Part shown: positions 1-64,000 of the stretch, piece after piece | Layout: every line of letters starts with the position of its first letter | Position numbering within the stretch: the first letter of the stretch is position 1 | NCBI RefSeq assembly: GCF_024298765.1 | Contig: NZ_CP101210.1 | Reading direction: 5' to 3' (one strand) | Length of the DNA: 64,000 nt | Source: Escherichia coli | GTDB lineage: Bacteria; Pseudomonadota; Gammaproteobacteria; Enterobacterales; Enterobacteriaceae | The notes under the pieces: generated by a model | The model's database searches: none | What the model saw: the letters and a program-made list of their open reading frames with translations, nothing else | Told to the model about the DNA's origin: nothing | Made by a program: the position numbers and the translations under genes

Positions 1-669
1 GCTATATGCCAGCGCCTGACACAATGTTTCACGAGCCTGCCAGATATCTCCCTGAAACAACGCCAGTGCCGCACCAGGCGAACCGGCGCTTAAGCGCAAT
101 GCGGCAAGTAATGCATCCTGTGACATTGTCACTTCGCGTGAAAGCCAGGTCACGGCGTACTGTTCCGGTGGCGGCGCAAGGTAATGTAACCGACAACGAC
201 TACGTAATGTTGCCAGTAAACGTTCTGGCTCGCGGGTAGCAAGGAAAAACCACGTTTCTGCTGGTGGCTCTTCAAGCGTTTTCAGCAATGCGTTAGCCGC
301 GGCGTCGGTTAGTAAGGCAGCATCGGTTACCCAGACAACTTTCGCACCACCTAAGCGTGCGTGCTCATTCAGCTTTTCGGTGACCTCACGTACCGCATCA
401 ATGCCCAGCGTATTTTTCCCTTTTTCGGGAGCCAGGGTGTAGTAATCGGGATGCGTGCCAGCCTGCATCAACTGACATCCACGACAGTGACCGCAACTTT
501 TGTGGCCCTGCGGTTGTTGGCAGAGTAAATAACGGCTCAGGGCGTAGATTAAAGCATCATCGCCCATGCCCGGTAACGCCTGAATGAGCAGCGCATGGTG
601 ACCTCTTCCGGCCTGATAGCTGGCTACCAGTTTTTCGAAATCAGGTCGTAACCATGGATACCATCTCAT
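1..669 (-). CDS. holB: DNA polymerase III delta' subunit, N-terminal ~223 codons; 3' end runs off the window start
   Basis: Reverse translation from 669 reads [14 protein letters not shown]...; the ATG overlaps the tmk stop (ATGA); synteny with tmk. Confidence 0.85.
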
Positions 670-1307
670 GCGTCCAACTCCTTCACCCAGTTGGTCACGG
701 TAGTGCGGATTGCATCCATCACAGCCTCCAGCGGCTGGGTGGCATCAATGGTATGAATGCTTTTATCTTGTGCTGCCAGTTCCAGATAGCGGGCGCGGGT
801 GCGATTAAAAAAATCGAAAGACTCTTGCTCAATACGATCCAGCTCGCCGCGTGCACGCGCGCGTTTTAAGCCAACTTCCGGGGTAACATCGAGATAGAGC
901 GTTAAGTCGGGGCGAAAATCCCCAAGAACAGCATCACGCAGTGTTGCCAGCATATGTTGGTCAATACCACGTCCGCCGCCCTGATACGCCTGAGTGGAGA
1001 GATCGTGGCGATCGCCAATCACCCAGGTGCCGTTAGCCAGCGCAGGTTTGATGACCGTTTCTACCAGTTGAACGCGCGCGGCATAAAACATCAGAACTTC
1101 GGCTTTATCGGTAATGACTTCATCGCCTACCGATTTGATATCCAGCACCAGGCTTCTTAACTTTTCGGCAAGTTGCGTACCGCCAGGTTCCCGAGTGAAA
1201 ACCATGTCGCGGATACCCAGTTGCTCGAGCGTCTCAACCACCACGTTACGCGCGGTAGTTTTGCCTGCGCCTTCCAGCCCCTCAATGACGATATACTTAC
1301 TGCGCAT
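666..1307 (-). CDS. tmk: thymidylate kinase
   Basis: 213-aa ORF with P-loop GLEGAGKTT; conserved position between holB and mltG. Confidence 0.93.
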
Positions 1308-2319
1308 TTTTTTCCTTAAGCACTTTCAGATAATCCTGCACAGACTTGTTATGACTGGCAAGATTGGTATTAAACGTGTGACCACCTTTACCATCGGCCA
1401 CAAAATAGAGATACGGCGTTTTTGCCGGATGCGCAGCAGCCTTCAGCGAATCCGCCCCCGGCGTCGCTATCGCACCTGGCGGCAAACCGGTAATGGTATA
1501 GGTGTTATACGCTGTCGGCGTTTCCAGGTCTGCACGAGAAAGTTTGCCATTATAACGCTCTCCCATCCCGTAAATCACGGTTGGGTCGGTCTGCAGGCGC
1601 ATACCAATGCGTAAACGGTTGATAAATACCGAGGCAACCTGATCGCGTTCGCTGGAAACGGCGGTTTCTTTTTCGATAATTGATGCCATCGTCACCAACT
1701 GGTTTTTATCTTTATAAGGCAGACCGTCCGCACGCCCTTCCCAGGCGCTATCGACCGCTTTCACCATTTTCTTGTGCGCTCGCTTGAGTAACGCGACATC
1801 GGTGGTATTGGCGGTATACATCCAGGTGTCTGGCCAGAACCAACCTTCAATCCACTCCGGGTTTTCCAGTTCAAGTGCCTGCGCTACGGTGGCGTACTTA
1901 TCGTCGCTCAGCGTGTGCTTGATATAGGGGGCCTCACGCAATTGCTTGAGGTAATCGCTCAGACGCATCCCTTCTACCAGTCGCAGAGGGAACTGTGCTT
2001 CTTTACCGCTTTCCAGCAATTTCAGCATCTCGCGCACGGTCATCTGCGGTGTAAAGCGGTAAGTCCCGGCTTTAAAGTGAGAAAGATCCGGTTCGATACG
2101 CAGCAGCCATTGGAAAACCCGTGGGCGATTGATGATCTTATCGGCATAAAGCTGTTCACCGAGCGCCAGACGTCCGGTCCCTGGCTTCAGGGTAAATATC
2201 GTCTCTTCTTTGATAAGTAATTTGCTGTCGGCAAGATGGCGAACCTTCCAGACGCCCACACCAGCGGCGATACCCAGTACCACCAGCAATAACAAGATAA
2301 TCAATAACACTTTTTTCAT
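1297..2319 (-). CDS. mltG: endolytic murein transglycosylase (YceG/MltG)
   Basis: 340-aa ORF with N-terminal TM segment; synteny pabC-mltG-tmk. Confidence 0.9.
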
Positions 2320-2321
2320 GA

Positions 2322-3131
2322 CTAATTCGGGCGCTCACAAAGTGGGGCTAAATATTCATATAACGTTGCTGACGAAAAGGAGACATCGCCACAGGCACGT
2401 ACGGGCATCACTGGCATTAACGCATTACAAATAACCATCTCATCTGCCTGCAACGCCTCCTCCAGCGAGGCTTGCACTTCGACAAGCTGATAAGAGGATT
2501 GTGCCAGCAAACGGATACAGAATTGTCGCATAATGCCGTTAACACCTGCCTGATCCAGTCGCGGCGTATAAACTACGTTGCCCTTCCGCCAGAACAAATT
2601 AGCCGCACAGCATTCCGTAACCCACCCTTCGCTGTCAAGGACCAGCGCCTCATCAGCGTTTGTCTGCTCAAGATGAGAGCGGATCAATACTTGCTCAAGC
2701 CGATTAAGATGTTTAATACCTGCAAGATGAGGATTGCGCCCCAGCCGCACCGGGCTTAGCGCCAACGTCATCCCCTCGTTACGCAAACGGTCGTAATGTG
2801 CGGGATAAACCGTAACGGAGAGAATCCGCGTTGCCGGTCCGCTGTTCAATGTGCTGTATCCTCGCCCGCCACTACCGCGACTGATCACCACTTTCAGCAC
2901 ACCATTTTGCTGTTCTGCTGCCAGCGTTTTCATCTCTAGTTCAAGCTGAGGCCAGAAGTCACAGGAAATCATCAACCGCTGACAAGCATCCTGTAGTCGC
3001 TGGATATGCGCCGATAACAAACTGACTTTACCGTCGATAACTCTGGCGGTGGTAAAACAACCATCACCAAACTGCGTTGCCCGATCGCTTACTGCCAGCG
3101 ATTCCTGCTTATGACCGTTAATTAAGAACAT
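2322..3131 (-). CDS. pabC: aminodeoxychorismate lyase
   Basis: 269-aa ORF starting [28 protein letters not shown]; synteny. Confidence 0.9.
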
Positions 3132-3199
3132 ACCGGCTCCTTATCAGAGAATTGTTAGTGTGGCAGCATGTTCACTACGGAACAAGTCGGAATAAAAGC

Positions 3200-3905
3200 T
3201 AATAAATATCCTCCGGCATAGCCGGAGGTTTTTCAAATGCGCCTATAAGGCTCTCTTACCAGCCGCGCCCTAACAGGCGCACACGATCTGACATTTGCAT
3301 CCAACTTCGTTACTTACGGCCCGTAAACGGGCTGCCCGGATAGGGAATCGATAACTGCTCTCCCATTTTATCCTCTTCAAGCTGGTGCTTTATGTAATCC
3401 TGTATCTTCGCCGTGTTCTTACCCACCGTATCGACGTAGTACCCTCTGCACCAGAACTCTCTGTTCCTGTATTTGAATTTCAAATCACCAAACTGCTCGT
3501 AAAGCATCAGACTGCTTTTCCCTTTCAGATATCCCATAAAGCCGGATACACTCATTTTGGGCGGGATCTCCACAAGCATATGGATATGATCTGCACAGCA
3601 TTCAGCTTCAAGAATCCGTACGCTTTTCCACTCACACAGCTTTCTCAAAATACTGCCTATTGCTCTACGCTTCTCTCTGTAGAACACTTGTCTTCGGTAT
3701 TTTGGCGCAAAAACTATGTGATATTTACAGTTCCATCGGGTGTGCGCTAAGCTCTTTTCGTTCCCCATTGGGACCCCCTTTTGATTTCTTGTTTGACACT
3801 TGCAGTTGCCAGACCGCAAGGTGTTTTAACAAATCAAAAGGGGTTTTAATAACTGGCTCAAAGCTGAAAGCTTTCCGGAACCCCCAGCCTAGCTGGGGGT
3901 TTTCT
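3200..3905 (-). mobile_element. IS200-family insertion sequence (~0.7 kb); ends approximate
   Basis: Single Y1/HuH transposase gene plus a perfect hairpin CCCCCAGC-ctag-GCTGGGGG (~3871-3889) upstream of tnpA, as in IS200; sits in what should be a short pabC-fabF spacer. Confidence 0.75.
3310..3768 (-). CDS. tnpA: IS200 transposase TnpA (IS200/IS605 family, Y1 HuH)
   Basis: 152 aa from MGNEKSLAHTRWNCKYHIVFAPKYRR, with HuH motif ADHIHMLV and a catalytic Tyr region; track ORF trimmed to the internal Met. Confidence 0.9.
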   Translation of the reverse strand: MGNEKSLAHTRWNCKYHIVFAPKYRRQVFYREKRRAIGSILRKLCEWKSVRILEAECCADHIHMLVEIPPKMSVSGFMGYLKGKSSLMLYEQFGDLKFKYRNREFWCRGYYVDTVGKNTAKIQDYIKHQLEEDKMGEQLSIPYPGSPFTGRK

Positions 3906-3914
3906 GTGCACAAG

Positions 3915-3940
3915 AAAAAAGGCCCGCAAGCGGACCTTTT
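3915..3940 (-). terminator. Rho-independent terminator downstream of fabF
   Basis: GC hairpin GGCCCGCAAGCGGACC flanked by an A-run and a T-run, just 3' of the fabF stop. Confidence 0.6.
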
Positions 3941-3961
3941 ATAAGGGTGGGAAATGACAAC

Positions 3962-5233
<1,272 letters not shown>

Positions 5234-5257
5234 CTAGTGGGACAAAAAGATAAAACT

Positions 5258-5279
5258 CAGGCGGTCGAACGACCGCCTG
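5258..5279 (-). terminator. hairpin between acpP and fabF (partial terminator/attenuator)
   Basis: Perfect palindrome CAGGCGGTCG-aa-CGACCGCCTG downstream of the acpP stop. Confidence 0.55.
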
Positions 5280-5290
5280 GAGATGTTCAC

Positions 5291-5527
5291 TTACGCCTGG
5301 TGGCCGTTGATGTAATCAATGGCAGCCTGAACGGTGGTGATTTTCTCAGCTTCTTCGTCCGGAATCTCAGTATCAAACTCTTCTTCCAGAGCCATTACCA
5401 GCTCAACGGTGTCAAGAGAATCCGCGCCCAGGTCTTCAACGAAAGAAGCATTGTTGGTAACTTCTTCCTGCTTAACGCCCAGCTGTTCGCCGATAATTTT
5501 CTTAACGCGTTCTTCGATAGTGCTCAT
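5291..5527 (-). CDS. acpP: acyl carrier protein
   Basis: 78 aa [18 protein letters not shown]...[16 protein letters not shown] with the phosphopantetheine Ser motif. Confidence 0.97.
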
Positions 5528-5737
5528 ACTCTTAAATTTCCTATCAAAACTCGCTTTCGCGATGGTTTTCGTAGTGTATAAAATGTTGAAAAATTTGCAA
5601 CTAAATCCCGGCAGGTCTTACCACGATTTTACGTTATTTTGAGGCCTTACCCCCCAATAACGCAAATCATTTTGCACTAATTATTACTCATAACCACGCA
5701 GACTGCGCGCAACATGAGCATTTTGTGCAAATCGCGG

Positions 5738-6472
5738 TCAGACCATGTACATCCCGCCGTTCACATGCAAAGTTTCACCCGTGATGTAAGCTGCTTCGTC
5801 GGATGCCAGGAATGCAACCGCGTTGGCGATTTCCTGTGCGCCGCCGAGGCGACCCGCAGGAACCTGCGCCAGGATACCCGCACGCTGGTCATCGCTCAGC
5901 GCACGTGTCATGTCCGTTTCAATAAAGCCCGGAGCAACAACGTTTACAGTAATACCGCGTGACGCAACTTCGCGCGCCAGTGATTTACTGAAGCCGATCA
6001 AGCCCGCTTTCGCCGCAGCGTAGTTGGCCTGACCGCCATTTCCCATGGTACCAACCACAGAACCGATAGTGATAATACGACCATGACGCTTTTTCATCAT
6101 AGCGCGCATTACCGCTTTTGACAGACGGAAAACAGATGAAAGGTTGGTTTCGATAATATCGTTCCACTCTTCATCTTTCATTCGCATTAACAGGTTATCA
6201 CGAGTGATACCGGCATTATTGACCAGGATATCCACTTCACCAAATTCTGCGCGAATTTTTTCCAGAACAGATTCGATAGATGCCGGGTCGGTCACATTCA
6301 ACATCAGACCTTTGCCGTTGGCACCTAAATAATCAGTGATCGCCTGAGCGCCATTTTCACTGGTCGCAGTGCCGATAACTTTCGCGCCACGGGCTGCGAG
6401 CGTTTCAGCAATTGCGCGGCCAATTCCGCGGCTTGCACCGGTTACCAGTGCGATTTTTCCTTCAAAATTCAT
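5738..6472 (-). CDS. fabG: 3-oxoacyl-ACP reductase
   Basis: 244 aa SDR with TGASRGIGRAIA and YAAAKAG. Confidence 0.95.
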   Translation of the reverse strand: MNFEGKIALVTGASRGIGRAIAETLAARGAKVIGTATSENGAQAITDYLGANGKGLMLNVTDPASIESVLEKIRAEFGEVDILVNNAGITRDNLLMRMKDEEWNDIIETNLSSVFRLSKAVMRAMMKKRHGRIITIGSVVGTMGNGGQANYAAAKAGLIGFSKSLAREVASRGITVNVVAPGFIETDMTRALSDDQRAGILAQVPAGRLGGAQEIANAVAFLASDEAAYITGETLHVNGGMYMV

Positions 6473-6484
6473 GATTTTCCTCTT

Positions 6485-7414
6485 TTAAAGCTCGAGCGCC
6501 GCTGCCATCGCTGAAGGTTCGTTCAGCGCCGAGGCGGTCAGGGTGTCGACAATGCGTTTCGTCAGGCCAGTAAGCACTTTGCTCGGGCCGACTTCATAGA
6601 GATGTTCTACGCCTTGCGCTGCCATGTATTCAACAGACTTCGTCCACTGAACCGGGTTATACAACTGACGTACCAGTGCGTCACGGATGGCATCACCATT
6701 GGTTTCGCATTTCACATCAACGTTATTCACAACAGGAACTGTTGGTGCGTTAAAGGTGATTTTCGCTAATTCTACTGCCAGTTTGTCGGCTGCTGGTTTC
6801 ATCAGCGCACAGTGAGACGGTACGCTCACTGGTAACGGCAGAGCGCGTTTTGCGCCCGCAGCTTTACAGGCAGCGCCAGCACGCTCAACTGCTTCTTTAT
6901 GACCGGCAATAACCACCTGTCCCGGAGAGTTAAAGTTTACCGGAGAAACGACCTGACCTTCTGCAGCTTCTTCACACGCTTTCGCAATAGACGCATCATC
7001 CAGACCGATGATTGCCGCCATAGCACCCGTTCCTTCCGGTACGGCTTCTTGCATGAACTTGCCGCGCATCTCAACCAGACGCACCGCATCAGCGAAATCA
7101 ATCACACCAGCGCAAACCAGCGCGGAGTATTCCCCCAGGCTGTGACCGGCCATCATTGCCGGTGCTTTACCGCCCTGCTGCTGCCATACGCGGTACAGCG
7201 CAACAGATGCAGTCAACAGCGCAGGCTGGGTTTGCCAGGTTTTATTCAGTTCTTCAGCTGGCCCCTGCTGTGTCAGCGCCCACAGGTCGTAGCCCAGCGC
7301 CGCAGAAGCTTCAGCAAACGTTTCTTCGACAATTGGATAGCTCGCCGCCATATCAGCCAGCATTCCAACGGTTTGAGAACCCTGTCCAGGGAACACAAAT
7401 GCAAATTGCGTCAT
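6485..7414 (-). CDS. fabD: malonyl-CoA:ACP transacylase
   Basis: 309 aa with GHSLGEYSALV active site. Confidence 0.95.
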   Translation of the reverse strand: MTQFAFVFPGQGSQTVGMLADMAASYPIVEETFAEASAALGYDLWALTQQGPAEELNKTWQTQPALLTASVALYRVWQQQGGKAPAMMAGHSLGEYSALVCAGVIDFADAVRLVEMRGKFMQEAVPEGTGAMAAIIGLDDASIAKACEEAAEGQVVSPVNFNSPGQVVIAGHKEAVERAGAACKAAGAKRALPLPVSVPSHCALMKPAADKLAVELAKITFNAPTVPVVNNVDVKCETNGDAIRDALVRQLYNPVQWTKSVEYMAAQGVEHLYEVGPSKVLTGLTKRIVDTLTASALNEPSAMAAALEL

Positions 7415-7429
7415 GTTTTAATCCTTATC

Positions 7430-8383
7430 CTAGAAACGAACCAGCGCGGAGCCCCAGGTGAATCCACCGCCAAAGGCTTCAAGCAGAACCAACTGCCCCG
7501 GCTTAATGCGCCCATCGCGTACAGCTTCATCCAGAGCGCACGGGACAGAGGCCGCAGAGGTATTACCGTGGCGATCCAGCGTCACCACGACATTGTCCAT
7601 CGACATGCCGAGTTTTTTCGCTGTTGCACTGATAATACGCAGGTTAGCCTGATGCGGAACCAGCCAGTCCAGTTGAGAACGGTCAAGATTATTCGCCGCC
7701 AGCGTCTCATCTACGATGTGCGCCAGTTCTGTTACCGCAACCTTGAAGACTTCGTTGCCCGCCATCGTCAGATGAATTGAATTCTCTGGATTCACACGGT
7801 CAGCATTAGGCAGCGTCAGCAACTCACCATAGCTACCGTCGGCATGCAGATGGGTGGAGATGATTCCCGGCTCTTCAGAGGCAGCCAGCACCGCAGCGCC
7901 CGCGCCATCGCCAAAAATAATAATAGTCCCACGATCGGTTGGATCGCAGGTGCGCGCCAGTACATCGGAACCGACGACCAGAGCATACTTCACCGCCCCA
8001 GATTTCACGTATTGATCGGCTACGCTTAATGCATAGGTGAAACCTGCGCAGGCTGCTGCAACGTCAAATGCCGGGCAACCTTTAATGCCCAGCATGCTTT
8101 GAATCTGACAAGCTGCGCTCGGGAAAGCGTGCGTAGCTGAAGTCGTTGCCACAACGATCAGGCCAATCTGGTCTTTCTCAATGCCCGCCATCTCAATTGC
8201 GCGTGTCGCCGCTTCAAAGCCCATGGTTGAAACGGTTTCGTTTGGCGCGGCAATGTGGCGTTCGCGGATACCGGTACGAGTGACAATCCACTCGTCAGAG
8301 GTGTCCACCATTTTTTCCAAATCGGCGTTTGTCCGCACTTGTTCGGGCAGATAGCTGCCAGTACCAATAATCTTCGTATACAT
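7430..8383 (-). CDS. fabH: 3-oxoacyl-ACP synthase III
   Basis: 317 aa KAS III; fab cluster synteny. Confidence 0.95.
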
Positions 8384-8450
8384 GTACGCTCAGTCACTTT
8401 TCGGTTATATACCGTCACTTGCAAACTGCGAGTTCGCTGGCAGCGTCCTG

Positions 8451-9521
8451 CTACCGCAGAGTTCCGCTTTTGCCACCGTCCAGCAGCTCAAAACCAGCTG
8501 GGTATACAGATTCCAGGCGAGCGGCAATTCGCTGAGGAACTTGTCGCTGCACCGCCTGCACTGCCTGTTCAATCGCGACCGCAAAAGCTCGCTGATTGGC
8601 TGCACCATGACTTTTTATCACCGTGCCGCGCAATCCTAACAGACAGGCGCCGTTATACTGGTCGGGGTTGAGGTGACTGAATCGCCTCGTCAGGCTCTTT
8701 TGTAGCCAACGCTTTAATAACAGTAGCCACCACGACCGTTTTTTCCCTTCACCCTGAGATTTCAGCAGAGAAAGGAACATCCTGACAACACCTTCCATCG
8801 TCTTTAATGTGACATTTCCTGTAAAGCCGTCACAAACCAGCACATCTGTCTTGCCAGTTAACAACTCATTGGCTTCAAGATAGCCGATATAATTGATAGA
8901 AGGGATTGTTTTAAGCACCGCTGAGGCATCCCGAATACTGTCGAGACCCTTTACTTCTTCTTCACCAATATTGAGCAACGCCACGCGAGGATTGGGAATT
9001 TCCACCACCTCTTCAGCCAGGACTGAGCCCATAATGGCAAATTGCACCAACATGGTGCTGTCACAATCGACGTTGGCCCCTAAATCGAGGACCACCGTTT
9101 TGCCCTTTTGCTGATGCGGTAATACCGTCACCAGCGCCGGACGCTCAATCCCCTCCAGGGGCTTGAGTAATAATTTTGCCAGCCCCATCAGCGCCCCGGT
9201 ATTACCGGCACTGACACAGGCTTGCGCTCGACCTTCTTTCACCAGCTCCAGGGCCACGCGCATTGAACTCCCACGACTGGCGCGGATAGCTTGCGAAGGC
9301 CGGGCATCACTGGCGATAACTGACTGCGCAGGAATAATCTGCAGACGCGAACGTTGTTCAAAGTCAGCTTTAGCAAGTAATGGCGTGATGGCGTCGGGAT
9401 TGCCGACTAAAAGAAGAGTGAGTTGCGAATTAGAATTCAGTGCCTGCAATGCTGCAGGCACTGTCACGGAAGGGCCAAAATCCCCTCCCATGACATCTAA
9501 CGCCAGGGTTAGACGTGTCAA
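8451..9521 (-). CDS. plsX: phosphate acyltransferase PlsX
   Basis: 356-aa [20 protein letters not shown]...; start codon choice not verified. Confidence 0.88.
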
Positions 9522-9601
9522 GGTATCGTCGCCGCCCGGTTTGGTCTTTCCCCAGTTGCCTGGGGAAAATCCTCACTAAGCTTCATCACGCAGACGCGTG
9601 A

Positions 9602-9787
<186 letters not shown>

Positions 9788-9826
9788 TCAATTACGGTTT
9801 ATCCCCGATCCAACGGGGAGCACCAA

Positions 9827-10360
<534 letters not shown>

Positions 10361-10546
10361 TTAACTTTGTAACGTCATAGAGTCAAAGAAAAAGGCAGCC
10401 TGTGGTTGCCTTTTGCCAATAATTCGCACACATTGCGGGTTACTGCTTTATTTTCGTTCAGTGCTGATAACGAACATCAACCTGCAAAACGAAGCGCATA
10501 GTTTAAAATGGCTATCATCAATACGCTATATCTGATGGAAAAAAAT

Positions 10547-11131
10547 ATGCCTAAACTTATTTTAGCCTCCACCTCGCCCTGGCGTCGCGCTCTTCTGGAA
10601 AAACTGCAAATCTCTTTTGAATGTGCAGCACCCGAGGTCGACGAAACTCCACGCAGCGACGAATCACCGCGACAGTTGGTGCTTCGACTGGCACAAGAAA
10701 AGGCGCAATCTCTGGCGTCACGTTATCCGGATCATTTAATTATTGGTTCAGACCAGGTATGTGTTCTTGATGGCGAAATCACCGGTAAACCGTTAACGGA
10801 AGAAAATGCCCGTCTGCAATTACGCAAAGCCAGCGGCAATATCGTCACCTTCTATACTGGACTGGCGTTGTTTAATTCGGCGAATGGGCATCTACAAACA
10901 GAAGTGGAGCCTTTTGACGTCCATTTCCGTCACCTGAGCGAGGCGGAGATTGATAATTACGTGCGTAAAGAGCATCCCCTGCACTGCGCGGGTAGCTTTA
11001 AGAGTGAAGGATTTGGCATTACTCTGTTTGAGCGTTTAGAGGGGCGTGATCCTAACACGCTGGTTGGTTTACCGCTAATCGCGCTGTGTCAGATGTTACG
11101 TCGGGAAGGGAAAAACCCGCTGATGGGATAG
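10547..11131 (+). CDS. yceF: Maf-like nucleotide pyrophosphatase
   Basis: 194 aa from [17 protein letters not shown] (Maf family); track ORF trimmed. Confidence 0.85.
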
Positions 11132-11138
11132 TTTTTTG

Positions 11139-11215
11139 CGCCGGATGCGGTTACTTCGCATCCGGCAATCGGTGCTGGCGGCCTGATGCGGCGTAAACGC
11201 CTTATCAGGCCAACC
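11139..11215. repeat. REP-type palindromic units
   Basis: GCCGGATGCGG...CGCATCCGGC and GCCTGATGCGGCGTAAACGCCTTATCAGGCC between the convergent yceF and rluC. Confidence 0.7.
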
Positions 11216-11242
11216 GCCCATTATCATGCTTATATGCTCGTA

Positions 11243-12202
11243 TTAGCGCGCGTTACGCAGTTTTTGCAAACAACGCTTCAAACCTTCATCCATCGGCGCT
11301 TCGATACGCATCACCTCACCGGTCCCCGGATGAGTAAACTTCAACGCTGCAGCGTGCAGGAACAGGCGATTTAATCCCGTGCCTGCTTCAGTGAGCTGTC
11401 TGTCAAATTCACGGTCACCGTAGCGATCGTCAAAGGCAATCGGATGACCCGCATATTGTGTATGCACACGGATCTGATGAGTACGCCCTGTTACCGGGCT
11501 ACAACGCACCAGGGTGGCAAATGCATAGCGTTCTTCCACTTTAAAGCGTGTTTCCGACGGTTTGCCTTCCTGACTCACACGCACGATACGTTCGCCGCTT
11601 TGCAGAATATTTTTCAGTAACGGTGCTTGAACGCTCTTCACATGCGACTGCCACTGACCGCGCACCAGCGCCAGGTAATCTTTTTGCATCCCTTTTTCAC
11701 GTAGTTGCTCATGCAGAGAACGCAACGCCGAGCGTTTTTTCGCTACCAGCAACACACCTGAAGTGTCCCGGTCGAGACGATGAACCAGTTCAAGGAACCG
11801 CGCTTCCGGGCGCAACGCCCGCAAACCTTCGATAACGCCGAAGCTTAAACCACTGCCGCCATGTACCGCCGTACCGGAAGGTTTATTCAGCACCAGGATA
11901 TGGTCATCTTCATATAAGATGACGTCCGCCAGCGCCGCCACCTTTTGCAGATGTGGCGAAACCGCCTCTTCTTCCCGCTCAGCAATGCGAACCGGTGGAA
12001 TACGCACCTCATCACCCGCTTCGAGTTTATATTCAGGCTTAATACGTTTTTTGTTCACCCGCACTTCGCCTTTACGCAAAATACGGTAAATCATACTTTT
12101 TGGTACGCCTTTCAATTGAGTACGCAAAAAGTTATCGATACGTTGCCCCGCTTCGTCAGCGGTGATAGCAACAATTTTTACGGATGGAGTCTCTGTTTTC
12201 AT
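11243..12202 (-). CDS. rluC: 23S rRNA pseudouridine synthase RluC
   Basis: 319 aa with N-terminal S4 domain and RluA-family catalytic HRLDRDTSG. Confidence 0.93.
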   Translation of the reverse strand: MKTETPSVKIVAITADEAGQRIDNFLRTQLKGVPKSMIYRILRKGEVRVNKKRIKPEYKLEAGDEVRIPPVRIAEREEEAVSPHLQKVAALADVILYEDDHILVLNKPSGTAVHGGSGLSFGVIEGLRALRPEARFLELVHRLDRDTSGVLLVAKKRSALRSLHEQLREKGMQKDYLALVRGQWQSHVKSVQAPLLKNILQSGERIVRVSQEGKPSETRFKVEERYAFATLVRCSPVTGRTHQIRVHTQYAGHPIAFDDRYGDREFDRQLTEAGTGLNRLFLHAAALKFTHPGTGEVMRIEAPMDEGLKRCLQKLRNAR

Positions 12203-12774
12203 GGTGGGCGATTCTAATTAGCCAACAGGATTCGCGCCACTCATTTTTCTATGCTTATATTTAGTTTTGCACCTTATTACTTCACTACGTGATCACTTTA
12301 TTGATGGTTATTAAACCAATCACCAGCAAGAAGTGAAAAAACTGTGAGTAAGCGGGTGATAAATGGTAAAAGTCATCTTGCTATAACAAGGCTTGCAGTG
12401 GAATAATGAGGCCGTTTCCGTGTCCATCCTTGTTAAAACAAGAAATTTTACGGAATAACCCATTTTGCCCGACCGATCATCCACGCAGCAATGGCGTAAG
12501 ACGTATTGATCTTTCAGGCAGTTAGCGGGCTGCGGGTTGCAGTCCTTACCGGTAGATGGAAATATTTCTGGAGAGTAATACCCAGTCTGTTTCTTTGATA
12601 ATTGCGCTGTTTTTCCGCATGAAAAACGGGCAACCGACACTCTGCGCCTCTTTGAGCTGACGATAACCGTGAGGTTGGCGACGCGACTAGTCACGAGGCC
12701 ATCGGTTCACACCCGGAAAGGCGTTACTTTGCCCGCAGCTTAGTCGTCAATGTAAGAATAATGAGTAAGTTACG
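12203..12774 (+). promoter_or_regulatory. rne promoter region and long structured 5' leader
   Basis: ~570-nt ORF-poor spacer upstream of rne; the leader of rne is known to mediate RNase E autoregulation. Confidence 0.6.
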
Positions 12775-15700
12775 ATGAAAAGAATGTTAATCAACGCAAC
12801 TCAGCAGGAAGAGTTGCGCGTTGCCCTTGTAGATGGGCAGCGTCTGTATGACCTGGATATCGAAAGTCCAGGGCACGAGCAGAAAAAGGCAAACATCTAC
12901 AAAGGTAAAATCACCCGCATTGAACCGAGTCTGGAAGCTGCTTTTGTTGATTACGGCGCTGAACGTCACGGTTTCCTCCCACTAAAAGAAATTGCCCGCG
13001 AATATTTCCCTGCTAACTACAGTGCTCATGGTCGTCCCAACATTAAAGATGTGTTGCGTGAAGGTCAGGAAGTCATTGTTCAGATCGATAAAGAAGAGCG
13101 CGGCAACAAAGGCGCGGCATTAACCACCTTTATCAGTCTGGCGGGTAGCTATCTGGTTCTGATGCCGAACAACCCGCGCGCGGGTGGCATTTCTCGTCGT
13201 ATCGAAGGCGACGACCGTACCGAATTAAAAGAAGCACTGGCAAGCCTTGAACTGCCGGAAGGCATGGGGCTTATCGTGCGCACCGCTGGCGTCGGCAAAT
13301 CTGCTGAGGCGCTGCAATGGGATTTAAGCTTCCGTCTGAAACACTGGGAAGCCATCAAAAAAGCCGCTGAAAGCCGCCCGGCTCCGTTCCTGATTCATCA
13401 GGAGAGCAACGTCATCGTTCGCGCATTCCGCGATTACTTACGTCAGGATATCGGCGAAATCCTTATCGATAACCCGAAAGTGCTCGAACTGGCACGCCAG
13501 CATATCGCTGCATTAGGTCGCCCGGATTTCAGCAGCAAAATCAAGCTGTACACCGGCGAGATCCCGCTGTTCAGCCACTACCAGATTGAGTCGCAGATTG
13601 AGTCCGCCTTCCAGCGTGAAGTTCGTCTGCCATCCGGTGGTTCCATTGTTATCGACAGCACCGAAGCGTTAACCGCCATCGACATCAACTCCGCACGCGC
13701 GACCCGCGGCGGCGATATCGAAGAAACCGCGTTTAACACCAACCTCGAAGCTGCCGATGAGATTGCTCGTCAGCTGCGCCTGCGTGACCTCGGCGGCCTG
13801 ATTGTTATCGACTTCATCGACATGACGCCAGTACGCCACCAGCGTGCGGTAGAAAACCGTCTGCGTGAAGCGGTGCGTCAGGACCGGGCGCGTATTCAAA
13901 TCAGCCATATTTCTCGCTTTGGCCTGCTGGAAATGTCCCGTCAGCGTCTGAGCCCATCACTGGGTGAATCCAGCCATCACGTCTGCCCGCGCTGCTCCGG
14001 TACCGGTACCGTGCGTGACAACGAATCGTTGTCGCTCTCTATTCTGCGTCTGATCGAAGAAGAAGCGCTGAAAGAGAACACTCAGGAAGTTCACGCCATT
14101 GTTCCTGTGCCAATCGCGTCTTACCTGCTGAATGAAAAACGTTCTGCAGTGAATGCGATTGAAACTCGTCAGGACGGCGTGCGCTGTGTGATTGTGCCAA
14201 ACGATCAGATGGAAACCCCGCACTACCATGTGCTGCGCGTGCGTAAAGGGGAAGAAACTCCAACCTTAAGCTACATGCTGCCGAAGCTGCATGAAGAAGC
14301 GATGGCGCTGCCGTCTGAAGAAGAGTTCGCTGAACGTAAGCGTCCTGAACAACCTGCGCTGGCAACCTTTGCCATGCCGGATGTGCCGCCAGCTCCAACC
14401 CCAGCTGAACCTGCCGCGCCTGTTGTAGCCCCAGCACCTAAAGCTGCAACGGCAACACCAGCATCTCCTGCACAACCAGGGTTGTTGAGCCGCTTCTTCG
14501 GCGCACTGAAAGCGCTGTTCAGCGGTGGTGAAGAAACCAAACCGGCCGAGCAACCAGCACCGAAAGCAGAAGCGAAACCGGAACGTCAACAGGATCGTCG
14601 CAAGCCTCGTCAGAACAACCGCCGTGACCGTAATGAGCGCCGCGACACCCGTAGTGAACGTACTGAAGGCAACGATAATCGCGAAGAAAACCGTCGTAAT
14701 CGTCGCCAGGCACAGCAGCAGACTGCCGAGACGCGTGAGAGCCGTCAGCAGGCTGAGGTAACGGAAAAAGCACGTACCACCGACGAGCAGCAAGCGCCGC
14801 GTCGTGAACGTAGCCGCCGCCGTAACGATGATAAACGTCAGGCGCAACAAGAAGCGAAGGCGCTGAATGTTGAAGAGCAATCTGTTCAGGAAACCGAACA
14901 GGAGGAACGTGTACGTCCGGTTCAGCCGCGTCGTAAACAGCGTCAGCTCAATCAGAAAGTGCGTTACGAGCAAAGCGTAGCCGAAGAAGCGGTAGTCGCA
15001 CCGGTGGTTGAAGAAACTGTCGCTGCCGAACCAATTGTTCAGGAAGCGCCAGCTCCACGCACAGAACTGGTGAAAGTCCCGCTGCCAGTCGTAGCGCAAA
15101 CTGCACCAGAACAGCAAGAAGAGAACAATGCTGATAACCGTGACAACGGTGGCATGCCGCGTCGTTCTCGCCGCTCGCCTCGTCACCTGCGCGTGAGTGG
15201 TCAGCGTCGTCGTCGCTATCGTGACGAGCGTTATCCAACCCAATCGCCAATGCCGTTGACCGTAGCGTGCGCGTCTCCGGAACTGGCCTCTGGCAAAGTC
15301 TGGATCCGCTATCCAATTGTACGTCCGCAAGATGTACAGGTCGAAGAGCAGCGCGAACAGGAAGAAGTACAAGTGCAGCCGATGGTGACTGAGGTCCCTG
15401 TCGCCGCCGCTGTCGAACCGGTTGTTAGCGCGCCAGTTGTTGAAGAAGTGGCTGAAGTTGTAGAAGCCCCCGTTCAGGTTGCCGAACCGCAACCGGAAGT
15501 GGCTGAAACGACGCATCCTGAAGTAATTGCCGCCGCGGTAACTGAACAGCCGCAGGTGATTACCGAGTCTGATGTTGCCGTAGCCCAGGAAGTTGCAGAA
15601 CACGCAGAACCGGTGGTTGAACCGCAGGAAGAGACGGCTGATATTGAAGAAGTTGCCGAAACTGCTGAGGTTGTGGTTGCTGAACCTGAAGTTGTTGCTC

Positions 15701-15960
15701 AACCTGCCGCGCCAGTCGTCGCTGAAGTCGCAGCAGAAGTTGAAACGGTAGCCGCGGTTGAACCAGAGATCACCGTTGAGCATAACCACGCTACCGCGCC
15801 AATGACGCGCGCTCCGGCACCGGAATATGTTCCGGAGGCACCGCGTCACAGTGACTGGCAGCGCCCTACTTTTGCCTTCGAAGGCAAAGGTGCCGCAGGT
15901 GGTCATACGGCAACGCATCATGCCTCTGCCGCTCCTGCGCGTCCGCAACCTGTTGAGTAA
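12775..15960 (+). CDS. rne: ribonuclease E
   Basis: 1061 aa; N-terminal S1/catalytic domain, then Arg-rich and acidic low-complexity C-terminal scaffold. Confidence 0.97.
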
Positions 15961-15980
15961 TAATTAGCTCAAGTAATCAA

Positions 15981-16006
15981 GCCCTGGTAACTGCCAGGGC
16001 TTTTTT
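15981..16006 (+). terminator. rne Rho-independent terminator
   Basis: GCCCTGG-taactg-CCAGGGC followed by TTTTTT. Confidence 0.75.
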
Positions 16007-16033
16007 ATTTCAGGGGTAGCATCTTTGCTGTAA

Positions 16034-16062
16034 TGACATTAGCGTTACATGTACTGTATAAT
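16034..16062 (+). promoter_or_regulatory. putative sigma70 promoter with operator palindromes for the toxin-antitoxin operon
   Basis: TGACAT-17 bp-TATAAT; palindromes TAATGaCATTA and TACATGTA overlap it. Confidence 0.5.
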
Positions 16063-16093
16063 TATCATCCACGCAAAGCCGAAGGATATATTT

Positions 16094-16878
<785 letters not shown>

Positions 16879-16972
16879 TTCGTTATGTCTCATGCAAAAA
16901 AATGCCCGCCCCGGCGATCCCAGAGCAGGCAGACAAAACATACCCAGTTTCATGATATGTTTTAAAGCGAAA

Positions 16973-17926
16973 TTATTTGTTGAGCTGGAAGAGCGACAAT
17001 CCCTGCATATCGGTAAATGCTTTATACGACGCCTGCAATGCCGTTTGCTGCATGATGTAAGATGAAATAGTTGCATTCCAGTCCACATCAACCAGATCGC
17101 TCATCTGCTGCGTTTGCCCTAAAGCGCGATCGCTACCTAATGAATCCAGCGACTCCAGTTCGTTCAGCTGCGTGCCTAATTCCGCGCGAACAGTCAGCAC
17201 ATTGTTCAGCGAGTTTTTCAGTCCGCGGTTGGTTTTATCCAGTGCCGCAGCGGCGGTTTCTTTATCCGCTTCGCTATCCGCGACCGGCGTTTTCAGGGCT
17301 GCGATGGCGCTATCCAGCATGGCAAAAAGATTGGTTTCAGAAGCGCTACCGTCTGGTTCCGCTACCGCGTTGCTGGTAATACTGTCGAAAATTTTGTCAC
17401 CCGTGTGCCCTATCACCATCGAACGCGAAGCATCGACCTGTTGTTTAATACTTTCTGCTCCGCCTTCGTATTTTCCATCCGCCTCGCTAAACGGTGCGGA
17501 TTCTGTTTTATAACCGGCAAAAATGTAGCGCCCGTTACCGTCAGTGGTGTTCGCCAGATTCAGCAACTGGTCACGAAGCCCCTGAATATCCGTAGCCAGC
17601 GAGGCCCGGTCATCGTCACTCAAGGTGCCATTGCTGGCGTAGACAATTTTTTCCTGAGCATTCTGGATAGCGGTGGTGACCTGGCTAAGTACACTCTCTT
17701 CCAGTGACACTTTTTGAGTGGCGAAAGTACGCGCCAGCGTGTACTGGCTGTTTTGCGCCTGTGCCTGGGAGAGAACAACAGCTTGTGATGCAGCAATGGG
17801 ATCATCTGAAGGGTTAACGACTCGCTTACCCGTCGACATCTGTTCGCCGTACTTCATCCATTCTGCCTGAGAATTGGTGATACCACGCATGTTTTGCTGG
17901 TACATCATCTGGGTACTGAAACGCAT
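16973..17926 (-). CDS. flgL: flagellar hook-associated protein 3
   Basis: 317 aa, flagellin-like N and C termini. Confidence 0.93.
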   Translation of the reverse strand: MRFSTQMMYQQNMRGITNSQAEWMKYGEQMSTGKRVVNPSDDPIAASQAVVLSQAQAQNSQYTLARTFATQKVSLEESVLSQVTTAIQNAQEKIVYASNGTLSDDDRASLATDIQGLRDQLLNLANTTDGNGRYIFAGYKTESAPFSEADGKYEGGAESIKQQVDASRSMVIGHTGDKIFDSITSNAVAEPDGSASETNLFAMLDSAIAALKTPVADSEADKETAAAALDKTNRGLKNSLNNVLTVRAELGTQLNELESLDSLGSDRALGQTQQMSDLVDVDWNATISSYIMQQTALQASYKAFTDMQGLSLFQLNK

Positions 17927-17937
17927 CTTATCTCCCC

Positions 17938-19581
17938 TTAGCGAATGTTAATCAGCGCATCAAAAATCGCGTTTGCCGTCTGCAGAACCTGCGCATTCGC
18001 CAGGTAATACTGCTGAAAACGTTGCAGATTTCCGTACTCCTCATCGAGATTGACACCGGAAATCGACTGCTGCTGATTGGAAAGCTGCGTCACCACATTA
18101 CCTTGCGTGGTGCTACTGGTTTTCAACGTCGCGGTTTTATTACCGATATCACTCACTAACGAGGCATAAGCGTCGTTAAAGGATTTCGCACCGCCCACCG
18201 TTTTACTGTTGCTTTGCAGATCGAGCAGGGCCTGACCGTTGCGGTTGTCGCTATCACCTGTATCTTCTGCGCTCGCCATGGCGATTTTCGCTTCGTCGGT
18301 GATTAATACATCCATGTTGACGATGGCGTCACTTACCGGTTTCAGCGTGAAGCTGTCGTTAACGGCAGGCGTTCCTGTAAACGTCAACTCCAGATCATCA
18401 AATGCCACTTTACCGCTGGCATCCGGCGTCACCGTAAAAGTGGTATTACTGGCAAGGCGGGTGACCTGCCACTGATTATTATCGAACGAGATTTTGTAAT
18501 CTGTCGCCAGTACCGCGGAGGCATCAGTTACCGTTGCACCGATCGCAACGTCACCTTTGTTTTTCGTGTTTTGCAGAACCGCGGGCTTACCGATAGCAAA
18601 GAAATCTTCACCGGCATCGCCGTTAGCATCAAATCCGGCTTTGTGTTGGGTGTTGAAAGCCTCGGCAAATGCCAGCGCCAGTTGTCCAAGCGTATTACGC
18701 GTCTGGTCCAGATCCTGAGAACGGAATGTCAGAATGCCGCCCAGCGACCCGGTATTCAGTAATTTCTCCGGGATCTCAATATTGCCTGCCGTCCCATCAA
18801 CATAAGCGACAGTCGTACGAGAAGGGTCAGCGCTGGAAGGAACTGCCGCCAGTTGCCGAGCCGTACTTCCCTGAACCAGTGAGTAACCATTGGCCATCGT
18901 GATGTTATAAGTGCCACCATCCTGAACGCTGACTTCTACACCAACAATCTGGTTTAATTCGCTCACCAGTTGATCGCGTTGATCCAGCAGATTGTTAGGT
19001 GACGCCCCTGCCCCCACGCCTGTCAGGCGGGAGATTTGATCGTTCAGGCTGGCGATTTGTTTAGCGTAATTGTTGATCTGATCAACGCTGGCACCTATCG
19101 CGATATTGACCTGTTTGTCCTGGTCGCGCAGATATTGATCGGTGGTTTTAAACTGATTCACCAACCCTTCTGATTTCCCAATCAGCGCCTGGCGCGCTGC
19201 CGGATCTTCCGCGTTACTCACCAGCGTTTGCAGGCTGGTGAAGAAATCCTGCATCTGTGTTGCCAGCGAAGAGGTACTGGTGGAGAGCATATTGTCGATT
19301 TTCGACATCTGCTCATAGCGGGCGGTCAGGCCGCTACTTTGCGTCTGCGCAGCACGTAACTGGTTGGTAATAAACGCATCATACTCACGCTGCACACCAG
19401 AAACGTAGACGCCATTGCCAACCCAGCCGCCAGCGCCCAACGTGCTATTGGCCTGCGCCATAATAGTGGTTTGGCGGGTATATCCGGCAACGTTATAGCT
19501 GGAGATATTATTACTTGCCGTATTTAACGCCGCCTGGGCCGCGTTCAGTCCGCTCATGGCGTTATTGATCAAGCTGGACAT
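17938..19581 (-). CDS. flgK: flagellar hook-associated protein 1
   Basis: 547 aa MSSLINNAMSGLNAAQAALNTASNNISSYNVAGYTRQ. Confidence 0.95.
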   Translation of the reverse strand: MSSLINNAMSGLNAAQAALNTASNNISSYNVAGYTRQTTIMAQANSTLGAGGWVGNGVYVSGVQREYDAFITNQLRAAQTQSSGLTARYEQMSKIDNMLSTSTSSLATQMQDFFTSLQTLVSNAEDPAARQALIGKSEGLVNQFKTTDQYLRDQDKQVNIAIGASVDQINNYAKQIASLNDQISRLTGVGAGASPNNLLDQRDQLVSELNQIVGVEVSVQDGGTYNITMANGYSLVQGSTARQLAAVPSSADPSRTTVAYVDGTAGNIEIPEKLLNTGSLGGILTFRSQDLDQTRNTLGQLALAFAEAFNTQHKAGFDANGDAGEDFFAIGKPAVLQNTKNKGDVAIGATVTDASAVLATDYKISFDNNQWQVTRLASNTTFTVTPDASGKVAFDDLELTFTGTPAVNDSFTLKPVSDAIVNMDVLITDEAKIAMASAEDTGDSDNRNGQALLDLQSNSKTVGGAKSFNDAYASLVSDIGNKTATLKTSSTTQGNVVTQLSNQQQSISGVNLDEEYGNLQRFQQYYLANAQVLQTANAIFDALINIR

Positions 19582-19646
19582 GGAGGTTCCTTATAAGCCT
19601 TCAATTACAGAGTATTATCGGCAGCGCCCCGCCGGACTTGAGTTAT

Positions 19647-20588
19647 TCAGAACAGATTATCAATGTTCATGCTGTAGGTTTTGCTCACCTTGTCGCTTAT
19701 CGATTTCATCTGCTGAATCATGCTGGTGAGTTTGCGGGCATAGTGAGGATCGGTGGCATAGCCCGCGTCCTGTAGGGCCTGCGCCCCCTGCTCCGCACTC
19801 GCGGCGGTCGTCACGGCGGCGTAGCGCGGGTTACGCGTTAACAGCCCAACGTAATCCGACAATGCTTCCAGATACGAGCTGTAGACCCGAAACTTCGCTT
19901 TTACTTTCTTCGCTTCGCCATTTTCATATTCAGTCGTGGTGATTTCAGTGACTGGCCCTTTCCAGTTGCCAGAGGCTTTGACACCAAACAGGTTATAGCT
20001 CGGCTCGCCGTTTTCACGGCGGATTTGCCGTTGTCCCCAGCCAGATTCCAGCGCCGCCTGAGCGAGGATCAAATGATGTGGCACACCACTTTGCTGGCTT
20101 GCCAGTTGGGCTGGCAGCGAGAGTTGCGCGAGGAATGCTTTACTGTCACCCGGCAGCGAATCATCGTAGTTACGTGGTACGGCCTTTTGCACCAGCTGCG
20201 AAAGCGTCTGATTTTGATAACGCACCACGGTTTCGAGCGGGAATTTCATCGGTGCTGCTGGCGTGGACTCCTCTGGCAATGGTTGTTCTGGCGTCATCTG
20301 TTTAACCATCATCTCTGCCAGCCCCAGACCTTTGCCCGCCGTCATCTGTTGGGCAATCTGCTGGTCATACATACTGGTATACAGGCGAGTGTGCTCGCTG
20401 CTGAACAGGCCATCTTTTGGTAAAGCGTCGCGCATGCTTTTCAACATCATCTGCACGAACATCCCTTCCACCTGGCGGGCCACCGGACGGATATTTGCCG
20501 CCGGATCTTCGCCCGCTTTCGCCTTAAGTTCGTTGAGCGATTGTGCATCCCAGGCCGCACTTGCCAGTAGTTTGCTGTCGCTGATCAT
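19647..20588 (-). CDS. flgJ: flagellar peptidoglycan hydrolase/rod cap FlgJ
   Basis: 313 aa from MISDSKLL; C-terminal glucosaminidase domain; start overlaps the flgI stop by 1 nt. Confidence 0.9.
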   Translation of the reverse strand: MISDSKLLASAAWDAQSLNELKAKAGEDPAANIRPVARQVEGMFVQMMLKSMRDALPKDGLFSSEHTRLYTSMYDQQIAQQMTAGKGLGLAEMMVKQMTPEQPLPEESTPAAPMKFPLETVVRYQNQTLSQLVQKAVPRNYDDSLPGDSKAFLAQLSLPAQLASQQSGVPHHLILAQAALESGWGQRQIRRENGEPSYNLFGVKASGNWKGPVTEITTTEYENGEAKKVKAKFRVYSSYLEALSDYVGLLTRNPRYAAVTTAASAEQGAQALQDAGYATDPHYARKLTSMIQQMKSISDKVSKTYSMNIDNLF

Positions 20589-21685
20589 CAGATGATTTCC
20601 AGTTTTGCCCGTAGACATCCCGCACTTTGCATTGATTGCAGTATGGACATCAGATCCATCGGCGTAGCGCCCAGCGCATTGAGCGCACGCACCACGTTAT
20701 TGAGGCTGGCGCTGGAACGTACGCTTTGCAGCGAACCGCCGCTCTGGCGTAAATCGATCTGCGTTTGTGGAGTAACCACAGTCTGCCCACCACCAAACGG
20801 TGTATCTGGCTGGCTGACATTGGCCTGGCGATTAACTGTTACTGAGAGATTCCCCTGCGCTACCGCGCAGCTGTCGAGGGTCACTTCGCGATTCATCACC
20901 ACCGAACCAGTGCGCGAGTTAATCACTACTTTAGCGTCCTGCGGGGTGACATTAACCTGCATATTCTGGATATCGGCAAGGAAACGGACCTGGGAACTGT
21001 TGCCACTCGGTACGCGCACCTGAATTGTCCGCGCATCTAACGCGGTGGCGCTGCCATATCCACGCACGCGGTTGATGGTGTCAGCGATTTGCTGCGCCAT
21101 ACTGAAATCTTCGTCGTTAAGTTGCAAATTAAGTGTATTCCCGACGCCAAACTGGCTGGGCAATTCACGTTCAATAACCGCACCATTGGTGATCCGTCCA
21201 CCGTTCAGTTGGTTCACCTGAACACTGCTACCGCCAGCGGAGGCCCCTGCGCCGCCAACCAGAATATTGCCCTGCGCCAGCGCATACACCTGACTGTCTA
21301 CGCCCTTAAGCGGTGTCATCAATAACGTACCACCACGCAGACTTTTGGCATTTCCCATGGAAGAAACCACCACGTCAATGGTTTGCCCCTGACGTCCAAA
21401 CGGTGGAAGTGACGCTGTCACCATAACCGCAGCGACGTTTTTTAGCTGCATATTAGTGCCCGTCGGAACGGTAATTCCCAGCTGTGAAAGCATGTTATTA
21501 AGCGTTTGTGTGGTAAACGGCGTCTGAGTTGTCTGGTCACCTGTACCATCAAGCCCCACCACCAGGCCATAGCCAATCAGTGAGTTTTGCCTTACCCCCT
21601 GAACACTGGTGAGATCGCGAATACGCTCAGCCTGAGCCGCCGTGGTAACCAGTAAAAGAATTAATGCAGAGAGAAATTTAATCAC
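20588..21685 (-). CDS. flgI: flagellar P-ring protein
   Basis: 365 aa from a GTG start (M)[18 protein letters not shown], signal peptide; track ORF trimmed. Confidence 0.9.
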
Positions 21686-21696
21686 CACAGCCTCAC

Positions 21697-22395
21697 TTAC
21701 ATTGGCGACAGGTTGAGGAAGAAACGCTGCAACCAACCCATATTTTGCGCTTCGTTAATGTAGCCATTGCCTACGTATTCAATACGCGCATCCGCCACCT
21801 GAGTAGACGGTACGGTATTGCTGCCGCTGATAGTGCGTGGATTAACCACGCCAGAGAAGCGAATAAATTCGGTACCCTGATTAATGGCGATCTGTTTTTC
21901 ACCCACCACATGCAGATTGCCGTTGACCAGTACCTGGTCAACCGTCACCGTCAACGTGCCGCTAAAGGTATTACTGGCATTGGCCCCGCCTTTTCCGTTG
22001 AACGTGTTACCACCGGAGGCTTCGACATCGGCACGAGCGTTACCAAACAGCCCCTGCAAATAGCGCGGCACAGTATCAAAGCCAAAATTAGTTTTACCGT
22101 CACGGCTGGCATTCGCAGAGGAGCTTTTGCTGGCGCTGACGTTCTCCTGCAACACGATGGTCAGCGTATCGCCAATATTGCGTGGTCGACGATCTTCAAA
22201 CAGCGGTTGATAGCCATAGTTAATCGGCTGAGCAGACTGGAAAATAGAACCGTTGGCGACGGGCGTCGGACCGGGAACCGGTTGTGCACTGGTCGCCCCC
22301 TGTACCAGCGGCGTGGAGGGTATCCAGGCGCAGCCGGTTAGTGAAAGCACCAACAAGCTGGAAATGGCATAAGTATGCGCAGCGTTTTTTTGCAT
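21697..22395 (-). CDS. flgH: flagellar L-ring lipoprotein
   Basis: 232 aa [22 protein letters not shown] lipobox. Confidence 0.92.
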
Positions 22396-22447
22396 GGCTA
22401 TCATCTTCAAAAATCAGTAAACCGGTGAATCTGCCACCGGTTATGCC

Positions 22448-23248
<801 letters not shown>

Positions 23249-23274
23249 TTAGTGACAAAGTGCATCTGTCTTCT

Positions 23275-23335
<61 letters not shown>

Positions 23336-23400
23336 GATTGCCCCATAGACCCGATAAACTTGCGCATCGGGCAACTTATACTTGTCATGTATCCTTTCAA

Positions 23401-24156
23401 TTAACTCATCGACAGCAGTTGGTTGGCTCGGCCTGCGTTATCATCGACGCTGCTGATCACCTTCATCTGCATTTCAAAACGCCGCGCGCTGGCAATCATG
23501 TCGCTCATTGCCGCAACGGCATTGACGTTACTGCCTTCCAGAACACCCGACATCACACGCAAGGTTGGATCTGCCTGCAGTACCGGCCCACGCGTGGTCT
23601 GGGTTTCTGCGCTTAAACGAAAAATGCCGTCGTCACCGCGCTGGACTTCGCTGCCCGTGGCTTTCACCAGTTTCAGACGCCCCACTGGCGCAACCGTATT
23701 TGCCGGATCGCCCGGATTCAGCGCCGAGATTGTGCCATCGGCAGCAATAGTGATTTCCGCCCCTTCCGGCACAGCAATTGGCCCAGCCTCGCCTATCACC
23801 GGATGTCCCTGAATTGTCAGTTGCCCGGTGGGATCAACCTGAATGCTGCCATTACGCGTATACCCTTCGCTACCGTCAGCGGTCTGCACGGCCAGCCAGC
23901 CATCCTGCTGCAACGCAACGTCCAGCGGGCGCGAGGTGTAATCCATCTTGCCGGGCGTCATGTCTGCACCCGGCGTTGACGCCGTTACCAGCGTGCGCGT
24001 AGGCAGTGAAAGCCCTTCCACCGGCACTGCGCGCAAGGCGTTTAACTGCGCGCGAAAACCGGGCGTTGAGGCATTGGCCAGATTACTGGCAGTTACCGCC
24101 TGTTGATTCAACGTCTGGCTGGCTGCTCCCATCGCGGTATAAATTGCGTGATCCAT
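23401..24156 (-). CDS. flgF: flagellar proximal rod protein
   Basis: 251 aa. Confidence 0.93.
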   Translation of the reverse strand: MDHAIYTAMGAASQTLNQQAVTASNLANASTPGFRAQLNALRAVPVEGLSLPTRTLVTASTPGADMTPGKMDYTSRPLDVALQQDGWLAVQTADGSEGYTRNGSIQVDPTGQLTIQGHPVIGEAGPIAVPEGAEITIAADGTISALNPGDPANTVAPVGRLKLVKATGSEVQRGDDGIFRLSAETQTTRGPVLQADPTLRVMSGVLEGSNVNAVAAMSDMIASARRFEMQMKVISSVDDNAGRANQLLSMS

Positions 24157-24175
24157 TGAGCTATCCCGTCAGCGA

Positions 24176-25381
24176 TTAGCGTAAGTTAACCAGCGTGTTG
24201 AGGATCTGGTCCTGGGTTTTGATGGTCTGGGCGTTAGACTGATAGTTACGCTGAGCAACGATCATATTGACCAGTTCTTTACTGAGATCGACGTTGGACG
24301 CTTCCAGCGCACCGTTGGTCAGGGTGCCAAAGTTGCCCGTCCCGGCTGTCCCCAACAGCGCCACGCCAGAAGATTGCGTCGCAGACCAGACGTTGTCGCC
24401 TTCGGATGCCAGACCTTCGTTGTTGGCAAAGTTCGCCAGTACAATCTGCCCCAGCAGTTGGGTTTGTTCGTTGGAATAGTTGCCGACAACCGTACCGTCA
24501 TCATTGATTTGATAACTCACCAGATCGCCCGGTTTGTAGCCGTTCTGGGTGGTTGCCACAATGTTGTTAGCGCCGGTATTTTGCTGCATGGAGTTGAGGA
24601 AGCTCAGGCTAAACGTGGCGGGTTCTGCACCGTTAATTGCGCCAGTGGAAATATTCGCTGTTGGATCTGAGGTCAGAACGCCATTGGCATTAAACACCAG
24701 CGTCATTGCAGGCTCAGCTGTACCTGTTGGATCACTGCTATCCTGGGTGTAGACCTGCCAGTTATTATCCCCGGTCTTCACAAAGTAGACGCTCATGTCA
24801 TGAGCATTACCCTGACTATCGAAAACAGTCACCGAACCTTTTTTGTTATAGCTATCCGCATTGCTGGCATCAAATGCGTTAACAGAGGGAAGCGGATCAC
24901 TGGAATTCAGGTTGATCTGCATCGACGCCGTGGTGGTAGTTTTCGCTGCCATCAGGGTATTCGGAATCGAAATATTGGTCGGATTCGCCCCTTGCTGAAT
25001 AGTCGGCGGCGTACCGGTTGCCGGGTAACCCGTCAGCTGTAAACCTTGCATATTCACCAGGTTACGGTTTTCATCCAGCTTAAATTGTCCGTTACGGCTG
25101 TAGAACACCGAACCGTTGCTGTCTACCAGACGGAAAAAACCGTTCTGGCTGATAGCAACGTCCAGACCTCGCCCGGTGTTGGTGGTCGTGCCATCGGTAA
25201 AGTCCTGAGTGATACCAGCAACTTTTACCCCCAGTCCCACTTTCGAACCGGCAAACATATCGGCAAAAGAGGCCGTGCCTGATTTAAAGCCGTAGGTGGC
25301 AGAGTTGGCGATATTGTTGCCAATAACATCGAGGTTGGTGGCGGCAGCGTTTAATCCGCTAACCGCTTGAGAAAAGGCCAT
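24176..25381 (-). CDS. flgE: flagellar hook protein
   Basis: 401 aa MAFSQAVSGLNAAATNLDVIGNNIANSATYGFK. Confidence 0.95.
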   Translation of the reverse strand: MAFSQAVSGLNAAATNLDVIGNNIANSATYGFKSGTASFADMFAGSKVGLGVKVAGITQDFTDGTTTNTGRGLDVAISQNGFFRLVDSNGSVFYSRNGQFKLDENRNLVNMQGLQLTGYPATGTPPTIQQGANPTNISIPNTLMAAKTTTTASMQINLNSSDPLPSVNAFDASNADSYNKKGSVTVFDSQGNAHDMSVYFVKTGDNNWQVYTQDSSDPTGTAEPAMTLVFNANGVLTSDPTANISTGAINGAEPATFSLSFLNSMQQNTGANNIVATTQNGYKPGDLVSYQINDDGTVVGNYSNEQTQLLGQIVLANFANNEGLASEGDNVWSATQSSGVALLGTAGTGNFGTLTNGALEASNVDLSKELVNMIVAQRNYQSNAQTIKTQDQILNTLVNLR

Positions 25382-25405
25382 GACTGACTCCTGAAATGTG
25401 AAGGC

Positions 25406-26101
25406 TTAAATTATCTGCCGTACTTCGTCGAGGGTGGTGGTGCCGTAAGTGCCGAGATCCAGCGTATTACCGTTGTTGCCGCGGATCACACCCTGCACCA
25501 GAGCAAACTGCAGCGGCTGGGCAACCAGTTGTGTACCACCGTTACTGGCGCTAATCGCTACGTTGTAAGAACCGTTCGGCGCAGTGGTGCCGTCAGTCAA
25601 CGTACCGTCCCAGGTGAAACTGTGGACTCCGGCGGTCAGTTCACCAATATCAATGGTACGGACAACCGCACCGTTTTTATCGGTGATGGTGGCCGTCACT
25701 TTGTCTGCCGCCTGTTGCAGCTCAACACCAAACGGCGTGGTCGTGGTCACAGCCCCTTCTTCACTGCCGGTTCCCGCAAGAACAGTGGTGCCGGGGATCA
25801 TCACGCCGTGACCGATCAGGTTACTGGCCTGTAACGACTGGCTGTTATCAATCTGTCCGGAAATAGATCCGAGCGTGGTATTGAGTTTTTCAATCCCGCT
25901 GACCGTGCTGATTTGAGCCAATTGCGACGTCAGCTCGTTGTTTTCCATTGGATTGGTCGGGTCCTGGTTTTTCAGCTGCGCCACCAACAAAGTCAGAAAA
26001 CTGCTTTGTAAATCTGCGGCGTTGCTGCCCGTGAGCGAACTACTGCTGGTGGTGCTGACGCCGGTATTTGTCGGATCGGTGGTGGTTACCGCAATGGACA
26101 T
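25406..26101 (-). CDS. flgD: flagellar hook cap/assembly protein
   Basis: 231 aa. Confidence 0.93.
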   Translation of the reverse strand: MSIAVTTTDPTNTGVSTTSSSSLTGSNAADLQSSFLTLLVAQLKNQDPTNPMENNELTSQLAQISTVSGIEKLNTTLGSISGQIDNSQSLQASNLIGHGVMIPGTTVLAGTGSEEGAVTTTTPFGVELQQAADKVTATITDKNGAVVRTIDIGELTAGVHSFTWDGTLTDGTTAPNGSYNVAISASNGGTQLVAQPLQFALVQGVIRGNNGNTLDLGTYGTTTLDEVRQII

Positions 26102-26112
26102 AGTTTTCTCCT

Positions 26113-26517
26113 TTATTGACCGAGCGTAAGGGTTTTCAGCATCATGCTTTTCACCGTGTTGAGCACTTCAACATTGGCCTGATAGCTGCGTGACGCCGAC
26201 ATGGTGTTAACCATCTCTCCGACGACATCAACGTTTGGCATTTTCACGTAGCCCTTTGCATCCGCCAGCGGATTACCCGGTTCATAAACCAGTTTGTCCG
26301 GGGCCTGACTTTCTATAACATCGGCAACCTTTACGCCGCCTGTCGCAGCACCTGGCGCAGCGTTAACCTGAAATACCACCTGTTTTGCCCGATATGGCTG
26401 TCCATCGGGACCGGTCACGCTATCAGCATTCGCCAGATTACTGGCCGCCACGTTCAGGCGCTGGGACTGAGCAGTTAACGCCGACCCGGCGATATCAAAA
26501 ATATTCAGCAGTGCCAT
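26113..26517 (-). CDS. flgC: flagellar proximal rod protein
   Basis: 134 aa. Confidence 0.95.
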
Positions 26518-26520
26518 CCG

Positions 26521-26937
26521 TTAATTTCCGCTCTGTAAAACGTTCATCATGCCTTTGATTTGCCCGCTCAACGCGCTAAGGCTCATCTGGTATTGCAGGC
26601 TGTTATCGGCAAACTGGGTGCGTTCGCGATCCATATCGACAGTATTACCATCCAGCGAGGGCTGGTCCGGAATACGGTATTGCAGTTCTGCGGTAGGAGG
26701 CGTCAGCGCCTGCGCCGGAATGTGTTGCGTTGAGGTCATCGTCAGTGCAACCACGCTTGTTGCATCCCGTCCACGTTGCATGACTTTTTTAAGTTCACTG
26801 GCAAAATCGATATCGCGCGCCTGATAACCAGGGGTATCGGCATTGGCGATGTTTGCTGCCAGCACTTCCTGACGCTGGGCGCGCAGATTGAGCGCCTCTT
26901 GTTGAAAACGTAAGGCGGCGTCGAGCTTATCGAGCAT
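26521..26937 (-). CDS. flgB: flagellar proximal rod protein
   Basis: 138 aa. Confidence 0.95.
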
Positions 26938-27092
26938 ATCTCCTCCGCAGGTATCAAAATTCGGCCATCAGCTTAAATGCCTTTACGCGCGCGTTATCGG
27001 CGGAATAAACGCAAAATGGGTCGCTATTTATGCCGTTGATGGTCATTGCGGACAGGTACAATTCACGTTGTAGAAATGGCTGGGGGGCGAAA
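26938..27092. promoter_or_regulatory. divergent flgB / flgA promoter region (class 2 flagellar promoters expected)
   Basis: Short spacer between divergent flgB and flgA; individual FlhDC sites not resolved. Confidence 0.5.
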
Positions 27093-27752
27093 ATGCTGGC
27101 AATAAAACGTAGCGTGGCGATCATCGCGATACTGTTCAGTCCGTTAAGTGCGGCGAGCAATCTCACATCGCAATTGCACACCTTTTTTAGCGCCCAGCTC
27201 GCGGGGGTAAGTGATGAGGTTCGTGTTTCTATTCGTACAGCGCCCAATCTACTACCGCCGTGCGAGCAGCCATTGCTTTCGATGAGCAATAATTCCCGCC
27301 TGTGGGGCAATGTGAATGTGTTGGCACGCTGCGGTAACGACAAACGATATTTACAGGTTAATGTGCAGGCCACAGGAAATTATGTGGTTGCCGCAATGCC
27401 CATTGTGCGGGGAGGAAAGCTGGAAGCTGGCAATGTCAAACTGAAACGCGGACGGCTGGACACCTTGCCACCGCGTACGGTGCTGGATATCAATCAACTT
27501 GTTGATGCCGTTAGCCTGCGCGATCTATCACCCGATCAACCTATCCAGTTAACCCAGTTTCGCCAGGCATGGCGGGTAAAAGCGGGACAACGCGTCAACG
27601 TGATCGCCAGCGGTGATGGGTTTAGCGCCAACGCAGAAGGTCAGGCGCTGAACAATGCTGCCGTCGCACAGAATGCGCGGGTGCGCATGGTATCGGGACA
27701 AGTGGTCAGCGGCGTTGTTGATGCAGATGGGAATATTCTTATAAACCTGTAA
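27093..27752 (+). CDS. flgA: flagellar P-ring assembly chaperone
   Basis: 219 aa from MLAIKRSVAIIAILFSPLSAAS; track ORF trimmed. Confidence 0.88.
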   Translation: MLAIKRSVAIIAILFSPLSAASNLTSQLHTFFSAQLAGVSDEVRVSIRTAPNLLPPCEQPLLSMSNNSRLWGNVNVLARCGNDKRYLQVNVQATGNYVVAAMPIVRGGKLEAGNVKLKRGRLDTLPPRTVLDINQLVDAVSLRDLSPDQPIQLTQFRQAWRVKAGQRVNVIASGDGFSANAEGQALNNAAVAQNARVRMVSGQVVSGVVDADGNILINL

Positions 27753-27757
27753 GCTGT

Positions 27758-27784
27758 TAAAGATTACCCGTCCCTTGCCGATAA
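27758..27784 (+). promoter_or_regulatory. sigma28 (FliA) class 3 promoter for flgMN
   Basis: TAAAGATT-11 bp-GCCGATAA, ~45 bp upstream of the flgM ATG. Confidence 0.8.
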
Positions 27785-27827
27785 ATAAGCAACACATGAT
27801 AAAAGCGCCCTCAATGAGGAATAAACC

Positions 27828-28121
27828 ATGAGTATTGATCGCACTTCGCCTCTGAAGCCCGTAAGCACCGTTCAACCGCGCGAAACCACTGACGCGCCGG
27901 TAACGAACACCCGGGCGGCAAAAACAACCGCCTCCACCAGCACCAGTGTGACGTTAAGCGACGCGCAAGCAAAACTGATGCAACCCGGCAGCAGTGATAT
28001 CAATCTTGAACGTGTCGAAGCGTTAAAACTAGCGATTCGTAACGGTGAACTAAAAATGGACACCGGCAAAATTGCCGATGCGCTGATCAACGAAGCGCAG
28101 CAAGACTTGCAGAGTAACTGA
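27828..28121 (+). CDS. flgM: anti-sigma-28 factor
   Basis: 97 aa [22 protein letters not shown]. Confidence 0.95.
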
Positions 28122-28125
28122 TCGT

Positions 28126-28542
28126 ATGACGCGTCTTGCAGAGATCCTCGACCAGATGTCCGCTGTGCTTAACGATCTCAAAACGGTAATGGATCAAGAG
28201 CAGCAACATCTCTCTATGGGGCAGATCAACGGCAGCCAGTTGCAATGGATTACAGAACAAAAAAGCTCTCTGCTGGCGACGCTGGATTACCTCGAACAGT
28301 TACGCAGGAAAGAACCCAATGCAGCAAATAGCGTTGATATTAGTCAACGCTGGCAGGAAATTACTGTGAAAACGCAGCAACTACGCCAAATGAATCAACA
28401 TAACGGCTGGTTACTGGAAGGACAGATTGAGCGCAATCAACAGGCGCTGGAAATGTTGAAACCGCATCAGGAACCGACGCTATATGGAGCGAACGGTCAG
28501 ACCTCAACAACCCATCGCGGCAGTAAAAAGATTTCGATCTGA
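28126..28542 (+). CDS. flgN: flagellar export chaperone for FlgK/FlgL
   Basis: 138 aa. Confidence 0.93.
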   Translation: MTRLAEILDQMSAVLNDLKTVMDQEQQHLSMGQINGSQLQWITEQKSSLLATLDYLEQLRRKEPNAANSVDISQRWQEITVKTQQLRQMNQHNGWLLEGQIERNQQALEMLKPHQEPTLYGANGQTSTTHRGSKKISI

Positions 28543-28551
28543 AGATTATCT

Positions 28552-28572
28552 CCGGCCTGCACTGCAGGCCGG
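28552..28572. terminator. bidirectional hairpin terminator between flgN and murJ
   Basis: CCGGCCTGCA-c-TGCAGGCCGG with flanking T/A runs. Confidence 0.7.
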
Positions 28573-28581
28573 AATGCCTTT

Positions 28582-30204
<1,623 letters not shown>

Positions 30205-30226
30205 CTACCGCCAGATGTTACAGGGT

Positions 30227-31150
30227 TTATTCACTCATCGCATCGCGCCAGATCTTGTCAACGATACGTTGCGCCCGCACTGCCTGTTCGCCGGCGGTTT
30301 GCGGAACTGTCTGATTTTGCACGCATTCAATGAAGTGCCGCGCACAGCCGACAAATCCACGTTGCTCAAGCGTACTCTGCCAACCAGGAATCGGTTTATG
30401 CACTACGCCCTGCCCGCGCTCCTCACGCCATTCGCGCATATCCGTAATGTCGATGAGCGCACCGTCAGTCACGGCCTGCACGGTTTCACGCTGGCTTCCG
30501 GCACGGCGATGCATACAGGTGGTGATCTGCAAAGGACCGGCCGAAAAATGGTGCTCGGCAAACAGCATTTCGCCAGCGTCGTTAGTCAGTAGCGTACCGC
30601 CATCCAGAGAGGCTTTGCCGCCCGACAACCACAGCGCGGTATCCACCACATGCAGATAATCATCCAGCAACGTGAAATAAAGATCGTGTGGCCCGACGCT
30701 ATTGCTACGATGTTTATCCATTCTTAGCGAGGCTGCGGTGGCGAGTTGCGTTTTTAACTCTCCGTAGAGTGGTGCGAAACGACGGTTAAAACCGACCATC
30801 AACGTCAGTTTTTTCCGCGCCGCCAGTTCCACCAACCGTTCAGCATCGCGCAGATTTTCTGCCAGCGGTTTATCGACACAGACATGTACCCCCGCATTGA
30901 GTAACGTACTGACCACGTCAAAGTGGCTGGCGGTGCTGGAATGCACAAAAACCGCATCGCAACTGGCGGCAAGGCTGGATAACGAATCGGCATAAGGAAT
31001 GCGCCAGCTTTCACAAATTGGCAGGGCTTTCGCGCGCGTAGGCGACCAGGCTCCTTGTAACATCCAGTCAGACGCTGCCGCCAGCACCGGTAACCACGCT
31101 TTTTGCGCAATGCCGCCTAATCCCACTACGCCGATACGTAATTTTTTCAC
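30227..31150 (-). CDS. yceM: Gfo/Idh/MocA-family oxidoreductase
   Basis: 307 aa from a GTG start (M)KKLRIGVVGLGGIAQKAW, Rossmann motif. Confidence 0.85.
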   Translation of the reverse strand: MKKLRIGVVGLGGIAQKAWLPVLAAASDWMLQGAWSPTRAKALPICESWRIPYADSLSSLAASCDAVFVHSSTASHFDVVSTLLNAGVHVCVDKPLAENLRDAERLVELAARKKLTLMVGFNRRFAPLYGELKTQLATAASLRMDKHRSNSVGPHDLYFTLLDDYLHVVDTALWLSGGKASLDGGTLLTNDAGEMLFAEHHFSAGPLQITTCMHRRAGSQRETVQAVTDGALIDITDMREWREERGQGVVHKPIPGWQSTLEQRGFVGCARHFIECVQNQTVPQTAGEQAVRAQRIVDKIWRDAMSE

Positions 31151-31151
31151 T

Positions 31152-32394
<1,243 letters not shown>

Positions 32395-32629
32395 TCTATA
32401 CCTACTCCTTCCCGTAACGTCTTTAATACGCTGTAAGTATTACTATACCTGCGCAACCAGACCCTGTGAAAAGTCCAGAATGTCATTTTCTGCATTATTC
32501 ACATATTTGATAAAAACTCTCTATCAAAGCGACGTTTTGATAAAAAAATATTGTCCCCGAAGTGATGGGAAAAGTCTTAGCGGCAATGCAGAATAGAAAG
32601 TGCTCATCTTTTATTTCCCGGGAGGGGAA

Positions 32630-33838
32630 ATGTCCCGCGTATCGCAGGCGAGGAACCTGGGTAAATATTTCCTGCTCATCGATAATATGCTGGTCGTGCT
32701 GGGGTTCTTTGTTGTCTTCCCGCTGATCTCTATCCGCTTCGTTGATCAAATGGGCTGGGCCGCCGTCATGGTCGGTATTGCCCTCGGCCTACGCCAGTTT
32801 ATTCAGCAAGGTCTGGGTATTTTCGGCGGAGCAATTGCCGACCGCTTTGGTGCCAAACCGATGATTGTTACCGGTATGCTGATGCGTGCCGCCGGATTCG
32901 CCACAATGGGTATCGCCCACGAACCGTGGCTATTGTGGTTTTCATGCCTGCTTTCGGGACTCGGCGGCACGTTGTTTGATCCTCCGCGTTCGGCGCTGGT
33001 GGTGAAATTAATCCGTCCACAGCAGCGTGGTCGTTTTTTCTCGCTGTTGATGATGCAGGACAGTGCCGGTGCGGTCATTGGCGCATTGTTGGGGAGCTGG
33101 CTGTTGCAATACGACTTTCGCCTGGTCTGCGCCACAGGGGCAGTTTTGTTTGTGCTGTGTGCAGCGTTCAATGCGTGGTTGTTACCGGCATGGAAACTCT
33201 CCACCGTACGCACGCCCGTTCGCGAAGGCATGACCCGCGTGATGCGCGACAAGCGTTTTGTCACCTATGTACTGACGCTGGCGGGTTACTACATGCTGGC
33301 TGTACAAGTGATGCTGATGCTGCCAATTATGGTCAACGACGTGGCGGGCGCGCCCTCTGCCGTTAAATGGATGTATGCCATTGAAGCGTGTCTGTCGTTA
33401 ACGTTGCTCTACCCTATCGCCCGCTGGAGTGAAAAGCATTTTCGTCTGGAACACCGGTTGATGGCTGGGCTATTGATAATGTCATTAAGCATGATGCCGG
33501 TGGGCATGGTCAGCGGTCTGCAACAACTTTTCACCCTGATTTGTCTGTTTTATATCGGGTCAATCATTGCCGAGCCTGCGCGTGAAACCTTAAGTGCTTC
33601 GCTGGCGGACGCAAGAGCTCGCGGCAGCTATATGGGGTTTAGCCGTCTGGGTCTGGCGATTGGCGGCGCTATTGGTTACATCGGTGGCGGCTGGCTGTTT
33701 GACCTGGGCAAATCGGCGCACCAGCCAGAGCTTCCGTGGATGATGCTGGGCATTATTGGCACCTTCACTTTCCTTGCGCTGGGTTGGCAGTTTAGCCAGA
33801 AACGCGCCGCGCGTCGTTTGCTTGAACGCGACGCCTGA
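32630..33838 (+). CDS. mdtH: MFS multidrug efflux transporter
   Basis: 402 aa from [21 protein letters not shown]; track ORF trimmed. Confidence 0.9.
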
Positions 33839-33901
33839 TTTGATACTCCCCCCTGACTCCTCCATACTGAAAGTGAACTGACAGCCAAATGGAGGAGTCA
33901 C

Positions 33902-34549
33902 GTGAAGCTATACATTTACGATCACTGCCCTTACTGCCTCAAAGCCCGCATGATTTTCGGCCTGAAAAATATCCCCGTCGAATTACATGTTCTGCTCAAC
34001 GACGACGCAGAAACACCCACCCGGATGGTCGGTCAAAAACAGGTTCCCATTCTGCAAAAAGATGACAGCCGCTATATGCCAGAAAGCATGGACATCGTTC
34101 ACTATGTCGATAAACTCGACGGCAAACCGTTACTGACCGGCAAACGTTCCCCTGCCATTGAAGAGTGGCTGCGCAAGGTCAATGGCTACGCCAACAAACT
34201 GCTGTTGCCGCGTTTTGCCAAATCGGCATTTGATGAGTTTTCTACTCCTGCCGCGCGCAAATATTTCGTCGACAAGAAAGAGGCCAGCGCGGGTAATTTT
34301 GCCGACCTGCTGGCCCACTCTGACGGTCTGATTAAGAATATCAGCGATGATTTACGTGCGCTGGACAAACTGATCGTCAAACCGAACGCCGTGAATGGCG
34401 AACTTTCGGAAGATGATATTCAGCTATTTCCGCTGCTGCGTAATCTGACGCTGGTAGCCGGAATTAACTGGCCAAGCCGCGTTGCTGATTACCGCGATAA
34501 TATGGCGAAACAGACACAAATCAATTTGTTATCATCAATGGCGATTTAA
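33902..34549 (+). CDS. grxB: glutaredoxin 2
   Basis: 215 aa (GTG start) MKLYIYDHCPYCLKARM with CPYC active site. Confidence 0.93.
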   Translation: MKLYIYDHCPYCLKARMIFGLKNIPVELHVLLNDDAETPTRMVGQKQVPILQKDDSRYMPESMDIVHYVDKLDGKPLLTGKRSPAIEEWLRKVNGYANKLLLPRFAKSAFDEFSTPAARKYFVDKKEASAGNFADLLAHSDGLIKNISDDLRALDKLIVKPNAVNGELSEDDIQLFPLLRNLTLVAGINWPSRVADYRDNMAKQTQINLLSSMAI

Positions 34550-34682
34550 TCCTGACCCGCCGCGGCAGCCTGTATTCGCGGGTTGCCGCCGTTTTCAGTT
34601 TTTTCTGCTGGCGCGTTTATCGCTGGTGACACATGCTGCGTTGTGTCAGGATATTGACGCAGATTTCATGTCGAGGACTACC

Positions 34683-35243
34683 ATGAACAAGTTTTTATTT
34701 GCCGCTGCATTGATCGTCAGTGGCCTGCTCGTTGGCTGTAATCAACTCACCCAATACACCATCACCGAACAAGAAATTAACCAGTCGCTTGCGAAACATA
34801 ATAATTTCTCAAAAGATATCGGTTTACCCGGCGTGGCTGACGCCCATATTGTTCTGACAAACCTGACCAGCCAAATTGGTCGCGAAGAGCCGAATAAGGT
34901 TACCCTAACCGGAGACGCCAATCTGGACATGAACTCCCTGTTCGGTAGCCAGAAAGCGACCATGAAACTGAAGCTGAAAGCGCTGCCCGTGTTTGATAAA
35001 GAAAAAGGCGCTATCTTCCTGAAAGAGATGGAAGTGGTCGATGCGACGGTACAACCGGAAAAAATGCAAACGGTGATGCAAACGTTGCTTCCCTATTTAA
35101 ACCAGGCATTACGCAATTACTTTAACCAGCAACCTGCTTACGTCCTGCGCGAAGATGGCAGCCAGGGCGAAGCAATGGCGAAGAAACTGGCGAAAGGCAT
35201 TGAAGTGAAGCCAGGCGAAATTGTCATTCCGTTTACTGATTAA
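34683..35243 (+). CDS. yceB: lipoprotein YceB (DUF1439)
   Basis: 186 aa from MNKFLFAAALIVSGLLVGC lipobox; track ORF trimmed. Confidence 0.85.
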   Translation: MNKFLFAAALIVSGLLVGCNQLTQYTITEQEINQSLAKHNNFSKDIGLPGVADAHIVLTNLTSQIGREEPNKVTLTGDANLDMNSLFGSQKATMKLKLKALPVFDKEKGAIFLKEMEVVDATVQPEKMQTVMQTLLPYLNQALRNYFNQQPAYVLREDGSQGEAMAKKLAKGIEVKPGEIVIPFTD

Positions 35244-35348
35244 TCACGAGGGCGCATTCGCGCCCTTTATTTTTCGTGCAAAGGAAAACGTTTCCGCTTA
35301 TCCTTTGTGTCCGGCAAAAACATCCCTTCAGCCGGAGCATAGAGATTA

Positions 35349-36395
35349 ATGACTGCACCATCCCAGGTATTAAAGATCCGCCGCCCAGACGACTGGCACC
35401 TTCACCTCCGCGATGGCGACATGTTAAAAACTGTCGTGCCGTATACCAGCGAAATTTATGGACGGGCTATCGTAATGCCCAATCTGGCTCCGCCCGTGAC
35501 CACCGTTGAGGCTGCCGTGGCGTATCGCCAGCGCATTCTTGACGCCGTACCTGCCGGGCATGATTTCACCCCATTGATGACCTGTTATTTAACAGATTCG
35601 CTGGATCCTAATGAGCTGGAGCGCGGATTTAACGAAGGCGTGTTCACCGCTGCAAAACTTTACCCGGCAAACGCAACCACTAACTCCAGTCACGGCGTGA
35701 CGTCAGTTGACGCAATCATGCCGGTATTAGAGCGCATGGAAAAAATCGGTATGCCGCTACTGGTGCATGGTGAAGTGACACATGCAGATATCGACATTTT
35801 TGATCGTGAAGCGCGCTTTATAGAAAGCGTGATGGAACCGCTACGCCAGCGTCTGACTGCGCTGAAAGTCGTTTTTGAGCACATCACCACCAAAGACGCT
35901 GCCGACTATGTCCGTGACGGAAATGAACGGCTGGCTGCCACCATCACTCCGCAGCATCTGATGTTTAACCGCAACCATATGCTGGTTGGTGGCGTGCGTC
36001 CGCACCTGTATTGTCTACCCATCCTCAAACGCAATATCCACCAACAGGCATTGCGTGAACTGGTCGCCAGCGGTTTTAATCGCGTATTCCTCGGTACGGA
36101 TTCTGCGCCGCATGCACGTCATCGCAAAGAGAGCAGCTGCGGCTGCGCGGGCTGCTTCAACGCCCCAACCGCGCTGGGCAGTTACGCTACCGTCTTTGAA
36201 GAGATGAATGCTCTGCAGCACTTTGAAGCATTCTGTTCTGTAAACGGCCCACAGTTCTATGGCTTGCCGGTCAACGACACATTCATCGAACTGGTCCGCA
36301 AAGAGCAACAGGTTGCTGAAAGCATCGCATTGACTGATGACACGCTGGTGCCATTCCTCGCCGGGGAAACGGTACGCTGGTCCGTTAAACAATAA
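35349..36395 (+). CDS. pyrC: dihydroorotase
   Basis: 348 aa with the metal-binding DWHLHLRD motif. Confidence 0.95.
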
Positions 36396-36431
36396 AAATC
36401 GTAGCTTCCTGTTGTCATTAGGTTATTTTAA

Positions 36432-36447
36432 CTGTATAAATAACCAG
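36432..36447 (+). promoter_or_regulatory. LexA (SOS) box upstream of dinI
   Basis: CTGTATAAATAACCAG (CTG-N10-CAG), ~22 bp upstream of the dinI ATG. Confidence 0.8.
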
Positions 36448-36468
36448 TATATTCAACAGGGGGCTATT

Positions 36469-36714
36469 ATGCGAATTGAAGTCACCATAGCGAAAACTTC
36501 TCCATTGCCAGCTGGGGCTATTGACGCCCTGGCTGGCGAACTTTCCCGCCGTATTCAGTATGCGTTTCCTGATAATGAAGGCCACGTATCGGTACGTTAT
36601 GCCGCAGCGAATAATTTATCGGTTATTGGCGCGACAAAAGAAGATAAACAGCGCATTAGCGAAATTCTCCAGGAAACGTGGGAAAGCGCCGATGACTGGT
36701 TTGTCAGCGAATAA
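36469..36714 (+). CDS. dinI: DNA damage-inducible protein I
   Basis: 81 aa MRIEVTIAKTSPLPAGAIDALAGELSRRIQYAFPDNEG; track ORF trimmed. Confidence 0.92.
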   Translation: MRIEVTIAKTSPLPAGAIDALAGELSRRIQYAFPDNEGHVSVRYAAANNLSVIGATKEDKQRISEILQETWESADDWFVSE

Positions 36715-36735
36715 TATGCAGTGATTTTTGTTTTT

Positions 36736-36757
36736 GCCGGGTCGCCCCGGCTTTTTT
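36736..36757 (+). terminator. dinI Rho-independent terminator
   Basis: GCCGGG-tcgc-CCCGGC followed by TTTTTT. Confidence 0.75.
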
Positions 36758-37003
36758 ATTTTACTTGCGAATTGTGAGTACAAAATTTCTACACTTCCTC
36801 AAAATAATTGCACAATATGCTAAAAAAATATGAATGACATGCTGTTTTATTGTTCATATAAATCTTAAAAGCAAAAATTTATCTGTTCCCCCCTTTAAAA
36901 ATTCGGTGAATACCCTTACTTATTGGTATACTGAAGTTGCTTCAGATAAAAACGCATTGAACCTCGAATAACGTTGTCTAGTAACACGAATTAGGGGGCC
37001 ATG

Positions 37004-37258
37004 ATGGAAAAAAATAATGAAGTCATTCAGACTCATCCGCTCGTAGGGTGGGACATCAGCACCGTTGATAGCTATGATGCGCTGATGTTGCGTTTGCACT
37101 ACCAGACCCCAAATAAGTCCGAGCAGGAAGGGACTGAAGTTGGTCAGACGCTCTGGTTAACCACTGATGTTGCCAGACAATTTATTTCGATATTAGAAGC
37201 AGGAATCGCCAAAATTGAATCCGGTGATTTCCCGGTAAACGAGTATCGGCGTCATTAA
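37004..37258 (+). CDS. bssS: biofilm regulator BssS
   Basis: 84 aa MEKNNEVIQTHPLVGWDIST. Confidence 0.88.
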   Translation: MEKNNEVIQTHPLVGWDISTVDSYDALMLRLHYQTPNKSEQEGTEVGQTLWLTTDVARQFISILEAGIAKIESGDFPVNEYRRH

Positions 37259-37372
37259 CATGACATGACCATCCACCCAAAAGGCACCTCACCGGTGCCT
37301 TTACCATTTCTGGGTTGTATATCTGCATTCAGTTAATTACTCTGCTTAAACCATGAGAGCAGAGAGAAAAAA

Positions 37373-38491
37373 ATGAAATACGATCTCATCATTATTGGCA
37401 GCGGTTCCGTAGGCGCTGCCGCCGGGTATTATGCAACCCGTGCCGGTTTAAACGTGCTAATGACCGACGCCCATATGCCACCGCATCAACACGGCAGCCA
37501 CCACGGCGATACGCGATTAATTCGCCATGCTTATGGTGAAGGCGAAAAGTATGTCCCGCTGGTTCTCCGCGCGCAAACGCTGTGGGATGAACTCTCCCGC
37601 CACAACGAAGAAGATCCCATTTTTGTACGCTCTGGCGTCATTAACCTTGGCCCGGCTGATTCCACATTTCTCGCCAACGTCGCCCACAGCGCCGAACAAT
37701 GGCAACTCAACGTTGAAAAGCTCGATGCGCAAGGGATTATGGCCCGCTGGCCAGAAATACGCGTCCCGGACAACTACATCGGCTTATTTGAGACTGATTC
37801 CGGCTTTTTACGCAGCGAACTGGCGATTAAAACCTGGATCCAACTGGCGAAGGAAGCGGGCTGTGCGCAGCTGTTCAACTGCCCGGTCACCGCAATTCGT
37901 CATGACGATGATGGCGTAACTATTGAAACGGCTGACGGTGAGTATCAGGCGAAAAAAGCGATTGTCTGCGCGGGAACATGGGTAAAAGACCTGCTCCCGG
38001 AGTTGCCTGTCCAGCCCGTACGCAAAGTATTTGCCTGGTATCAGGCCGATGGGCGCTATAGCGTGAAGAATAAATTCCCGGCGTTTACCGGTGAACTTCC
38101 CAATGGCGATCAATATTATGGTTTTCCGGCAGAAAACGACGCGTTGAAGATTGGCAAACATAACGGAGGCCAGGTTATCCATTCAGCGGATGAACGTGTT
38201 CCGTTTGCGGAAGTGGTCAGCGATGGTTCGGAAGCCTTCCCGTTCTTGCGCAATGTATTGCCGGGTATCGGTTGCTGCCTGTACGGCGCCGCCTGCACCT
38301 ATGATAATTCGCCTGACGAAGATTTTATTATCGATACCCTACCCGGCCACGATAATACACTGCTCATTACCGGCCTGAGTGGGCACGGTTTTAAATTTGC
38401 GTCAGTTTTAGGGGAAATAGCTGCCGATTTTGCGCAAGACAAAAAAAGCGATTTTGATTTGACGCCATTCAGGCTTTCCCGCTTCCAATAA
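37373..38491 (+). CDS. solA: N-methyl-L-tryptophan oxidase
   Basis: 372 aa with FAD motif [15 protein letters not shown]. Confidence 0.93.
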
Positions 38492-38500
38492 TCATCATTA

Positions 38501-38525
38501 CGGCCTCCAGAATGAGGCCGTTTTT
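38501..38525 (+). terminator. solA terminator hairpin
   Basis: CGGCCTC-cagaat-GAGGCCG followed by TTTTTA. Confidence 0.65.
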
Positions 38526-38652
38526 ACAGGAGTATTTAATGCGTCGGCTGTTGCACTATCTCATCAATAATATTCGCGAGCATCTGATGCTTTATCTTTT
38601 TCTCTGGGGATTGTTGGCAATTATGGATCTGATCTATGTGTATTATTTTTAG
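38512..38652 (+). CDS. yceO: small membrane protein YceO (46 aa)
   Basis: [46 protein letters not shown]; below the track cut-off; start overlaps the solA terminator. Confidence 0.6.
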
Positions 38653-38912
38653 TTTTCCGCACTGACATAAACTGACAAATATTTAATCCCCCTTTCATTT
38701 AGCGTGAAAAATTGAATGAGATTATTCCTGCTTCAACAGCACTCACCAGACATCTCTGATGCTGAACCCACTAAACTTATGAAGATTCTTTCATTATTAA
38801 TTCAAAATTATTGAAATAAAAATAAATATCATTCAAATTGTTATTTTTGTGTTGCAATTCATTCTCCGACACGCCATTTTCTTTCTCTCGCAAAGTCGTT
38901 TTGGATGCACTT

Positions 38913-39479
38913 ATGTCATTCACAAATACCCCTGAACGCTATGGTGTTATATCTGCGGCCTTCCATTGGCTAAGCGCAATTATTGTCTACGGCATGTTTG
39001 CTTTAGGTCTGTGGATGGTCACGCTCAGTTATTACGATGGCTGGTATCACCAGGCACCCGAACTGCATAAAAGCATCGGTATTTTGTTAATGATGGGGCT
39101 GGTTATTCGCGTTCTGTGGCGCGTCATATCTCCACCGCCGGGTCCGCTGCAGAGTTATTCGCCCATGACTCGTCTTGGCGCAAAGGCTGGACATCTCGCA
39201 TTGTACTTATTGCTGTTCGCCATCGGCATCAGCGGCTATCTGATCTCAACTGCCGATGGTAAACCGATCAGCGTTTTTGGCTGGTTTGACGTCCCCGCGA
39301 CCCTCGCCGACGCTGGCGCACAGGCTGACTTTGCCGGTGCCCTGCATTTTTGGCTCGCGTGGAGCGTCGTAGTACTGTCCGTTATGCACGGATTTATGGC
39401 CCTGAAGCATCATTTCATCGATAAAGACGACACTCTGAAGCGCATGCTGGGAAAGTCGTCATCTGACTATGGAGTATAA
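38913..39479 (+). CDS. yceJ: cytochrome b561-family protein
   Basis: 188 aa from MSFTNTPERYGVISAAFHWLSAIIVYGMF with conserved heme His residues; track ORF trimmed. Confidence 0.85.
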   Translation: MSFTNTPERYGVISAAFHWLSAIIVYGMFALGLWMVTLSYYDGWYHQAPELHKSIGILLMMGLVIRVLWRVISPPPGPLQSYSPMTRLGAKAGHLALYLLLFAIGISGYLISTADGKPISVFGWFDVPATLADAGAQADFAGALHFWLAWSVVVLSVMHGFMALKHHFIDKDDTLKRMLGKSSSDYGV

Positions 39480-39482
39480 AAA

Positions 39483-40058
39483 ATGAAAAAAAGCCTGCTT
39501 GGTTTAACCTTCGCTTCCCTGATGTTCTCTGCCGGTTCAGCGGTTGCCGCCGATTACAAAATTGACAAAGAAGGTCAGCACGCCTTTGTTAACTTCCGCA
39601 TACAGCACCTTGGCTATAGCTGGTTATACGGCACCTTTAAAGATTTCGACGGTACTTTTACCTTTGATGAAAAAAATCCAGCTGCCGATAAAGTGAATGT
39701 GACAATTAACACCACCAGCGTCGATACTAATCACGCCGAACGCGATAAACATCTTCGCAGTGCAGATTTCCTCAATACTGCAAAATATCCACAGGCAACA
39801 TTCACCTCCACCAGCGTGAAGAAAGACGGTGACGAACTGGATATTACCGGCGATCTGACGCTGAATGGCGTAACCAAACCCGTCACGCTGGAAGCGAAAT
39901 TAATTGGTCAGGGCGACGACCCATGGGGTGGTAAACGTGCAGGCTTCGAGGCCGAAGGCAAAATTAAGCTCAAGGACTTCAATATCAAAACAGATTTAGG
40001 TCCAGCTTCTCAGGAAGTGGATCTGATTATTTCAGTGGAAGGCGTACAGCAGAAGTAA
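39483..40058 (+). CDS. yceI: periplasmic YceI-family protein
   Basis: 191 aa with signal peptide. Confidence 0.9.
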
Positions 40059-40070
40059 GCGTGAAATGTT

Positions 40071-40091
40071 GCCGGATGGCACGCATCCGGC
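40071..40091. terminator. bidirectional hairpin between yceI and trhO
   Basis: GCCGGATG-gcacg-CATCCGGC. Confidence 0.65.
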
Positions 40092-40099
40092 AATGATAT

Positions 40100-41152
40100 T
40101 TATTCTGTTGGATCAGGAATGCCCAGTGTTGTATTCAGACGTCCACGAGACTTATTAAAGATCTTATTGCCATTTTCACGTCCTGCCCGACGGCGTCGCT
40201 GTTCTTCAGACGGTAACGCGCTTTCTTCGCAGCAAATCTCACTACAACAACCTTTGTATTTTTCCGCACATACTGGACACTGAATAAAAAGCAGGTGGCA
40301 GCCATCATTTTTACAGTTGGTATGGCTGTCGCACGGCGCACCGCACTGGTGGCAATGCGCGATAATCTCATCAGAGATACGTTCGCCCATCCGCTCGTCA
40401 AAAACAAAATTTTTGCCAATAAAACGTACCGGTAAACCCTGCTCGCGCGCCTTGCGGGCGTATTCAATAATTCCGCCCTCGATATGCCAGACTTTATTGA
40501 ATCCGTTATGTTTCATCCAGGCACTGGCCTTTTCACAACGAATGCCGCCGGTGCAGTACATAACGATTTTTTTATCTTTATGTGCCTGCATCATCTCGAC
40601 TGCTTTTGGCAGCTGCTCACGGAAGGTATCTGCCGGAATTTCCAGCGCGTTTTCAAAGTGCCCCACTTCATACTCATAGTGGTTACGCATGTCGATAAAC
40701 AATGCATCGGGATCGTCAAGCATGGCGTTCACTTCCGCCGCTTGCAGATACTCACCCACATTGCTGGCATCAAAGTGAGGATCGTTAATACCGTCGGCAA
40801 CGATACGATCACGGACCTTCATGCGCAGTACCCAGAAGGATTTCCCGTCATCATCCAACGCGATATTCAGGCGTAAGCCCTCTAAAGCCGGGTCGAAGGC
40901 ATAAAGCTGCGCGCGAAATGTTTCAACATTGCTCGCAGGTACGCTGATTTGCGCGTTAATGCCCTCATGCGCCAGATACACTCGCCCAAAAACATCCAGC
41001 GCGGTAAACAGCTGATATAAAGCGTCACGGGTCGCCTTAGGATCGGCGATGTGGAAGTACTTATAAAACGAAATGGTGGTTCGCGGTTCGCTCTCAGCCA
41101 ACATTTTGGCTTTTAACGCGTCGTTGGAAATGCGGTTGTGTAACACTGGCAT
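40100..41152 (-). CDS. trhO: tRNA uridine(34) hydroxylase, rhodanese-domain protein
   Basis: 350 aa from [16 protein letters not shown]; rhodanese CTGGIRCEK and C-terminal Cys cluster; start set by codon arithmetic from the track. Confidence 0.88.
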
Positions 41153-41376
41153 GGTGTACGGTTCCTGCGAGATGGGAAAGTAAAAATCCGCGGCATGATA
41201 TAGCAATTATCGATAATTAACATCCACACATTTTACGCTACATTTGCGCATTAAAAATTATTTGTTATTTACAAGCGCGGCAATTTCGCCCAGTCTTCAG
41301 CCACAAATTTTGGTTGCGGGCGAAAAAATGCGACAATACATACAATTGCCCGAATAGGTTGAAAAACAGGATTGAT

Positions 41377-42297
41377 ATGACGAATCTACCCAAGTTCTCC
41401 ACCGCACTGCTTCATCCGCGTTATTGGTTAACCTGGTTGGGTATTGGCGTACTTTGGTTAGTCGTGCAATTGCCCTACCCGGTTATCTACCGCCTCGGTT
41501 GTGGATTAGGAAAACTTGCGTTACGTTTTATGAAACGACGCGCAAAAATTGTGCATCGCAACCTGGAACTGTGCTTCCCGGAAATGAGCGAACAAGAACG
41601 CCGTAAAATGGTGGTGAAGAATTTCGAATCCGTTGGCATGGGACTGATGGAAACTGGCATGGCGTGGTTCTGGCCGGACCGCAGAATCGCCCGCTGGACG
41701 GAAGTGATCGGCATGGAACACATTCGTGACGTGCAGGCGCAAAAACGCGGCATCCTGTTAGTTGGCATCCATTTTCTGACACTGGAGCTTGGTGCGCGGC
41801 AGTTTGGTATGCAGGAACCGGGGATTGGCGTTTACCGCCCGAACGATAATCCACTGATTGACTGGCTACAAACCTGGGGCCGTTTGCGCTCAAATAAATC
41901 GATGCTCGACCGCAAAGATTTAAAAGGCATGATTAAAGCCCTGAAAAAAGGCGAAGTGGTCTGGTACGCACCGGATCATGATTACGGCCCGCGCTCAAGC
42001 GTTTTCGTCCCGTTGTTTGCCGTTGAGCAGGCTGCGACCACAACCGGAACCTGGATGCTGGCACGGATGTCCGGCGCATGTCTGGTGCCCTTCGTTCCAC
42101 GCCGTAAGCCAGATGGCAAAGGGTATCAGTTGATTATGCTGCCGCCAGAGTGTTCTCCGCCGCTGGATGATGCCGAAACTACCGCCGCGTGGATGAACAA
42201 AGTGGTCGAAAAATGCATCATGATGGCACCAGAGCAGTATATGTGGTTACACCGTCGCTTTAAAACACGCCCGGAAGGCGTTCCTTCACGCTATTAA
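41377..42297 (+). CDS. lpxL: lipid A lauroyl acyltransferase
   Basis: 306 aa from [24 protein letters not shown]; track ORF trimmed. Confidence 0.93.
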
Positions 42298-42304
42298 ATC
42301 TCCC

Positions 42305-42338
42305 ATGCCGGATGCTTCAGAAGGGTATCCGGCATTAC
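42305..42338 (+). terminator. lpxL terminator hairpin
   Basis: ATGCCGGAT...ATCCGGCAT inverted repeat just after the stop. Confidence 0.6.
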
Positions 42339-42468
42339 CACAGCAAATCCCCCTGATTTAGCGATAAAAGCTCTCTGGATTGCGCCCCCTGGAAGTCGGG
42401 CGCATAATTAGTGTGCTTATCTTTTCTTCTTATGTTCACCGCGCCTGGCGCACCAACAGCGGATTGCT

Positions 42469-42654
42469 ATGTCACCCTGTGAAAATGACACCCCTATAAA
42501 CTGGAAACGAAACCTGATCGTCGCCTGGCTAGGCTGTTTTCTTACCGGTGCCGCCTTCAGCCTGGTAATGCCCTTCTTACCCCTCTACGTTGAGCAGCTT
42601 GGCGTTACCGGCCACTCCGCCCTGAATATGTGGTCCGGTATTGTCTTCAGTATA
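42469..42654 (+). pseudogene. mdtG: mdtG 5' fragment (codons 1-62), truncated by the insertion
   Basis: [62 protein letters not shown], then out-of-context MGP-stop; the rest of the MFS protein resumes at ~46958. Confidence 0.85.
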
Positions 42655-42689
42655 ATGGGTCCCTAAACACATCATTTTAGGTATTGAAT

Positions 42690-44219
42690 ATGAGACGGGC
42701 AATCAGCTACATCAGATTTTCAAGTGAACGACAACTAAAAGGGGACTCTGTACGCAGACAATCTAAGCTGGTCACTGACTGGCTTGATAAGAACCCTGAG
42801 TTTTACTTGGATTCATCCTTGAGCTTTAAAGATTTGGGGAAAAGTGCTTTTAGTGGTAAGCACTTGAAAGGTGGCTTAGGTGACTTTTTAACCGCTATCG
42901 AGAAAGGGCTTGTTAAAGCTGGTGATACACTACTAATCGAGAGTTTAGACCGTCTCTCACGTCAGGATATTGATATTGCTTCTGAGCTATTACGTCGTAT
43001 CTTAAGGGCTGGTGTAGATATAGTCACACTGAGCGATGGTGAACATTACACACGAGAAAGTTTAAAAGACCCGTTATCCCTGATTAAAAGCATTCTGATA
43101 ATGCAGCGGGCGCATGAGGAAAGTCTGAGGAAGTCTGAGCGTGTCCAAGCTGCATGGAACCGTAAAAAAGAACTCATCTCCGAAGGTATCAAGGTATCTA
43201 GGCGTTGTCCTGCATGGTTAAGGCTGAATGATGACCGTCGAACATTCACTATCATCCCCGATAAAGTGGAAGTTGTTAAACGAGCATTTGACCTGAGATT
43301 ACAGGGTTTAAGCTTTTGGGCTATCACCAGAACTTTAAACGATGAAGGCCACTTGTCATTGAATCAATACACACCTAAACAAAAGGGATGGTCTGATACT
43401 GCTGTAAAGAAACTACTCAGAAATCGTGCTGTGATTGGATGTTTCACACCTGCTGGACGTGAAGAAGTTCAGGGTTACTACCCCGCAATAATCAGTGAGT
43501 CACTATTCTATCGAGTACAGCAACTGAACACAGGGCAATATGGTAGGGCTTCTGTATCAAGTAATCCGCTATCAGTCAACTTGTTCAGGGGTATCATCAA
43601 ATGTTCTGAGTGTGGGGCTACTATTGTTCTTGGTGGATATGCCTTAAAACGTTTTGGGATGTACAGATGCCCTAATCGTTCAGCTAACAGGTGTAGTGCA
43701 AAGGCTATCAGTCGTAAGCAAACGGATACAACTATCCTTTACATGCTCGCATTATGCGACCGTTTTGAAACTGAAAATACTGACACTATTGATAGCCTTA
43801 AATTACAGCGTGAAGATTTGCAGCGTAAAATCTCAAAAATGGCAGAACTCGCTATTGAACTCGATGACATGACAATTATCACAGAGAAATTACGTGATAT
43901 GAAGAATGCGCTATCAAAACTCAATCATGATATCGAAGAGGAAACAAAGCGGATAAAGGCCATCACAACTGGAAGCCTCAAAGATATTGACAGGACAACA
44001 AAGGAAGGGATGATAGAGACACAGCTACTTATCAAGGGCGTACTCAAAGAAATAGTTATAGATGCCGCTAAACGTCGCTGTAAAGTGACTTTTCACAACG
44101 GTAAGGTAATTGACCTACCTATAACAGAAAACCCCTCAGAGGACGTTACAGAGGCCATACAGTCGCTTTCTGAAGTCACTGAGAGGGGTTTAATAGATGT
44201 TGATGTAGTAGCGATTTAG
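42690..44219 (+). CDS. large serine recombinase (integrase)
   Basis: 509 aa from ATG 42690 (track begins 6 nt earlier at TTG): N-terminal resolvase domain with catalytic YIRFSSERQ, recombinase domain, Cys-rich zinc ribbon CSECG...CPNRSANRC, C-terminal coiled coil. Confidence 0.88.
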   Translation: MRRAISYIRFSSERQLKGDSVRRQSKLVTDWLDKNPEFYLDSSLSFKDLGKSAFSGKHLKGGLGDFLTAIEKGLVKAGDTLLIESLDRLSRQDIDIASELLRRILRAGVDIVTLSDGEHYTRESLKDPLSLIKSILIMQRAHEESLRKSERVQAAWNRKKELISEGIKVSRRCPAWLRLNDDRRTFTIIPDKVEVVKRAFDLRLQGLSFWAITRTLNDEGHLSLNQYTPKQKGWSDTAVKKLLRNRAVIGCFTPAGREEVQGYYPAIISESLFYRVQQLNTGQYGRASVSSNPLSVNLFRGIIKCSECGATIVLGGYALKRFGMYRCPNRSANRCSAKAISRKQTDTTILYMLALCDRFETENTDTIDSLKLQREDLQRKISKMAELAIELDDMTIITEKLRDMKNALSKLNHDIEEETKRIKAITTGSLKDIDRTTKEGMIETQLLIKGVLKEIVIDAAKRRCKVTFHNGKVIDLPITENPSEDVTEAIQSLSEVTERGLIDVDVVAI

Positions 44220-45380
44220 TATCTCTTATTAGGATTCACTGAGTACTTTTTAAGCTTTGAAGCTACCCGACCAGCGTTACTGTTAGCATTGGTGAGGTTG
44301 GTTTTTTCAGCTTCTTCACAAAAAAGCTTCAGAGGTCTTCTTAACCATCCGCTAAGCAGGAGAGAGGGTGGTACATGAGAAAGAACCCTCACTTCTAAAA
44401 AGATTTTTTAGCTATTTTGCTTAAAACCATATCAAAAGATACATTTTATTGATTCAGGTCAAAGACAAAAGCATTGACAAAATGGTAAAATTGTTCACAT
44501 GACCTTACTTAACAGACTTTTTAAGAGCTTTTGAGAAGCTTGTTGAACAGACACTCTTTCTGGAGTGTTGTCTTTTACTTAAGAGGTTTGTTTAGATAAC
44601 TCTCAAGGCATCTCTTAAGAATCACTGTTAAGGTGATACTCTCCCTTCGGGTTATATCGTATCTCTTCTCCCGTTAGACAGTTTTTCCTAGCAACTTCAT
44701 AGTTATCTGTCAAGTGCCTTTGAAGATTCCATCAAGACCTCTGAATCTGACCTGATATAGATGCTGTGAAGGCATATTCTCTAGGTCTGTGTAGCTTACT
44801 TAGTGGGAAGAGAGGGATATAGTGACCATAGGGGAACCCCTCCTGTTAAAAAGACTACTTAGAAGTCTGAGACTTTAGTAAAATCTGTGAATATAGCTTC
44901 TCAGACGCTCTGTAACGCATTCTAAGCGATTTTACCACCTTATTTTAAGGTGGGTGGTACATCCCTATAGGTTACCCTAAAAATGGGGTTAAAACTCGCT
45001 ACAGAGCTTTCTATGAGGCTTGGTAGAGTTGCATAAATTTTACACAACACTTATTCAGCTTCTAAATTTTTTTATAAAAAATCGTAGTAACCCCTCTACA
45101 TTCCCCTTCACCGATAATCTTCAAAAATATCTATCACAGGTCTATACCTGCTAAGTACCCGTCACTACGCCTAAGTGGTCCCCTTTGCAAAATTTTAAAA
45201 TATCTATTGACTTTTTATGTGAACTGTTATAAAGACCGCTCCATCTCTTAGGCATACCGTTATAGCATACTAAAAAGGTATAGCTAACCCCCTGTAAAAA
45301 CCATACCGATTAGCCTTGTAAAACACTTTATCGGTACATTATACTCAACTCATCAAATGAGTAAGGCAAATGAGTATATT

Positions 45381-45926
45381 ATGGCTAACATTGGTTATAT
45401 CCGAGTTTCATCAATCCAGCAGATTACAGACCGTCAACTTGAAGGGGTCGTACTGGATAAGATATTTACTGATAAAGCATCTGGGAAGAATACAGACCGT
45501 CCACAACTAAAGGCTATGCTCGATTATGTTCGTGAAGGTGATGTTATCCATGTACACGACTTGTCACGTTTAGGGCGCTCTACCGTGGATGTATTAACGC
45601 TGGTGGATAAACTTTCACAGAAAGGTATCAAGGTTCACTTTCACAAAGAAGGTCTGATAACTGGTGACGATAACCCCACGTCTAAGATGATTCTCACAAT
45701 CTTTTCAGCAGTGGCTGAAGCTGAACGTAAAATGATGCTTGAGCGTCAACGAGAAGGCTATGAAGCTGCTAAAGCTGCTGGTCGTGTAGTTGGAAGGGGT
45801 AACGGTAAAGCGGTTGACAGAGAAGGTATTAAAGCTGCTCTTGCTGCTGGTGGTTCAATCGCTAAAGTAGCCGCTCAATTCAACGTTGCCAAGTCAACTG
45901 TACAGCGTATTAAAGCTGAAGATTAA
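45381..45926 (+). CDS. small serine recombinase, resolvase/invertase family
   Basis: ~181 aa from MANIGYIRVSS (catalytic Ser), IFTDKASG, LSRLGRS, SAVAEAERK, C-terminal HTH; the track ORF starts 8 codons earlier at 45357. Confidence 0.85.
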   Translation: MANIGYIRVSSIQQITDRQLEGVVLDKIFTDKASGKNTDRPQLKAMLDYVREGDVIHVHDLSRLGRSTVDVLTLVDKLSQKGIKVHFHKEGLITGDDNPTSKMILTIFSAVAEAERKMMLERQREGYEAAKAAGRVVGRGNGKAVDREGIKAALAAGGSIAKVAAQFNVAKSTVQRIKAED

Positions 45927-45939
45927 GTCAGGAAATACA

Positions 45940-46623
45940 TTAGATTTTTCTTCCAAATAAACTTGGGAGATTCTTACGGTTTCTTGCTTGCATCATTATT
46001 TCTGGGCTAACAAGTTTTTTTAATTCGCTTCTGTACTCATCAATAGAACACTCATCCGCAACAAGTTTTGAAATCAGGTCTTCAATAGACATAACATCTT
46101 GTTGCAGGAAATCAAGTTCACGAGACAAGTGCTTTTTTTGATTCTCTAACTTTCCTATCTCAGCATTTAAGTTATCTACATCTGTCGCCAATTTCTCTGC
46201 CTGAGATTTCAAATTACTTGTATCTTCTTTTTCTCTTTCGATAAGGTTTTTTTGTTTCTCAATCTTCAACTTTGACGTCAGTCTAGCTGACTCTTCAAGA
46301 TTTTCAGCTTCTACTTTTTGTCTTGCTCGCCATGCGGTTGCCTTGATTTGAAGTAGTGTTACAAGGTTGCTGAAGTAAGGGAAAAAGGTCGCCAAAATGA
46401 ACCCTAGCCCTACGGGATAGCATAATGTTTTTAGATAGAAGTCTTCCGTCGATGTGATTTGTTGAATACGAGTAACAACCGAAGCCTCACTAAGACACAT
46501 GATAGCAATGCTTTTCCAGTTAAATCCCACCCATGACAAAATGATGTAGCCCCATAAAGGGTTAGCTACTCGTTCCTTCAACGCCTGCTTAACTGATTCC
46601 GTGATACTTTCTTCACTACTCAC
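45940..46623 (-). CDS. hypothetical membrane-anchored coiled-coil protein (227 aa)
   Basis: Two N-terminal hydrophobic helices (PLWGYIILSWVGFNW..., VGLGFILATFFPYFSNLVTLL), then ~120 aa of charged heptad-like sequence; no family recognised. Confidence 0.65.
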   Translation of the reverse strand: MSSEESITESVKQALKERVANPLWGYIILSWVGFNWKSIAIMCLSEASVVTRIQQITSTEDFYLKTLCYPVGLGFILATFFPYFSNLVTLLQIKATAWRARQKVEAENLEESARLTSKLKIEKQKNLIEREKEDTSNLKSQAEKLATDVDNLNAEIGKLENQKKHLSRELDFLQQDVMSIEDLISKLVADECSIDEYRSELKKLVSPEIMMQARNRKNLPSLFGRKI

Positions 46624-46957
46624 AATTACTGCTCCATAGAAAACTCTGGTTTGAGAAATTTTAATGCGAATCCAATCAGTTAGATAGACCTGTAAATAGC
46701 AATTTTATAGAAGTCGAGAGAGGGATGACTAACACCCTGCATAGTTTCCTGAAAAGAGACTTCGCATATTATCTATATATTTCAATAAGTTATGCTAAAA
46801 AGGAACTATACCAATACTGCATAGATTCTGCGTAAAACTGCTTGGATACTTGGAAATCCACCATTAAATTGCATAGTCATTCACCTGATAAAGCCTGTTA
46901 TTAACAGGTGATAGGATTCGGATGTTCTCATAGTGTATTTAGGGAATTAATATCAGC

Positions 46958-48001
46958 ATTACATTTTTATTTTCGGCCATCGCCTCACCGTTTTGGGGTG
47001 GACTCGCCGACCGTAAAGGCCGAAAACTCATGCTATTACGCTCTGCCCTCGGCATGGGCATCGTGATGGTGTTGATGGGACTGGCACAAAATATCTGGCA
47101 GTTTTTGATCCTGCGGGCGCTTCTTGGGTTACTTGGCGGATTTGTCCCCAACGCTAATGCTCTTATCGCCACACAAGTACCGCGTAATAAAAGCGGCTGG
47201 GCGCTGGGTACGCTCTCCACAGGCGGCGTTAGTGGTGCGTTGCTCGGCCCAATGGCTGGCGGCCTGCTCGCCGATAGCTACGGCTTACGTCCGGTATTCT
47301 TTATTACCGCCAGTGTGCTCATACTCTGCTTTTTCGTCACCCTGTTCTGCATCAGAGAAAAATTCCAGCCGGTCAGCAAAAAAGAGATGCTGCACATGCG
47401 GGAAGTGGTGACATCACTTAAAAACCCGAAACTGGTACTCAGCCTGTTTGTCACCACGTTAATCATCCAGGTGGCGACAGGCTCAATTGCCCCCATTCTG
47501 ACGCTGTATGTCCGCGAACTGGCGGGTAACGTCAGTAACGTCGCCTTTATCAGTGGCATGATCGCCTCGGTGCCAGGCGTGGCGGCTCTGCTAAGCGCAC
47601 CACGACTCGGCAAACTTGGCGATCGAATCGGACCCGAAAAGATCCTGATTACAGCGCTGATCTTTTCTGTACTGCTGTTGATCCCAATGTCTTACGTTCA
47701 GACGCCATTGCAACTTGGGATTTTACGTTTTTTGCTCGGTGCCGCCGATGGTGCACTACTCCCCGCCGTACAGACACTGTTGGTTTACAACTCGAGCAAC
47801 CAGATCGCCGGGCGTATCTTCAGCTATAACCAATCGTTTCGTGATATTGGCAACGTTACCGGACCATTGATGGGAGCAGCGATTTCAGCGAACTACGGTT
47901 TCAGAGCGGTATTTCTCGTCACCGCTGGCGTCGTGTTATTCAACGCAGTCTATTCATGGAACAGTCTACGTCGTCGTCGAATACCCCAGGTATCGAACTG
48001 A
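46958..48001 (+). pseudogene. mdtG: mdtG 3' fragment (codons ~63-408), separated from its start
   Basis: Frame resumes ...[35 protein letters not shown]... to the native stop; the track shows only the internal-Met ORF 47030-48001. Confidence 0.85.
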
Positions 48002-48083
48002 TTTTTCGCCTTTCATACTTGCAAAAGCGGAGAATCAGCTATCCTTTTCCCTGAAACCTCATCAACTCAAAGGGAGAATCGTG

Positions 48084-48458
48084 ATGACCATGTACGCAAC
48101 GCTTGAAGAAGCCATTGACGCTGCACGCGAAGAATTTCTTGCAGACAACCCCGGCATCGACGCCGAAGATGCGAATGTGCAACAGTTCAATGCCCAAAAA
48201 TACGTTTTGCAGGACGGCGACATCATGTGGCAAGTTGAGTTTTTTGCCGACGAAGGGGAAGAAGGTGAATGTTTACCTATGCTTAGCGGTGAAGCCGCGC
48301 AAAGTGTTTTTGATGGCGACTATGATGAGATAGAGATACGCCAGGAGTGGCAGGAAGAGAATACATTACATGAATGGGACGAGGGGGAATTTCAGCTTGA
48401 GCCACCGCTGGATACCGAGGAAGGACGCGCAGCAGCTGATGAGTGGGATGAACGTTAA
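48084..48458 (+). CDS. msyB: acidic protein MsyB
   Basis: 124 aa, highly acidic, MTMYATLEEAIDAAREEFLADNPG. Confidence 0.9.
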   Translation: MTMYATLEEAIDAAREEFLADNPGIDAEDANVQQFNAQKYVLQDGDIMWQVEFFADEGEEGECLPMLSGEAAQSVFDGDYDEIEIRQEWQEENTLHEWDEGEFQLEPPLDTEEGRAAADEWDER

Positions 48459-48686
48459 TCACTCATACGGGCCATGATGAATGTCGATCGGCAGCAGTAA
48501 AGTATCGAAAACCAGGGAGAATGGCAGATCAAGGATCGTGACGTAACGCCAGGCGGAGTCACGCACGTCCCATTGCACACCGGGATAATATTGGTTGCCA
48601 TGCCCCTGCCCCGGTATAGTGCGACTAATGATGCTGCCACAGCCACTCAGCAAGGTCACCATTATGCTCATCACAATTAAACGCAT
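48459..48686 (-). CDS. yceK: lipoprotein YceK
   Basis: 75 aa with lipobox LLSGC. Confidence 0.85.
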   Translation of the reverse strand: MRLIVMSIMVTLLSGCGSIISRTIPGQGHGNQYYPGVQWDVRDSAWRYVTILDLPFSLVFDTLLLPIDIHHGPYE

Positions 48687-48748
48687 TTGATACCTCTTCC
48701 GTAAAAAATACCGGCATAACGCCGGTATTTTTATTGGCTCGTTGTTTT

Positions 48749-48857
48749 TGCCGGATGCGGCGTGAACGCTTTACCCGACCTACAAAATCTTGCAAAATCA
48801 ATAAATTGCAGGAACGATGTAGGCCTGATAAGCGTAGCGCATCAGGCAACTACGTTT

Positions 48858-48885
<28 letters not shown>
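48749..48885. repeat. BIME/RIP element: REP - IHF-site-like motif - REP
   Basis: GCCGGATGCGGCGTGAACGC..., central AAATCAATAAATTG, GCCTGATAAGCGTAGCGCATCAGGC, and a final REP overlapping the last codons of opgH. Confidence 0.75.
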
Positions 48886-53040
<4,155 letters not shown>

Positions 53041-53322
53041 TCAGCACACTGGCTCATGGATTAAGCACCTGATTGCAACCGTTTTCACTTTCCGTGCTTC
53101 TCCTAAAGACAGAAGCATCGACTTCGTGTAGGGTTTGCCAGCAAATTTATTTATCAACCGTCTTACAGACGCTTCCATTCTGGTTAGTGGTAGCGATGAT
53201 GCTATGCATAAAAACCTTGAAGCCTGCGCCTGGCGCGGTCAGGTCGGTGTCGCTATGGCAACAAGCCTAAAGGCATAACCCGACAGGGATAAGACGAAAA
53301 ATCCGAGATTAGTTAACCATAT

Positions 53323-54480
53323 ATGAATCCAGTACCCGCGCAACGTGAATATTTCCTCGACTCCATCCGCGCCTGGCTGATGTTGTTAGGGATCCCTTTT
53401 CATATTTCTTTAATCTATTCGAGCCATACATGGCATGTGAATAGCGCCGAACCGTCATTGTGGCTGACCCTTTTTAATGACTTCATCCACTCGTTCCGCA
53501 TGCAGGTATTTTTCGTTATATCCGGGTACTTTTCCTACATGCTTTTTTTACGCTATCCCTTGAAAAAATGGTGGAAAGTACGTGTCGAACGTGTAGGTAT
53601 CCCGATGTTAACAGCCATCCCCCTACTGACATTACCGCAATTTATTATGCTGCAATACGTCAAAGGGAAAGCGGAAAGTTGGCCTGGGCTATCATTGTAT
53701 GACAAATATAATACGTTGGCCTGGGAATTAATATCACACCTGTGGTTTTTACTGGTGTTAGTAGTCATGACGACGCTGTGCGTATGGATATTTAAGCGCA
53801 TCAGAAATAATTTAGAAAATTCTGATAAAACGAATAAAAAATTCTCGATGGTAAAACTATCGGTGATTTTTTTGTGCCTCGGCATCGGTTATGCGGTAAT
53901 AAGAAGAACGATTTTTATTGTGTATCCGCCCATTCTGAGTAATGGCATGTTCAATTTTATTGTCATGCAAACGCTATTTTATTTGCCGTTCTTTATCCTC
54001 GGCGCACTGGCTTTCATTTTCCCTCATCTTAAAGCCTTGTTTACCACGCCGTCTCGTGGCTGTACCCTTGCAGCAGCATTGGCATTTGTCGCTTATTTAC
54101 TCAACCAGCGCTATGGCAGTGGCGATGCCTGGATGTACGAAACCGAGTCGGTGATCACCATGGTCCTCGGTCTGTGGATGGTGAATGTGGTCTTCTCCTT
54201 TGGCCACCGTTTGCTTAACTTCCAGTCAGCGCGGGTGACTTATTTTGTTAACGCATCGCTGTTTATCTATCTGGTTCACCACCCGTTAACGCTGTTTTTC
54301 GGCGCATACATTACACCACACATCACCTCCAACTGGCTTGGTTTTCTCTGTGGCCTGATATTCGTAGTAGGGATTGCGATAATTCTGTATGAAATTCATT
54401 TACGCATCCCATTATTGAAGTTTTTGTTCTCTGGTAAACCGGTTGTTAAGCGTGAGAACGATAAAGCACCAGCCCGTTAA
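53323..54480 (+). CDS. opgC: OPG succinyltransferase (acyltransferase-3 family)
   Basis: 385 aa polytopic membrane protein, divergent from opgGH. Confidence 0.9.
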
Positions 54481-54487
54481 GCCACGC

Positions 54488-55969
54488 TTATAATAACCAT
54501 TCCACGGGCAATATCGACGCCAGTCTGACCATAACCCGCTTCCAGAAACTGGTGGCGGGTTCTTTTTTGAGAATAATCTCTTTCTTTGCATGACGATCAA
54601 CCCAGTTGATCCGTCCCCACCTGTCCAGACGGAGCTGCCAGGCCGCATCATACTGGCTCTGAATAAAGCGTTTATCAATTAACTGTGCCAACGTTTCGCT
54701 CTCTATCACGAAGCCCATTTCAGTATTGAGCAATGTCGAACGTGGATCGAAATTGAAAGAGCCGATAAACACCGTTTTACCATCGATGCTAAAGGTTTTA
54801 GCATGCAAGCTGGCACCGGAATTACCGGTTATACCGCGATCGTGTAACGTACTACTTTGTTCACGCGTCGGCTTGAGTTCATATAATTCCACGCCATAGC
54901 GGAGCAATTTTTTGCGCCAGCGCGCGTATCCGGCATGGACGACAGCAACATCGTTAGCGGCAAGAGAATTGGTTAGGATCGCAATCTTTACCCCTTTTCT
55001 CACCATCCGTAAGAGTTGCGCCACACCTGCGCGTGTCGGTACAAAATAGGAAGAGATAATATCGATGCGTTCACTGGGTGAGCCCATGATATCGAACAGG
55101 CGCTGCGGTAACAGTGAATGCCGTTTTGCCTTGCCTTCCCCTTTCGCCGGATCATCACTTAATAAACGTGTTTTCGCCCAGATAAGCGGCAACGTTCCAT
55201 CAACCAGATGATTTATAAACGGGCTGGATTCCATTTTGCGTAAATAACGATGCGTCATGGCATCGTTGTGCCAGGATGCTGGTAACTCGATGCGATCCGC
55301 CATTTCACCTTCCGGGACATCCAGCACCTGCTGTAGGGGTGAAACCGATTTGCAATACCAGTAGCGGGCGAAATCATCGGCAACGTCCTCTACAACTGGT
55401 CCTATTGCCATGACATCTAAATCCGAAAAAAGTGGCTCTTCCCCTGCACCAAAATAGGCATCACCAATATTTCGCCCCCCTACCAGGGTAACCACGCCAT
55501 CGACAGTGAAACTTTTATTGTGCATACGGCGATTGAGACGGGAAAAGTCGGTGATATAACCAAGCGGACGCAGCAAGCGAAACGAGAAAGGATTAAAAAG
55601 CCGGACTTCAATGCGGGGATGACTGTCAAGCAAGCGTAAAATGTCGTCAAGTCCGGGCGTATTGTTGTCATCCAGCAACAAACGGACGCGAACGCCACGC
55701 TTTGCTGCGGCTAACAGGGCGGAAAAGAGTAACCGACCCGACATATCGTCCTGCCAGATGTAATACTGAACATCCAGCGTATGCTCTGCCATTTCGGCCA
55801 GACGGTACCGGGCGGCAAACGCATCCAGACTTTTCTCCAGAGGAAAAAGGCCACACTGACCGGGATGTTGCGAACACAGTGGCAGCACCGCGCTCGCCAG
55901 CCGGGGCAAATCATTCATCTCCTTGTTGAGTAAGGAGTCTTTCGTAGAGGTGGGCGTTTTCTTCATCAT
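54488..55969 (-). CDS. clsC: cardiolipin synthase C (PLD family)
   Basis: ~493 aa with two HxK motifs (RMHNKSF, SLHAKTF); start codon choice uncertain. Confidence 0.85.
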
Positions 55970-56444
55970 AACAGACAAAGTATACCTGTTCGGGTAAAGC
56001 GTGACGGGTAATAAATTCTGAAACGGTTTTTACTGCGATTTCAGCCGCTGCCGCACGAGGGTAACCATAAACCCCAGTACTGATTGCAGGAAAAGCCACT
56101 GACGTATAGCTGTTTGCCGCCACCAGTCGTAGGCTATTGAGATAGGCATCCTGCAAAAGCTGGTCTTCGTTTTGTTCACCACCACGCCAGACTGGCCCGA
56201 CGGTGTGCACTACGGCTTTAGCAGGAAGATCGCCTGCAAGCGTAATAACGGCATGCCCCGTAGGGCAATCGCCCTGCTGCTGCCTGACTTTTAAACAGGC
56301 ATCCAACAGGGCCGGACCCGCTGCGCGATGAATGGCCCCATCGACGCCGCCGCCTCCCATTAATGACGGATTAGCCGCATTCACAATCACATCAACGGCC
56401 AGTTTGGTAATATCACCCTGCACAACATGAATACGCGTTTTCAT
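55911..56444 (-). CDS. ymdB: macrodomain protein, O-acetyl-ADP-ribose deacetylase
   Basis: 177 aa [25 protein letters not shown]. Confidence 0.92.
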
Positions 56445-56538
56445 AACGCCTCCTTACACCTTCTTGTTTCTTAAGTGTACAGCAGGCTTTTTGGTTAAAT
56501 CGCATTTTTCTGCTCAGCAACGTGAGTTGTTCAGAAAC

Positions 56539-56966
<428 letters not shown>

Positions 56967-56969
56967 TAG

Positions 56970-57303
<334 letters not shown>

Positions 57304-57361
57304 ATTCTTCTCCCGAAAAAAAACAGGGCTTGCGCCCTGTTTCTTTAATACAGATGATGTA

Positions 57362-57820
57362 TTAGTACTGATGAGCGGTCGCGTTGTTACCAAAGCCAAC
57401 CTGAGTCACGTTGACGGAGGAGTTAGATGCAGTCTGATCAACTGCAGCACCGTTGCCACCACCGAACTGTTTAACAGTCATTTCAGAATTTTTGCCGTTC
57501 CACTGATCAAGAGTGGCGCTGTTACCGAAGCCACGTTGGGTCAGATCGATTGAGCTGTCATCTGAGCCCTGACCAACATCTGCACCATTACCACCGCCAT
57601 GTTGGGTAATAGTCAAGTCAGAGTTACGGGCATCAGCTTGCAGAGCAAGTGCAGAGTTACCGCCACCGTACTGGTAAATGTTCAGCTCTGAATTTGGGCC
57701 GCTATTATTACCGCCACCACCGTGGTTGCCGCCACCGCCGCCGTACTGAGGAACAACACCTGCCAGAGCGCTACCGGAGAATACGATTGCTGCAATTGCT
57801 GCTACTTTTAAAAGTTTCAT
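57362..57820 (-). CDS. csgA: major curlin subunit
   Basis: 152 aa with signal peptide and five imperfect S-x5-Q-x-G-x-G-N-x-A repeats. Confidence 0.95.
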   Translation of the reverse strand: MKLLKVAAIAAIVFSGSALAGVVPQYGGGGGNHGGGGNNSGPNSELNIYQYGGGNSALALQADARNSDLTITQHGGGNGADVGQGSDDSSIDLTQRGFGNSATLDQWNGKNSEMTVKQFGGGNGAAVDQTASNSSVNVTQVGFGNNATAHQY

Positions 57821-57860
57821 GTAAAACCCCCATCGGATTGATTTAAAAGTCGAATGGAAA

Positions 57861-58316
57861 TTAACGTTGTGTCACGCGAATAGCCATTTGCGACTGTCTC
57901 TGCACTACAATTGCCGTTTTTTGAGTACCATACTGTGTAATATTTGCTTTATTACCCGAACCTTTCTGGATAATCATCGCAGTATTACCATAAGCACCTT
58001 GCGAAATACTGGCATCGTTGGCACTGCCCGCCTGATCAATATATGCAAGGTTATAATCTCCTGTCTGGTCAATCTTTGCCCGGTTGCTACTACCTTCTTG
58101 CGCAACAACCGCCAAAAGTTTTGAGCCTCCCTGCCGTAACTGAGCACTATTATTAGTCCCAGCTTGACCAATTATGGCTGCCTGATTAAATGAAGACTTA
58201 CTCAATTCATTTACCGCGAAGTTATATTCTGAATTAGCTAAATCATAACCTGCTGCGGCTGCAATCCCAGGCGCACCCAGTATTGTTAACATCATAAATA
58301 ACAATTTGTTTTTCAT
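57861..58316 (-). CDS. csgB: minor curlin/nucleator
   Basis: 151 aa from MKNKLLFMMLTILGAPGIAAA; track ORF trimmed. Confidence 0.93.
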   Translation of the reverse strand: MKNKLLFMMLTILGAPGIAAAAGYDLANSEYNFAVNELSKSSFNQAAIIGQAGTNNSAQLRQGGSKLLAVVAQEGSSNRAKIDQTGDYNLAYIDQAGSANDASISQGAYGNTAMIIQKGSGNKANITQYGTQKTAIVVQRQSQMAIRVTQR

Positions 58317-59069
58317 GTTGTCACCCTGGACCTGGTCGTACATTTAAGAAATTAAATCATTTCAACTTGGTTGTTAACGCAACCTGTATTTTGTTAACGC
58401 TGCGTTACGATGGAAAGTATGTCTGCGGAAATATTTTTAATAACTCACCCGCGCGTTGTATTTTTCTTTTTTTGTTCATACCAAAGTATTAAAACTCACG
58501 TAAATACGCTGTTATCTACGCAAAAAATATTTTGTTTTCTTTTAAATCTCCGTTTTCCGCTATCAAAAATCACCAGACAATCATTCTTCTTGCCCGTCGC
58601 TGATTGCTGCGATATGTCTTGCGCACAAGCCGTGACAAACCTCGTCTTTTTGCAGTAAAAAATTGTCCACGGAGGTGTGGAGAAAAAACAAGAACGTTTT
58701 ACATGACGAAAGGACTACACCGAAATATTTTTTATATGCATTATTAGTAAGTTAGCACCATTTGTATGATTTTTTAAAATTGTGCAATAAAAACCAAATG
58801 TACAACTTTTCTATCATTTCTAAACTTAATAAAACCTTAAGATTAACATTTTAATATAACGAGTTACATTTAGTTACATGTTTAACACTTGATTTAAGAT
58901 TTGTAATGGCTAGATTGAAATCAGATGTAATCCATTAGTTTTATATTTTACCCATTTAGGGCTGATTTATTACTACACACAGCAGTGCAACATCTGTCAG
59001 TACTTCTGGTGCTTCTATTTTAGAGGCAGCTGTCAGGTGTGCGATCAATAAAAAAAGCGGGGTTTCATC
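58317..59069. promoter_or_regulatory. csgB-csgD divergent intergenic regulatory region
   Basis: ~750-bp AT-rich ORF-poor spacer between the divergent csgBAC and csgDEFG operons; a known regulatory hub for curli expression. Confidence 0.8.
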
Positions 59070-59720
<651 letters not shown>

Positions 59721-59724
59721 AGCC

Positions 59725-60114
59725 ATGAAACGTTATTTACGCTGGATTGTGGCGGCAGAATTTCTGTTCGCCGCAGGGAATCTTCACGCCGTTGAGGTAG
59801 AAGTCCCGGGATTGTTAACTGACCATACTGTTTCATCTATTGGCCATGATTTTTACCGAGCCTTTAGTGATAAATGGGAAAGTGACTATACGGGTAACTT
59901 AACGATTAATGAAAGGCCCAGTGCACGATGGGGAAGCTGGATCACAATAACGGTGAATCAGGACGTTATTTTCCAGACTTTTTTATTTCCGTTGAAAAGA
60001 GACTTCGAGAAAACTGTCGTCTTTGCACTGATTCAAACTGAAGAAGCACTAAATCGTCGCCAGATAAACCAAGCGTTATTAAGTACGGGCGATTTGGCGC
60101 ATGATGAATTTTAA
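59725..60114 (+). CDS. csgE: curli secretion specificity factor
   Basis: 129 aa. Confidence 0.93.
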
Positions 60115-60138
60115 ATAATAAATTGTTCGGAGGCTGCA

Positions 60139-60555
60139 ATGCGTGTCAAACATGCAGTAGTTCTACTCATGCTTATTTCGCCATTAAGTTGGGCTGGAAC
60201 CATGACTTTCCAGTTCCGTAATCCAAACTTTGGTGGTAACCCAAATAATGGCGCTTTTTTGTTAAATAGCGCTCAGGCCCAAAACTCTTATAAAGATCCG
60301 AGCTATAACGATGACTTTGGTATTGAAACGCCCTCGGCGTTAGATAACTTTACTCAGGCCATCCAGTCACAAATTTTGGGTGGGCTACTGTCGAATATTA
60401 ATACCGGTAAACCGGGCCGCATGGTGACCAACGATTATATTGTTGATATTGCTAACCGCGATGGTCAATTGCAGTTGAACGTGACAGATCGTAAAACCGG
60501 ACAAACCTCGACCATCCAGGTTTCGGGTTTACAAAATAACTCAACCGATTTTTAA
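60139..60555 (+). CDS. csgF: curli assembly protein
   Basis: 138 aa. Confidence 0.93.
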
Positions 60556-60581
60556 GCCCCAGCTTCATAAGGAAAATAATC

Positions 60582-61415
60582 ATGCAGCGCTTATTTCTTT
60601 TGGTTGCCGTCATGTTACTGAGCGGATGCTTAACCGCCCCGCCTAAAGAAGCCGCCAGACCGACATTAATGCCTCGTGCTCAGAGCTACAAAGATTTGAC
60701 CCATCTGCCAGCGCCGACGGGTAAGATCTTTGTTTCGGTATACAACATTCAGGACGAAACCGGGCAATTTAAACCCTACCCGGCAAGTAACTTCTCCACT
60801 GCTGTTCCGCAAAGCGCCACGGCAATGCTGGTCACGGCATTGAAAGATTCTCGCTGGTTTATACCGCTGGAGCGCCAAGGCTTACAAAACCTGCTTAACG
60901 AGCGCAAGATTATTCGTGCGGCACAAGAAAACGGCACGGTTGCCATTAATAACCGAATCCCGCTGCAATCTTTAACGGCGGCAAATATCATGGTTGAAGG
61001 TTCAATTATCGGTTATGAAAGCAACGTTAAATCGGGCGGGGTTGGGGCAAGATATTTTGGGATCGGTGCAGACACGCAATACCAGCTTGATCAGATTGCC
61101 GTGAACCTGCGCGTCGTCAATGTGAGTACCGGCGAGATCCTCTCCTCGGTGAACACCAGTAAGACGATACTTTCCTATGAAGTTCAGGCGGGGGTCTTCC
61201 GCTTTATTGACTACCAGCGCTTGCTGGAAGGGGAAGTAGGTTACACCTCGAACGAACCCGTTATGCTGTGCCTGATGTCGGCTATCGAAACAGGCGTCAT
61301 TTTCCTGATTAATGATGGTATCGACCGCGGTCTTTGGGATTTGCAAAATAAAGCAGAACGGCAGAATGACATTCTGGTGAAATACCGCCATATGTCGGTT
61401 CCACCGGAATCCTGA
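60582..61415 (+). CDS. csgG: curli secretion channel lipoprotein
   Basis: 277 aa with lipobox LLSGC. Confidence 0.95.
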   Translation: MQRLFLLVAVMLLSGCLTAPPKEAARPTLMPRAQSYKDLTHLPAPTGKIFVSVYNIQDETGQFKPYPASNFSTAVPQSATAMLVTALKDSRWFIPLERQGLQNLLNERKIIRAAQENGTVAINNRIPLQSLTAANIMVEGSIIGYESNVKSGGVGARYFGIGADTQYQLDQIAVNLRVVNVSTGEILSSVNTSKTILSYEVQAGVFRFIDYQRLLEGEVGYTSNEPVMLCLMSAIETGVIFLINDGIDRGLWDLQNKAERQNDILVKYRHMSVPPES

Positions 61416-61434
61416 TAGATAAAAATGCCGGAAT

Positions 61435-61461
61435 TATCATCCGGCATTTTACTGTTTAAGC
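61435..61461 (+). terminator. csgG Rho-independent terminator
   Basis: ATGCCGGA-attatca-TCCGGCAT followed by TTTT; a second hairpin AGCGTGAG...CTCACGCT follows. Confidence 0.7.
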
Positions 61462-61478
61462 GAAAGCGTGAGTGCCCC

Positions 61479-61970
61479 TCACGCTTTATTTTTGATTTGC
61501 TGCTCACGGTGAGCGGTCTTCGTACTACGCGCCGCCAGCCACAAGCCGCTGTTTTTCATTGCGTAACCAAATATCAACCCGAGCGCCAGCGAAGGTAACA
61601 CCAGTTTCCAGTCACCCTGCCCGGCAAACGTCGCGCATGCGCCTATAAACGTTCCCGGAACAAATGAAAGCAGCAGCTGTTTGGCCTGAATACACATCAG
61701 AAACGCGACAATACCGGTTATGACATAACCGAGAATTTCCAGATGTGGTGCCAGTGCACTACCGTAAATAATGACCATCGCCCACACCACGCCACTAAGC
61801 AGGGTTGCAGCGGAGATCGCCAGCCCTTTCAGCCCACCTTGCGGGCAGGCAAAGTAGGCCGTACAGCCCAGGAAGCCCGCCCAGCTTAGTAAGCCCAGGG
61901 AAACAGCCACCCATCCCCAGATACCGGAGAGAATGCCTGTTGTGATTGCAATAGAGAGAAGTATGTTCAT
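61479..61970 (-). CDS. ycdZ: inner membrane protein YcdZ (DUF1097)
   Basis: 163 aa from MNILLSIAITTGILSGIWGW; track ORF trimmed. Confidence 0.82.
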   Translation of the reverse strand: MNILLSIAITTGILSGIWGWVAVSLGLLSWAGFLGCTAYFACPQGGLKGLAISAATLLSGVVWAMVIIYGSALAPHLEILGYVITGIVAFLMCIQAKQLLLSFVPGTFIGACATFAGQGDWKLVLPSLALGLIFGYAMKNSGLWLAARSTKTAHREQQIKNKA

Positions 61971-62071
61971 GCCGCGCATGATAGCAGAAAACGCGGCCAT
62001 GAATGAGATCGAGCACACATTTTATGCAACAACAAATTATCTGTTGCAGTTATGAGTGATGTAGATCACAT

Positions 62072-62626
62072 TTACTCTTCAGAATCTTCTTCCAGCTCGT
62101 CCCACATTGCACTAATGGCATCGCGGGTTAGCGGTGCCATGGTGCGCCAGAAAGGCGTGGTTGCATGGGCCTCCACTTTGCCAAGGAACGCACCACACCA
62201 GGGTAACAGATACTCACTGAACAGTGTTTCCAGTGCTTCGCTCTCATCTTCCGTTGACTGATCTTCCAGCCAGGAAGCCGCGAGCAGCAATGTGCCGATG
62301 TGATCGGCTGGCGTATCCGCTAATGGCATCCCCCGTTCGGAAAGAAAAGCGCGCACTTCCGCTTCCGTCGCGCCCTCAACCCATGCGCTACGATATGGCG
62401 GCACAGCACATTCATCGCCGATAAACAACGCATTGTAATCGGCAGAGACTTGCGTCATATCACAGCTTTTCTGTAAACGCGTCAGTAACTCATCCTGCTC
62501 CAGTGGCCAGTTCGCAGCCAGTTTCCCCTCACGAATCAGGGTAAACAACGGCACCAGTAAAGGATCTTGCGGTTGGCGGTAATAGAGCGAACCCAGCACA
62601 CGACAGAGGATAGAAAACTCATTCAT
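62072..62626 (-). CDS. ycdY: TorD-family redox enzyme maturation chaperone
   Basis: 184 aa; synteny with ycdX. Confidence 0.85.
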   Translation of the reverse strand: MNEFSILCRVLGSLYYRQPQDPLLVPLFTLIREGKLAANWPLEQDELLTRLQKSCDMTQVSADYNALFIGDECAVPPYRSAWVEGATEAEVRAFLSERGMPLADTPADHIGTLLLAASWLEDQSTEDESEALETLFSEYLLPWCGAFLGKVEAHATTPFWRTMAPLTRDAISAMWDELEEDSEE

Positions 62627-62649
62627 TAATATATTTCCATTACTAGTAA

Positions 62650-63387
62650 TTAAAGGTCTGCAAATTCCGCAATCGGTGCCATACCGCGAGATTCAAGGAA
62701 GTTAAGTAAGCGGCGCGGAGAAACATTCAAAATGCGCTCTGGCGGAAAATCTACCGCGTCGAGGATTTTAAGACACTCTTCAAATTCCCCCATGGTAAAC
62801 GCAGTGTGAGAATCCGAGCCTAATGCCACCCAACCTCCAGCGTCACGTACCGCTGCGGCTACCGCCCGACAGTTGTCTTCACTGCCCTTACGTGAGTGTA
62901 AAAATGAGGAATTATTGATTTCCAGCGCCACCTGATGTTTCGCGGCTGCTTCAGCAACGGCTTTAACATCTATTTCATATTTCGGATTTCCGGGATGGCT
63001 TATTATATGCACATTGCCGCTGGCGATAGTGGCGATCATCGCTTGCGTATTGGTCGCTTTGTCATGCGGCGCAAACACCGGCTCATGAAAACCGGCAATA
63101 ATCAGATCCAGCGAATCAAACATTTTTCCGCTGCAGTCAATTTCACCATCAACATTTTTAATGTTAGCTTCGATGCCGCGCAGGATCCCTACCCCATCAA
63201 CCACTCGCGGCCAGATACGCATGTTAATGAAGTGCCAGTGATGCGGCGCATCTTCCATATCCGGGCCATGATCGGTGATCGCAAAAAGTTTAATGCCCTT
63301 TTGTTTGGCCTGGGCAATGTAATCACTCAATGTGCTATATGCATGCGTGCTGGCAACGGTATGCATATGAAGGTCGACGGGATACAT
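62650..63387 (-). CDS. ycdX: PHP-domain zinc phosphatase
   Basis: 245 aa [18 protein letters not shown]. Confidence 0.9.
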
Positions 63388-63441
63388 AACTCTCTCCTGT
63401 ATTCAATTCCCGCCAAGGATAGCAGGAAACCTGATGCTTTA

Positions 63442-64000
<559 letters not shown>

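Follow-up and report, generated by a model that had tools for sequence, protein, structure and literature searches.

The spacer between fabF and pabC carries a complete copy of IS200C, 711 bp long, at positions 3201–3911 of the window (the whole stretch of 64,000 nt that was analysed) on the minus strand. We put the probability at about 90% that a full-length, apparently functional IS200C (IS200/IS605 family, IS200 group), inserted just 3' of the TTCTT of the fabF terminator, is the right explanation of this region. The window is antiparallel to the K-12 map, and its gene order on the minus strand is holB, tmk, yceG/mltG, pabC (2322–3131), tnpA, fabF (3962–5203), acpP, fabG, fabD, and fabH. 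The element, its gene, and its target are as follows.

3201–3911, minus strand: IS200C. The top strand of the element is the minus strand of the window; its left end is position 3911 and its right end position 3201.

3310–3768, minus strand: tnpA, encoding a Y1 HUH transposase of 152 aa (Pfam Y1_Tnp; HUH residues H61/H63, catalytic Y125, and Q129).

3912–3940, minus strand: the intrinsic terminator of the host gene fabF, which is the insertion target (terminator scan; the same sequence stands in the empty site).

The ends were taken from a comparison of the occupied site with the empty site of an E. coli B-derived strain (L001). The empty site is ...GGGCCTTTTTTCTT|AGCTTTTATTCC...; read from fabF to pabC, it is ...AAAAGGTCCGCTTGCGGGCCTTTTTTCTT|AGCTTTTATTCCGAC... 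in the B-derived strain, and the occupied site is ...CTTTTTTCTT|GTGCACAGAAAACCCCCAGC ... GCCGGAGGATATTTATT|AGCTTTTATTCC... in the same direction. The junction was derived from the flanks common to both sequences and agrees with the 690-bp span of the empty sites. As the left flank and the element both end in TT, the boundary can be shifted by 2 nt. Removal of the 711 bp restores the empty site exactly, and no target duplication or footprint is present at fabF-pabC. The initial annotation had placed an IS200 copy between the fabF terminator and pabC. The comparison confirms this place and supplies the exact ends; the span proposed at the time, 3200–3940, was too wide because it also takes in the host terminator at 3912–3940.

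The earlier assignment to the IS200 family is borne out by the Y1_Tnp match, the 711-bp insert, and the RefSeq annotation as IS200C. The 711 bp are 100% identical to the annotated copy at the same coordinates in strain 104, and annotated E. coli copies at other loci share 699–710 of the 711 nt (98–99.9%). The name IS200C follows from this near-identity together with the transposase WP_000526135.1. tnpA is the sole ORF with family support and tnpB is absent, as expected of the IS200 group (tnpA only, about 0.7 kb). Terminal inverted repeats are likewise absent, with 11 of 40 positions matching between the left end and the reverse complement of the right end, and both ends carry subterminal hairpins instead (3879–3901 and 3210–3228). 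Insertion without duplication, 3' of a short sequence that resembles the right terminus (flank TTCTT, terminus TTATT), is also characteristic of the group. IS200C at fabF-pabC is already known in the sense that RefSeq labels the element at the same locus in more than 200 genomes. Among the literature covered, a paper that pairs IS200 with fabF or pabC was not found.

TnpA matches the full Pfam profile PF01797 Y1_Tnp (“Transposase IS200 like”) with E = 3.8e-38 and 130.7 bits against a cutoff of 23. It is identical to WP_000526135.1 (“IS200/IS605-like element IS200C family transposase”), which has the same coordinates in strain 104, and tnpA contains no frameshift. The suggestion that this is an intact IS200 transposase therefore stands. 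The closest solved relatives are 2ec2 and 2f5g (IS200-family transposases), 2a6m (Helicobacter pylori IS608 TnpA), and 2xm3 (ISDra2 TnpA). In alignments, H61-I-H63 and Y125...Q129 line up with IS608 (Y127/Q131), so that both the HUH motif and the catalytic Tyr of the Y1 HUH enzymes of IS200/IS605 are present. By analogy with IS608 and ISDra2, transposition would run via a single-stranded circular intermediate and would be catalysed by TnpA. The reading of the copy as a decayed relic was considered and rejected. IS200 is notoriously inactive. In Salmonella IS200, Y125F is the catalytically dead TnpA mutant (PMC4513863).

Folding, Rfam searches, and the published Salmonella map gave the following features inside the element.

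3879–3901, minus strand: perfect left-end hairpin AACCCCCAGC-TAG-GCTGGGGGTT with a 10-bp stem and a 3-nt loop (folding; Rfam model positions 1–23).

3778–3901, minus strand: Rfam RF01405 (STnc490) match in the tnpA 5' UTR, sense strand (146.4 bits, gathering score 56, model positions 1–124, full length).

3775–3843, minus strand: 5'-UTR stem-loop that pairs with the Shine-Dalgarno sequence AAGGGGGT (MFE fold; role from PMC4513863).

3760–3849, plus strand: predicted art200 antisense sRNA of about 90 nt (placed by homology to the Salmonella map, PMC4513863).

3201–3228, minus strand: right end, consisting of hairpin CCTCCGGC-TAT-GCCGGAGG (3210–3228) and the 9-nt tail ATATTTATT (3201–3209) (folding).

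The left-end hairpin is unique in the window, and none of 100 shuffles gave a match. It had been described earlier as an intact upstream hairpin with the 4-nt loop ctag; the hairpin is indeed intact, and its loop is the 3-nt TAG. In Salmonella IS200, the left-end hairpin acts in both directions as a Rho-independent terminator of impinging transcription (Ellis 2015, PMC4513863; Ellis 2017, PMC5435999) and stops about 85% of upstream transcripts (PMC5435999). Presumably, the hairpin at 3879–3901 is also the subterminal hairpin to which TnpA binds. At the right end, the 9-nt tail stops at the right cleavage site, and a terminator scan of both strands finds that hairpin and tail have terminator form in both directions. 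In a Vibrio copy, the right-end stem has changed in a compensatory way (CCACCGGC/GCCGGTGG).

The whole tnpA 5' region folds with an MFE of −60.5 kcal/mol (z = −4.4). Its sense strand agrees with the consensus structure of RF01405 at a score well over the gathering threshold, which, together with the work of Ellis (PMC4513863, PMC5435999), bears out the earlier remark that IS200 elements produce small RNAs from their 5' regions. The match lies on the tnpA sense strand and takes in the left-end terminator hairpin, yet PMC4513863 describes art200, the sRNA once named STnc490, as running antisense to the tnpA 5' UTR. It seems that the Rfam model stands for the 5' tnpA RNA of the sense strand, unless its strand is ambiguous. 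A plus-strand match to STnc490 (18.8 bits, far under the gathering score) was dismissed as chance, as were matches to ctRNA_p42d and asX2 over the fabF terminator, also far under their gathering scores.

For Salmonella IS200, the published map has the terminator repeat at nt 12–34, the stem-loop at nt 69–138, the tnpA start near nt 40, and an art200 of 90 nt that starts at nt 153/154 (PMC4513863). Transferred to IS200C, this would place art200 at about 3760–3849 on the plus strand, with a start complementary to tnpA codon 3 and an end after the stem-loop plus TTTTAATAA. Promoter-like hexamers lie 5' of it (TTTACA at 3724–3729, TAAGCT at 3748–3753). By the same analogy, IS200C would be kept quiet at three levels, each known for Salmonella IS200 and conserved in sequence here: the left-end hairpin would terminate incoming transcription, the 5'-UTR stem-loop would hide the tnpA ribosome-binding site, and art200 would block tnpA translation.

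Salmonella enterica IS200, the prototype (707–709 bp), is one of the closest characterised systems. It shares with IS200C the single tnpA, a left-end terminator hairpin near nt 12–34, an art200 region antisense to the 5' UTR, the catalytic Y125, and a full-length STnc490 match; the Rfam name itself comes from the Salmonella IS200 sRNA. IS200C differs in being a 711-bp E. coli variant, and the likeness is drawn from the published map and Rfam. Regulation of invF in trans is a feature of the Salmonella element. IS1541 of Yersinia pestis and Yersinia pseudotuberculosis is identical to IS200C at 623 of 711 nt and at 144 of 152 TnpA residues. It has the same left-end hairpin and the same right end (hairpin plus ATATTTATT), whereas the left ends differ over their first 12 nt (GTGCCCAGAAAA in IS1541, GTGCACAGAAAA in IS200C), and in Yersinia its copy number is much higher, with tandem copies present.

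At the insertion point, the left end of IS200C directly adjoins the TTCTT of the fabF terminator, whose hairpin AAAAGGTCCG-CTTG-CGGGCCTTTT occupies 3917–3940 and whose T-rich tail ends in TTCTT (3912–3916). Seven other E. coli copies of IS200C were taken for comparison, and one of them (L129, with a frameshifted tnpA and without the exact hairpin 19-mer) was left out. Each of the six others begins 7–9 nt past the terminator hairpin of the upstream gene, so that all seven E. coli junctions (fabF, glnS, galU, icd in two strains, carB, and plaP) adjoin the terminator of a co-oriented upstream gene.

For a wider set, species-representative genomes were scanned for the left-end hairpin. Among the matches listed, IS200-like copies occur in Yersinia, Vibrio, Brenneria, Edwardsiella, Oxalobacter, Mailhella/Desulfovibrio, Bacillota, and others, giving 94 distinct left junctions, a set that a few genomes dominate (Y. 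pestis, Vibrio ruber, one Bacillota MAG, and Mailhella). A strict hairpin with a T tail precedes 77 of the 94 junctions (82%) and a GC-cored hairpin lies no more than 14 nt away in 85 (90%), among the matches listed, in an association that rests on fixed copies, so that survivorship could contribute beside target choice. Hairpin and T tail were found at 0.7% of random positions in the same loci, at 8.3% of positions after T-rich pentamers, and at 9.7% of intergenic T-rich positions (14.9% in this window). Among the matches listed, the flank has T at −1 in 93 and at −2 in 92 of the 94 junctions, with the consensus TTNTT, and the distance from hairpin to junction has a median of 7 nt and falls at 6–10 nt in 73 of 85. 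The IS1541 copies examined have the same preference for terminator-abutting sites as IS200C. As judged from these junctions, the IS200 group is shown to prefer a TTNTT that follows a GC-rich hairpin at a distance of 6–10 nt on its 3' side, in the strand where the hairpin precedes the Ts. The place of IS200C right behind the fabF terminator matches this rule and is not accidental.

The target also looks like the right end of the element, because the flank TTCTT corresponds to its own terminus TTATT, 9 nt past the right-end hairpin. In Y. pestis NCTC5923, tandem IS1541 copies (L097, L098, and L100) are joined so that the right end ...GCCGGAGGATATTTATT of one runs straight into the left end GTGCCCAGAAAA of the next. 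Hence, the right end itself serves as a target. A tentative reading, which we would not yet call probable, is that the IS200 group is “terminator-homing,” i.e., that TnpA picks an intrinsic terminator (hairpin and T-tract) on the lagging-strand template because it mimics the right end of the element, with its hairpin, T-rich tail of about 9 nt, and final ...TTNTT.

Orientation is in line with the family. GC skew on the plus strand of the window is negative throughout (cumulative −0.58), which puts the top strand of IS200C, the minus strand, on the lagging-strand template. A bias for this template is reported for IS200/IS605 and is to be expected if a single strand moves by peel-and-paste transposition (PMC5027513). 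Where a gene is transcribed in the direction of replication, its terminator puts the hairpin and T-run on exactly this strand.

IS608 (H. pylori) and ISDra2 (Deinococcus radiodurans) resemble IS200C in the HUH/Y1 TnpA with aligned catalytic residues, the subterminal hairpins, the absence of inverted repeats and duplication, the insertion 3' of a short sequence, and the use of the lagging-strand template (PMC5027513; PMC2806898). They differ in that their targets are bare TTAC and TTGAT, for which a need for an adjacent hairpin is unreported, and in that they carry tnpB; IS200C targets TTNTT beside a hairpin and is without tnpB. If TnpA does home to terminators, its target is, unlike theirs, not a bare oligonucleotide. 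Bacterial group IIC introns also home just 3' of intrinsic terminator stem-loops. The likeness is in target choice only, as these introns are unrelated (ribozyme plus reverse transcriptase, retrohoming).

The same junctions could arise by purifying selection alone, if IS200 inserts at any T-rich ssDNA without recognition of the hairpin and only the harmless copies behind terminators survive. All data are fixed copies, with no de novo events among them, the invariant part of the flank is merely TT, or TTNTT, and a bioRxiv preprint reports terminator-like sequences as over-represented upstream of IS200/IS605, which it reads as a persistence trait and as a limit on the expression of the transposase (10.1101/2025.07.22.666184). 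Selection would have to lift a hairpin frequency of 9.7% at intergenic T-rich positions (14.9% in this window) to the 82–90% of IS junctions, although such positions should often tolerate insertions too. It also leaves aside the narrow spacing between hairpin and junction (73 of 85 within 6–10 nt, among the matches listed) and the fact that the right end of the element has the same hairpin-plus-tail form and is itself used as a target. Hence, we regard selection alone as rather unlikely. The terminator rule is not claimed as new, and the older IS200/IS1541 literature may already describe the target.

The scan for the left-end hairpin gave further observations. Its exact 19-nt sequence CCCCCAGCTAGGCTGGGGG occurs in distant taxa (L003–L122), namely Oxalobacter, Vibrio, Peptococcaceae, Bacillota, Mailhella/Desulfovibrio, and Elusimicrobia and Saccharibacteria MAGs, with many of these copies located where a contig ends. 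The pattern points to wide horizontal spread or else to strong constraint on the hairpin. In the Ruminococcus MAG RUG14215 (L085–L095) and in L032, the same hairpin stands after ...GGGCTTCGCCCGTTAAAGAAATA and is followed by ATGCTTATT and then by variable sequence, which resembles the right end of a different IS200/IS605-type element with the same hairpin. In Dickeya undicola (L074), the hairpin at 699–717 has GTCTATAGAAAA at one flank and the reverse complement of that sequence, TTTTCTATAGAC, at the opposite flank, forming an extended perfect palindrome with no tnpA after it. This is possibly a solo or miniature derivative.

The initial annotation had also proposed that the insertion could alter read-through or the activity of the pabC promoter. 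This is borne out in part only, and the promoter itself is untouched. The relevant feature is given below.

3140–3166, minus strand: native pabC-proximal promoter CTGCCA (3161–3166), 15 nt, GATAAG (3140–3145), in agreement with the sequence that PMC3946193 lists for the fabF-pabC spacer.

The combination CTGCCA-15-GATAAG is a published constitutive promoter (PMC3946193). No base differs from the empty site in the 68 bp from IS200C to the pabC ATG, so that the promoter is kept, downstream of the element. A sigma-70 consensus scan of 3000–4100 at a threshold of 9 of 12 returned no promoter; the art200 and pabC promoters both score below this threshold and were therefore placed from the literature by sequence. 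On the upstream side, the fabF terminator hairpin and its 9-nt T-tract are unchanged by the insertion. The read-through part of the proposal survives as a plausible inference. In K-12, some acpP-fabF transcripts run on into pabC-mltG as minor read-through (PMC6131387). In carriers, such transcripts would have to cross 711 bp and two further terminator-like hairpins before pabC-mltG. Because the left-end terminator and the right-end hairpin intervene, it is plausible that pabC-mltG-tmk-holB is better insulated from fab transcription. The insertion is evidently tolerated.

With a 1,401-bp query across the locus, the occupied site was found in 219 of 5,426 complete E. coli genomes (about 4%), and nearly all others (about 96%) gave a two-piece match with a span of 690 bp, corresponding to the empty site. 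A 200-bp query for the left junction matched 221 genomes, and in at least 60 the identity was 100%. The identical junction points to a single origin of the 221 copies, i.e., the carriers probably share one ancestral insertion. Among the 60 carriers listed, 37 came from chickens, turkeys, and other birds (including APEC O78:H4 and APEC O2-211) and 15 from humans. APEC of serotype O78:H4 is typically ST117.

Such a distribution, with one identical junction in 221 genomes of a successful and largely avian-associated lineage, could suggest that the host has co-opted IS200C, either for the insulation of pabC-mltG-tmk-holB or for 5' tnpA/art200 RNAs that regulate in trans. The Salmonella 5' tnpA RNA does regulate invF and virulence regulons (PMC5435999; PMC12594629), and read-through into pabC-mltG is present in K-12 (PMC6131387). 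Yet clonal fixation by descent requires no benefit, carriers hold 5–12 matches to the 200-bp junction query, so that the same RNAs could come from several other IS200 copies, and a trans target in E. coli was not found in the literature covered. Co-option is in our view improbable. Finally, IS200/IS605 elements excise precisely and leave a site that looks as if it had never been occupied (PMC5027513), but the idea that the IS is native at this locus and was lost from 96% of genomes was rejected as very improbable, given the 4% occupancy against 5,200-odd genomes with the empty site, junctions that are 100% identical, only 4 SNPs against strain 104 in the first 43.7 kb, which indicate a young clade, and the presence of the same IS at many other loci. 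The insertion behind the fabF terminator thus remains the reading on which we rely.

Two other parts of the window are of separate interest. At 16094–16878 (plus strand), a DUF1778 and GNAT N-acetyltransferase pair with the look of a toxin-antitoxin system lies between rne and flgL (strain 104 annotation); K-12 is not known to have genes between rne and flgL. At about 42400–47000, a low-GC island (0.42–0.47) with recombinase-family genes is bordered by lpxL and by an mdtG truncated at its N terminus. Strain 104 carries a 1,253-bp ISEc52 at 43740 inside a recombinase gene; the window is without this ISEc52.

As an annotation fact, IS200C at fabF-pabC matters little, being known and annotated. 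Occupancy of the site is of use as a clean yes/no marker of one E. coli lineage with many poultry and APEC isolates, and the insertion offers a natural test case for whether K-12-type read-through from acpP-fabF feeds the expression of pabC-mltG-tmk-holB. For the family, the rule of TTNTT 3' of a terminator hairpin could improve the calling of IS ends and could help to explain the low cost of IS200-group elements. If terminator-homing is true, it would explain why this copy and most others across phyla sit exactly where the terminator of a gene ends, as well as their harmlessness and persistence.

Follow-up and report, generated by a model that had tools for sequence, protein, structure and literature searches.

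We propose that the long open reading frame antisense to the 3′ half of rne in Escherichia coli is a non-coding shadow ORF, a by-product of a Leu/Ser-poor protein tail and of the codons chosen within it, and we assign this reading a probability of roughly 0.94. The ORF was taken from the list of open reading frames of the window, by which we mean the whole 64,000-nucleotide stretch of E. coli DNA that was analysed. It occupies 14266..15948 on the minus strand, begins with TTG, runs for 560 codons in frame -1, in codon register with rne, and was judged non-coding. The first-pass annotation had reported a 560-aa antisense ORF at exactly these coordinates, which we confirm, and had called it almost certainly not a gene, a judgement we share: the mirror frame is unconserved, broken in a minority of strains, and without a signal of selection, coding-type codon usage, Pfam family or consensus promoter upstream. 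We infer that no protein is made from it.

The host gene is rne, encoding ribonuclease E (12775..15960, plus strand; assigned from the ORF list and Pfam), in which the catalytic RNase E/G N-terminal half and the C-terminal scaffold form a single ORF of 1061 aa. Its product carries the Pfam domains S1 (residues 36-117), RNase_E_G (121-391), the thioredoxin-like RNase_E_G_Thio (403-488), and PNPase_C (PF12111, residues 1022-1058, E = 1.9e-17). The neighbourhood is that of E. coli rne, with rluC upstream and divergent, the rne5 5′ UTR element (Rfam RF00040, 12414-12750, plus strand), and flgL downstream. An inverted repeat followed by a T-run at 15979..16002 (plus strand), kept in K-12, marks the intrinsic terminator. 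The stretch searched, 14266-15966, is 100% identical to E. coli strain 104, and the rne annotation of strain 104 has the same length and relative position as that of the window.

Residues 530-1061 (14362..15957, plus strand; boundary from PMC4435900) form the intrinsically disordered, compositionally biased, non-catalytic C-terminal scaffold of RNase E. Six amino acids (A, E, V, P, R, and Q) account for 71% of this segment, and entropy averaged over 40-aa windows falls to 3.12 bits in the C-terminal half from 3.72 in the catalytic half. An RNQ-rich block at residues 601-720 contains 25% R, 16% E, and 15% Q, and an AEPV-rich block at residues 846-1020 contains 23% V, 21% E, 18% A, and 12% P. 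With residue numbers taken from PMC4435900 (Ait-Bara et al. 2015), all six microdomains described for E. coli RNase E lie at their published positions, five of them identical to K-12 and AR1 differing once. On the plus strand these are MTS, the membrane-targeting amphipathic helix (residues 565-582, 14467..14520); AR1, an arginine-rich RNA-binding segment carrying S633N relative to K-12 (604-644, 14584..14706); HBS (14929..14967); AR2, a further arginine-rich RNA-binding segment (796-814, 15160..15216); EBS, which is enolase-binding (15274..15324); and PBS, the PNPase binding site that coincides with the PF12111 match (1021-1061, 15835..15957). K-12 RNase E thus resembles the window protein in length (1061 aa), microdomain positions, and rluC-rne-flgL neighbourhood (PMC4435900). 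It differs at 12 amino acids in total, all within residues 559-999, with 2.4% nucleotide divergence in the C-terminal half of the gene, and unlike K-12 the window strain carries an inserted toxin-antitoxin pair downstream of rne.

The mirror frame has an offset of 0 relative to rne codons. Each of its codons is the reverse complement of an rne codon, and stops can therefore arise only from sense TTA, CTA, or TCA. Such codons occur in rne at positions 5, 70, 116, 151, 184, 222, 247, 299, 395, and 498, and none occurs from codon 499 to codon 1061. Codon 498, a TTA for leucine at 14266..14268 (plus strand), is the complement of the TAA that ends the mirror ORF; at the other end the frame is closed by an in-frame TAA at 15964..15966 (minus strand), just outside rne, giving a stop-to-stop open run of 564-565 codons. 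The 563-codon tail of rne holds only 15 Leu and 20 Ser, encoded by CTG, TTG, CTC, TCT, AGC, AGT, and TCG. This scarcity of Leu and Ser, together with the choice of other codons for them, leaves the mirror frame free of stops from codon 498 to the end of the gene. Skewed composition had been offered as the cause of the open frame, which holds in general; the cause can be narrowed to codon register, few Leu and Ser residues, and freedom from TTA, CTA, and TCA. In the mechanism we favour, the disordered scaffold contains few Leu and Ser residues, with codons that avoid these three triplets, and the opposite frame stays open as a consequence; the remaining length would be a lineage-specific chance outcome carried by most, though not all, E. 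coli.

How much of the length composition explains was estimated with a null model in which synonymous codons were resampled for the same protein and the longest in-register antisense run was scored. Resampling with the codon usage of the window gave a median of 235 codons and P(≥563) = 0.0016, and with that of the N-terminal half of rne, a median of 296 codons and P(≥563) = 0.038. Across these models, 3.1-5.4 stop-making codons were expected in the tail and 0 observed. Composition and codon preference account for about half of the mirror ORF length. Taken together, the medians and probabilities indicate a length that is mainly compositional plus a moderate tail event. In-register antisense runs in the window's other 53 putative genes reach 213 codons at most. 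We suggest, with modest confidence, that the full 563 codons are a tail event that is unremarkable genome-wide. Two points here count against our reading: the full run falls in the tail of this null, and stop-making triplets are unevenly spread, with 0 among the 35 Leu and Ser codons of the C-terminal half and 10 among the 83 of the N-terminal half (Fisher p = 0.03).

The tail had also been described as built of Arg-rich and acidic, Pro/Ala/Glu/Val-rich repeats whose length might vary between strains. Both peptides quoted in support are present, at residues 682-692 (14818-14850) and 893-911 (15451-15507), and the compositional bias is real, but the word repeats overstates it. Tandem Repeats Finder returned no rows for 14000-16100 at a minimum score of 30, and the repeats thus amount to compositional bias only. 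A repeat search recovered a loose motif of 37 nt that recurs within the Ala/Glu/Pro/Val-rich block (15429..15765, plus strand), with five copies at 62-73% identity and no tandem array. We considered and rejected a tandem-repeat (VNTR-like) coding region, given that the short repeats are dispersed and imperfect and that copy number does not vary frequently.

Differences in tail length between strains do exist, as had been anticipated, but they are rare. The tail region is at least 80% covered in 5,424 of 5,425 matching genomes. Aligning rne C-terminal regions across strains, a comparison proposed in the first-pass annotation, uncovered two in-frame E. coli deletions (12 nt and 609 nt), both bounded by short direct repeats; among 20 E. 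coli strains compared, 17 have the full-length tail (1061-aa RNase E), two lack 4 codons, and one lacks 203. The larger deletion, whose junction sequence was read, was found in a single genome, that of the clinical isolate GN4738, and leaves an rne product of 858 aa. Its breakpoints fall on a 13-nt direct repeat, ACCGGTGGTTGAA, with the left copy at 15000..15012 and the right copy at 15609-15621 (plus strand; spacing 609). This deletion removes the AR2 and enolase-binding microdomains and, on the other strand, 203 mirror codons. For the 12-nt deletion, a count based on a 66-mer across the junction is ambiguous, with at most 108 genomes in the ≥99% identity band, because partial alignments contaminate that band and only 2,192 matches cover the whole query. 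From species to species the tail differs widely in length, RNase E among the Enterobacterales sampled being mostly 1018-1258 aa long, with one insect-symbiont MAG at 563 aa. In natural isolates, then, the RNase E scaffold tolerates in-frame deletions.

The open mirror frame is not shared by related species. In E. albertii the longest in-register run is 243 codons, and the frame is interrupted by five stops, at codons 554, 571, 594, 725, and 828. It is likewise broken in Citrobacter (longest run 233 codons), Enterobacter (275-379), Klebsiella (175), and Yersinia (151-201), and all of these enteric runs come near the null median. The mirror run of high-GC Pseudomonas spans the whole of rne, 1033-1100 codons, which indicates that run length tracks codon usage.

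Within E. coli, the mirror ORF is open in most strains, not all. Mirror stops were found in 3 of the 20 strains compared, plus the type strain ATCC 11775 and ATCC 8739. Haplotypes were counted by exact 66-mers across 5,426 complete E. coli genomes, the query for codons 570/571 being the ATCC 8739 version. Of these genomes, 187 carry TCA at codon 594, ATCC 11775 among them, and 76 carry CTA-TTA at codons 570/571, including ATCC 8739; the mirror ORF is interrupted in at least 263. All mirror stops found within the species fall between rne codons 570 and 594, near the 3′ end of the mirror ORF, and at least 467 codons stay open, an observation that counts against our reading. TTA-571 and TCA-594 are common to E. 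albertii and minority E. coli haplotypes.

The mirror ORF shows no sign of purifying selection or of coding-type codon usage. Sense dN/dS in the C-terminal half of rne is 0.09-0.22; antisense dN/dS over the same half ranges between 0.46 and 1.8 within E. coli and comes to 0.97 with E. albertii and 1.44 with Citrobacter, values biased by sense-frame constraint in an overlapped frame, where a ratio of ~1 does not by itself prove neutrality. Against E. albertii, the C-terminal half has a sense dS of 0.58 and the N-terminal half one of 0.42; this lack of a reduction indicates no extra constraint at synonymous sites. Counting against this, in several pairs within E. coli C-terminal sense dS is somewhat below N-terminal, for example 0.047 vs 0.099 for O157. 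Codon-usage log-odds per codon are -0.455 for the mirror ORF, compared with +0.42 +/- 0.11 for real window genes and -0.29 +/- 0.08 for their antisense frames. The predicted product would consist of 14.8% R, 13.2% F, 12.5% L, 1.1% E, and 0.4% K, and a Pfam search with it returned no family.

Database entries that resemble the mirror protein trace back to rne itself. A search for homologues independent of rne found none; the five matches are all antisense translations of enterobacterial rne. These database proteins come from assemblies with fragmented rne, and one of them (P0001) represents 268 member sequences. In every E. coli RefSeq record examined, rne is the sole annotation under the match. 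One entry, P0004, joins the N-terminal half of RNase E to mirror sequence. A natural inversion was rejected here, the structure being a fold-back and not a clean inversion: its contig follows the forward strand as far as window position 14502, then turns back as the reverse complement of 14992 to 14426, and ends there. The fold-back sits at a 13-nt inverted repeat and re-uses 14426-14502 in both orientations. The join, which is in frame with RNase E and lies where the contig ends, is most likely an artefact of assembly. Its public entry reads "ribonuclease E, partial" with a final 184 residues that are antisense translation. We note that an essential, well-studied gene carries a 1.7-kb stop-free antisense frame, which calls for caution in annotation; gene callers output the mirror frame as a protein where sequencing errors break rne, and only there.

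Could the mirror ORF, or its first ~470 codons, nevertheless be a gene or proto-gene of recent origin, specific to E. coli, that overlaps rne in antisense and is translated weakly? The run exceeds 96-99.8% of synonymous resamplings, the frame is open in most sampled E. coli genomes, and claims of translation have been made for long antisense ORFs of related bacteria (PMC8850804, PMC7103648). An AGGAG also lies 10 nt upstream of an in-frame mirror ATG at 15921, although a consensus scan of this kind is weak evidence either way. Against such a gene stand the stops in E. albertii and all other enterics examined and in at least 263 E. coli genomes, the type strain included, an antisense dN/dS of ~1, a codon usage more antisense-like than that of ordinary genes' antisense frames, an implausible predicted composition with no Pfam match, and a clinical isolate that does without 203 of its codons. 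No sigma-70-like site was found by consensus scan (again weak either way) on the minus strand between flgL and the mirror ORF start, and the rne terminator hairpin lies 30 nt upstream of that start. Our literature search returned nothing specific on an rne antisense ORF or its translation. The name "rne" is absent from the text and 18 supplementary files of an E. coli survey of antisense overlapping genes, which is weak evidence since its tables may use locus tags. We therefore regard an overlapping gene as very improbable. Its most specific form, a very young E. coli-restricted proto-gene opened by loss of the ancestral TTA-571, TCA-594, and TTA-828, in which occasional read-through antisense transcripts would be translated into an Arg/Phe/Leu-rich polypeptide unshaped by selection, strikes us as less probable still.

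Two other explanations would leave the ORF without a coding function. The opposite strand might specify a non-coding antisense RNA that regulates rne, with the ORF incidental to it. Antisense transcription is widespread in E. coli, but the minus strand of the region offers a single promoter-like site, which is internal (15344-15316) and matches at 9 of 12 positions, no Rfam family was found there beyond the plus-strand rne 5′ UTR, and autoregulation of rne is known to act through that 5′ UTR element (RF00040, 12414-12750); we give this idea very little weight. Selection on rne itself, by avoidance of rare codons or of T in this segment to the benefit of translation speed or mRNA stability, could instead of drift have kept the tail free of TTA, CTA, and TCA, the mirror ORF again being a by-product. 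The uneven distribution of stop-making Leu and Ser codons between the two halves favours such selection, as does a T-poor sense strand in the tail (16.9% vs 21.5% T, and an AT skew that reaches +0.44). Nonetheless, 2-6 such codons occur in the tails of close relatives that share this protein architecture, E. coli lineages with one or two of them persist (ATCC 11775, ATCC 8739), and the sharing of TTA-571 and TCA-594 between E. albertii and minority E. coli suggests neutral polymorphism. We consider selection on rne unlikely, if less so than a gene or a regulatory RNA, and retain a non-coding shadow ORF arising from composition and codon choice as our interpretation.

Antisense genes proposed elsewhere provide a useful contrast. 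Like pop, antisense to ompA in EHEC (PMC7103648), and olg1/olg2 in P. aeruginosa (PMC8850804), the rne mirror is a long ORF lying wholly within an annotated gene, on its opposite strand, and exceeds most runs obtained by synonymous-codon resampling. The evidence for pop and olg1/olg2 comes from RNA-seq and Ribo-seq signals combined with stop depletion or purifying selection across strains, whereas the rne mirror is broken in sister species and some strains and has an antisense dN/dS of ~1. Its closer counterparts are frame -1 shadow ORFs. That long antisense ORFs arise as artefacts of codon usage is already well known, and a passage in Mir et al. 2012 (PMC3454372), citing Merino 1994 and Silke 1997, describes long frame -1 ORFs in these terms. 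The rne mirror shares with them an exact codon register with stops only from sense TTA, CTA, or TCA, a length that follows GC content and codon bias from one species to another, and the lack of conservation or selection of its own. It differs in being unusually long for a genome of ~50% GC (563 codons, vs ≤213 in the other genes of the window), because its host segment is a Leu/Ser-poor disordered region and not merely a highly biased gene. The rne tail thereby offers a worked example of how amino-acid composition, besides codon bias, sets the length of a frame -1 ORF.

The antisense frame opposite the 3' half of rne is present exactly as the first-pass annotation described it, a 560-aa stop-free ORF at 14266-15948 on the minus strand. 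The ORF list and frame analysis give it a TTG start and 560 codons, within a frame open from stop to stop over 564-565 codons. Its codon register coincides with that of rne (offset 0), so that each mirror codon reverse-complements a single rne codon and a mirror stop (TAA, TAG or TGA) requires a sense TTA, CTA or TCA. Ten such codons occur in rne, none of them beyond codon 498; codons 499-1061 contain zero, and codon 498 itself (TTA, 14266-14268) forms the stop of the mirror ORF. This C-terminal tail has only 15 leucines, encoded by CTG (11), TTG (3) and CTC (1), and only 20 serines, encoded by TCT (8), AGC (7), AGT (3) and TCG (2). Its sense strand is poor in T (16.9%, with AT skew up to +0.44), and fewer stops therefore arise in all three antisense frames. 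The unusual length of this shadow ORF is best explained by the shortage of Leu and Ser in the disordered segment that hosts it.

The host gene, rne (12775-15960, plus strand), encodes a ribonuclease E of 1061 aa with Pfam S1, RNase E/G catalytic, thioredoxin-like and C-terminal PNPase-binding domains, and sits in the expected rluC/rne/flgL neighbourhood. Upstream lies the rne5 5'-UTR element (12414-12750, plus strand; Rfam RF00040, 260 bits). Opposite this element runs a second antisense ORF (12320-12694, minus strand), a yceQ-like frame of 124 aa that lacks a Pfam match and is not annotated by RefSeq PGAP; one draft assembly calls it as a 106-aa gene (L091, 4546-4866). A search with the stretch 14266-15966 gave a 100% identical match on the E. 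coli strain 104 chromosome and matches in 5,425 of the 5,426 complete genomes of the species. The interval originally flagged, 14350-15960, corresponds to the non-catalytic C-terminal scaffold of RNase E, with its six microdomains at the residue numbers published for E. coli: the membrane-targeting helix (565-582), the arginine-rich RNA-binding segments AR1 (604-644) and AR2 (796-814), HBS (719-731), the enolase site (834-850) and the PNPase binding site (1021-1061) (PMC4435900). Five of the six match K-12 exactly; the sixth, AR1, has a single substitution, S633N, the only one of 12 amino-acid differences from K-12 to fall inside a mapped microdomain. All 12 fall between residues 559 and 999, leaving the catalytic half (12775-14268) unchanged; there dN is 0 against K-12, O157 and B2 strains at a dS of 0.08-0.12.

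The tail was also said to consist of biased repeats that may vary in length between strains. The compositional bias is strong, with A, E, V, P, R and Q making up 71% of scaffold residues, one block (residues 601-720) rich in Arg/Glu/Gln and another (846-1020) rich in Val/Glu/Ala/Pro; both peptides quoted in support are found in RNase E, at residues 682-692 and 893-911. Strict repetition did not stand, as Tandem Repeats Finder returned no tandem repeats in the tail; the best direct-repeat family there is a 37-nt motif in five copies of 62-73% identity. Strain comparison confirmed length variation in kind, but it is rare: 5,424 of the 5,425 matching genomes cover at least 80% of the region. The sole exception, the urine isolate GN4738, carries a 609-nt in-frame deletion (window 15001-15609, codons 743-945) through which AR2 and the enolase site are lost, leaving an 858-aa RNase E. 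This deletion falls exactly between two copies of the 13-nt direct repeat ACCGGTGGTTGAA (15000-15012 and 15609-15621). A shorter deletion, of 12 nt, takes out codons 981-984 between AGTCG repeats; its carriers include XDL, NRZ105822 and no fewer than six further genomes, and number at most 108. Between species, tail length and sequence differ widely, in agreement with published comparisons (PMC4435900).

How much of the mirror ORF is expected by chance was assessed by holding the RNase E protein sequence fixed and redrawing synonymous codons. Using the codon usage of the 54 putative window genes, the median longest in-register run was 235 codons, with P(>=563 codons) of 0.0016 and 5.4 stop-making tail codons expected; using that of the rne N-terminal half, the corresponding values were 296, 0.038 and 3.1. 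The tail contains none. Permutation of rne codons gave P = 0.006, and every other putative window gene has an in-register run of at most 213 codons. Because the null medians reach 235 and 296 against 563, roughly half of the length is due to composition and codon preference. The full length is moderately unlikely for a single gene, yet unremarkable as an extreme among several thousand genes.

The position of the full run in the resampling tail is one point in favor of a young translated proto-gene, a reading that we consider very improbable. A selectively maintained frame is expected to be open in relatives, but the mirror frame is interrupted in the enterobacterial relatives compared. The longest in-register open run is 243 codons in E. 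albertii, 233 in Citrobacter werkmanii, 275-379 in Enterobacter spp., 389 in Superficieibacter, 175 in a Klebsiella sp. and 151-201 in Yersinia, most of these enterobacterial lengths lying near the null median. It falls to 72-88 codons in low-GC Pasteurellaceae and spans the whole of rne (1033-1100 codons) in high-GC Pseudomonas and several beta-proteobacteria; run length thus tracks GC content and codon usage. In seven rne loci of Pseudomonas and other high-GC species (L040, L044, L046, L047, L050, L081 and L083) the frame is open over the full gene (870-1100 codons), far longer than the E. coli mirror ORF, and TTA, CTA and TCA are absent from both halves or present once at most. The frame is also closed within E. 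coli, as seen among 20 strains and, separately, ATCC 8739 and the type strain ATCC 11775. CTA-TTA occupies codons 570/571 in A23, CREC_5 and ATCC 8739, and TCA occupies codon 594 in PU-1 and ATCC 11775. By exact 66-mer counting in the complete-genome collection, TCA-594 occurs in 187 genomes and the CTA-TTA haplotypes in 74 and 2, so that the mirror ORF is broken in at least 263 of 5,426 E. coli genomes, a lower bound that counts only stop variants met among the compared strains. In E. albertii the mirror frame is stopped at rne codons 554, 571, 594, 725 and 828; of these, TTA-571 and TCA-594 also occur in some E. coli, and TTA-828 in Superficieibacter. This sharing suggests that the majority haplotypes of E. 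coli acquired the fully open frame recently, as a derived state.

Coding signatures also argue against a proto-gene. On a codon-usage log-odds scale trained on the other window genes versus their own in-register antisense frames, the rne tail scores +0.37 per codon and the mirror ORF an antisense-like -0.455 (reference: real genes, +0.42 ± 0.11; their antisense frames, -0.29 ± 0.08). By the Nei-Gojobori method, sense dN/dS over codons 499-1061 is 0.09-0.22, a sign of purifying selection on RNase E; in the mirror frame the ratio is 0.46-1.8 among E. coli strains, 0.97 when E. albertii is the comparator and 1.44 with Citrobacter. The overlapped half shows no drop in sense synonymous divergence from E. 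albertii (0.58, versus 0.42 in the N-terminal half), and within E. coli its values are somewhat lower in some pairs; these estimates are biased by the overlap and carry supporting weight only. In the predicted product, Arg accounts for 14.8% of residues, Phe for 13.2%, Leu for 12.5%, Cys for 4.1% and Trp for 3.4%; Glu, Lys and Pro are nearly absent, and no Pfam family matches it.

A consensus scan of the minus strand from flgL to the mirror ORF start found no sigma-70-like site. Upstream of the ORF, that strand carries the flgL terminator at 16931-16903 and, at 15979-16002, the hairpin of the rne terminator. An AGGAG 10 nt upstream of an in-frame ATG at 15921 is regarded as a chance match. On the plus strand between the two terminators are genes for a TacA-like (DUF1778) antitoxin (16094-16387) and a GNAT acetyltransferase toxin (16384-16878), preceded by a promoter-like site (16033-16062, 11/12 sigma-70-like match). 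This pair occurs in 686 of 5,426 complete E. coli genomes, always as one chromosomal copy, and is absent from K-12 and O157:H7; its closest solved structure is 7ak7 (E = 6e-76).

In all E. coli records examined, RefSeq annotates nothing but rne under the match. Querying 5.8 billion predicted proteins with the product of the mirror ORF gave five matches. Three of them, P0001-P0003, correspond to the mirror frame opposite E. coli rne, P0001 alone representing 268 member sequences; in the two contigs examined, those of P0001 and P0002, sequence errors break up rne and its neighbours. On a metagenome scaffold (L092) and in GCA_025847755.1 (L093), the called rne, flgJ, flgK and rluC are split or missing, presumably through indel errors, and the gene caller gives the mirror ORF instead. 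P0005 (38% identity) is probably the mirror of another, more distant rne. P0004, listed in NCBI and UniRef as 'ribonuclease E, partial' (760 aa; L091 5001-7282, contig LVRK01000076.1, reported for four samples), is chimeric, joining RNase E residues 1 to ~576 in frame to 184 residues of mirror translation. Its contig runs forward to window 14502, continues as the reverse complement of 14992-14426 and ends, the join lying at a 13-nt inverted repeat (14490-14502/14980-14992); this is most likely an assembly fold-back, and the reading frame passes through it without a stop only because the mirror frame is both open and in register.

Interruption in relatives and within E. coli, the mirror dN/dS, antisense-type codon usage and the lack of a Pfam family together support the earlier judgement that the ORF is 'almost certainly not a gene'. 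The text and 18 supplementary files of an E. coli antisense-gene survey do not name rne, and literature searches found nothing specific to an rne antisense ORF. In general, the length of frame -1 ORFs is tied to GC content and codon usage (PMC3454372; PMC8850804). The mirror ORF of rne is a textbook frame -1 shadow ORF, already explained by known principles.

Follow-up and report, generated by a model that had tools for sequence, protein, structure and literature searches.

In the KacAT and AtaRT systems, antitoxin and toxin assemble as an A4T2 heterohexamer whose two RHH dimers each sit on one arm of the same promoter palindrome, and regulation takes the form of conditional cooperativity (PMC6698736). 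A crystal structure of KacAT with DNA displays base contacts from R8, D10, and R12 of KacA (PMC6698736). Salmonella TacAT binds two sites by EMSA, one within -81 to -46 and one within -46 to -6 (VanDrisse et al. 2017, PMC5449658). For the Salmonella toxin TacT2, the positions F17, K29, R88, and Y137 have been described, and K29 gives the S. Enteritidis protein a higher activity than that of the E29 variant from S. Typhimurium (Rycroft et al. 2018, PMC5959882).

A further precedent comes from relBE of Escherichia coli, whose operator relO has been mapped as a left half-site, TTGTAATGACAT, and a right half-site, TTGTAATTACAA (Overgaard et al. 2009, PMC2812701). Each 12-bp half-site takes up one RelB RHH dimer, with hexads of the form [A/T]TGT[A/C]A (PMC2812701). 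Modelled base contacts of RelB come from ribbon positions 3, 5, and 7, and the R7A substitution abolishes binding (PMC2812701).

The window analyzed here, a stretch of 64,000 nucleotides of E. coli DNA (contig NZ_CP101210.1), carries an antitoxin-toxin cassette of the GNAT/DUF1778 kind. The window is chromosomal and, over this region, 100% identical to strain 104. One conserved dyad of 19-21 bp (16029/30 to 16048/49) lies over the -35 element of its promoter and, judged from related loci and from family precedent, is very likely the operator of the antitoxin.

The cassette between rne and flgL

The features of the locus, in window coordinates, are these:
15960: end of rne (from the list of open reading frames)
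15979..16002, plus strand: intrinsic terminator of rne, a 10-bp stem followed by a T-run (terminator scan)
16030..16048, no strand: predicted core operator dyad, GTAATGAC-ATT-AGCGTTAC (comparison of upstream regions)
16031..16041, no strand: palindrome 1, TAATGaCATTA, comprising the left arm of the dyad except its first G, then the spacer, then one base (the first) of the right arm
16033..16038, plus strand: -35 hexamer ATGACA, contained in the left dyad arm (promoter consensus scan)
16046..16053, no strand: palindrome 2, TACATGTA, of which only 16046-16048/49 belongs to the right arm of the dyad
16057..16062, plus strand: -10 hexamer TATAAT (promoter consensus scan)
16082..16086, plus strand: Shine-Dalgarno-like AAGGA, 7 nt 5' of the antitoxin ATG (read from the sequence)
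16094..16387, plus strand: antitoxin gene, 97 aa, DUF1778/TacA family (Pfam and PDB matches)
16384..16878, plus strand: GNAT acetyltransferase toxin gene, 164 aa (Pfam and PDB matches)

The cassette has the composition of a TacAT-type module, a DUF1778/TacA antitoxin with a GNAT toxin directly downstream in the same operon. In modules of this type the antitoxin joins an N-terminal RHH to a C-terminal toxin-binding region and neutralises the toxin, which acetylates aminoacyl-tRNA and arrests growth. The antitoxin matches PF08681 (E 1.2e-26, residues 14-88), and its best solved relative is chain C of PDB 7AK7 (E 1.4e-45 over residues 1-97, with 79/97 residues matching). The toxin matches PF13508 and PF13673, and chain A of the same entry is its best solved relative (E 1.4e-75). 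TacT, KacAT, and AtaRT entries come next (toxin against TacT 5FVJ, E 3.6e-43); in NCBIfam, neither the antitoxin nor the toxin falls in a named family. Entry 7AK7 lists four antitoxin and two toxin chains, consistent with an A4T2 complex that has two RHH dimers. We take it to be TacAT2, reportedly the entry of Grabe et al. 2021, and the residue numbering also agrees.

The toxin carries F17, K29, R88, and Y137 at the TacT2 positions, among them the catalytic Tyr Y137 and the substrate-groove Arg R88 that TacT2 needs for toxicity. Because K29 is present, an active-type toxin is predicted for the E. coli cassette. In Salmonella diarizonae, locus L019 has an antitoxin 90/97 identical to 7AK7_C and the same dyad, CGTAATGACATCTGCGTTACG. 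Given this similarity, the 7AK7 matches, and the TacT2 residues, the cassette is treated here as an E. coli orthologue of Salmonella TacAT2. Full-text literature searches on TacAT2/TacA2 operators, on GTAATGAC together with 'antitoxin', and on the PDB codes found no published operator for the TacAT2 clade. TacAT structures and the tacAT3 operator are reportedly the subject of Grabe et al. 2021 and 2024.

The toxin ATG overlaps the antitoxin stop (ATGA, 16384-16387), and in 78 related loci, too, the antitoxin gene is followed by a toxin homologue. The Shine-Dalgarno-like sequence has counterparts too, a GGAG/AGGA motif standing at the equivalent place in related loci. Upstream, the rne terminator, which is also present in cassette-free E. 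coli, sets rne transcription apart from the cassette promoter and serves as context only. Beyond the toxin gene, flgL and flgK lie on the opposite strand. A strong terminator-like hairpin occurs just after flgL, at 16903-16931 on the minus strand, with a 12-bp stem, eight G-C pairs, and a T-run; it is also found in cassette-free strains and is without a T-run in the plus direction.

The cassette is accessory. It is found between rne and flgL in about 685-686 of 5,426 complete E. coli genomes (~13%), and in the remaining genomes rne directly adjoins flgL. Alignment with a cassette-free strain (L082, 513-577) shows that 16011-16893 of the window stands in place of an rne-flgL spacer of about 65 nt; the swap is a spacer replacement rather than a clean insertion. 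A second, diverged TacAT2-like cassette with 74-82% antitoxin identity is present at another location in E. coli and E. albertii (L084-L088). Its neighbors, JetD_C/DUF7281, T6SS (ImpA_N/VasL), and DNA-methylase genes, indicate a defence or accessory-island context.

One deposited E. coli sequence departs from this layout. In strain HS-02 (NZ_CP172818.1, 1117096-1118555), the promoter and operator are intact and are followed by about 550 nt of homopolymer-rich noise that replaces the antitoxin gene. A reading of this locus as a promoter-only remnant was rejected, the homopolymer noise in the deposited 'complete genome' being an assembly or polishing artefact.

Many Enterobacterales copies also carry a conserved upstream block, about 15-45 nt 5' of the dyad, with (GG)TTCGAT(T/C)CC-like repeats such as GTTCGATCCTCCGGTTCGATTCCC (L005, L007-L009, L011-L017, L019-L024, L084, L085, L087, and L088). 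The window lacks this block, which resembles a tRNA T-arm and may be the remnant of an old integration site. A current link to tRNA integration was considered and dropped: the GGTTCGATTCC-like motif upstream of the Enterobacterales copies is not part of a tRNA according to ARAGORN.

A conserved dyad at the cassette promoter

A consensus scan of 15800-17100 finds its best promoter-like site in ATGACA-18-TATAAT, which has 11/12 consensus matches. The initial annotation had placed the same -10 hexamer at 16057-16062, with TACATGTA (16046-53) between the -35 and -10 elements, and both placements are correct. It had also been right that the -35 overlaps palindrome 1, while the register that it gave, TGACAT (16034-39), is one base off and fits TTGACA poorly. 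The -35 lies within the dyad at 16030-16048, which stops 8 nt short of the -10 and so overlaps the core promoter elements of the TA operon in the manner of autorepressed RHH-operator promoters.

The dyad was recognized by comparing the 100 nt upstream of each antitoxin start codon in about 80 loci, the window and 79 related loci from species-representative genomes, whose antitoxins are 57-82% identical to that of the window. With a dyad called at a threshold of at least 11 of 16 specified positions, 77/80 upstream regions contain it, the window counted. The consensus, present in nearly all related upstream regions, is the 19-nt GTAATGAC-N3-GTCATTAC. The dyad in the window reads GTAATGACATTAGCGTTAC (16030-16048), with a left arm at 16030-37, a spacer at 16038-40, and a right arm at 16041-48, and it extends symmetrically to TGTAATGAC...GTTACA (16029-16049). 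Most Enterobacterales loci have the same GTAATGAC-ATT-AGCGTTAC as the window, and three loci (L077, L078, and L079) have perfect 8+3+8 palindromes. The right arm in the window is degenerate, matching the left arm at 5/8 positions, so affinity or cooperativity may differ from those of the perfect dyads. The pattern GTAAYG-N7-CRTTAC has a single occurrence in the 64-kb window.

Loci with the dyad have antitoxin identities as low as 57%, and their hosts belong to Enterobacterales, Xanthomonas, Pseudomonas, Burkholderiales, Alphaproteobacteria, and Acidobacteria. Because many of the Enterobacterales loci are close relatives, their agreement partly reflects shared ancestry, a point addressed by the distant subset: across 39 distinct non-Enterobacterales sequences, information content is about 0 bits in the flanks and reaches about 1.8-2 bits in the dyad columns. 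None of the roughly 80 related loci has rne or flgL as a neighbor, and thus the dyad travels with the cassette. The comparison establishes the anatomy of the site and its conservation with the antitoxin gene, independent of genomic context, as for an RHH operator. The consensus GTAATGAC-N3-GTCATTAC, valid across many phyla, gives an exact candidate operator (16029-16049) for this persistence-associated E. coli cassette, and should ease reporter design, operator mutagenesis, and genome-wide site prediction for the TacAT2 clade.

Promoter elements are conserved together with the dyad. A -10-like hexamer follows it by 7-8 nt in 67/77 loci and matches TATAAT at no fewer than 4/6 positions in 68/77, and dyad positions 4-9 match TTGACA at 5/6 in 62/77. 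Since the left arm is also the -35, its conservation could partly reflect promoter function alone. Carried to its end, this argument makes the conserved block a strong promoter and nothing else, a -35 with a constrained spacer, bound by no repressor and symmetrical by accident. The greater conservation of the left arm than of the right arm would fit such a promoter, as would the conserved -10, whereas the sequence of a sigma-70 spacer is not normally conserved. Furthermore, the outer GTA of the left arm, which lies 5' of the -35 hexamer, is among the most conserved columns, and the spacer half mirrors the -35 half, perfectly in the three loci named above and with complementary partner bases for dyad positions 1-3 and 6 in 69-76/77 loci. 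RHH antitoxins of the DUF1778 family are, moreover, documented DNA binders (PMC6698736, PMC5449658). A promoter with incidental symmetry is improbable on this evidence, and the operator reading is retained.

The initial annotation had described two operator-like palindromes overlapping the promoter and had suggested autorepression. Its general idea, an operator overlapping the TA promoter, is supported by strong comparative evidence and by family precedent; the anatomy that it gave is replaced by a single bipartite dyad. Both strings are indeed there, TAATGaCATTA at 16031-41 as quoted and TACATGTA at 16046-53, which an inverted-repeat search also recovers. Two separate short operators, one on the -35 and one in the spacer, would also have a parallel in the two binding sites of the paralogous TacAT promoter (PMC5449658), and palindrome 1 does overlap the conserved left arm. 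However, the symmetry of conservation has its centre at 16039 instead of 16036 or 16049.5, and neither palindrome is conserved as a palindrome among orthologues. The left half of palindrome 1 is conserved as a dyad arm; its right half, CATTA, falls in the variable spacer and reads CATCA, CATCT, CATTG, or CATTT in orthologues. Palindrome 2 shares only TTAC(A) with the right arm of the dyad. It is absent from all 79 related loci, where orthologues read TTACGGTTGC, TTACGCATGT, and others, and from the diverged E. coli/E. albertii paralogues, which have TTACGTATGG or TTACGCATGG.

A survey of E. coli alleles over the 33-nt stretch 16030-16062 of the rne-flgL cassettes leads to the same view. Three alleles cover 683 of about 686 cassettes, with TACATGTA (n=81), TACATGTG (n=198), or TACATGCG (n=404), and their sole variation is at 16052-53; the dyad and the -10 are invariant in these 683. 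From these counts, the dyad and the -10 are fixed and a perfect palindrome 2 is the minority state.

Nor do the two palindromes stand out as units, their frequency in the 64-kb window being at chance level. Perfect 8-bp palindromes number 220 in the window (1 per 291 nt) and those of the 5+1+5 type 94, and at 20 places the two types lie no more than 25 nt apart. When a 133-nt intergenic region of the same composition was simulated with a Markov-1 model, both types were present in 9.9% of trials. A pair of separate operators is accordingly a reading to which we give very little credence. TACATGTA is to be taken as a chance palindrome and TAATGaCATTA as a partial view of the dyad. A match of ATGTAC (16049-54) to the KacAT arm TGTACGG was also considered, and was judged a chance 6-mer because KacA has a different ribbon and these bases are polymorphic. 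In AT-rich promoters, short palindromes that catch the eye can be misleading; here the real symmetry axis emerged only through related loci.

The dyad could also be imagined as something other than a cognate operator, either a cassette end or a site of recombination, or else a sequence bound by another host protein such as RelB. Two independent junctions do lie at its left edge. The first, between the window and cassette-free E. coli, is placed at about 16029/30, the operator edge, by the common motif GCATC(C/T)TTGCT; the second, a separate rearrangement seen in L086 against L084, also breaks at the first bases of the dyad. Selection for a functional cassette would, though, be expected to leave junctions just 5' of an essential promoter. 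An arm-like 8-mer occurs within 70 nt of the toxin stop in 5/76 loci, which is about chance, and the lack of a partner copy after the toxin gene leaves the cassette-end reading without support. As single-stranded DNA, the dyad does not make a stable hairpin (-2.1 kcal/mol, z -0.40). As to another protein, the left arm is identical to the core of the relO left half-site; against this, E. coli-type relBE is not known here for most hosts, and the dyad tracks the antitoxin gene. Either role in place of the cognate operator is highly unlikely, and the dyad is discussed below as the predicted operator of its own antitoxin.

A structured RNA or DNA element was rejected as well, the hairpin being no more stable than shuffled sequences. 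In Rfam no family reaches threshold; asX2 alone matches, and scores 19 bits where its gathering score is 70.

The antitoxin ribbon, relO, and a proposed repression model

The RHH ribbon of the antitoxin occupies approximately residues 12-18 (ESLNLRI). Alignment brings R8, D10, and R12 of KacA onto S13, N15, and R17 of the window antitoxin, and establishes the identity of the ribbon. The N-terminus, KRE(T/S)LN(L/I)RIKP, is nearly invariant across about 80 loci, and the reading residues S/T-N-R are invariant.

The same ribbon, S-(I/L)-N-L-R-I, is found in RelB as SINLRI. The two proteins are otherwise unrelated, RelB belonging to PF04221 and the window antitoxin to PF08681, with a BLASTP E value of 0.18 and only SxNLRI shared. 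The backbone-contact residues K13 and S28 of RelB correspond to R23 and T38, which are invariant in the antitoxin family. On the DNA side, the relO sequence was confirmed on K-12 (L081, minus strand, ~2909-2886). Window 16029-16040, TGTAATGACATT, is an exact 12-mer in common with relO, and the commonest E. coli allele, which has T at 16028, contains the complete 12-bp left half-site TTGTAATGACAT. Since both ribbon and half-site are held in common with RelB/relO, the assignment of the arm as an RHH site is supported. The likeness to relO is partial. Four hexads, two on each strand, make up the relO type, and the window has three hexad-like elements:
16028-33, top strand: CTGTAA
16034-39, bottom strand: ATGTCA
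16045-50, bottom strand: ATGTAA
The inner right hexad in the window is the degenerate TTAGCG, and the cognate antitoxin lies outside the RelB family (PF04221).

This likeness raises a speculative and rather doubtful idea, that RelB (PF04221) and the TacA2 clade (PF08681) share a ribbon, S/T-x-N-x-R, and a half-site core, (T)GTAATGAC(A), closely enough to allow cross-talk. Because the major E. coli allele contains the complete relO left half-site, RelB/RelE could occupy the tacAT2-like -35. Should the idea hold, strains with both modules might have RelB/RelE on the tacAT2-like -35 or the TacA2-like antitoxin on relO, and a GNAT toxin module and an RNase toxin module would be in transcriptional cross-talk; relBE occurs in 1,247/5,426 E. 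coli genomes. A simple ribbon-to-DNA recognition rule, transferable across RHH families, would also follow.

Variation within the family may bear on recognition too. Eight loci have E12 replaced by D, V, or A, and all eight have non-canonical left arms. The co-variation of residue 12 with the arm is suggestive only and becomes weak once relatedness is allowed for (Fisher p 2.6e-6 raw, 0.028 after collapsing to distinct combinations).

Pectobacterium carotovorum (NZ_FQWI01000003.1; L010 and L011) has two paralogous cassettes with antitoxins about 4 kb apart. One is canonical (KRETLNLRI, with GTAATGAC-att-AGCGTTAC), and the other combines E12V with GTAATGAG-ata-AGCTTTAC. The E12A locus L049 has an operator variant similar to that of the Pectobacterium E12V cassette. 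It looks as though co-divergence of ribbon and operator could insulate paralogues.

The following model of repression is proposed. Two antitoxin RHH dimers would take one 8-bp arm each, their two-stranded ribbons entering the major groove there, with S13, N15, and R17 as the DNA-facing residues. The arms, GTAATGAC and its imperfect inverted copy AGCGTTAC, have centres 11 bp apart, approximately one turn, which would put both dimers on one helix face. There, the dimers would most likely be bridged by a toxin dimer in an A4T2 complex. Because the left arm holds the -35 and the -35-proximal half of the promoter spacer is taken up by the right arm, such a complex at 16029-16049 would cover both, block sigma-70 RNA polymerase, and keep the operon repressed. 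Binding, repression, the A4T2 stoichiometry of the DNA-bound complex, and any response to the toxin:antitoxin ratio, such as derepression at excess toxin, are here inferred from family precedent. Autorepression by an antitoxin-toxin complex that occludes the -35 is well supported by inference from the site and from related systems. For conditional cooperativity at the dyad, which the related systems suggest, the chances appear even.

Comparison with described RHH operators

KacAT of K. pneumoniae and AtaRT of E. coli O157:H7 (PDB 5ZGN and 6AJM are cited for the pair) combine GNAT and DUF1778/RHH proteins, as here, and provide the mechanistic template for the dyad model. KacA is distant from the window antitoxin (E 1.7e-7), and its ribbon reads DNA with R8/D10/R12 in place of S13/N15/R17. 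The KacAT operator, AAATGTACGGTTATTAACCGTACATGA, has arms of TGTACGG that flank an AT-rich centre and lie farther apart than those of the window dyad, and it spans the transcription start, whereas the window dyad spans the -35.

Relative to relO, the likeness lies in two RHH dimers on one helix face and in promoter overlap, which for the window are predicted. relO consists of two abutting half-sites with 12-bp spacing, whereas the window dyad has inverted arms with 11-bp spacing and a degenerate inner right hexad. The positions also differ, relO covering -10 to +17 and the dyad the -35 and spacer. The toxins are unrelated, RelE being an RNase and the window toxin a GNAT protein.

Salmonella TacAT (TacA1) belongs to the same family as the window module, and it likewise has dyads of 18-19 nt with outer GTA...TAC arms in the promoter region. 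The antitoxins match with E 1.2e-15 only (7ZG6). The arms are TGTATA in the two dyads of TacA1 and GTAATGAC in the single dyad of the window; the ribbons are Q-N-R (QLNLRA) and S-N-R, respectively. At the TacA1 locus L092, ATGTATA-N8-TATACAT is located at -70 to -49 and TTGTA-N12-TATACAA at -32 to -11, so that one dyad falls inside each of the TacAT-bound intervals of VanDrisse et al. 2017 (PMC5449658). Within the TacA1 clade (ribbon QLN(L/I)RA), TGTATA-N8-TATACA appears twice in L092-L094 and once, in the ATG-proximal position, in L095; that paper does not seem to name the motif (PMC5449658).

The closest system is Salmonella enterica TacAT2 (7AK7), whose proteins are orthologous to those of the E. 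coli cassette; the host and the insertion site are different, the E. coli cassette lying between rne and flgL. As a whole, the arrangement is ordinary and well precedented for type II TA modules. The analysis adds the exact predicted operator, its clade-wide consensus, and its resemblance to relO.

Follow-up and report, generated by a model that had tools for sequence, protein, structure and literature searches.

The published consensus for sigma-28 (FliA) promoters is TAAAGTTT-n11-GCCGATAA, in which the CGA of the -10 element is important (Hollands et al. 2009, PMC2859248, citing Koo et al. 2009). Among E. coli promoters, tar matches this consensus perfectly (TAAAGTTT-N11-GCCGATAA), and both tar and flgKL share with the promoter studied here a bipartite layout, an 11-nt spacer and the -10 octamer GCCGATAA; compared with flgM, the -35 element of flgKL is much weaker (TCAAGTCC). 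The flgM gene belongs to two overlapping operons, the FlhDC-dependent class 2 operon flgAMN and the class 3 operon flgMN (PMC4183435). In K-12 MG1655, FliA ChIP-seq yielded a peak at the flgMN site 48-fold above threshold (NC_000913.2 1129409; Fitzgerald et al. 2014, PMC4183435), and genomic SELEX with nothing but reconstituted sigma-28 holoenzyme gave a 15-fold peak in the flgM-flgA spacer (Shimada et al. 2017, PMC5493296). The class 3 promoter of Salmonella flgM has been dissected by mutational analysis (Wozniak & Hughes 2008, as cited in PMC2859248), and the logic of FlgM export and sigma-28 release is established (summarised in PMC4183435 and PMC10578931). The flgMN class 3 promoter is therefore an ordinary element that has already been fully described.

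We analysed a 64,000-nucleotide stretch of E. coli DNA (the window), in which the 75-bp gap between the flgA stop codon (27750-27752) and the flgM ATG (27828) contains, at 27758-27784 on the + strand, the sequence TAAAGATT, an 11-nt spacer and GCCGATAA. The -35 octamer TAAAGATT (27758-27765) agrees with the consensus TAAAGTTT at 7 of 8 bases, the sole mismatch being A instead of T at position 6. The spacer (acccgtccctt; 27766-27776) keeps its length but not its sequence across orthologues. The -10 octamer GCCGATAA (27777-27784) agrees at all 8 bases and consists of the extended -10 'GC' and the core CGATAA, with the critical CGA at 27779-27781. All three parts of a sigma-28 class 3 promoter are present (-35 octamer, -10 octamer with a CGA core, 11-bp spacer), and the site points towards the late flagellar gene flgM a short distance downstream, whose ATG begins 44 nt past the last base of the -10 octamer. 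An earlier note on this DNA had proposed a near-consensus sigma-28 class 3 promoter for flgMN at exactly these positions, about 45 bp upstream of flgM. Its coordinates are exact on reading the sequence, its distance fits the 44 nt from -10 octamer to ATG, the consensus it quoted is the published one (PMC2859248), and the identification itself is upheld by 15 of 16 consensus bases, by the identity of the 28-mer to the K-12 FliA site and by conservation across genera. We conclude that 27758-27784 is almost certainly the known class 3 promoter (PflgM / flgMp) of the E. coli flgMN operon.

The 28-mer TAAAGATTACCCGTCCCTTGCCGATAAA matches, without a single difference, the site that FliA ChIP-seq attributed to flgMN in MG1655 (PMC4183435 Table 2). 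In K-12 it occupies the same position between flgA and flgM in the same orientation, and the surrounding 101 nt are 100% identical; the promoter thus shows no difference at all from K-12, while the region from flgB to flgN is 98.3% identical overall. The centre of the FliA ChIP-seq peak (NC_000913.2 1129384) maps to window position 27795, approximately 24 nt downstream of the motif centre, a downstream offset as described for holoenzyme-bound promoters (PMC4183435). FliA occupancy is carried over to the present strain through sequence identity to K-12, the binding itself being published K-12 data (ChIP-seq and SELEX). Dual regulation and feedback are likewise taken from the literature, and the sequence, its significance, its identity to K-12 and its conservation were observed here.

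The Salmonella enterica flgM promoter resembles the E. coli one in its -35 element (TAAAGATT), the length of its spacer (11 nt), its start 5-6 nt after the flgA stop codon and the dual class 2 and class 3 control of flgM. It differs in its -10 element (GCCGATGA versus GCCGATAA here) and its unrelated spacer sequence (ttgtcgcgact). Furthermore, 60 nt separate the Salmonella promoter from the ATG as opposed to 44 nt here, owing to an indel of 16-17 nt within the leader.

To place the match on a quantitative footing, the window was scanned with the published consensus and with a weight matrix. A pattern search returned the flgMN site as the sole zero-mismatch match in the window. Against TAAAGTTT-N11-GCCGATAA it matches at 15 of 16 bases; analytically, 0.0015 matches with at most one mismatch to the 16 specified bases are expected over 128,000 positions. 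Allowing up to three mismatches gave two matches in the window versus 0.51 expected, the second being the known flgKL promoter. The weight matrix was derived from the motifs that Fitzgerald et al. 2014 list for FliA ChIP-seq (PMC4183435, Table 2), with flgMN and flgKL left out. Scored with this matrix, the flgMN site reached 27.0 bits and ranked first in the window on both strands, as compared with maxima of 14.7 on average (sd 2.0; highest value 22.3) in 200 first-order Markov sequences of 64 kb. A chance match is accordingly ruled out by the analytic expectation, the shuffles and the leave-out weight matrix.

The flgKL class 3 promoter (TCAAGTCC-N11-GCCGATAAT; 19641-19614, - strand) lies directly after the flgJ stop codon and is the only other canonical flagellar match in the window; it differs from its K-12 counterpart by one spacer base (G for T). 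A further sigma-28-like sequence, TACAGAAT-N11-GCCGTTAA, was seen at 2516-2543 on the + strand (17.6 bits), antisense within the ORF 2322-3131, which we take to be pabC by gene order. With no CGA core (GCCGTTAA) and no counterpart in the published list of FliA ChIP peaks, this site is probably non-functional.

Several RefSeq strains match the region around the promoter (27000-28600) at 100% identity, and 5425 of 5426 complete E. coli genomes contain it. Of these 5425 genomes, 5300 show at least 99% identity over the 101 nt that surround the promoter, and only 536 do so over the surrounding 1.6 kb. In the E. coli promoter variants that we inspected, changes fell in the spacer or at the final -35 base (CFT073: TAAAGATA), and never in the -10 octamer.

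Beyond E. coli, orthologous loci were gathered via FlgM homologues and named after cluster members. This yielded 11 other loci: E. albertii, S. enterica, C. rodentium, C. koseri, Xenorhabdus bovienii, one Hafnia-like, one Rahnella-like and four more, whose FlgM is down to about 40% identical to the E. coli protein. The genera concerned presumably span at least four families of Enterobacterales (Enterobacteriaceae, Hafniaceae, Morganellaceae and Yersiniaceae). In every one of these 11 loci, the best sigma-28 site of the whole locus on either strand was located just upstream of flgM and had an 11-nt spacer. TAAAG of the -35 octamer is kept in 10 of the 11, and the spacer sequence and the distance from promoter to ATG (44-147 nt) drift. 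In an alignment of five species (E. coli, E. albertii, Salmonella, C. koseri and C. rodentium), the invariant fraction was 0.88 for the -35 octamer (T81, A82, A83, A84, G85, T87 and T88), 0.09 for the spacer, 0.75 for the -10 octamer, where TGCCGAT is invariant, and 0.19 for the first part of the leader. Judged from this alignment, conserved elements separated by a drifting spacer present the classic footprint of a bipartite promoter. As a separate observation, the C. rodentium locus carries a gene for an IS4-family transposase directly downstream of flgM (L005, 1735-2694); it occupies the place expected for flgN, which therefore appears displaced or lost.

The promoter is embedded in a compact gene arrangement. 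Upstream, flgA (27093-27752, + strand; Pfam and RefSeq annotation) is transcribed from an FlhDC-dependent class 2 promoter that reads through into flgMN; the corresponding FlhDC peak (NC_000913.2 1130152; PMC4183435) lies at approximately 27027 of the window. Downstream follow flgM, encoding the 97-aa anti-sigma-28 factor (27828-28121, + strand; PF04316, E = 1.8e-9; RefSeq annotation of a 100% identical strain), and, as the second gene of the operon, flgN, encoding the 138-aa FlgK/FlgL export chaperone (28126-28542, + strand; PF05130, E = 6e-19; RefSeq annotation). In the annotation of an identical RefSeq strain, flgA, flgM and flgN lie on the + strand, murJ is convergent on the - strand, and flgB to flgL are divergent, also on the - strand. 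After flgN, a consensus scan returned, as a pattern match only, a terminator-like GC-rich hairpin followed by a T-run (~28551-28583, + strand), with a 10-bp stem containing 8 GC pairs. On the basis of this pattern, the hairpin probably ends both the flgMN and the flgAMN transcripts and is shared with convergent murJ.

Two considerations place the sigma-28 start a few nucleotides past the -10 octamer. A published flgM fusion with nucleotides +1 to 105 ends after codon 23 (Romilly et al. 2020, PMC7549644); 105 nucleotides comprise these 23 codons and the leader, which implies a 36-nt 5' UTR and places +1 at 27828-36 = 27792. Numbering by analogy with aer, in which CGA occupies -11 to -9 (PMC2859248), gives 27790. 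We therefore infer a start at 27790-27792 on the + strand in this strain, 6-8 nt past the -10 octamer and most likely at the A at 27792. The start ~7 bp past GCCGATAA named in the earlier note agrees with the 36-nt 5' UTR. The class 3 mRNA would then have a short 5' UTR (27792-27827, + strand), with a Shine-Dalgarno sequence GAGGA at 27816-27820. The segment CCCTCRATGAGGA in the flgM leader is conserved in the five-species alignment. No stable structure was found in the flgM 5' UTR (MFE -8.3 kcal/mol, z = +1.07), and an Rfam search of 16000-30000, flgM leader included, returned no matches; a structured leader or a known RNA family in the flgM 5' UTR is ruled out by these two results. The OmrA/OmrB pairing site has been mapped to flgM codons 1-9 (PMC7549644).

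At the other end of the divergent flg genes, we noted two features apart from the promoter. The small RNA FlgO (b4826 in K-12) corresponds to the flgL 3' UTR at 16973-16896 on the - strand, with 77 of 78 nt conserved. Right past its terminator begins an insertion of ~880 bp (16013-16893, between rne and flgL) that is missing from K-12 MG1655 and that 686 of 5426 complete E. coli genomes carry at the same chromosomal position. It contains two + strand genes, at 16094-16387 and 16384-16878, for a TacA-like antitoxin (PF08681, E = 1e-26) and a GNAT acetyltransferase, a pair that looks like a TacAT-type toxin-antitoxin system.

How much the promoter contributes to flgM expression can be read from published expression data. 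In motile MG1655, deletion of fliA lowered flgM RNA from 451 to 318, a change that was not significant, and overexpression of fliA in an flhD deletion strain brought flgM RNA back to the wild-type level or higher (PMC4183435). For comparison, tar fell from 251 to 0 in the fliA deletion and is thus purely FliA-dependent, as opposed to the dual-regulated flgMN (PMC4183435). Since the effect of the deletion is modest and overexpression restores flgM RNA, the promoter is competent and makes a small contribution in those conditions, in which it adds little beside class 2 read-through.

Taken together with the described regulatory circuit, these elements give the following mechanism. Region 4 of sigma-28 reads TAAAGATT and regions 2/3 read GCCGATAA, with 11 bp between the two. 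Initiation ~6-8 nt past the -10 octamer would produce an mRNA with a ~36-nt unstructured leader encoding FlgM and FlgN, and flgMN is also transcribed by read-through from the FlhDC-dependent class 2 flgA promoter. Upon completion of the hook-basal body, FlgM is exported, and the freed sigma-28 drives the synthesis of more FlgM and FlgN. The sigma-28 promoter thereby acts as a negative feedback input, replenishing its own inhibitor FlgM together with the FlgK/FlgL chaperone.

One published 5' end falls outside this scheme. No start at ~27790 appears in the TSS table of Kim et al. 2012 (PMC3415461), which Cho et al. 2014 (PMC3923258) used again; the only flgM 5' end in these tables is at NC_000913.2 1129417, with 14-21 reads and an assignment to sigma-70. 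This position corresponds to 27762 of the window; it falls within the -35 octamer and precedes the flgM ATG by 66 nt. PMC8527033 gives no start site for flgM. The end at 27762 may stem from noise, from processing of the class 2 transcript or from a weak additional start, and it does not contradict the sigma-28 promoter. A second feature in its vicinity is the 17-nt block GATGGGAATATTCTTAT (27726-27742, + strand) in the last flgA codons, approximately -66 to -50 from the inferred start. In the five-species alignment it is the longest invariant run from flgA to flgM, synonymous sites included; with six species it is not invariant.

A second start overlapping the sigma-28 promoter, which would be compatible with the main reading, could account for these features: a weak sigma-70 promoter or processing of the flgAMN mRNA would generate the end at 27762, and the block at 27726-27742 would belong to such a promoter or act as an UP-like element. 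In line with this idea, the reported end carries a sigma-70 assignment, both sigma-70 and sigma-28 ChIP signal were detected at this transcription unit (PMC3415461, PMC3923258), and the 17-nt block is invariant. However, read counts are low and both tables represent the data of one laboratory, and the resolution of ChIP-chip does not suffice to tell this site apart from the flgA/flgB promoters ~700 bp away. Our scan of 26800-28800 on the + strand found no sigma-70-like promoter, and TAAGCT (27750-27755) with ATGGGA as a -35 element is a poor match by eye. The block itself may reflect constraint on the FlgA protein, because it encodes the conserved FlgA C-terminus DGNILI and its core AATATTCT recurs where the NIL residues recur. 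We therefore consider a second start unlikely. On the - strand, a sigma-70-like match at 27760 to 27732 (9 of 12 bases) was rejected as chance level, with 2 such matches found versus 1.7 expected.

Because the 17-nt block is invariant from Escherichia to Salmonella and Citrobacter, and because an end at 27762 has been reported, a further, undescribed control element of flgMN upstream of or overlapping the -35 octamer can also be envisaged. It might tune sigma-28 transcription as an UP-like element or by binding a factor, or it might be a conserved site at which class 2 flgAMN mRNA is processed into an flgMN species with a 66-nt leader. We regard such an element as unlikely.

The class 3 promoter of flgMN had also been put forward in the earlier note as an internal check that the flagellar regulon is intact. 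This was not borne out. All 14 flg genes in the window are full-length ORFs, and the region is 100% identical to E. coli strains without RefSeq-flagged pseudogenes there, as an intact regulon would have it. Most of the regulon, however, lies outside the window (the flhDC, fliA, fli, mot and che genes), and the promoter stretch is nearly invariant in 5425 of 5426 E. coli genomes, whatever their motility. Moreover, in one locus (L015, the FlgM of which is named Shigella flexneri by a source), a base-for-base identical promoter stands beside a broken flgE, which consists of a 311-aa and an 85-aa ORF (2347-3554), while the flgM promoter and the adjoining flg genes look intact. This locus is in its own right a case of flagellar gene decay with the promoter preserved. 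Since L015 keeps the identical promoter beside a split flgE, the promoter is no proof of an intact regulon, and we consider it very improbable that it reports on the integrity of the whole flagellar regulon of this genome. The narrower statement holds that 14 of 14 flg genes of the window are full length.

Finally, that the motif is devoid of promoter function and flgMN is expressed only in the flgAMN class 2 transcript, to which the modest shift of flgM RNA upon fliA deletion (PMC4183435) and the missing start near 27790 in the Kim 2012 table lend some colour, has practically no likelihood left against an expectation of ~0.0015 per window, a score of 27 bits above the random maximum of 22.3, the binding of FliA to the identical sequence in vivo and in vitro, the activation of flgM by fliA overexpression without FlhDC, and octamers and 11-nt spacing that are conserved across families while the spacer sequence drifts.

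In summary, the known class 3 promoter of flgMN is present here in its K-12 form, and its significance is mostly one of annotation, as a textbook part of the flagellar hierarchy in enterobacteria. From an intact promoter it does not follow that the regulon is intact or expressed, which corrects the use to which it had been put. The flgMN promoter anchors the window as E. coli flg region I, and this confirmed case shows that sigma-28 promoters are recognisable from sequence alone.

Follow-up and report, generated by a model that had tools for sequence, protein, structure and literature searches.

The window analysed here is a stretch of 64,000 nucleotides of the E. coli chromosome, in which the gene order pyrC-dinI-bssS-solA is the same as in K-12 and inverted with respect to the reference. 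A 501-bp query around the site under study matches 5425 of 5426 complete genomes, where it is annotated with pyrC and dinI. The LexA site lies in a 73-nt gap between an open reading frame of 348 amino acids (35349-36395) and one of 81 amino acids that starts at 36469. The product of the shorter frame matches the Pfam family PF06183 (DinI) with 102.1 bits against a cutoff of 24.2, and it aligns with the solved DinI structures (PDB 1GHH/7YWA) over residues 1-81 of 81 with E = 1.3e-49. The features of the locus are as follows.

35349-36395, + strand: coding sequence of pyrC (dihydroorotase), the upstream same-strand neighbour of dinI (open reading frame; Pfam Amidohydro_1; RefSeq annotation)
36430-36449, no strand assigned: LexA operator (SOS box), the 20-mer AACTGTATAAATAACCAGTA (position weight matrix, ortholog conservation, published motif list and EMSA)
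36469-36714, + strand: coding sequence of dinI, 81 amino acids plus stop codon (Pfam DinI; PDB 1GHH/7YWA; RefSeq annotation)
36736-36762, + strand: intrinsic terminator of dinI, with the stem GCCGGG/CCCGGC, the loop TCGC and a following T-run (terminator scan; sequence)

Between the pyrC stop codon and dinI, including positions 36396-36430, the terminator scan detected no intrinsic terminator. The 3' UTR of dinI (36715-36762) is short, the terminator stem beginning about 21 nt after the stop codon. In Klebsiella pneumoniae, the orthologous LexA-controlled dinI promoter drives expression of DinR, a small RNA that arises by processing of dinI's 3' end and represses ftsZ, and a Klebsiella-specific stretch in the dinI 3' UTR is the seed of this RNA (PMC10907235). 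DinR needs sequence upstream of the terminator that is specific to Klebsiella, whereas the 3' UTR in the window has only those 21 or so nucleotides ahead of the terminator stem.

Other RNA elements in the window were sought with Rfam at the gathering threshold. The known pyrimidine-responsive leader hairpin PyrC_leader (RF02372) was found at 35299-35348 with 68.7 bits, directly upstream of pyrC, and there are no tRNA genes in the window. The remaining Rfam matches are listed here.

3778-3901, - strand: STnc490
10385-10553, - strand: SraB
12414-12750, + strand: rne 5' UTR element
48784-48826, + strand: ES036
58923-59014, + strand: ES056

The original prediction had read a LexA box upstream of dinI, and the 16-mer CTGTATAAATAACCAG is present on the + strand at 36432-36447 just as it was described. 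The fit to CTG-N10-CAG on which that reading was based is real as far as the pattern goes, but the loose pattern is no better than chance in the window, with CTGT-N9-CAG observed 6 times against 6.39 expected. Such a frequency is what would be expected if a chance CTG-N10-CAG had arisen in AT-rich DNA between the genes and regulated nothing. A search with the perfect palindrome TACTG(TA)5CAGTA likewise gave no match in the window at up to 3 mismatches, as the dinI site itself carries 4. The full site is far more distinctive than the loose pattern. A symmetrised position weight matrix (PWM), trained on 17 E. coli LexA boxes that did not include the one of dinI (PMC3009722 Table 4), gives the 20-mer 25.0 bits, a value within the span of the training boxes (13.4-28.0), and the runner-up position on either strand of the window reaches 10.96 bits. 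None of 200 random 64-kb Markov-1 sequences attained 25.0 bits, the highest score among them being 19.1, which argues against a chance occurrence.

The right half-site reads CCAG instead of ACAG, a single deviation that also occurs in the recN, uvrB, cho and dinB boxes, and this half-site, together with the 4 palindrome mismatches, is within the range of proven boxes. The next-best PWM positions in the window, 53315-53334 (11.0 bits), 1128-1147 (10.9 bits) and 26638-26657 (9.3 bits), were rejected as LexA sites, as they score lower than the weakest reference box (13.4 bits) and do not exceed what random sequence gives. Also rejected was a second weak LexA box of the kind reported for Salmonella (heterology index, HI, 17.6): in the window, the region 36407-36426 has a CTGT left half, but the right half is not conserved and the spacer is variable.

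That the box is positioned over the dinI promoter, as had also been proposed, was borne out by explicit enumeration of hexamer pairs, in which the best sigma-70 candidate, TTGTCA-17-TATAAA, matches 10 of 12 positions and has its -10 hexamer inside the box. The putative promoter elements are as follows.

36412-36417, + strand: predicted -35 hexamer TTGTCA (best hexamer pair; conserved island 36410-36417 beside the variable spacer 36418-36428)
36435-36440, + strand: predicted -10 hexamer TATAAA, inside the LexA box (best hexamer pair, 17-nt spacer)
36446-36448, + strand: predicted transcription start, in the 3' half of the box (geometry, about 7 nt past the -10 hexamer; mapped start site in Klebsiella)

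An automated promoter scan reported no + strand promoter, because its rule demands T at position 6 of the -10 hexamer. An alternative -10 hexamer, TATATT at 36448, was rejected, as its -35 counterpart matches at 3 of 6 positions and its start point would land in the Shine-Dalgarno sequence. For the K. pneumoniae ortholog, the transcription start site of dinI was mapped by dRNA-seq and primer extension, and it is overlapped by the LexA box (PMC10907235).

The conservation of the locus was examined in 80 orthologous loci from about 25 enterobacterial genera, with one genome per species. A same-strand pyrC lies upstream in 80 of the 80 loci, and bssS is retained in 78. The LexA box is kept in every locus at 19.4 bits or more, and its distance to the start codon appears to be tightly maintained: the operator ends 19 nt before the dinI ATG (36469) in the window, exactly 19 nt before it in 65 of the 80 loci, and 18-21 nt before it in 76. 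The four exceptional loci, two from Trabulsiella and two from Buttiauxella, carry insertions in the 5' UTR that leave the spacing from the -35 hexamer to the box unchanged. In 255 kb of DNA flanking the orthologous loci, only one other site reaches 15 bits or more. A conserved box at a fixed distance from the ATG is hard to reconcile with a chance match. The column footprint resolves into three conserved islands with a variable spacer between them: one at the -35 region, one that takes in the box and its flanks, and one at the Shine-Dalgarno sequence. The CTGTATA and CAG arms of the box are invariant, and its central positions 36443-36444 vary.

The insertions in the exceptional loci have some features of their own. 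In Buttiauxella (loci L062 and L080, at about 1372-1488), an insert of about 125 nt separates the LexA box from the dinI Shine-Dalgarno sequence. This insert, probably ERIC, is a dispersed repeat that also occurs in E. coli, where the median genome has 7 copies of about 80-84% identity. In the two Trabulsiella species (loci L033 and L034, at about 1440-1500), some 40 nt are inserted at this same point.

LexA boxes also accompany the phage homologs of dinI (loci L082-L161), which share about 50-56% protein identity. A box was identified upstream of 72 of 76 such homologs, and its commonest distance to the ATG is 19 nt. The four loci that lack it are internal operon genes closely preceded by another open reading frame. 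This arrangement agrees with the LexA-controlled dinI operons of the Gifsy prophages (PMC3121763; PMC8072944). The Gifsy dinI-antirepressor operons, and the other phage dinI homologs, resemble the chromosomal locus in having the box directly upstream of the dinI homolog. A difference is that terminator-like palindromes precede the Gifsy boxes and antirepressor genes follow them (PMC3121763), whereas the chromosomal dinI is monocistronic and has no upstream terminator. In the phage promoters inspected, about 75 nt upstream of position 1201 of these loci, 17 nt separate the -35 hexamer from the 20-mer box, compared with 12 nt on the chromosome.

As the -10 hexamer lies inside the box, promoter function could explain part of this conservation, and the palindrome might be conserved only as the core promoter of dinI, comprising the -10 hexamer and the start site, and not as a repressor site. 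This explanation appears very improbable. The invariant CTG and CAG triplets fall outside the -10 hexamer (36435-36440), and the variable centre at 36443-36444 is the pattern of a LexA box. In addition, the phage promoters retain the box while their -35 hexamer is shifted, and the induction of dinI is lexA3-dependent, as described below.

LexA binding and LexA-dependent induction are documented in publications. Purified LexA binds the E. coli dinI operator in EMSA (PMC5999292), and LexA was detected at dinI of K. pneumoniae by ChIP (PMC10907235). The K-12 box ACCTGTATAAATAACCAGTA is the dinI LexA motif recovered upstream of UV-induced genes (PMC3009722 Table 4), and dinI figures among those E. 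coli genes for which an SOS box is known (PMC6590174). Induction of dinI by AZT is 49-fold, with a 39-fold dependence on LexA cleavage in the comparison of wild type and lexA3, and the HI of the box is 4.8 (PMC11228462 Table 1), a value that belongs to the K-12 allele and is below the level of about 15 that delimits sites similar to proven boxes. UV induces dinI as well (PMC3009722). Ciprofloxacin raises dinI at both the RNA and the protein level (PMC11002266), and in Salmonella dinI is induced 22.8-fold from a box 19 bp from the ATG (PMC8072944). The comparison of damage induction between wild type and a lexA mutant that had been suggested along with the prediction has therefore in essence been published, with AZT and lexA3 (PMC11228462), and a lack of DNA-damage induction of dinI is not what was observed. 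AZT is also reported to induce pyrC and the whole de novo pyrimidine pathway in a LexA-cleavage-dependent manner, without any LexA box (PMC11228462).

Given the conservation and the published binding data, the chance reading is refuted, with a residual probability that is practically nil. It is almost certain that 36430-36449 is the LexA operator of E. coli dinI; the original observation was confirmed and its interpretation is supported by the site, its statistical distinctiveness, the promoter position and the conservation computed here. The dinI LexA box is already known, being a textbook SOS operator of a classical member of the LexA regulon, and adds nothing new in itself. It resembles the operators of recA, sulA, umuDC, recN and sbmC in its CTGT-N8-ACAG-type palindrome, its AT-rich centre and its overlap with a promoter, as well as in the mode of control, in which repression by promoter occlusion is relieved by RecA-stimulated cleavage of LexA (PMC6590174). 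It differs from this set in being a single box with a CCAG right half, and dinI is among the most strongly induced members of the regulon.

The regulation is best explained as follows. In an undamaged cell, a LexA dimer occupies the imperfect palindrome CTGT-N8-CCAG and covers the -10 hexamer and the predicted start of TTGTCA-17-TATAAA, and we infer that RNA polymerase is thereby sterically excluded. Upon DNA damage, RecA filaments formed on single-stranded DNA trigger self-cleavage of LexA, and the operator is vacated. Derepression then yields a monocistronic dinI mRNA of about 310 nt, extending from a predicted start near 36447 to the terminator at 36736-36762, and DinI in turn modulates the RecA filament.

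An alignment of 100 nt centred on the box region shows a single difference between the window and K-12, at 36431, which is position 2 of the 20-mer (A in the window, C in K-12). The K-12 dinI SOS box occupies the same locus, with the same gene order and the same 19 nt to the ATG, and 19 of 20 box bases are identical. Exact 67-mer matches to the window version were identified in 207 of 5426 complete E. coli genomes, compared with 4568 of 5426 for the K-12 version. The A at position 2 is the consensus base, being present in 13 of 17 reference boxes; the PWM score is 25.0 bits with it and 21.0 bits with C (+4). It is also the commonest state outside Escherichia, and C occupies this position in the E. 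coli, E. albertii and E. whittamii representatives. Judged from the sequence, the minority AACTG allele of the window may tighten LexA repression relative to K-12; the published dinI experiments used the K-12 allele (ACCTG) and not the AACTG allele. In Salmonella, SNPs in SOS boxes were associated with differences in expression heterogeneity, as for yebG (PMC8072944).

The region around the promoter and the operator also has a conserved potential for RNA structure. When the + strand RNA of 36380-36470 is folded, a hairpin is predicted that encloses the dinI promoter and the LexA operator, with a 14-bp outer stem (36401-36414 paired with 36454-36467), a loop of about 39 nt, a minimum free energy of -26.7 kcal/mol and a z-score of -5.0, which becomes -6.7 for the 72-nt core of the hairpin. 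Its two arms are given below.

36401-36414, + strand: left arm of the outer stem, GUAGCUUCCUGUUG, with the cross-species consensus GCCCCCUGUUG (folds, footprint, pair counts, duplex test)
36454-36467, + strand: right arm of the outer stem, CAACAGGGGGCUAU, in near-invariant columns (folds, pair counts, duplex test)

The Shine-Dalgarno sequence of dinI, GGGGG (36459-36463), sits in the right arm, and the left arm, which shares positions with the -35 hexamer, occurs only in transcripts that come from upstream, that is, from pyrC. No Rfam family covers the hairpin, and a description of it was not found in the literature searched. In the cross-species consensus, each arm (GCCCCCTGTTG and CAACAGGGGGC) is the exact reverse complement of the other, which would explain the otherwise puzzling conservation of GCCCCC just upstream of the -35 hexamer. 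An outer stem of this kind was seen in all 12 diverse orthologs that were folded, and each of the 9 core pairs is formed by 75-99% of the 75 distinct sequences. The folded orthologs include the Citrobacter freundii group, in which the C-run is absent and GUAGCC pairs with GGCUAC in a shifted register.

The arrangement of the arms suggests a function that we tentatively prefer to the alternatives, even though it is somewhat short of an even chance, namely that the stem forms only in RNA that reads through from pyrC, where it sequesters the dinI Shine-Dalgarno sequence, and that DinI is translated only from transcripts of the LexA-controlled promoter. Transcripts initiated at this promoter would start between the two arms, and their ribosome-binding site would be free. 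In read-through from pyrC, the left arm would fold onto the Shine-Dalgarno sequence and leave dinI translationally silent, and this RNA may then undergo Rho termination and trimming back to the hairpin. As a result DinI, a modulator of RecA, would stay strictly SOS-dependent even at high pyrC expression. The stability of the stem, its recurrence in all the folded orthologs and in most sequences at each core pair, and the lack of a terminator between pyrC and dinI are all consistent with such a role.

Further support comes from a duplex test in which the 40 nt 5' of the box were paired with the segment between the box's 3' end and the ATG, with the LexA palindrome excluded. The mean duplex energy was -20.2 kcal/mol (z = -4.6), and in 70 of 75 loci no more than 1% of shuffles were equally stable; for the window the duplex has -21.7 kcal/mol against -7.8 ± 2.3 for the shuffles, with 0 of 200 equally stable. 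Folding favours the + strand over the - strand in 45 loci compared with 29, and in the window at -26.7 versus -19.7 kcal/mol, which fits the presence of G.U pairs in a sense-strand RNA. The changes seen in the core pairs are only C-to-U wobble changes, and in the left arm such changes retain G.U pairs. The 9 core pairs show 0 compensatory double changes, since the Shine-Dalgarno arm is invariant, and the structure is thus not proven by covariation. The predicted probability that the Shine-Dalgarno sequence is unpaired in the window is 0.00 in a read-through model and 0.35 in the promoter transcript, but the G5 run finds a pairing partner in shuffled upstream sequence nearly as frequently as in the native one (0.80 versus 0.92), so that accessibility of the Shine-Dalgarno sequence is a poorly discriminating measure. 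Two other points weigh against sequestration in read-through RNA: the left arm is partly constrained as the -35 hexamer, and read-through from pyrC is hypothetical, the Northern blot of Klebsiella giving a dinI mRNA of about 350 nt as the full-length species (PMC10907235).

The short dinI transcripts, the only ones reported in Klebsiella (PMC10907235), are also compatible with another set of explanations, in which the hairpin is an unusual terminator of pyrC, or a stabiliser of the 3' end of pyrC mRNA, or else a by-product of separate constraints on the -35 hexamer and the Shine-Dalgarno sequence. The hairpin lies immediately 3' of pyrC, where no other terminator was detected, and the right arm, like part of the left arm, has a function of its own. 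Nevertheless, a classical intrinsic terminator is unlikely, as no conserved U-tract follows the stem (the sequences there being, for instance, CAAUCAU and CGAUCAU), and a loop of about 39 nt also speaks against termination. The Term-seq tables of PMC7815308, which are incomplete and therefore uninformative here, list no 3' end near the hairpin and only a Rho-termination region inside pyrC. With respect to separate constraints, no role in the promoter is known for the GCCCCC upstream of the -35 hexamer, which in many genera is exactly complementary to the Shine-Dalgarno sequence. Taken together, these explanations appear somewhat less probable than the preferred reading.

Sequestration of the Shine-Dalgarno sequence in read-through RNA, the preferred reading, would have a counterpart among mobile elements. 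In the fold-back inhibition of the IS10 and IS50 transposases, the 3' arm of an inverted repeat covers the ribosome-binding site and the element's own promoter starts transcription between the arms, so that the occluding hairpin can arise only in transcripts initiated outside. Similarly, the 3' arm of the dinI inverted repeat covers the Shine-Dalgarno sequence, and the predicted transcription start near 36447 lies between the arms. Unlike in IS10 and IS50, the putative function at dinI would be to shield an SOS gene of the chromosome from pyrC upstream of it, and a repressor operator lies in the loop.

The dinI box serves as a positive control, indicating that real operators are recognisable from sequence alone by a first-stage reader. 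The AACTG allele represents a natural variant of the operator, carried by about 4% of the complete E. coli genomes, that is predicted to strengthen repression. If it is functional, the hairpin around the promoter and the operator would be a chromosomal example of translational insulation of a gene from the gene upstream.

Follow-up and report, generated by a model that had tools for sequence, protein, structure and literature searches.

The small gene yceO of Escherichia coli most probably starts at ATG 38539 and encodes a 37-residue membrane peptide, the upstream in-frame ATG 38512 being best regarded as an accident of the solA terminator and the yceO mRNA as a product of read-through, a reading to which we assign a probability of roughly 0.83. 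It builds on direct observations of the anatomy of the site, its conservation, the boundary of the protein family and the split between annotations, and it is the in vivo start and the read-through that we infer. The DNA analyzed (the window) is a stretch of 64,000 nt, one strand, from contig NZ_CP101210.1 of E. coli GCF_024298765.1. Annotation was mapped to window coordinates from RefSeq strain 104, which is 100% identical over the query, and together with the list of open reading frames it gives the gene order dinI, bssS, solA (+), yceO, yceJ (+), yceI, and trhO (−). Both sources place the solA CDS (N-methyl-L-tryptophan oxidase) at 37373..38491 (+), with its TAA stop codon at 38489-38491 (+). 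The yceO CDS (37 aa plus stop) occupies 38539..38652 (+), as delimited by the strain 104 RefSeq CDS, the Pfam family PF10968, the ortholog alignment and codon-position entropy, and the next gene, yceJ (cytochrome b561 homolog; RefSeq annotation mapped to the window), lies 260 nt past it at 38913..39479 (+).

The original prediction that a 46-aa yceO frame starts inside the solA terminator hairpin was borne out. The 46-aa ORF is present at 38512..38652 (+) and ATG 38512 is, as had been stated, the sole in-frame start upstream that gives this product. The stem-loop (38500..38521, +) begins 9 nt after the solA stop and consists of 8 bp, 6 of them G-C pairs, with the 5' arm ACGGCCTC at 38500-38507, the 6-nt loop CAGAAT at 38508-38513 and the 3' arm GAGGCCGT at 38514-38521. 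The A and T of ATG 38512-38514 are the last two loop bases, while the 3' arm begins with its G. Directly 3' of the GC core, a run of five T (38521-38525, +; direct reading) would provide the U-tract of the terminator, its first T doubling as the final base of the 3' arm. The 35-nt segment 38496-38530 folds with −14.5 kcal/mol (z = −4.9), and none of 200 shuffles folded as well; a 76-nt segment, in which the signal is diluted by the flanks, gives a z of just −1.4. The site went uncalled in a simple terminator scan, since the maximal stem takes the first T, so that the 8-nt tail retains 4 T; if the count begins at the GC core, the tail reads TTTTTACA and has 5 T among its 8 bases, and this T5 tract is short compared with those of strong terminators. 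An Rfam scan of 38300-39000 returned nothing meaningful (a single lncRNA match with E = 0.19, attributable to chance), and the one entry at this locus in the Term-seq supplements of Adams 2021 lies within solA (1120419), the solA-yceO junction having none.

The hairpin is conserved as a structure. Altogether 28 orthologous regions align on a 7-bp core, in which three of the seven pairs show compensatory changes on both sides, with U.G intermediates: the basal pair is C-G in some sequences and U-A in others (both sides changed in 9 sequences), the pair adjoining the loop-closing pair passes from U-A through U.G to C-G, and one sequence has G-C replacing C-G. In other genera the corresponding position, 13–30 nt ahead of the start codon, is occupied by hairpins that differ in sequence. 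These compensatory changes, together with the recurrence of hairpins at one place, indicate that the structure is selected. The loop supplying the "AT" of ATG 38512, judging by the alignment, is free to vary and not conserved. Hairpin and T5 tract would form an intrinsic terminator for solA that selection has preserved throughout the family, and ATG 38512 would be an accident of it, its G held fixed at the start of the 3' arm and its AT drawn from a freely varying, A/T-rich loop.

In order to place the start of yceO, we used a solA-anchored sample of 56 loci from ~15 genera of Enterobacteriaceae. By tblastn, yceO follows solA in 53 of these, with homology always beginning at MRR. Of the 54 loci that extend beyond solA, 53 have the match ~45–140 nt past its stop codon; Enterobacter sp. 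BIGb0383 (weak match only) and Shimwellia (no match) depart from this pattern. From the conserved start the 53 syntenic loci encode 37–39 aa, save for a Salmonella arizonae copy cut short by a premature stop, and the start codon itself is ATG in 47 loci and GTG in 5, the remaining one having ATA next to a TTG. Within the 27 nt 5' of this codon an in-frame stop occurs in 18/53 loci. An ATG at −27 combined with an open frame was found in five loci, four from Escherichia and one from Kluyvera georgiana, where it occurs by chance, and in three Escherichia lineages the −27 position is TTG. All 10 Escherichia sequences compared keep the extended frame open, several of the substitutions there being synonymous, and the recurring upstream "RPFL" corresponds to AGG-CCN-TTT-TTA, which is an in-frame reading of the hairpin arm and T-tract. 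Calculated by codon position, column entropy amounts to 0.74/0.32/1.24 bits in yceO and flat (1.76/1.66/1.76 bits) in the upstream 27 nt, so that codon periodicity starts at 38539; the 27-nt extension MRPFLQEYL (38512..38538, +), which the K-12/UniProt model adds, is most likely non-coding.

The initiation signals were compared using the criteria for a canonical Shine-Dalgarno (SD)-led site, i.e., SD complementarity, a spacing of 5–9 nt, an accessible start and conservation. ATG 38539 is such a site: AGGAG at 38528-38532 (+), a motif absent from the account given in the original prediction, lies 6 nt 5' of it and pairs with the 16S 3' end at −6.9 kcal/mol (vs. −1.7 kcal/mol for ATG 38512), 5.3 kcal/mol suffices to open positions −18..+12, the start position is conserved in 53/53 loci, and a purine-rich SD-like block occurs at the same position in the orthologs. 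ATG 38512 is not, as it has no SD, is inaccessible, and exists in only 5/53 loci. Both starts might nevertheless be used in Escherichia, giving mostly the 37-aa peptide and a minor 46-aa isoform whenever the hairpin is open, for example on read-through transcripts unwound by ribosomes that are finishing solA. This idea draws on the solA stop lying only 21 nt 5' of ATG 38512, on the A and U of that codon being unpaired loop bases, and on every Escherichia sequence compared keeping the extended frame open behind an ATG or TTG at −27. It has to contend with an opening cost of 17.5 kcal/mol at the ATG 38512 site, where the G of the start codon has an unpaired probability of 0.007 (paired 0.993), with an upstream CCUCC that resembles the anti-SD and does not complement it, with three lineages that have the weak start TTG instead of ATG, and with nine extra residues that are not conserved beyond the genus and whose "RPFL" derives from the terminator. 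We consider such dual use unlikely. Even less probable is a conditional second start in Escherichia in which melting of the stem, by a solA-finishing ribosome or at high temperature, would gate a 46-aa isoform beside a constitutive 37-aa form.

Initiation at ATG 38539 also agrees with the family model. The 36 positions of PF10968 (DUF2770) align in full (profile 1–36) to residues 10–45 of the 46-aa model, with a score of 77.6 bits (cut-off 25; E = 6.7e−22), above the gathering threshold, and the nine extra residues fall outside the model. An exhaustive search with a profile built from 24 orthologs retrieved 63 cluster representatives in all; distant full-length members measure 36–41 aa, and longer gene calls are due to unrelated extensions of 10 to 108 residues. 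A family member is expected to have a length of ~36–41 aa and an N-terminus 8–11 residues ahead of the NN(I/V)RE motif, which fits the 37-aa form only. In NCBIfam neither form matched any family at E ≤ 10, so the RefSeq name "YceO family protein" must come from a rule outside the library searched, and this null does not bear on homology. We regard yceO as a real gene of the DUF2770/YceO family, whose product would be a 37-residue single-helix membrane peptide translated from ATG 38539 via AGGAG. The original prediction had offered the 46-aa and 37-aa products side by side, preferring neither. Of the two, the shorter is strongly supported (SD, accessibility, Pfam boundary, 53 loci, codon periodicity, and RefSeq pipeline annotation). 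As for the longer, thought to need an unfolded terminator or read-through from solA, the structural conflict is real, but positive support does not go beyond the open frame in Escherichia.

One could also take yceO for a non-functional chance frame in the solA-yceJ spacer, given its very small size, very low expression, lack of a known function and loss in nature (through an inserted IS1 in E. coli S9, and through a premature stop codon in one genome of S. enterica arizonae). The frame nonetheless shows strong coding periodicity, M1, N11, R13, H15, and D30 are invariant across ~15 genera, the ORF is kept even where yceJ-yceI has been lost, and chromosomal YceO-SPA was detected by immunoblot (PMC12529367). 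The chance-frame reading is effectively refuted by this conservation pattern and the published immunoblot. Regarding the losses, in E. coli S9 (locus L003, 748-1574) the IS1 sits between solA and yceO, the hairpin and the yceO N-terminus are gone, and the remnant is marked as a pseudogene in RefSeq; in Salmonella enterica subsp. arizonae CCUG 6322T (L030, 3660-3770) the stop interrupts yceO at codon 23 (the residues before it being MRRLFLFLVNNIREHFMLYVIL), and the diarizonae ortholog (L031) is intact. Among the invariant residues, the His lies just ahead of the predicted helix and the Asp inside it, and these residues may be relevant to the reported acid-stress link.

The annotations of yceO are divided along the same line. 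A 114-nt CDS mapping to 38539-38652 is present in 4/4 pipeline-annotated RefSeq E. coli genomes, and only the K-12 reference (locus b1058) uses a length of 141 nt (46 aa). The UniProt entry YCEO_ECOLI has 46 aa as well; both forms are widespread in public protein sets. The 37-aa product of the window is identical to the "YceO family protein" CDS of strain 104, and it differs by one residue (Y35F) from YceO of K-12, which lies in the same place between solA and yceJ. Should ATG 38512 nevertheless be the sole start and YceO a 46-aa protein, the K-12 reference annotation and the UniProt entry would be right and the longest ORF would be the gene; however, all the evidence for ATG 38539 counts against this, and an optimal AGGAG-N6-ATG would be left unused inside the gene even though the family-wide N-terminus coincides with it exactly, which makes this option highly improbable. 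We rather attribute the 46-aa K-12 model to the longest-ORF rule, which would have yielded it because no stop intervenes in Escherichia. The 46 aa listed by the K-12 reference and UniProt stand against the 37 aa favored by Pfam, the RefSeq pipeline and every ortholog, and the 46-aa yceO is a known annotation difference, already corrected in other resources, without new biology or a new mechanism.

Regarding transcription, a scan for sigma-70-like promoters on the plus strand of 38200-39000 found no site. With no such site between solA and yceO, the mRNA likely comes from read-through or from a promoter inside solA, i.e., from polymerases passing the terminator or starting at a putative promoter within that gene. 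We conclude that yceO is probably transcribed by read-through of the solA terminator, as judged by the absence of a consensus promoter, a criterion that would miss weak or non-sigma-70 promoters. A promoter between solA and yceO or within the hairpin was considered separately and rejected: the loop CAGAAT is −10-like (4/6), but it has no acceptable −35 and is unconserved, and the scan was negative. The T-tract and the SD are only a few (≤ 6) nt apart. Chromosomally encoded YceO-SPA is detectable by western blot at a level at least 10,000-fold below that from an induced plasmid (PMC12529367), and, in the simplest model, read-through of a moderate (T5) terminator fits this very low level. The AT-rich spacer between yceO and yceJ holds a promoter-like site on the minus strand (38807-38836; TTGAAT-18-AATAAT, 9/12 matches) that is directed at yceO and may be a chance occurrence (1 found vs. 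2.0 expected in shuffles).

The surroundings of the hairpin differ between genera. In 12 loci without yceJ-yceI (L050 of Kluyvera intermedia, 3620-3800, as well as L042-L048, L051 and L056-L058), belonging to Kluyvera, Yokenella, Pseudocitrobacter, Pluralibacter and one other genus, trhO (−) converges directly on yceO, and the stop codons of the two genes overlap (as in K. intermedia) or nearly touch. The T-run lies on the minus strand in all 11 converging loci with an unambiguous hairpin core (mean of 6.5 T in 8 vs. 3.4 on the plus strand) and on the plus strand in 29 of the 37 loci keeping yceJ-yceI (Mann-Whitney p = 2e−6 for T-run strand vs. gene order, a value that overstates independence, as the loci are phylogenetically related). 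The Kluyvera hairpins were called as minus-strand terminators by the scan. It appears, then, that a single inherited hairpin works for solA in E. coli but for trhO in Kluyvera, where yceO would lie antisense within the trhO 3' UTR. A type I toxin-antitoxin system, conceivable in Kluyvera from the minus-strand T-run and the small hydrophobic peptide, was dropped as a candidate, the T-run being explained by the convergence of trhO on yceO. A T-run whose strand follows whichever neighbor needs terminating makes a tidy, if unsurprising, example of terminator evolution. Two side observations concern yceJ. Escherichia albertii NBRC 107761 (L008) has no yceJ match and its trhO lies only 225 nt past yceO; yceJ-yceI seem to be deleted there too. 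When the window was compared with L006, L007, L038, and L054, YceJ was only ~60% identical to that of E. whittamii or cryptic Escherichia clades and 76% identical to that of E. coli E69, whereas the flanking SolA and TrhO are 95–98% identical, a pattern suggesting that yceJ underwent allelic replacement or diverged unusually fast.

The practical value of these results lies in annotation, as the K-12 reference, UniProt and the work depending on them use a 46-aa YceO. A targeted mass spectrometry study (Mol Cell Proteomics 2025; PMC12529367) employed a synthetic YceO peptide and a cloned 46-codon ORF, and the target peptide was seen solely when a pBAD24 plasmid supplied the annotated 46-codon ORF in synthetic form; the same source states that native YceO was detected by top-down proteomics, the proteoform not being stated (PMC12529367). 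If the native start is Met10 (37 aa), the targeted peptide of that study cannot arise from the chromosome and only one other peptide is informative, while over-expression constructs would carry nine non-native residues. The corrected start would also clarify the topology, with a cytoplasm-facing MRR N-terminus followed by one helix.

Beyond its own YceO/DUF2770 family, the site resembles two known kinds of system. Its GC-rich stem of 7–8 bp, 6-nt loop and T5 tract, 9 nt after the solA stop, are like those of intrinsic terminators just past stop codons; unlike at those terminators, the start of a co-oriented gene, yceO, follows 17 nt later, without a recognizable promoter of its own. A further difference from such terminators, bidirectional ones between convergent genes included, is that the T-run of the hairpin sits on the opposite strand in genera where trhO converges on yceO. 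In addition, yceO conforms to the over-extended starts that the longest-ORF rule produces in small bacterial genes, where an SD-less upstream in-frame ATG is preferred over a downstream ATG with a canonical SD. Some upstream in-frame ATG precedes a stop in 19/53 orthologs, so such annotation errors are expected to be frequent. Unlike in the usual over-extended gene model, the spurious start of yceO falls within an RNA structure on which selection acts in its own right, and the conflict is therefore visible from the sequence alone.

Follow-up and report, generated by a model that had tools for sequence, protein, structure and literature searches.

A 4.3-kb element in mdtG of Escherichia coli, its probable integration by the large serine recombinase Ec07 and its putative crossover dinucleotide

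Introduction

The stretch of Escherichia coli chromosome analysed here (64,000 nucleotides; hereafter the window, whose positions are used throughout) carries the gene order trhO-lpxL-mdtG-msyB-yceK-opgH, in which mdtG is interrupted after codon 61 by an insert of 4,306 bp, measured from AG to AG. GC is low in the insert (35-44%, compared with 50-56% in the flanks). The reading frame of the 5' fragment of mdtG runs into the insert and reaches a stop at 42664-42666, and with MdtG cut to 65 aa the efflux pump is predicted to be knocked out by the insertion in this strain. The locus raises the question of what the insert is, how it came to lie in mdtG and at which bases it was joined. A preliminary description, made from the letters of the window, had proposed a site-specific crossover within an att core by the adjacent large serine recombinase (LSR). 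That proposal agrees with a published attP/attB pair, that of the integrase Ec07, and the insert is very probably an integrative element that was put in mdtG by its own LSR, Ec07, in a conservative recombination of attP with attB.

Results

The recombinase and its identity with Ec07

The LSR gene begins at the left end of the insert, its ATG lying 36 bp past the point of divergence, close to the ~35 bp given in the preliminary description. The predicted protein contains Resolvase (PF00239, residues 4-160, E = 7e-16), Recombinase (PF07508, residues 190-280, E = 2e-17) and Zn_ribbon_recom (PF13408, residues 298-350, E = 2e-6) domains of Pfam, a set that marks it as a large serine recombinase. 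Residues 360-440 gave weak coiled-coil-type matches, residues 244-460 match the solved C-terminal domain of the A118 integrase (E = 3e-4), and a search of PHROGs placed the protein in the integrase family phrog_95 (E = 4e-80). The putative catalytic serine is residue 11, in the motif YIRFSS; by inspection, Y-I-R-F-S11 lines up with V-I-R-L-S10 of Bxb1. No close relative of the LSR was found in isolated phages, the best match being of the YbcK type (37%). A promoter scan of the right end and attL found no + strand promoter, and an int promoter at the right end, acting across attP, is unsupported.

Over all 399 residues printed in PMC10083194, the LSR is identical to Ec07 (Escherichia coli, HAJ7447475.1), an entry of Supplementary file 4 of Durrant et al. 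(Nat Biotechnol 2022/2023; PMC10083194), the title of which announces a list of experimentally characterized LSRs. The predicted attP printed there for Ec07 corresponds exactly to window positions 46903-46956 joined to 42651-42700, and the predicted attB differs from the mdtG flanks at 1 of 104 positions (PMC10083194). According to the same paper, 15 of 17 first-batch candidates were functional and 2 of 17 inactive when assayed for plasmid recombination in HEK293FT cells, a figure for the batch and not for Ec07 itself (PMC10083194). In a 2025 review, Ec07 appears in a list of integrases that have been used in human cells. The integrase and its attP/attB are already catalogued as Ec07, and the att finding of the preliminary description is correct, not new. 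As to its text, the Ec07 entry lists sites of 104 bp with an 'attachment-site centre' and names neither the dinucleotide, nor the host element, nor the target gene (PMC10083194); the assignment of AG, the deleted structure of the element and its spread between lineages are the additions made here.

Table 1 Features of the interrupted mdtG locus in the window
Feature	Position	Strand	Basis or remark
mdtG 5' fragment, codons 1-61 minus last base	42469..42650	+	In register with K-12 mdtG to 42650
attL: attB left half, AG, attP right half (TATAATGGGTCCCTAAACAC...)	42625..42675	+	K-12 alignment, junction comparison; Ec07 attP right half = 42651-42700
Putative crossover dinucleotide AG in attL	42649..42650	+	PK6 junctions share only AG; dyad centre
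Distal attP right-arm motif TCCCTAAACAC	42660..42670	+	Inverted partner of 46933-46945; dyad analysis
Large serine recombinase, 509 aa (Ec07)	42690..44219	+	PF00239, PF07508, PF13408; phrog_95; Ec07 identity
Remnant, 3' end of 'baseplate' (phrog_3721) gene; left edge of ~7-8 kb internal deletion	44216..44315	-	Collinear with A1/L002 to 44315
Conserved non-coding block, ~840 bp; corresponds to Dam-invertase intergenic region of ~11 kb elements	44394..45234	.	Comparison
Small serine recombinase, DNA-invertase type (Resolvase + HTH_7), variable cassette slot	45357..45926	+	RefSeq start 45381
227-aa ORF, hydrophobic N-terminal stretches and coiled coil	45940..46623	-	Weak coiled-coil matches; PHROGs of unknown function
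Conserved right-end region, common to family members at any integration site	46679..46928	.	Right-end alignment
Three ACCTG(T/A)-type motifs ~11 bp apart, weak hairpin possible	46882..46910	.	Right-end alignment, DNA fold
attR: attP left half (..GTGTATTTAGGGAATTAATATC), AG, attB right half	46931..46981	+	Ec07 attP left half = 46903-46956
Putative crossover dinucleotide AG in attR	46955..46956	+	PK6 junctions, dyad centre
mdtG 3' fragment, last base of codon 61 to stop, start lost	46957..48001	+	K-12 alignment

The insert as a deleted member of an element family

The strain A1 and others carry versions of ~11-12 kb at the same mdtG site. Their gene order begins with the LSR, the 'baseplate' gene (phrog_3721) and a 727-aa tape-measure protein, continues with ORFs of 71 aa and 236 aa without family matches and several small ORFs, and ends with a replication-initiator-like HTH protein, a Dam methylase and a small serine recombinase. 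The same order was found at yecE and between tonB and yciI. The nearest phage relatives of the tape-measure protein are virulent myoviruses of the Felix O1-like group (~30% over the full length), and the contents of the family (LSR, tape-measure protein, phrog_3721, Rep-like protein, Dam, invertase) include no capsid or terminase gene. The integrase at the tonB site (locus L008) is Ec03 of Durrant et al.; the attB of Ec04 is the start of wrbA, and the attB of Kp03 includes the tonB core in reverse complement. The integrases Ec03, Ec06, Kp03 and Ec04, as listed in PMC10083194, belong to elements that share this overall architecture or the conserved right-end motif, but they are just 33-38% identical to Ec07, and their att sites and cores differ.

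Judged by this comparison, the insert in the window is an internally deleted derivative of the ~11-12 kb family. The non-coding block at 44394-45234 contains no ORF longer than 45 aa and no convincing iterons, and is a candidate regulatory, ori or pac region; an Rfam scan of the insert returned only a sub-threshold chance match. PADLOC and NCBIfam searches with the 227-aa ORF and the small ORFs of the family gave only coiled-coil noise. The 4.3-kb element has no recognisable replication, packaging or RDF gene, and the derivative is probably non-autonomous. A tyrosine recombinase, as would mark a tyrosine-integrase island, is absent from the insert.

Movement of the 4.3-kb form between lineages

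In a comparison covering 28.9 kb, the window was set against strains 1428 and NT1F25. Divergence is 12-17 SNPs/kb (~1.4%) in the flanks of the insert and 0.2-3 SNPs/kb in the element: 13 differences were found in 1428 and 1 in NT1F25, where the divergence of the flanks would predict ~61-63 (P = 3e-14 and 2e-25, respectively). The flank differences closest to the crossover in NT1F25 lie at distances of 39 bp (42612) and 91 bp (47047), with no shoulder of low divergence beside the element. A near-identical element in divergent flanks, with the switch falling within 39 and 91 bp, argues for site-specific spread of the 4.3-kb form, and the simplest reading of these sequences is that the already-deleted element was acquired independently and site-specifically by divergent lineages. 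A sharp SNP boundary produced by repeated homologous replacement of the flanks, ending each time at the heterology, would be less parsimonious. Independent acquisition implies a circular intermediate bearing attP and some transfer vehicle; neither an excised circle nor a revertant to the empty site was seen.

The same data weigh on an alternative in which a large prophage integrated a single time in an ancestor, shrank by decay to 4.3 kb and was passed on vertically as an immobile relic, with its att sites left as fossils. The phage-type genes of the larger versions (tape measure, 'baseplate'), the IS insertions and truncations in several copies and the ~7-8 kb missing from the window copy are all what such decay would leave. 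Against it stand the near-identity of the 4.3-kb form in the face of its diverged immediate flanks, and the gene order of the ~11-kb versions, which persists in copies that share only 70-75% DNA identity, at four sites. Moreover, once IS are subtracted, none of the versions found exceeds ~12 kb. IMG/VR contigs of 50 kb, considered as a larger intact form, proved to consist of the element at yecE and, in tandem with it, a lambdoid prophage with a tyrosine integrase. An immobile relic is thus regarded as unlikely, and integration by Ec07, followed by movement of the deleted form, is the reading retained here.

The junctions and the crossover dinucleotide

Both flanks were aligned base by base to the mdtG of K-12, which served as the empty site. 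The left flank matches K-12 through 42650 (...GGTATTGTCTTCAG) and diverges thereafter (TATAATGGGTCCC...), and the right flank is K-12 mdtG from 46953 onward (TCAGCATTACATTTTT...). The perfect overlap of both ends is TCAG, at 42647-42650 and 46953-46956, and the alignment to an uninterrupted mdtG thus yields a core shared by both junctions, as the preliminary description had supposed. The strings that it quoted were found in place (TTCAGTAT at 42646-42653, and ATCAGCAT at 46952-46959, followed by TACATTTTTATTTTCGG). The change of codon 62 from ATT to ATA, with which it marked the left junction, is real against K-12, but it is the second difference only; the insert already begins in codon 61 with the T at 42651, which turns AGC into AGT.

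Recurrence at mdtG was searched for with 200-bp queries spanning the junctions in 5,426 complete E. coli genomes. The attL junction was present in 22 of them, with elements 75-100% identical, and a matching attR was found in the same 22 genomes; the match is full-length in 16, and in 6 it takes in no more than the last ~30 bp of the element. Carrier strains include CT265, NT1F25 and 1428. The remaining genomes gave alignments that stop at, or start from, the core. The junction-to-junction distance in the carriers ranges from 4.3 to ~15 kb.

Junction sequences from five mdtG loci were then compared. At attL, Ec07-like copies read GTCTTCAG up to the junction and TATAATGGG(T/C)TCCCTAAACAC beyond it; at attR they read GTGTATTTAGGGAA(TT/CA)AATATCAG up to the junction and CATTACA beyond it. 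Strain PK6 carries a sister element at exactly the same mdtG position, with an integrase 76% identical. Its attR has ...GCATATATGAG followed by CATTACA (...TATGAG, then CATT), compared with GTCTTCAG followed by TATAATACC at attL (...CTTCAG, then TATA), and the only bases common to the two are AG. Before AG, the attB-derived base is C and the attP-derived base is G; after AG, the attP-derived base is T and the attB-derived base is C. Since the PK6 junctions share only AG, the exchange would fall within AG.

Independent support came from the symmetry of attP, which was reconstructed by joining the left half of attR to the right half of attL. The reconstructed site has 16 of 24 dyad-symmetric positions about AG (the next-best centre reaches 10-11), and a value of 16/24 at any centre was attained in only 69 of 20,000 shuffles. 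The symmetry at AG is 16/24 in four copies and 15/24 in PK6, and attB has little dyad symmetry (6/24). The distal motif of the right arm is kept in sister copies as TTCCTAAACAC or TTCCTAAATAC. At the other sites, the dyad centres also fall inside the cores (yecE: core TGATTTT, centre TT; tonB: core TCAAGGGTCATTG, centre GT). A short attP with an imperfect dyad and few bases in common with attB, the pattern by which serine-integrase att sites are recognized, was found here, the core being 4 bp, and 2 bp in PK6. The PK6 junctions and the dyad centre, taken together, point to AG as the crossover dinucleotide, by comparative inference. The central dinucleotide of serine integrases is non-palindromic, as AG is here, and sets the orientation of integration.

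The preliminary description had instead taken the att core to be an imperfect 7-bp repeat, TCAG(T/C)AT, with the exchange anywhere within it, and had suggested that the nearby inverted repeat may be an accessory arm bound by the recombinase. This version is now very improbable in both of its parts. TCAGTAT and TCAGCAT do stand at the two ends, but perfect identity extends over 4 bp (TCAG), PK6 narrows it to AG, and the dyad is centred on AG. The T at 42651 is attP-derived and the C at 46957 attB-derived, as expected for an exchange to their left; the (T/C)AT that follows TCAG is a resemblance of half-sites, attP versus attB, only.

The inverted repeat is likewise present in the window, but it differs in build from the nested structure that had been described. 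All its strings were found (CACCTG at 46882-46887, CCTGTTA at 46894-46900, T at 46901, TAACAGG at 46902-46908 and CAGGTG at 46905-46910), and as CAGGTG overlaps the inner right arm, they form two alternative pairings rather than one nested set. Folded as DNA, 46882-46910 gave -6.4 kcal/mol (z = -2.2), and a terminator scan found no terminator there. In an alignment of the right ends of seven elements, the repeat lies within a block of ~250 bp that is kept at mdtG, yecE and tonB, although the carriers have integrases only 33-69% identical and differing att sites. The third copy of the ACCTG motif is direct, not inverted, in the tonB element, and the hairpin is therefore not conserved.

In addition, the repeat lies 45-74 bp from the crossover, outside the att site of ~50 bp. 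Relative to sister copies, the motif in the window copy is set apart from the attP half-site by 11 additional bp, and in the attP listed for Ec04 the same motif is just ~26-40 bp from the core (PMC10083194). The published Ec07 attP (104 bp) begins at 46903, inside the repeat (PMC10083194). These observations provide evidence against any need for an upstream inverted repeat: the position outside the ~50-bp site, the variable spacing and the conservation across different integrases and att sites leave a role of 46882-46910 as an integrase arm not supported. The ACCTG motifs may possibly be a binding site for a family-wide factor. LSRs are not known to use arm-type sites.

Insertion of a transposon type, in which TCAG would be a 4-bp target-site duplication, has next to no probability: the single TCAG of the empty site recurs at either end of the insert, which formally resembles such a duplication, but the insert has neither a DDE transposase nor terminal inverted repeats of the transposon type, divergent elements occupy the identical position with the insertion point fixed in 22 genomes, the 'duplication' of PK6 is imperfect (TCAG versus TGAG) as a true one would not be, and the attP printed in PMC10083194 already contains the core; the junctions thus lie at a shared core, as the preliminary description had held.

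Discussion

Site-specific integration by Ec07 would proceed as follows. The LSR would bind an attP of ~50 bp through the arms of its imperfect dyad, GTGTATTTAGGGA and TCCCTAAACAC, and also, within codons ~53-70 of mdtG, an attB of lower symmetry. Cleavage of both sites at the central, non-palindromic AG would be staggered by 2 nt, and the subunits would rotate and the ends religate to give attL (42649-50) and attR (46955-56). TCAG at both ends would then be the stretch in which attP and attB chance to be identical around AG, and the circular attP junction would read ...AATTAATATCAGTATAATGGG.... The 2-nt staggered cleavage, the rotation of subunits, the unidirectionality and the need for an RDF in excision are inferred here from the mechanism established for LSRs.

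Ec07 resembles the integrases of Bxb1, phiC31 and A118/TP901-1 in its order of Resolvase, Recombinase and Zn ribbon domains and in its coiled-coil region. Its sites also resemble those of the classical phage serine integrases, which have short att sites, a dyad in attP and the integrase gene adjoining attP; the putative crossover dinucleotide AG is, like their central dinucleotide, not palindromic. The relationship to Bxb1 is nevertheless distant (24% over part of the protein), and the classical systems are phages, whereas the carrier of Ec07 is an element of 4-12 kb without capsid and terminase genes. The att finding in itself is of small import, because the Ec07 sites are already a candidate for genome engineering; the assignment of AG can be tested and would be useful for orthogonal dinucleotide variants of Ec07.

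That a stripped-down element of 4.3 kb appears to be still moving prompts two questions: which agent packages or transfers it, and where its excision factor comes from. One tentative answer, which we hold to be possible but doubtful, is that Ec07 is the integrase of an undescribed, satellite-like family of ~11-12 kb in Enterobacteriaceae, integrated at mdtG, yecE, tonB and wrbA, and that the 4.3-kb copy is a non-autonomous mini-derivative, carried along by a full-length element or helper phage as it spreads between lineages. If so, the 4.3-kb copy would retain only the integrase, the att site and the conserved non-coding blocks. No description of the element family was found in the literature on mdtG/yecE serine recombinases, on Felixounavirus satellites and on tape-measure/serine-integrase satellites; within the literature searched, both the carrier family and the mobility of the mini-derivative appear to be undescribed.

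The PLE of Vibrio cholerae offers a parallel. In the published descriptions drawn on here, it is a small element that integrates by an LSR, has a replication initiator and no capsid genes, and receives its excision factor from the helper phage ICP1. Such dependence on outside functions would be a plausible analogy for the 4.3-kb form, which is without an RDF. There is, however, no sequence relationship between the two; PLE integrates in repeat sequences and not in mdtG, and any satellite behaviour in the E. coli family is putative.

The slot of the small serine recombinase holds unrelated genes, in either orientation, among the copies of the family. Self-inversion had been considered for a flipped small recombinase and was rejected, since the slot contains unrelated cassettes and not an inverted segment.

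Spread of the mini-element

Between positions 42651 and 46952 of the window, the 4.3-kb deleted element shows 1 difference from its counterpart in strain NT1F25 and 13 from that in strain 1428 (comparison loci L023 and L024), while the flanks of the same strains diverge from the window by 12–17 SNPs per kb. In the comparison of the window with L023/L024, the switch from low to high divergence lies at most 39 and 91 bp from the crossover (distances for NT1F25). The combination of a near-identical element, divergent flanks and so close a switch therefore indicates horizontal, site-specific spread of the mini-element. A perfect TATAAT forms the first six element bases past the crossover (window 42651–42656), and the integrase ATG follows 34 bp downstream. 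By eye, neither the attL nor the attP configuration provides a good –35 sequence for it; int may be transcribed from this point or by read-through out of mdtG.

Architecture of the full-length element

The architecture of the ~11–12 kb elements is kept at mdtG, yecE and tonB-yciI, and at wrbA via the attB of the published recombinase Ec04. The genes encode a large serine recombinase (LSR), a phrog_3721 'baseplate', a tape-measure protein of ~727 aa, small ORFs, a Rep-like HTH protein, Dam and a small serine recombinase. The architecture lacks capsid and terminase genes, and no published description of the family was found in the literature searched. The counterparts most similar to the element's tape-measure protein come from Felix O1-like virulent myoviruses (~30% across the full length), which gives a hint that a helper phage may support a satellite-like way of life.

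Coordinates of element features (L002, strain A1 copy at mdtG; L008, tonB-site copy; L004–L007 and L025, other element loci)
Feature	Location	Remark
~11–12 kb element copies	L002 20291–31916; L007 19959–31594; L008 3098–14334; L025	
Tape-measure protein gene	L002 22765–24945	(–) strand
Variable slot	window 45357–46623; L002 30873–31442; L004 31152–31703	between conserved non-coding block and conserved right end
~840-bp non-coding block	window 44394–45234	all ORFs ≤45 aa
~160-bp module	window 44863–45025	
Inverted ~160-bp module (examples in 11-kb elements)	L002 26872–26999; L007 26538–26665	
IS-affected element copies	NZ_CP029164; NZ_CP032066/CP095801; NZ_CM180514; L004; L005; L006	

Cargo slot and non-coding block

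The slot behaves as a variable cargo cassette: the small serine recombinases it holds are unrelated and may point either way, and in the window it also contains an ORF for a 227-aa coiled-coil protein. The ~840-bp block is 80–89% conserved across hundreds of E. coli genomes, in most of which it carries no annotation; it has no Rfam match and no clear iterons. The mini-element has kept this block, which makes it a candidate cis-acting region. The VL46 copy is interrupted by an AP2-domain gene. The ~160-bp module occurs a second time, inverted, upstream of a 107-aa ORF in 11-kb elements, and may represent a shared regulatory module.

Tandem prophage and IS insertions

At yecE (L013 8205–9948; IMG/VR contig 2703718810_000005), the LSR element has a lambdoid prophage, whose integrase is of the tyrosine type, as its tandem neighbour. 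The two use this one gene, and viral-contig callers fuse them into a single 50-kb 'virus'. Many element copies carry IS insertions (ISEc52, IS100, ISEc12, IS911 and IS2), and in RM9088 the integrase itself is truncated by an IS3-family insertion.

Follow-up and report, generated by a model that had tools for sequence, protein, structure and literature searches.

A 4.3 kb element with a large serine recombinase splits the mdtG gene of Escherichia coli

Interruption of mdtG and its consequences for the gene product

The window analysed here, a stretch of 64,000 nucleotides from Escherichia coli contig NZ_CP101210.1 (assembly GCF_024298765.1), contains an mdtG gene interrupted within codon 61 by an insert of 4,306 bp. 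The interruption, claimed in a preliminary description of this DNA, was confirmed by tblastn and by comparison of the junctions with the intact, 408-aa mdtG of strain 20Ec-P-124 (L004, positions 1570-2796). The mdtG 5′ fragment (42469..42650, + strand) comprises codons 1-60 and two nucleotides of codon 61, and matches the intact gene up to ...GTCTTCAG. Where the reference reads ...GTCTTCAGCATTACATTT, the window departs from mdtG after 42650 (i.e. after GTCTTCAG) into TATAATGGGTCCCTAA; mdtG sequence is picked up again at TCAGCATTACATTT from 46953, and the 3′ fragment (46953..48001, + strand, codons 61-408) extends to the stop codon at 48001. The earlier division of the gene into 62 and 346 codons was correct in that the promoter and the initial ~60 codons are parted from the remainder of mdtG, and is amended here as to the break point, which lies within codon 61. 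The GC content of the insert (~0.39-0.44, compared to ~0.52 in the flanks), together with an unbroken mdtG 3′ part (≥80% query coverage) in 5,415 of 5,426 genomes, shows that the insertion is not a chance feature. In all carrier genomes the mdtG 3′ part is annotated as a pseudogene.

The sole sequence common to attL and attR is a 4-bp core, TCAG, located at 42647-42650 in attL and at 46953-46956 in attR, the latter inside the right-end non-coding region of the element (46624..46956). The same core is present in attB, and comparison of the junctions with intact mdtG revealed no target-site duplication at the ends of the insert. When attP is reconstructed, with half-site TTTAGGGAATTAATA adjoining the attR core, an imperfect inverted repeat TTTAGGG...CCCTAAA centred on AG is obtained. 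Symmetry is best about this dinucleotide (14 of 20 positions, vs 8-9 of 20 for neighbouring centres), and AG is probably the site of crossover. A very short common core, no duplication and an inverted repeat in attP are as expected for the att sites of a serine integrase.

On the 5′ side, a hybrid ORF (42469-42666, stop codon at 42664-42666) encodes 65 aa, i.e. 62 native residues followed by Met-Gly-Pro, because the first bases of the element by chance re-encode Ser61-Ile62; tblastn finds residues 1-62 at 100% identity. On the 3′ side, residues 61-408 are encoded with no start codon before Met86 (47030), the first in-frame ATG. The longest ORF of this fragment, Met86-Asn408 (323 aa, 47030-48001), is devoid of the conserved 10-residue loop at residues 75-84. 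The window therefore does not encode the continuous ~408-aa DHA1-type MFS efflux transporter with a full MFS_1 fold that defines MdtG (YceE). Since promoter and ~60 codons are cut off, no replacement coding sequence is supplied by the element and the loop is lacking, full-length MdtG cannot, judging from the sequence, be produced from the split locus, in line with the earlier claim that precise excision would be needed. The strain should be without functional MdtG, with loss of pump activity as the expected outcome.

According to the preliminary description, a second intact mdtG copy elsewhere in the genome would refute the loss of MdtG. None was detected in the window, where tblastn with the joined protein returned the two fragments and weak paralogue matches. 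In closed genomes with the same insert the mdtG 3′ part is present once, with the exception of strain CT265, in which it is found in two places. The extra place is most simply explained by 93 bp of element end within the query, because CT265 has four element-derived places. It is very unlikely that pump activity is kept nonetheless, either through an outward promoter expressing N-terminally truncated MdtG or through assembly of the fragments into a split transporter. The 323-aa ORF is indeed left, and the AT-rich right end of the element could house promoters. However, residues 63-85, including the conserved loop, are in neither product, the promoter scan of 46624-46956 yielded no promoter-like site directed toward mdtG, and a TAG at 46940 precedes the 3′ fragment in frame.

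When the two halves are joined in silico at the core (attL x attR), an uninterrupted 1,227-nt, 408-aa MdtG ORF results, and secondary lesions are absent from both halves. This upholds the proposal that precise excision would restore mdtG.

Gene content and larger relatives of the element

The element consists of a large serine recombinase (LSR) gene, ~1.1 kb of conserved non-coding DNA, a small serine recombinase gene and a gene for a 227-aa coiled-coil protein. No structural, replication, packaging or transfer gene was found among these three ORFs or by Pfam. The LSR, i.e. the integrase (42690..44219, + strand, 509 aa from ATG, with an alternative TTG start at 42684), features Pfam domains Resolvase (PF00239), Recombinase (PF07508) and Zn_ribbon_recom (PF13408), each above cut-off, and a RFSSERQ catalytic motif. 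Residues 244-460 in its C-terminal half align to the C-terminal domain of the A118 serine integrase. The succession of a resolvase catalytic domain and of recombinase, zinc-ribbon and coiled-coil regions is that of an LSR. The protein is 98.6% identical to the copy in strain A1, with a dN/dS of 0.11 indicative of an intact integrase under purifying selection.

The integrase gene is followed by what is left of the 3′ end of a Dit-like/baseplate gene from Felix O1-like phages (44219..44407, - strand), in which 45 aa are 40% identical to the gp75 C-terminus of phage Andreotti and positions 44224-44250 are 92.6% identical to phage positions 51225-51251. The conserved non-coding core (44316..45356) contains no conserved ORF according to alignments and ORF checks, and has no match in Rfam. 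A block at 44383-44516 is nearly invariant in alignments of 10 loci, and promoter and terminator scans identified a promoter-like site at 44462-44491 and, after it, a terminator-like hairpin at 44550-44578. On both strands, the core folds far better than shuffled sequences (z -5.5 and -4.3). Within it, segment 45045..45204 is homologous to repeat-rich DNA without genes in Felix O1-like genomes; it matches Andreotti 81190-81346, within the gene-free region at 80.7-82.4 kb, and its end (45183-45204) has an exact 22-mer, CTTTGCAAAATTTTAAAATATC, in common with Felix O1-like phage DNA. Just 5′ of the small recombinase gene, a 7-bp perfect inverted repeat TACCGAT...ATCGGTA (45304..45336) is overlapped by a promoter-like TTGTAA-18-TATACT (45316-45345). 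This stretch differs in loci with another small recombinase type, and represents a candidate res-like binding site.

The small serine recombinase itself (45381..45926, + strand, 181 aa as annotated by PGAP, with an ORF reaching an upstream ATG at 45357) is of the resolvase/invertase type (Pfam Resolvase, 2.8e-37, and HTH_7), and its nearest solved structures are the Tn3 and gamma-delta resolvases and Gin invertase. The 227-aa accessory protein (45940..46623, - strand) begins with hydrophobic segments and continues as a long coiled coil. In Pfam, PADLOC and NCBIfam its matches are all to coiled coils and below threshold; in PHROGs it matches families of unknown function. Homologues are found in a mini element at tonB/yciI (34% identity) and in strain GB089, where a large element gives a 95.6% nt match.

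Among 5,426 complete genome records of E. coli, at least 21 (~0.4%) have the same mdtG site occupied, 8 of them by mini elements and 13 by large relatives of ~11.6 kb each. The large relatives encode a replication-initiator-like gene, and carry a tape-measure protein (TMP) gene and the following Dit-like/baseplate gene as in the virulent Felix O1-like phages, with 76% aa identity and 519 bp at 94.8% nt identity; these two are their only virion genes. Phage matches in the database to the rest of the large element and to the window's non-coding core were confined to Felix O1-like intergenic regions. The window's element has less: the 45-aa relic, ~90 bp at ~75% identity (E 5e-4 to 6e-3) and the 22-mer, with ~160 bp of phage-like intergenic DNA retained. 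Sequence comparison thus shows links of the element family to Felix O1-like phages that are strong in the large relatives and modest in the window's element.

Given the Dit-like relic at 44219-44407 and the end, at 44315, of homology with the large mdtG element L001, the window's element is best understood as a deletion derivative of this ~11.6-kb E. coli element family, having lost ~7 kb, with the tail-gene block and the replication-initiator-like gene both gone. The family, apparently undescribed, is not restricted to mdtG. Of the 5,426 complete genomes, 542 contain its non-coding core, and other family integrases use unrelated sites (yecE, tonB/yciI, near ymdF), so that the choice of target looks element-driven.

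Both the window's element and the large relatives combine an integrase of their own with an incomplete set of virion genes, as satellites do, and a satellite-like lifestyle is inferred. As a tentative proposal, in which we place somewhat less than even confidence, the window's element may be a non-autonomous mini member of an undescribed E. coli/E. albertii family parasitising the strictly virulent Felix O1-like myophages, infection triggering excision and thereby restoring mdtG. If so, this would be a family that integrates by means of diverse large serine recombinases, often inside genes such as mdtG and yecE, whose members bear divergent copies of phage tape-measure and baseplate-hub genes and share a nearly invariant non-coding core, its phage-like regulatory DNA sensing or exploiting infection.

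Mobility of the element and the fate of mdtG

Clues on the mobility of the element were obtained from other carriers. In strain NT1F25, the element differs from that of the window at 1 position across 4.3 kb; the flanks display 49 differences in 3,044 positions on the left and 61 in 5,043 on the right (1.2-1.6%), those closest to the core being 35 bp and 91 bp away from it. The element of strain 1428 has 13 differences (0.30%), compared to 1.15% and 1.70% in its flanks, and overall the flank differences of near-identical copies begin 35-157 bp from the junction. Such near-identical elements in diverged mdtG alleles show, at the level of sequence comparison, that integration at this one mdtG site has occurred independently, and the element is to be regarded as having kept, at least until very recently, its capacity for transfer between strains and integration.

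These data bear directly on whether the element is what remains of a larger one, decayed and immobile, and mdtG a vertically inherited, fixed pseudogene, which we consider unlikely. The ~7 kb missing relative to the large elements, the retained gene relic, the absence of replication, packaging and transfer genes, additional IS damage in several carriers and the lack of attP junctions in public assemblies would all fit such a history. However, vertical inheritance alone is excluded by near-identical copies in mdtG alleles 1.2-1.7% apart, and flank differences so close to the junction are hard to reconcile with homologous import. The intact integrase ORF with its low dN/dS, and mdtG halves free of further lesions, also argue against such a history.

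We consider it probable that the insert is a mobile element, a deletion derivative with phage-linked mobilisation, which was inserted by serine-recombinase site-specific recombination with the mdtG knockout as an incidental result. Integration would have taken place between the element's attP and attB within mdtG codons 60-61, and integrase-driven excision would restore mdtG exactly. Such excision would constitute a step of element mobilisation, not an efflux-regulating device.

No candidate for a recombination directionality factor was seen among the three ORFs, and no small ORF is conserved in the non-coding core. Such factors do not share a sequence signature, and a source in trans is possible. 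CcrAB and TnpX are large serine recombinases that excise without a separate directionality factor, and self-excision of the element is thus a further possibility. By analogy with PLE of Vibrio, whose excision requires the ICP1 protein PexA (bioRxiv 10.1101/218164 / PMC6002521), excision may need a helper, and would most likely be set off by infection with a Felix O1-like phage or by a full-length element resident in the same cell. Four mini-element carriers have no other family member in their genomes, so that a resident full-length helper is not needed for maintenance.

The preliminary description had further proposed that reversible excision would make mdtG switchable. In the regulatory sense, conditional excision would restore MdtG and be followed by re-integration, as for comK/phi10403S in Listeria and spsM/SPbeta in Bacillus. 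The uncompensated break in the mdtG coding sequence and its exact repair on excision in silico are compatible with this, as is an intact integrase under purifying selection. Moreover, the integrase gene begins 40 bp past the core, co-oriented with mdtG and with no terminator-like site between, such that the stress-inducible mdtG promoter could read into it. Several independent integrations at the same in-gene position are also what Mageeney et al. (2020, PMC7192596) took to define a candidate for regulated gene integrity, and this is the situation observed at mdtG. We nevertheless find a switch quite unlikely, and little supports it. The site is occupied in only ~0.4% of genome records; the integrase gene is broken by ISEc52, IS100 or ISEc12 in at least four carriers (strains 104, E8, E166 and ECOL-18-VL-LA-PA-Ryan-0026), which is unexpected for a switch kept by selection; and no directionality factor is visible. 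The use of unrelated sites by family integrases and the phage-associated lifestyle suggested by the relatives point in the same direction. The excised attP junction was not found in IMG/VR or JGI metagenome contigs, a weak argument as only two contigs carry the element, both with attL. Deletion of mdtG in wild-type E. coli has little phenotype, which makes the benefit of switching doubtful. The mdtG knockout looks like an incidental consequence of where the integrase inserts the element rather than a host on/off switch.

Comparison with known systems

Serine integrases are known from gene-interrupting elements such as skin/sigK (SpoIVCA), SPbeta/spsM (SprA-SprB) and the fdxN element (XisF) (PMC7192596, PMC5499854). 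Like these, the mdtG element is an LSR element within a gene, with no replacement sequence, exact restoration on excision and repeated integrations. Unlike them, it has no recognisable directionality factor and no link to a host developmental programme, its occurrence in mdtG is rare (~0.4%), its integrase is often IS-damaged, and its target is a dispensable efflux gene. Site-specific inactivation in a minority of strains is likewise seen at the core-gene prophage sites of E. coli (wrbA, yecE, mlrA, prfC and others; PMC3603311), although mdtG is not listed among these and the element described here, at 4.3 kb, is no prophage and encodes a serine rather than a tyrosine integrase. Among phage-encoded homologues, those closest to the integrase are YbcK-type LSRs from lambdoid phages (DLP12 ybcK), with 37% identity across 99% of its length. 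Identity is low, however, att sites are unrelated, and YbcK sits in lambdoid genomes without being their integrase.

Satellites of virulent phages provide further parallels. The minimalist vibriophage satellites PICMI (PMC10803314) are likewise a few kb in size, with a reduced gene set, no capsid-remodelling genes and an apparent dependence on outside help for transfer, but differ in integrase type, gene set and host clade; mobilisation of PICMI has been demonstrated by experiment, whereas mobilisation of the mdtG element is deduced from population data. PLE of Vibrio cholerae (PMC6002521), the satellite of the virulent myophage ICP1, is unrelated in sequence and does not carry the phage tape-measure and baseplate-hub homologues found in the large E. 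coli relatives. Nevertheless, PLE and the E. coli elements are both chromosomal islands with an LSR and an association with strictly virulent myophages; PLE lacks a directionality factor of its own, and none is recognisable in the mdtG element. The large E. coli relatives, as distinct from the window's copy with no replication gene, resemble PLE in possessing their own replication-initiator-like gene.

The interrupted mdtG locus

The gene order of the region, yceI-trhO-lpxL-mdtG-msyB-yceK-mdoH, is that of E. coli, with the efflux-pump gene mdtG split by an integrative element of 4,306 bp. Taking the gene of strain 20Ec-P-124 as the intact reference (1,227 nt, 408 aa), the 5′ part is identical to it from position 42469 to GTCTTCAG (42650), where it diverges into TATAATGGGTCCCTAA, and the intact-gene sequence begins again at TCAGCATTACATTT (46953), continuing to 48001. 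The junctions have only TCAG in common (42647-42650 and 46953-46956), target duplication is absent, and the two halves joined in silico form an unbroken 408-aa ORF. The preliminary description was right about the split itself, though not about its position after 62 codons: the DNA break falls within codon 61, and the count of 62 arose because the first bases of the insert re-encode Ser61-Ile62 by chance.

The 5′ ORF of the split gene stops after 65 aa. An in-frame TAG lies just 5′ of the 3′ fragment, in which the earliest ATG corresponds to Met86, so that MdtG residues 63-85, including a 10-residue loop, are lost. A promoter scan found no promoter-like site firing outward from the right end of the insert. 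There is no second mdtG copy in the 64-kb window, and the 3′ part was found once per carrier genome, except in CT265 with two places, the second of which would most simply derive from the element. The split, the 65-aa stop, the Met86 start and the lack of a second copy in the window agree with the earlier claim that the insertion abolishes full-length MdtG, and its production from the split locus appears, on good support, to be precluded. Over-expressed MdtG confers resistance to fosfomycin and deoxycholate, and the annotation note on the protein says likewise. The strain lacks one minor MFS efflux pump, a loss expected to have a modest phenotype at most; as a knockout, the split is an ordinary event of known kind, and what deserves attention is the element, a serine integrase system with its attB in mdtG, along with the family to which it belongs.

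The insert holds three ORFs and one long ORF-free stretch. A large serine recombinase of 509 aa (42690-44219, + strand), hereafter the integrase, has Resolvase, Recombinase and zinc-ribbon domains, and its C-terminal half matches the A118 integrase. It is followed by AT-rich DNA free of ORFs according to an ORF check (44220-45356), a small serine recombinase of the resolvase/invertase type (45381-45926, + strand), and, on the - strand, a gene for a 227-aa protein with a hydrophobic N-terminus and a coiled coil, without family assignment (45940-46623). A role of the latter as a defence system was considered and dropped (PADLOC, NCBIfam and Pfam gave sub-threshold coiled-coil matches only). Elsewhere in the window, the stretch 58001-60000 has a GC content of 0.395, as low as that of the element. 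At 45255-45336, 5′ of the small recombinase gene, a TACCG(A/T)T motif occurs three times, and two of the copies (45304-45310 and 45330-45336) form a perfect 7-bp inverted repeat overlapping a promoter-like site; judged by its sequence, this region resembles a resolvase res site or an operator.

The attachment site in intact mdtG (attB) is GTCTTCAGCATTACAT, and that reconstructed for the excised element (attP) is GGGAATTAATATCAGTATAATGGGTCCC. The latter can be written TTTAGGGAATTAATATC-AG-TATAATGGGTCCCTAAA, an imperfect inverted repeat for which AG is the best centre, with matches at 14/20 positions; the attP of a serine integrase usually has this layout. As an attB for an E. coli serine integrase, mdtG had not been listed before, and an integrase with att sites defined to the base pair is useful for catalogues of these enzymes.

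Mobility of the element and the fate of mdtG

The 4.3-kb element is present in mdtG in eight records representing seven strains. The copy of strain NT1F25 differs from that of the window at 1 position, whereas its flanks differ at 49/3,044 bp on the left and 61/5,043 bp on the right, the nearest differences being 35 and 91 bp away from the core. The copy of strain 1428 is 0.30% different, and its flanks 1.15% and 1.70%. Near-identical elements within diverged flanks rule out vertical descent. Homologous import could have carried the element between mdtG alleles, but this would require, on two occasions, crossovers no more than tens of bases away on either side. Several independent site-specific integrations into mdtG would be the simplest reading of these comparisons, according to which the element still moves or did so recently. 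Its integrase is 98.6% identical to the copy of strain A1, with a dN/dS of 0.11.

The preliminary description had proposed that reversible excision makes mdtG a switchable gene. Precise excision would indeed give back intact mdtG, as the in-silico join indicates. Moreover, the integrase gene starts 40 bp past the core and is co-oriented with mdtG, with no terminator-like site between, so that transcription from the mdtG promoter, which belongs to the MarA/SoxS/Rob regulon, could drive it; a perfect TATAAT directly after the core (42651-42656) also lies upstream of the integrase gene. By the operational test of PMC7192596, mdtG would here count as a “regulated gene integrity candidate”. Nevertheless, control of mdtG by such a switch seems improbable. 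The mdtG site is occupied in about 0.4% of genome records only, no directionality factor is visible in the element, and the integrases of the family aim at unrelated sites. The integrase gene has also been destroyed repeatedly, by ISEc52, IS100 or ISEc12, in strains 104, E8, E166 and ECOL-18-VL-LA-PA-Ryan-0026, where the loss of mdtG is locked in. A weaker point is that IMG/VR and JGI metagenome contigs yielded no attP junction of an excised circle or concatemer, the element occurring there in two contigs only, both with the left junction (attL). The IS interruptions are independent in different strains (e.g. 491-3273 in the strain 104 locus, L020, and 491-3979 in the strain E8 locus, L021). 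In metagenome contig QZLJ01003749.1 (L019, 50-1687), which carries a larger relative of the element integrated in mdtG, the integrase frame is spread over three ORFs, reflecting either decay or sequencing error.

A wider family with a conserved non-coding core

At least 13 further records have an element of about 11.6 kb at exactly the same mdtG attB, e.g. strains A1 (L001) and JNU (L002). These large elements encode the same integrase, a Dit-like/baseplate gene, a tape-measure gene, several small unknown genes, a replication-initiator-like HTH protein and, in some members, a Dam methylase, together with the non-coding region and the small recombinase. The last 100-190 bp or so of the Dit-like gene (3′ end) are still present in the element of the window, which is thus a deletion derivative. 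The gene of the 227-aa protein is not specific to the mini element, given a 95.6% nucleotide match in a large element of strain GB089.

The module of non-coding region and recombinase was found in 542/5,426 genomes, so that the element opens onto a family carried by about 10% of the complete genomes of E. coli. Elsewhere the module is joined to other integrases, with only 32-35% identity to that of the window, at sites near ymdF (L005), between tonB and yciI (L006), inside yecE (L017) and beside lafU (L024). The tonB/yciI copy is likewise “mini” and has the same four parts in the same arrangement. Its three proteins share only 31-34% identity with those of the window, yet its non-coding core shows about 80-95% identity. 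A block of about 134 nt (44383-44516) hardly varies among ten loci (the window, L002, L005, L006 and L012-L017), E. albertii included, in elements that share only about 31-35% identity in their integrases and other proteins. This block has neither an ORF nor an Rfam match, and its conservation suggests an essential site acting in cis, or else an RNA. When one genome per species was searched for an exact 29-mer of the core, a search pattern that is possibly too strict, only E. albertii gave a match. In strain 2013C-4225 (L006, 12407-16402), a relative with another integrase occupies the tonB-yciI intergenic region; in strain MS1494 (L017, 8557-8904), another such relative interrupts yecE, a DUF72 gene and known prophage target, and the small recombinase is absent altogether.

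Other explanations of the core fared less well. An invertible promoter or segment under the small recombinase was rejected, the inverted repeats of the core being short motif copies with no clean flanking pair. Rfam gave no family match for the core, and a promoter-to-terminator unit of about 80 nt, tried as a structured RNA, folded no better than shuffled sequences (z -1.5). Since good folds form on either strand of the 681-nt core, folding cannot separate an RNA from DNA-level repeats; covariation is uninformative, because homologues are either invariant or swapped for unrelated cassettes.

A link to Felix O1-like phages

A protein with about 76% identity to the Dit-like protein of the large elements was found in 253 records of Felix O1-like phages. 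In phage Andreotti (MN850610), its gene (gp75) lies directly 3′ of the tape-measure gene, the same gene order as in the large element. Within this baseplate-region gene, 519 bp are 94.8% identical between the strain A1 element (L001, 22072-22590) and Andreotti (51469-51987), which implies recent recombination between element and phage; the neighbouring tape-measure genes encode proteins that are only 29% identical overall, with better conserved ends. Phage-database matches to the other 7 kb of the large element were limited to an intergenic piece of about 80 bp, with 244 hits; all but one of these were records of enterobacterial phages with a Felix O1-like size, Felixounavirus being named among them. 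Core positions 45113-45204 of the window match only Felix O1-like intergenic DNA (about 75%, E 5e-4 to 6e-3, with an exact 22-mer), and the core is colinear over about 160 bp with a gene-free, repeat-rich phage region of 1.65 kb. TCTTAAC-type motifs are enriched in this phage region and in the element; the element-side enrichment is unconvincing given the AT-rich background and remains a lead.

Felix O1-like phages are strictly virulent. With exchange this recent, the elements would thus meet them during infection, and a satellite-like or phage-parasitic lifestyle is our best inference for the family. The searchable full-text literature gave no account of the element family, a Felix O1-like phage satellite or the use of mdtG for integration; a common family of E. 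coli elements tied to these phages is apparently undescribed. Felix O1-like phages serve in typing and therapy, and if the elements are satellites or anti-phage defence islands, they bear on the host range of phages in E. coli. The proposed analogue is PLE with its phage ICP1, which supplies the directionality factor PexA to PLE (PMC6002521); a second analogue for such a satellite-like lifestyle is the minimalist PICMI (PMC10803314).
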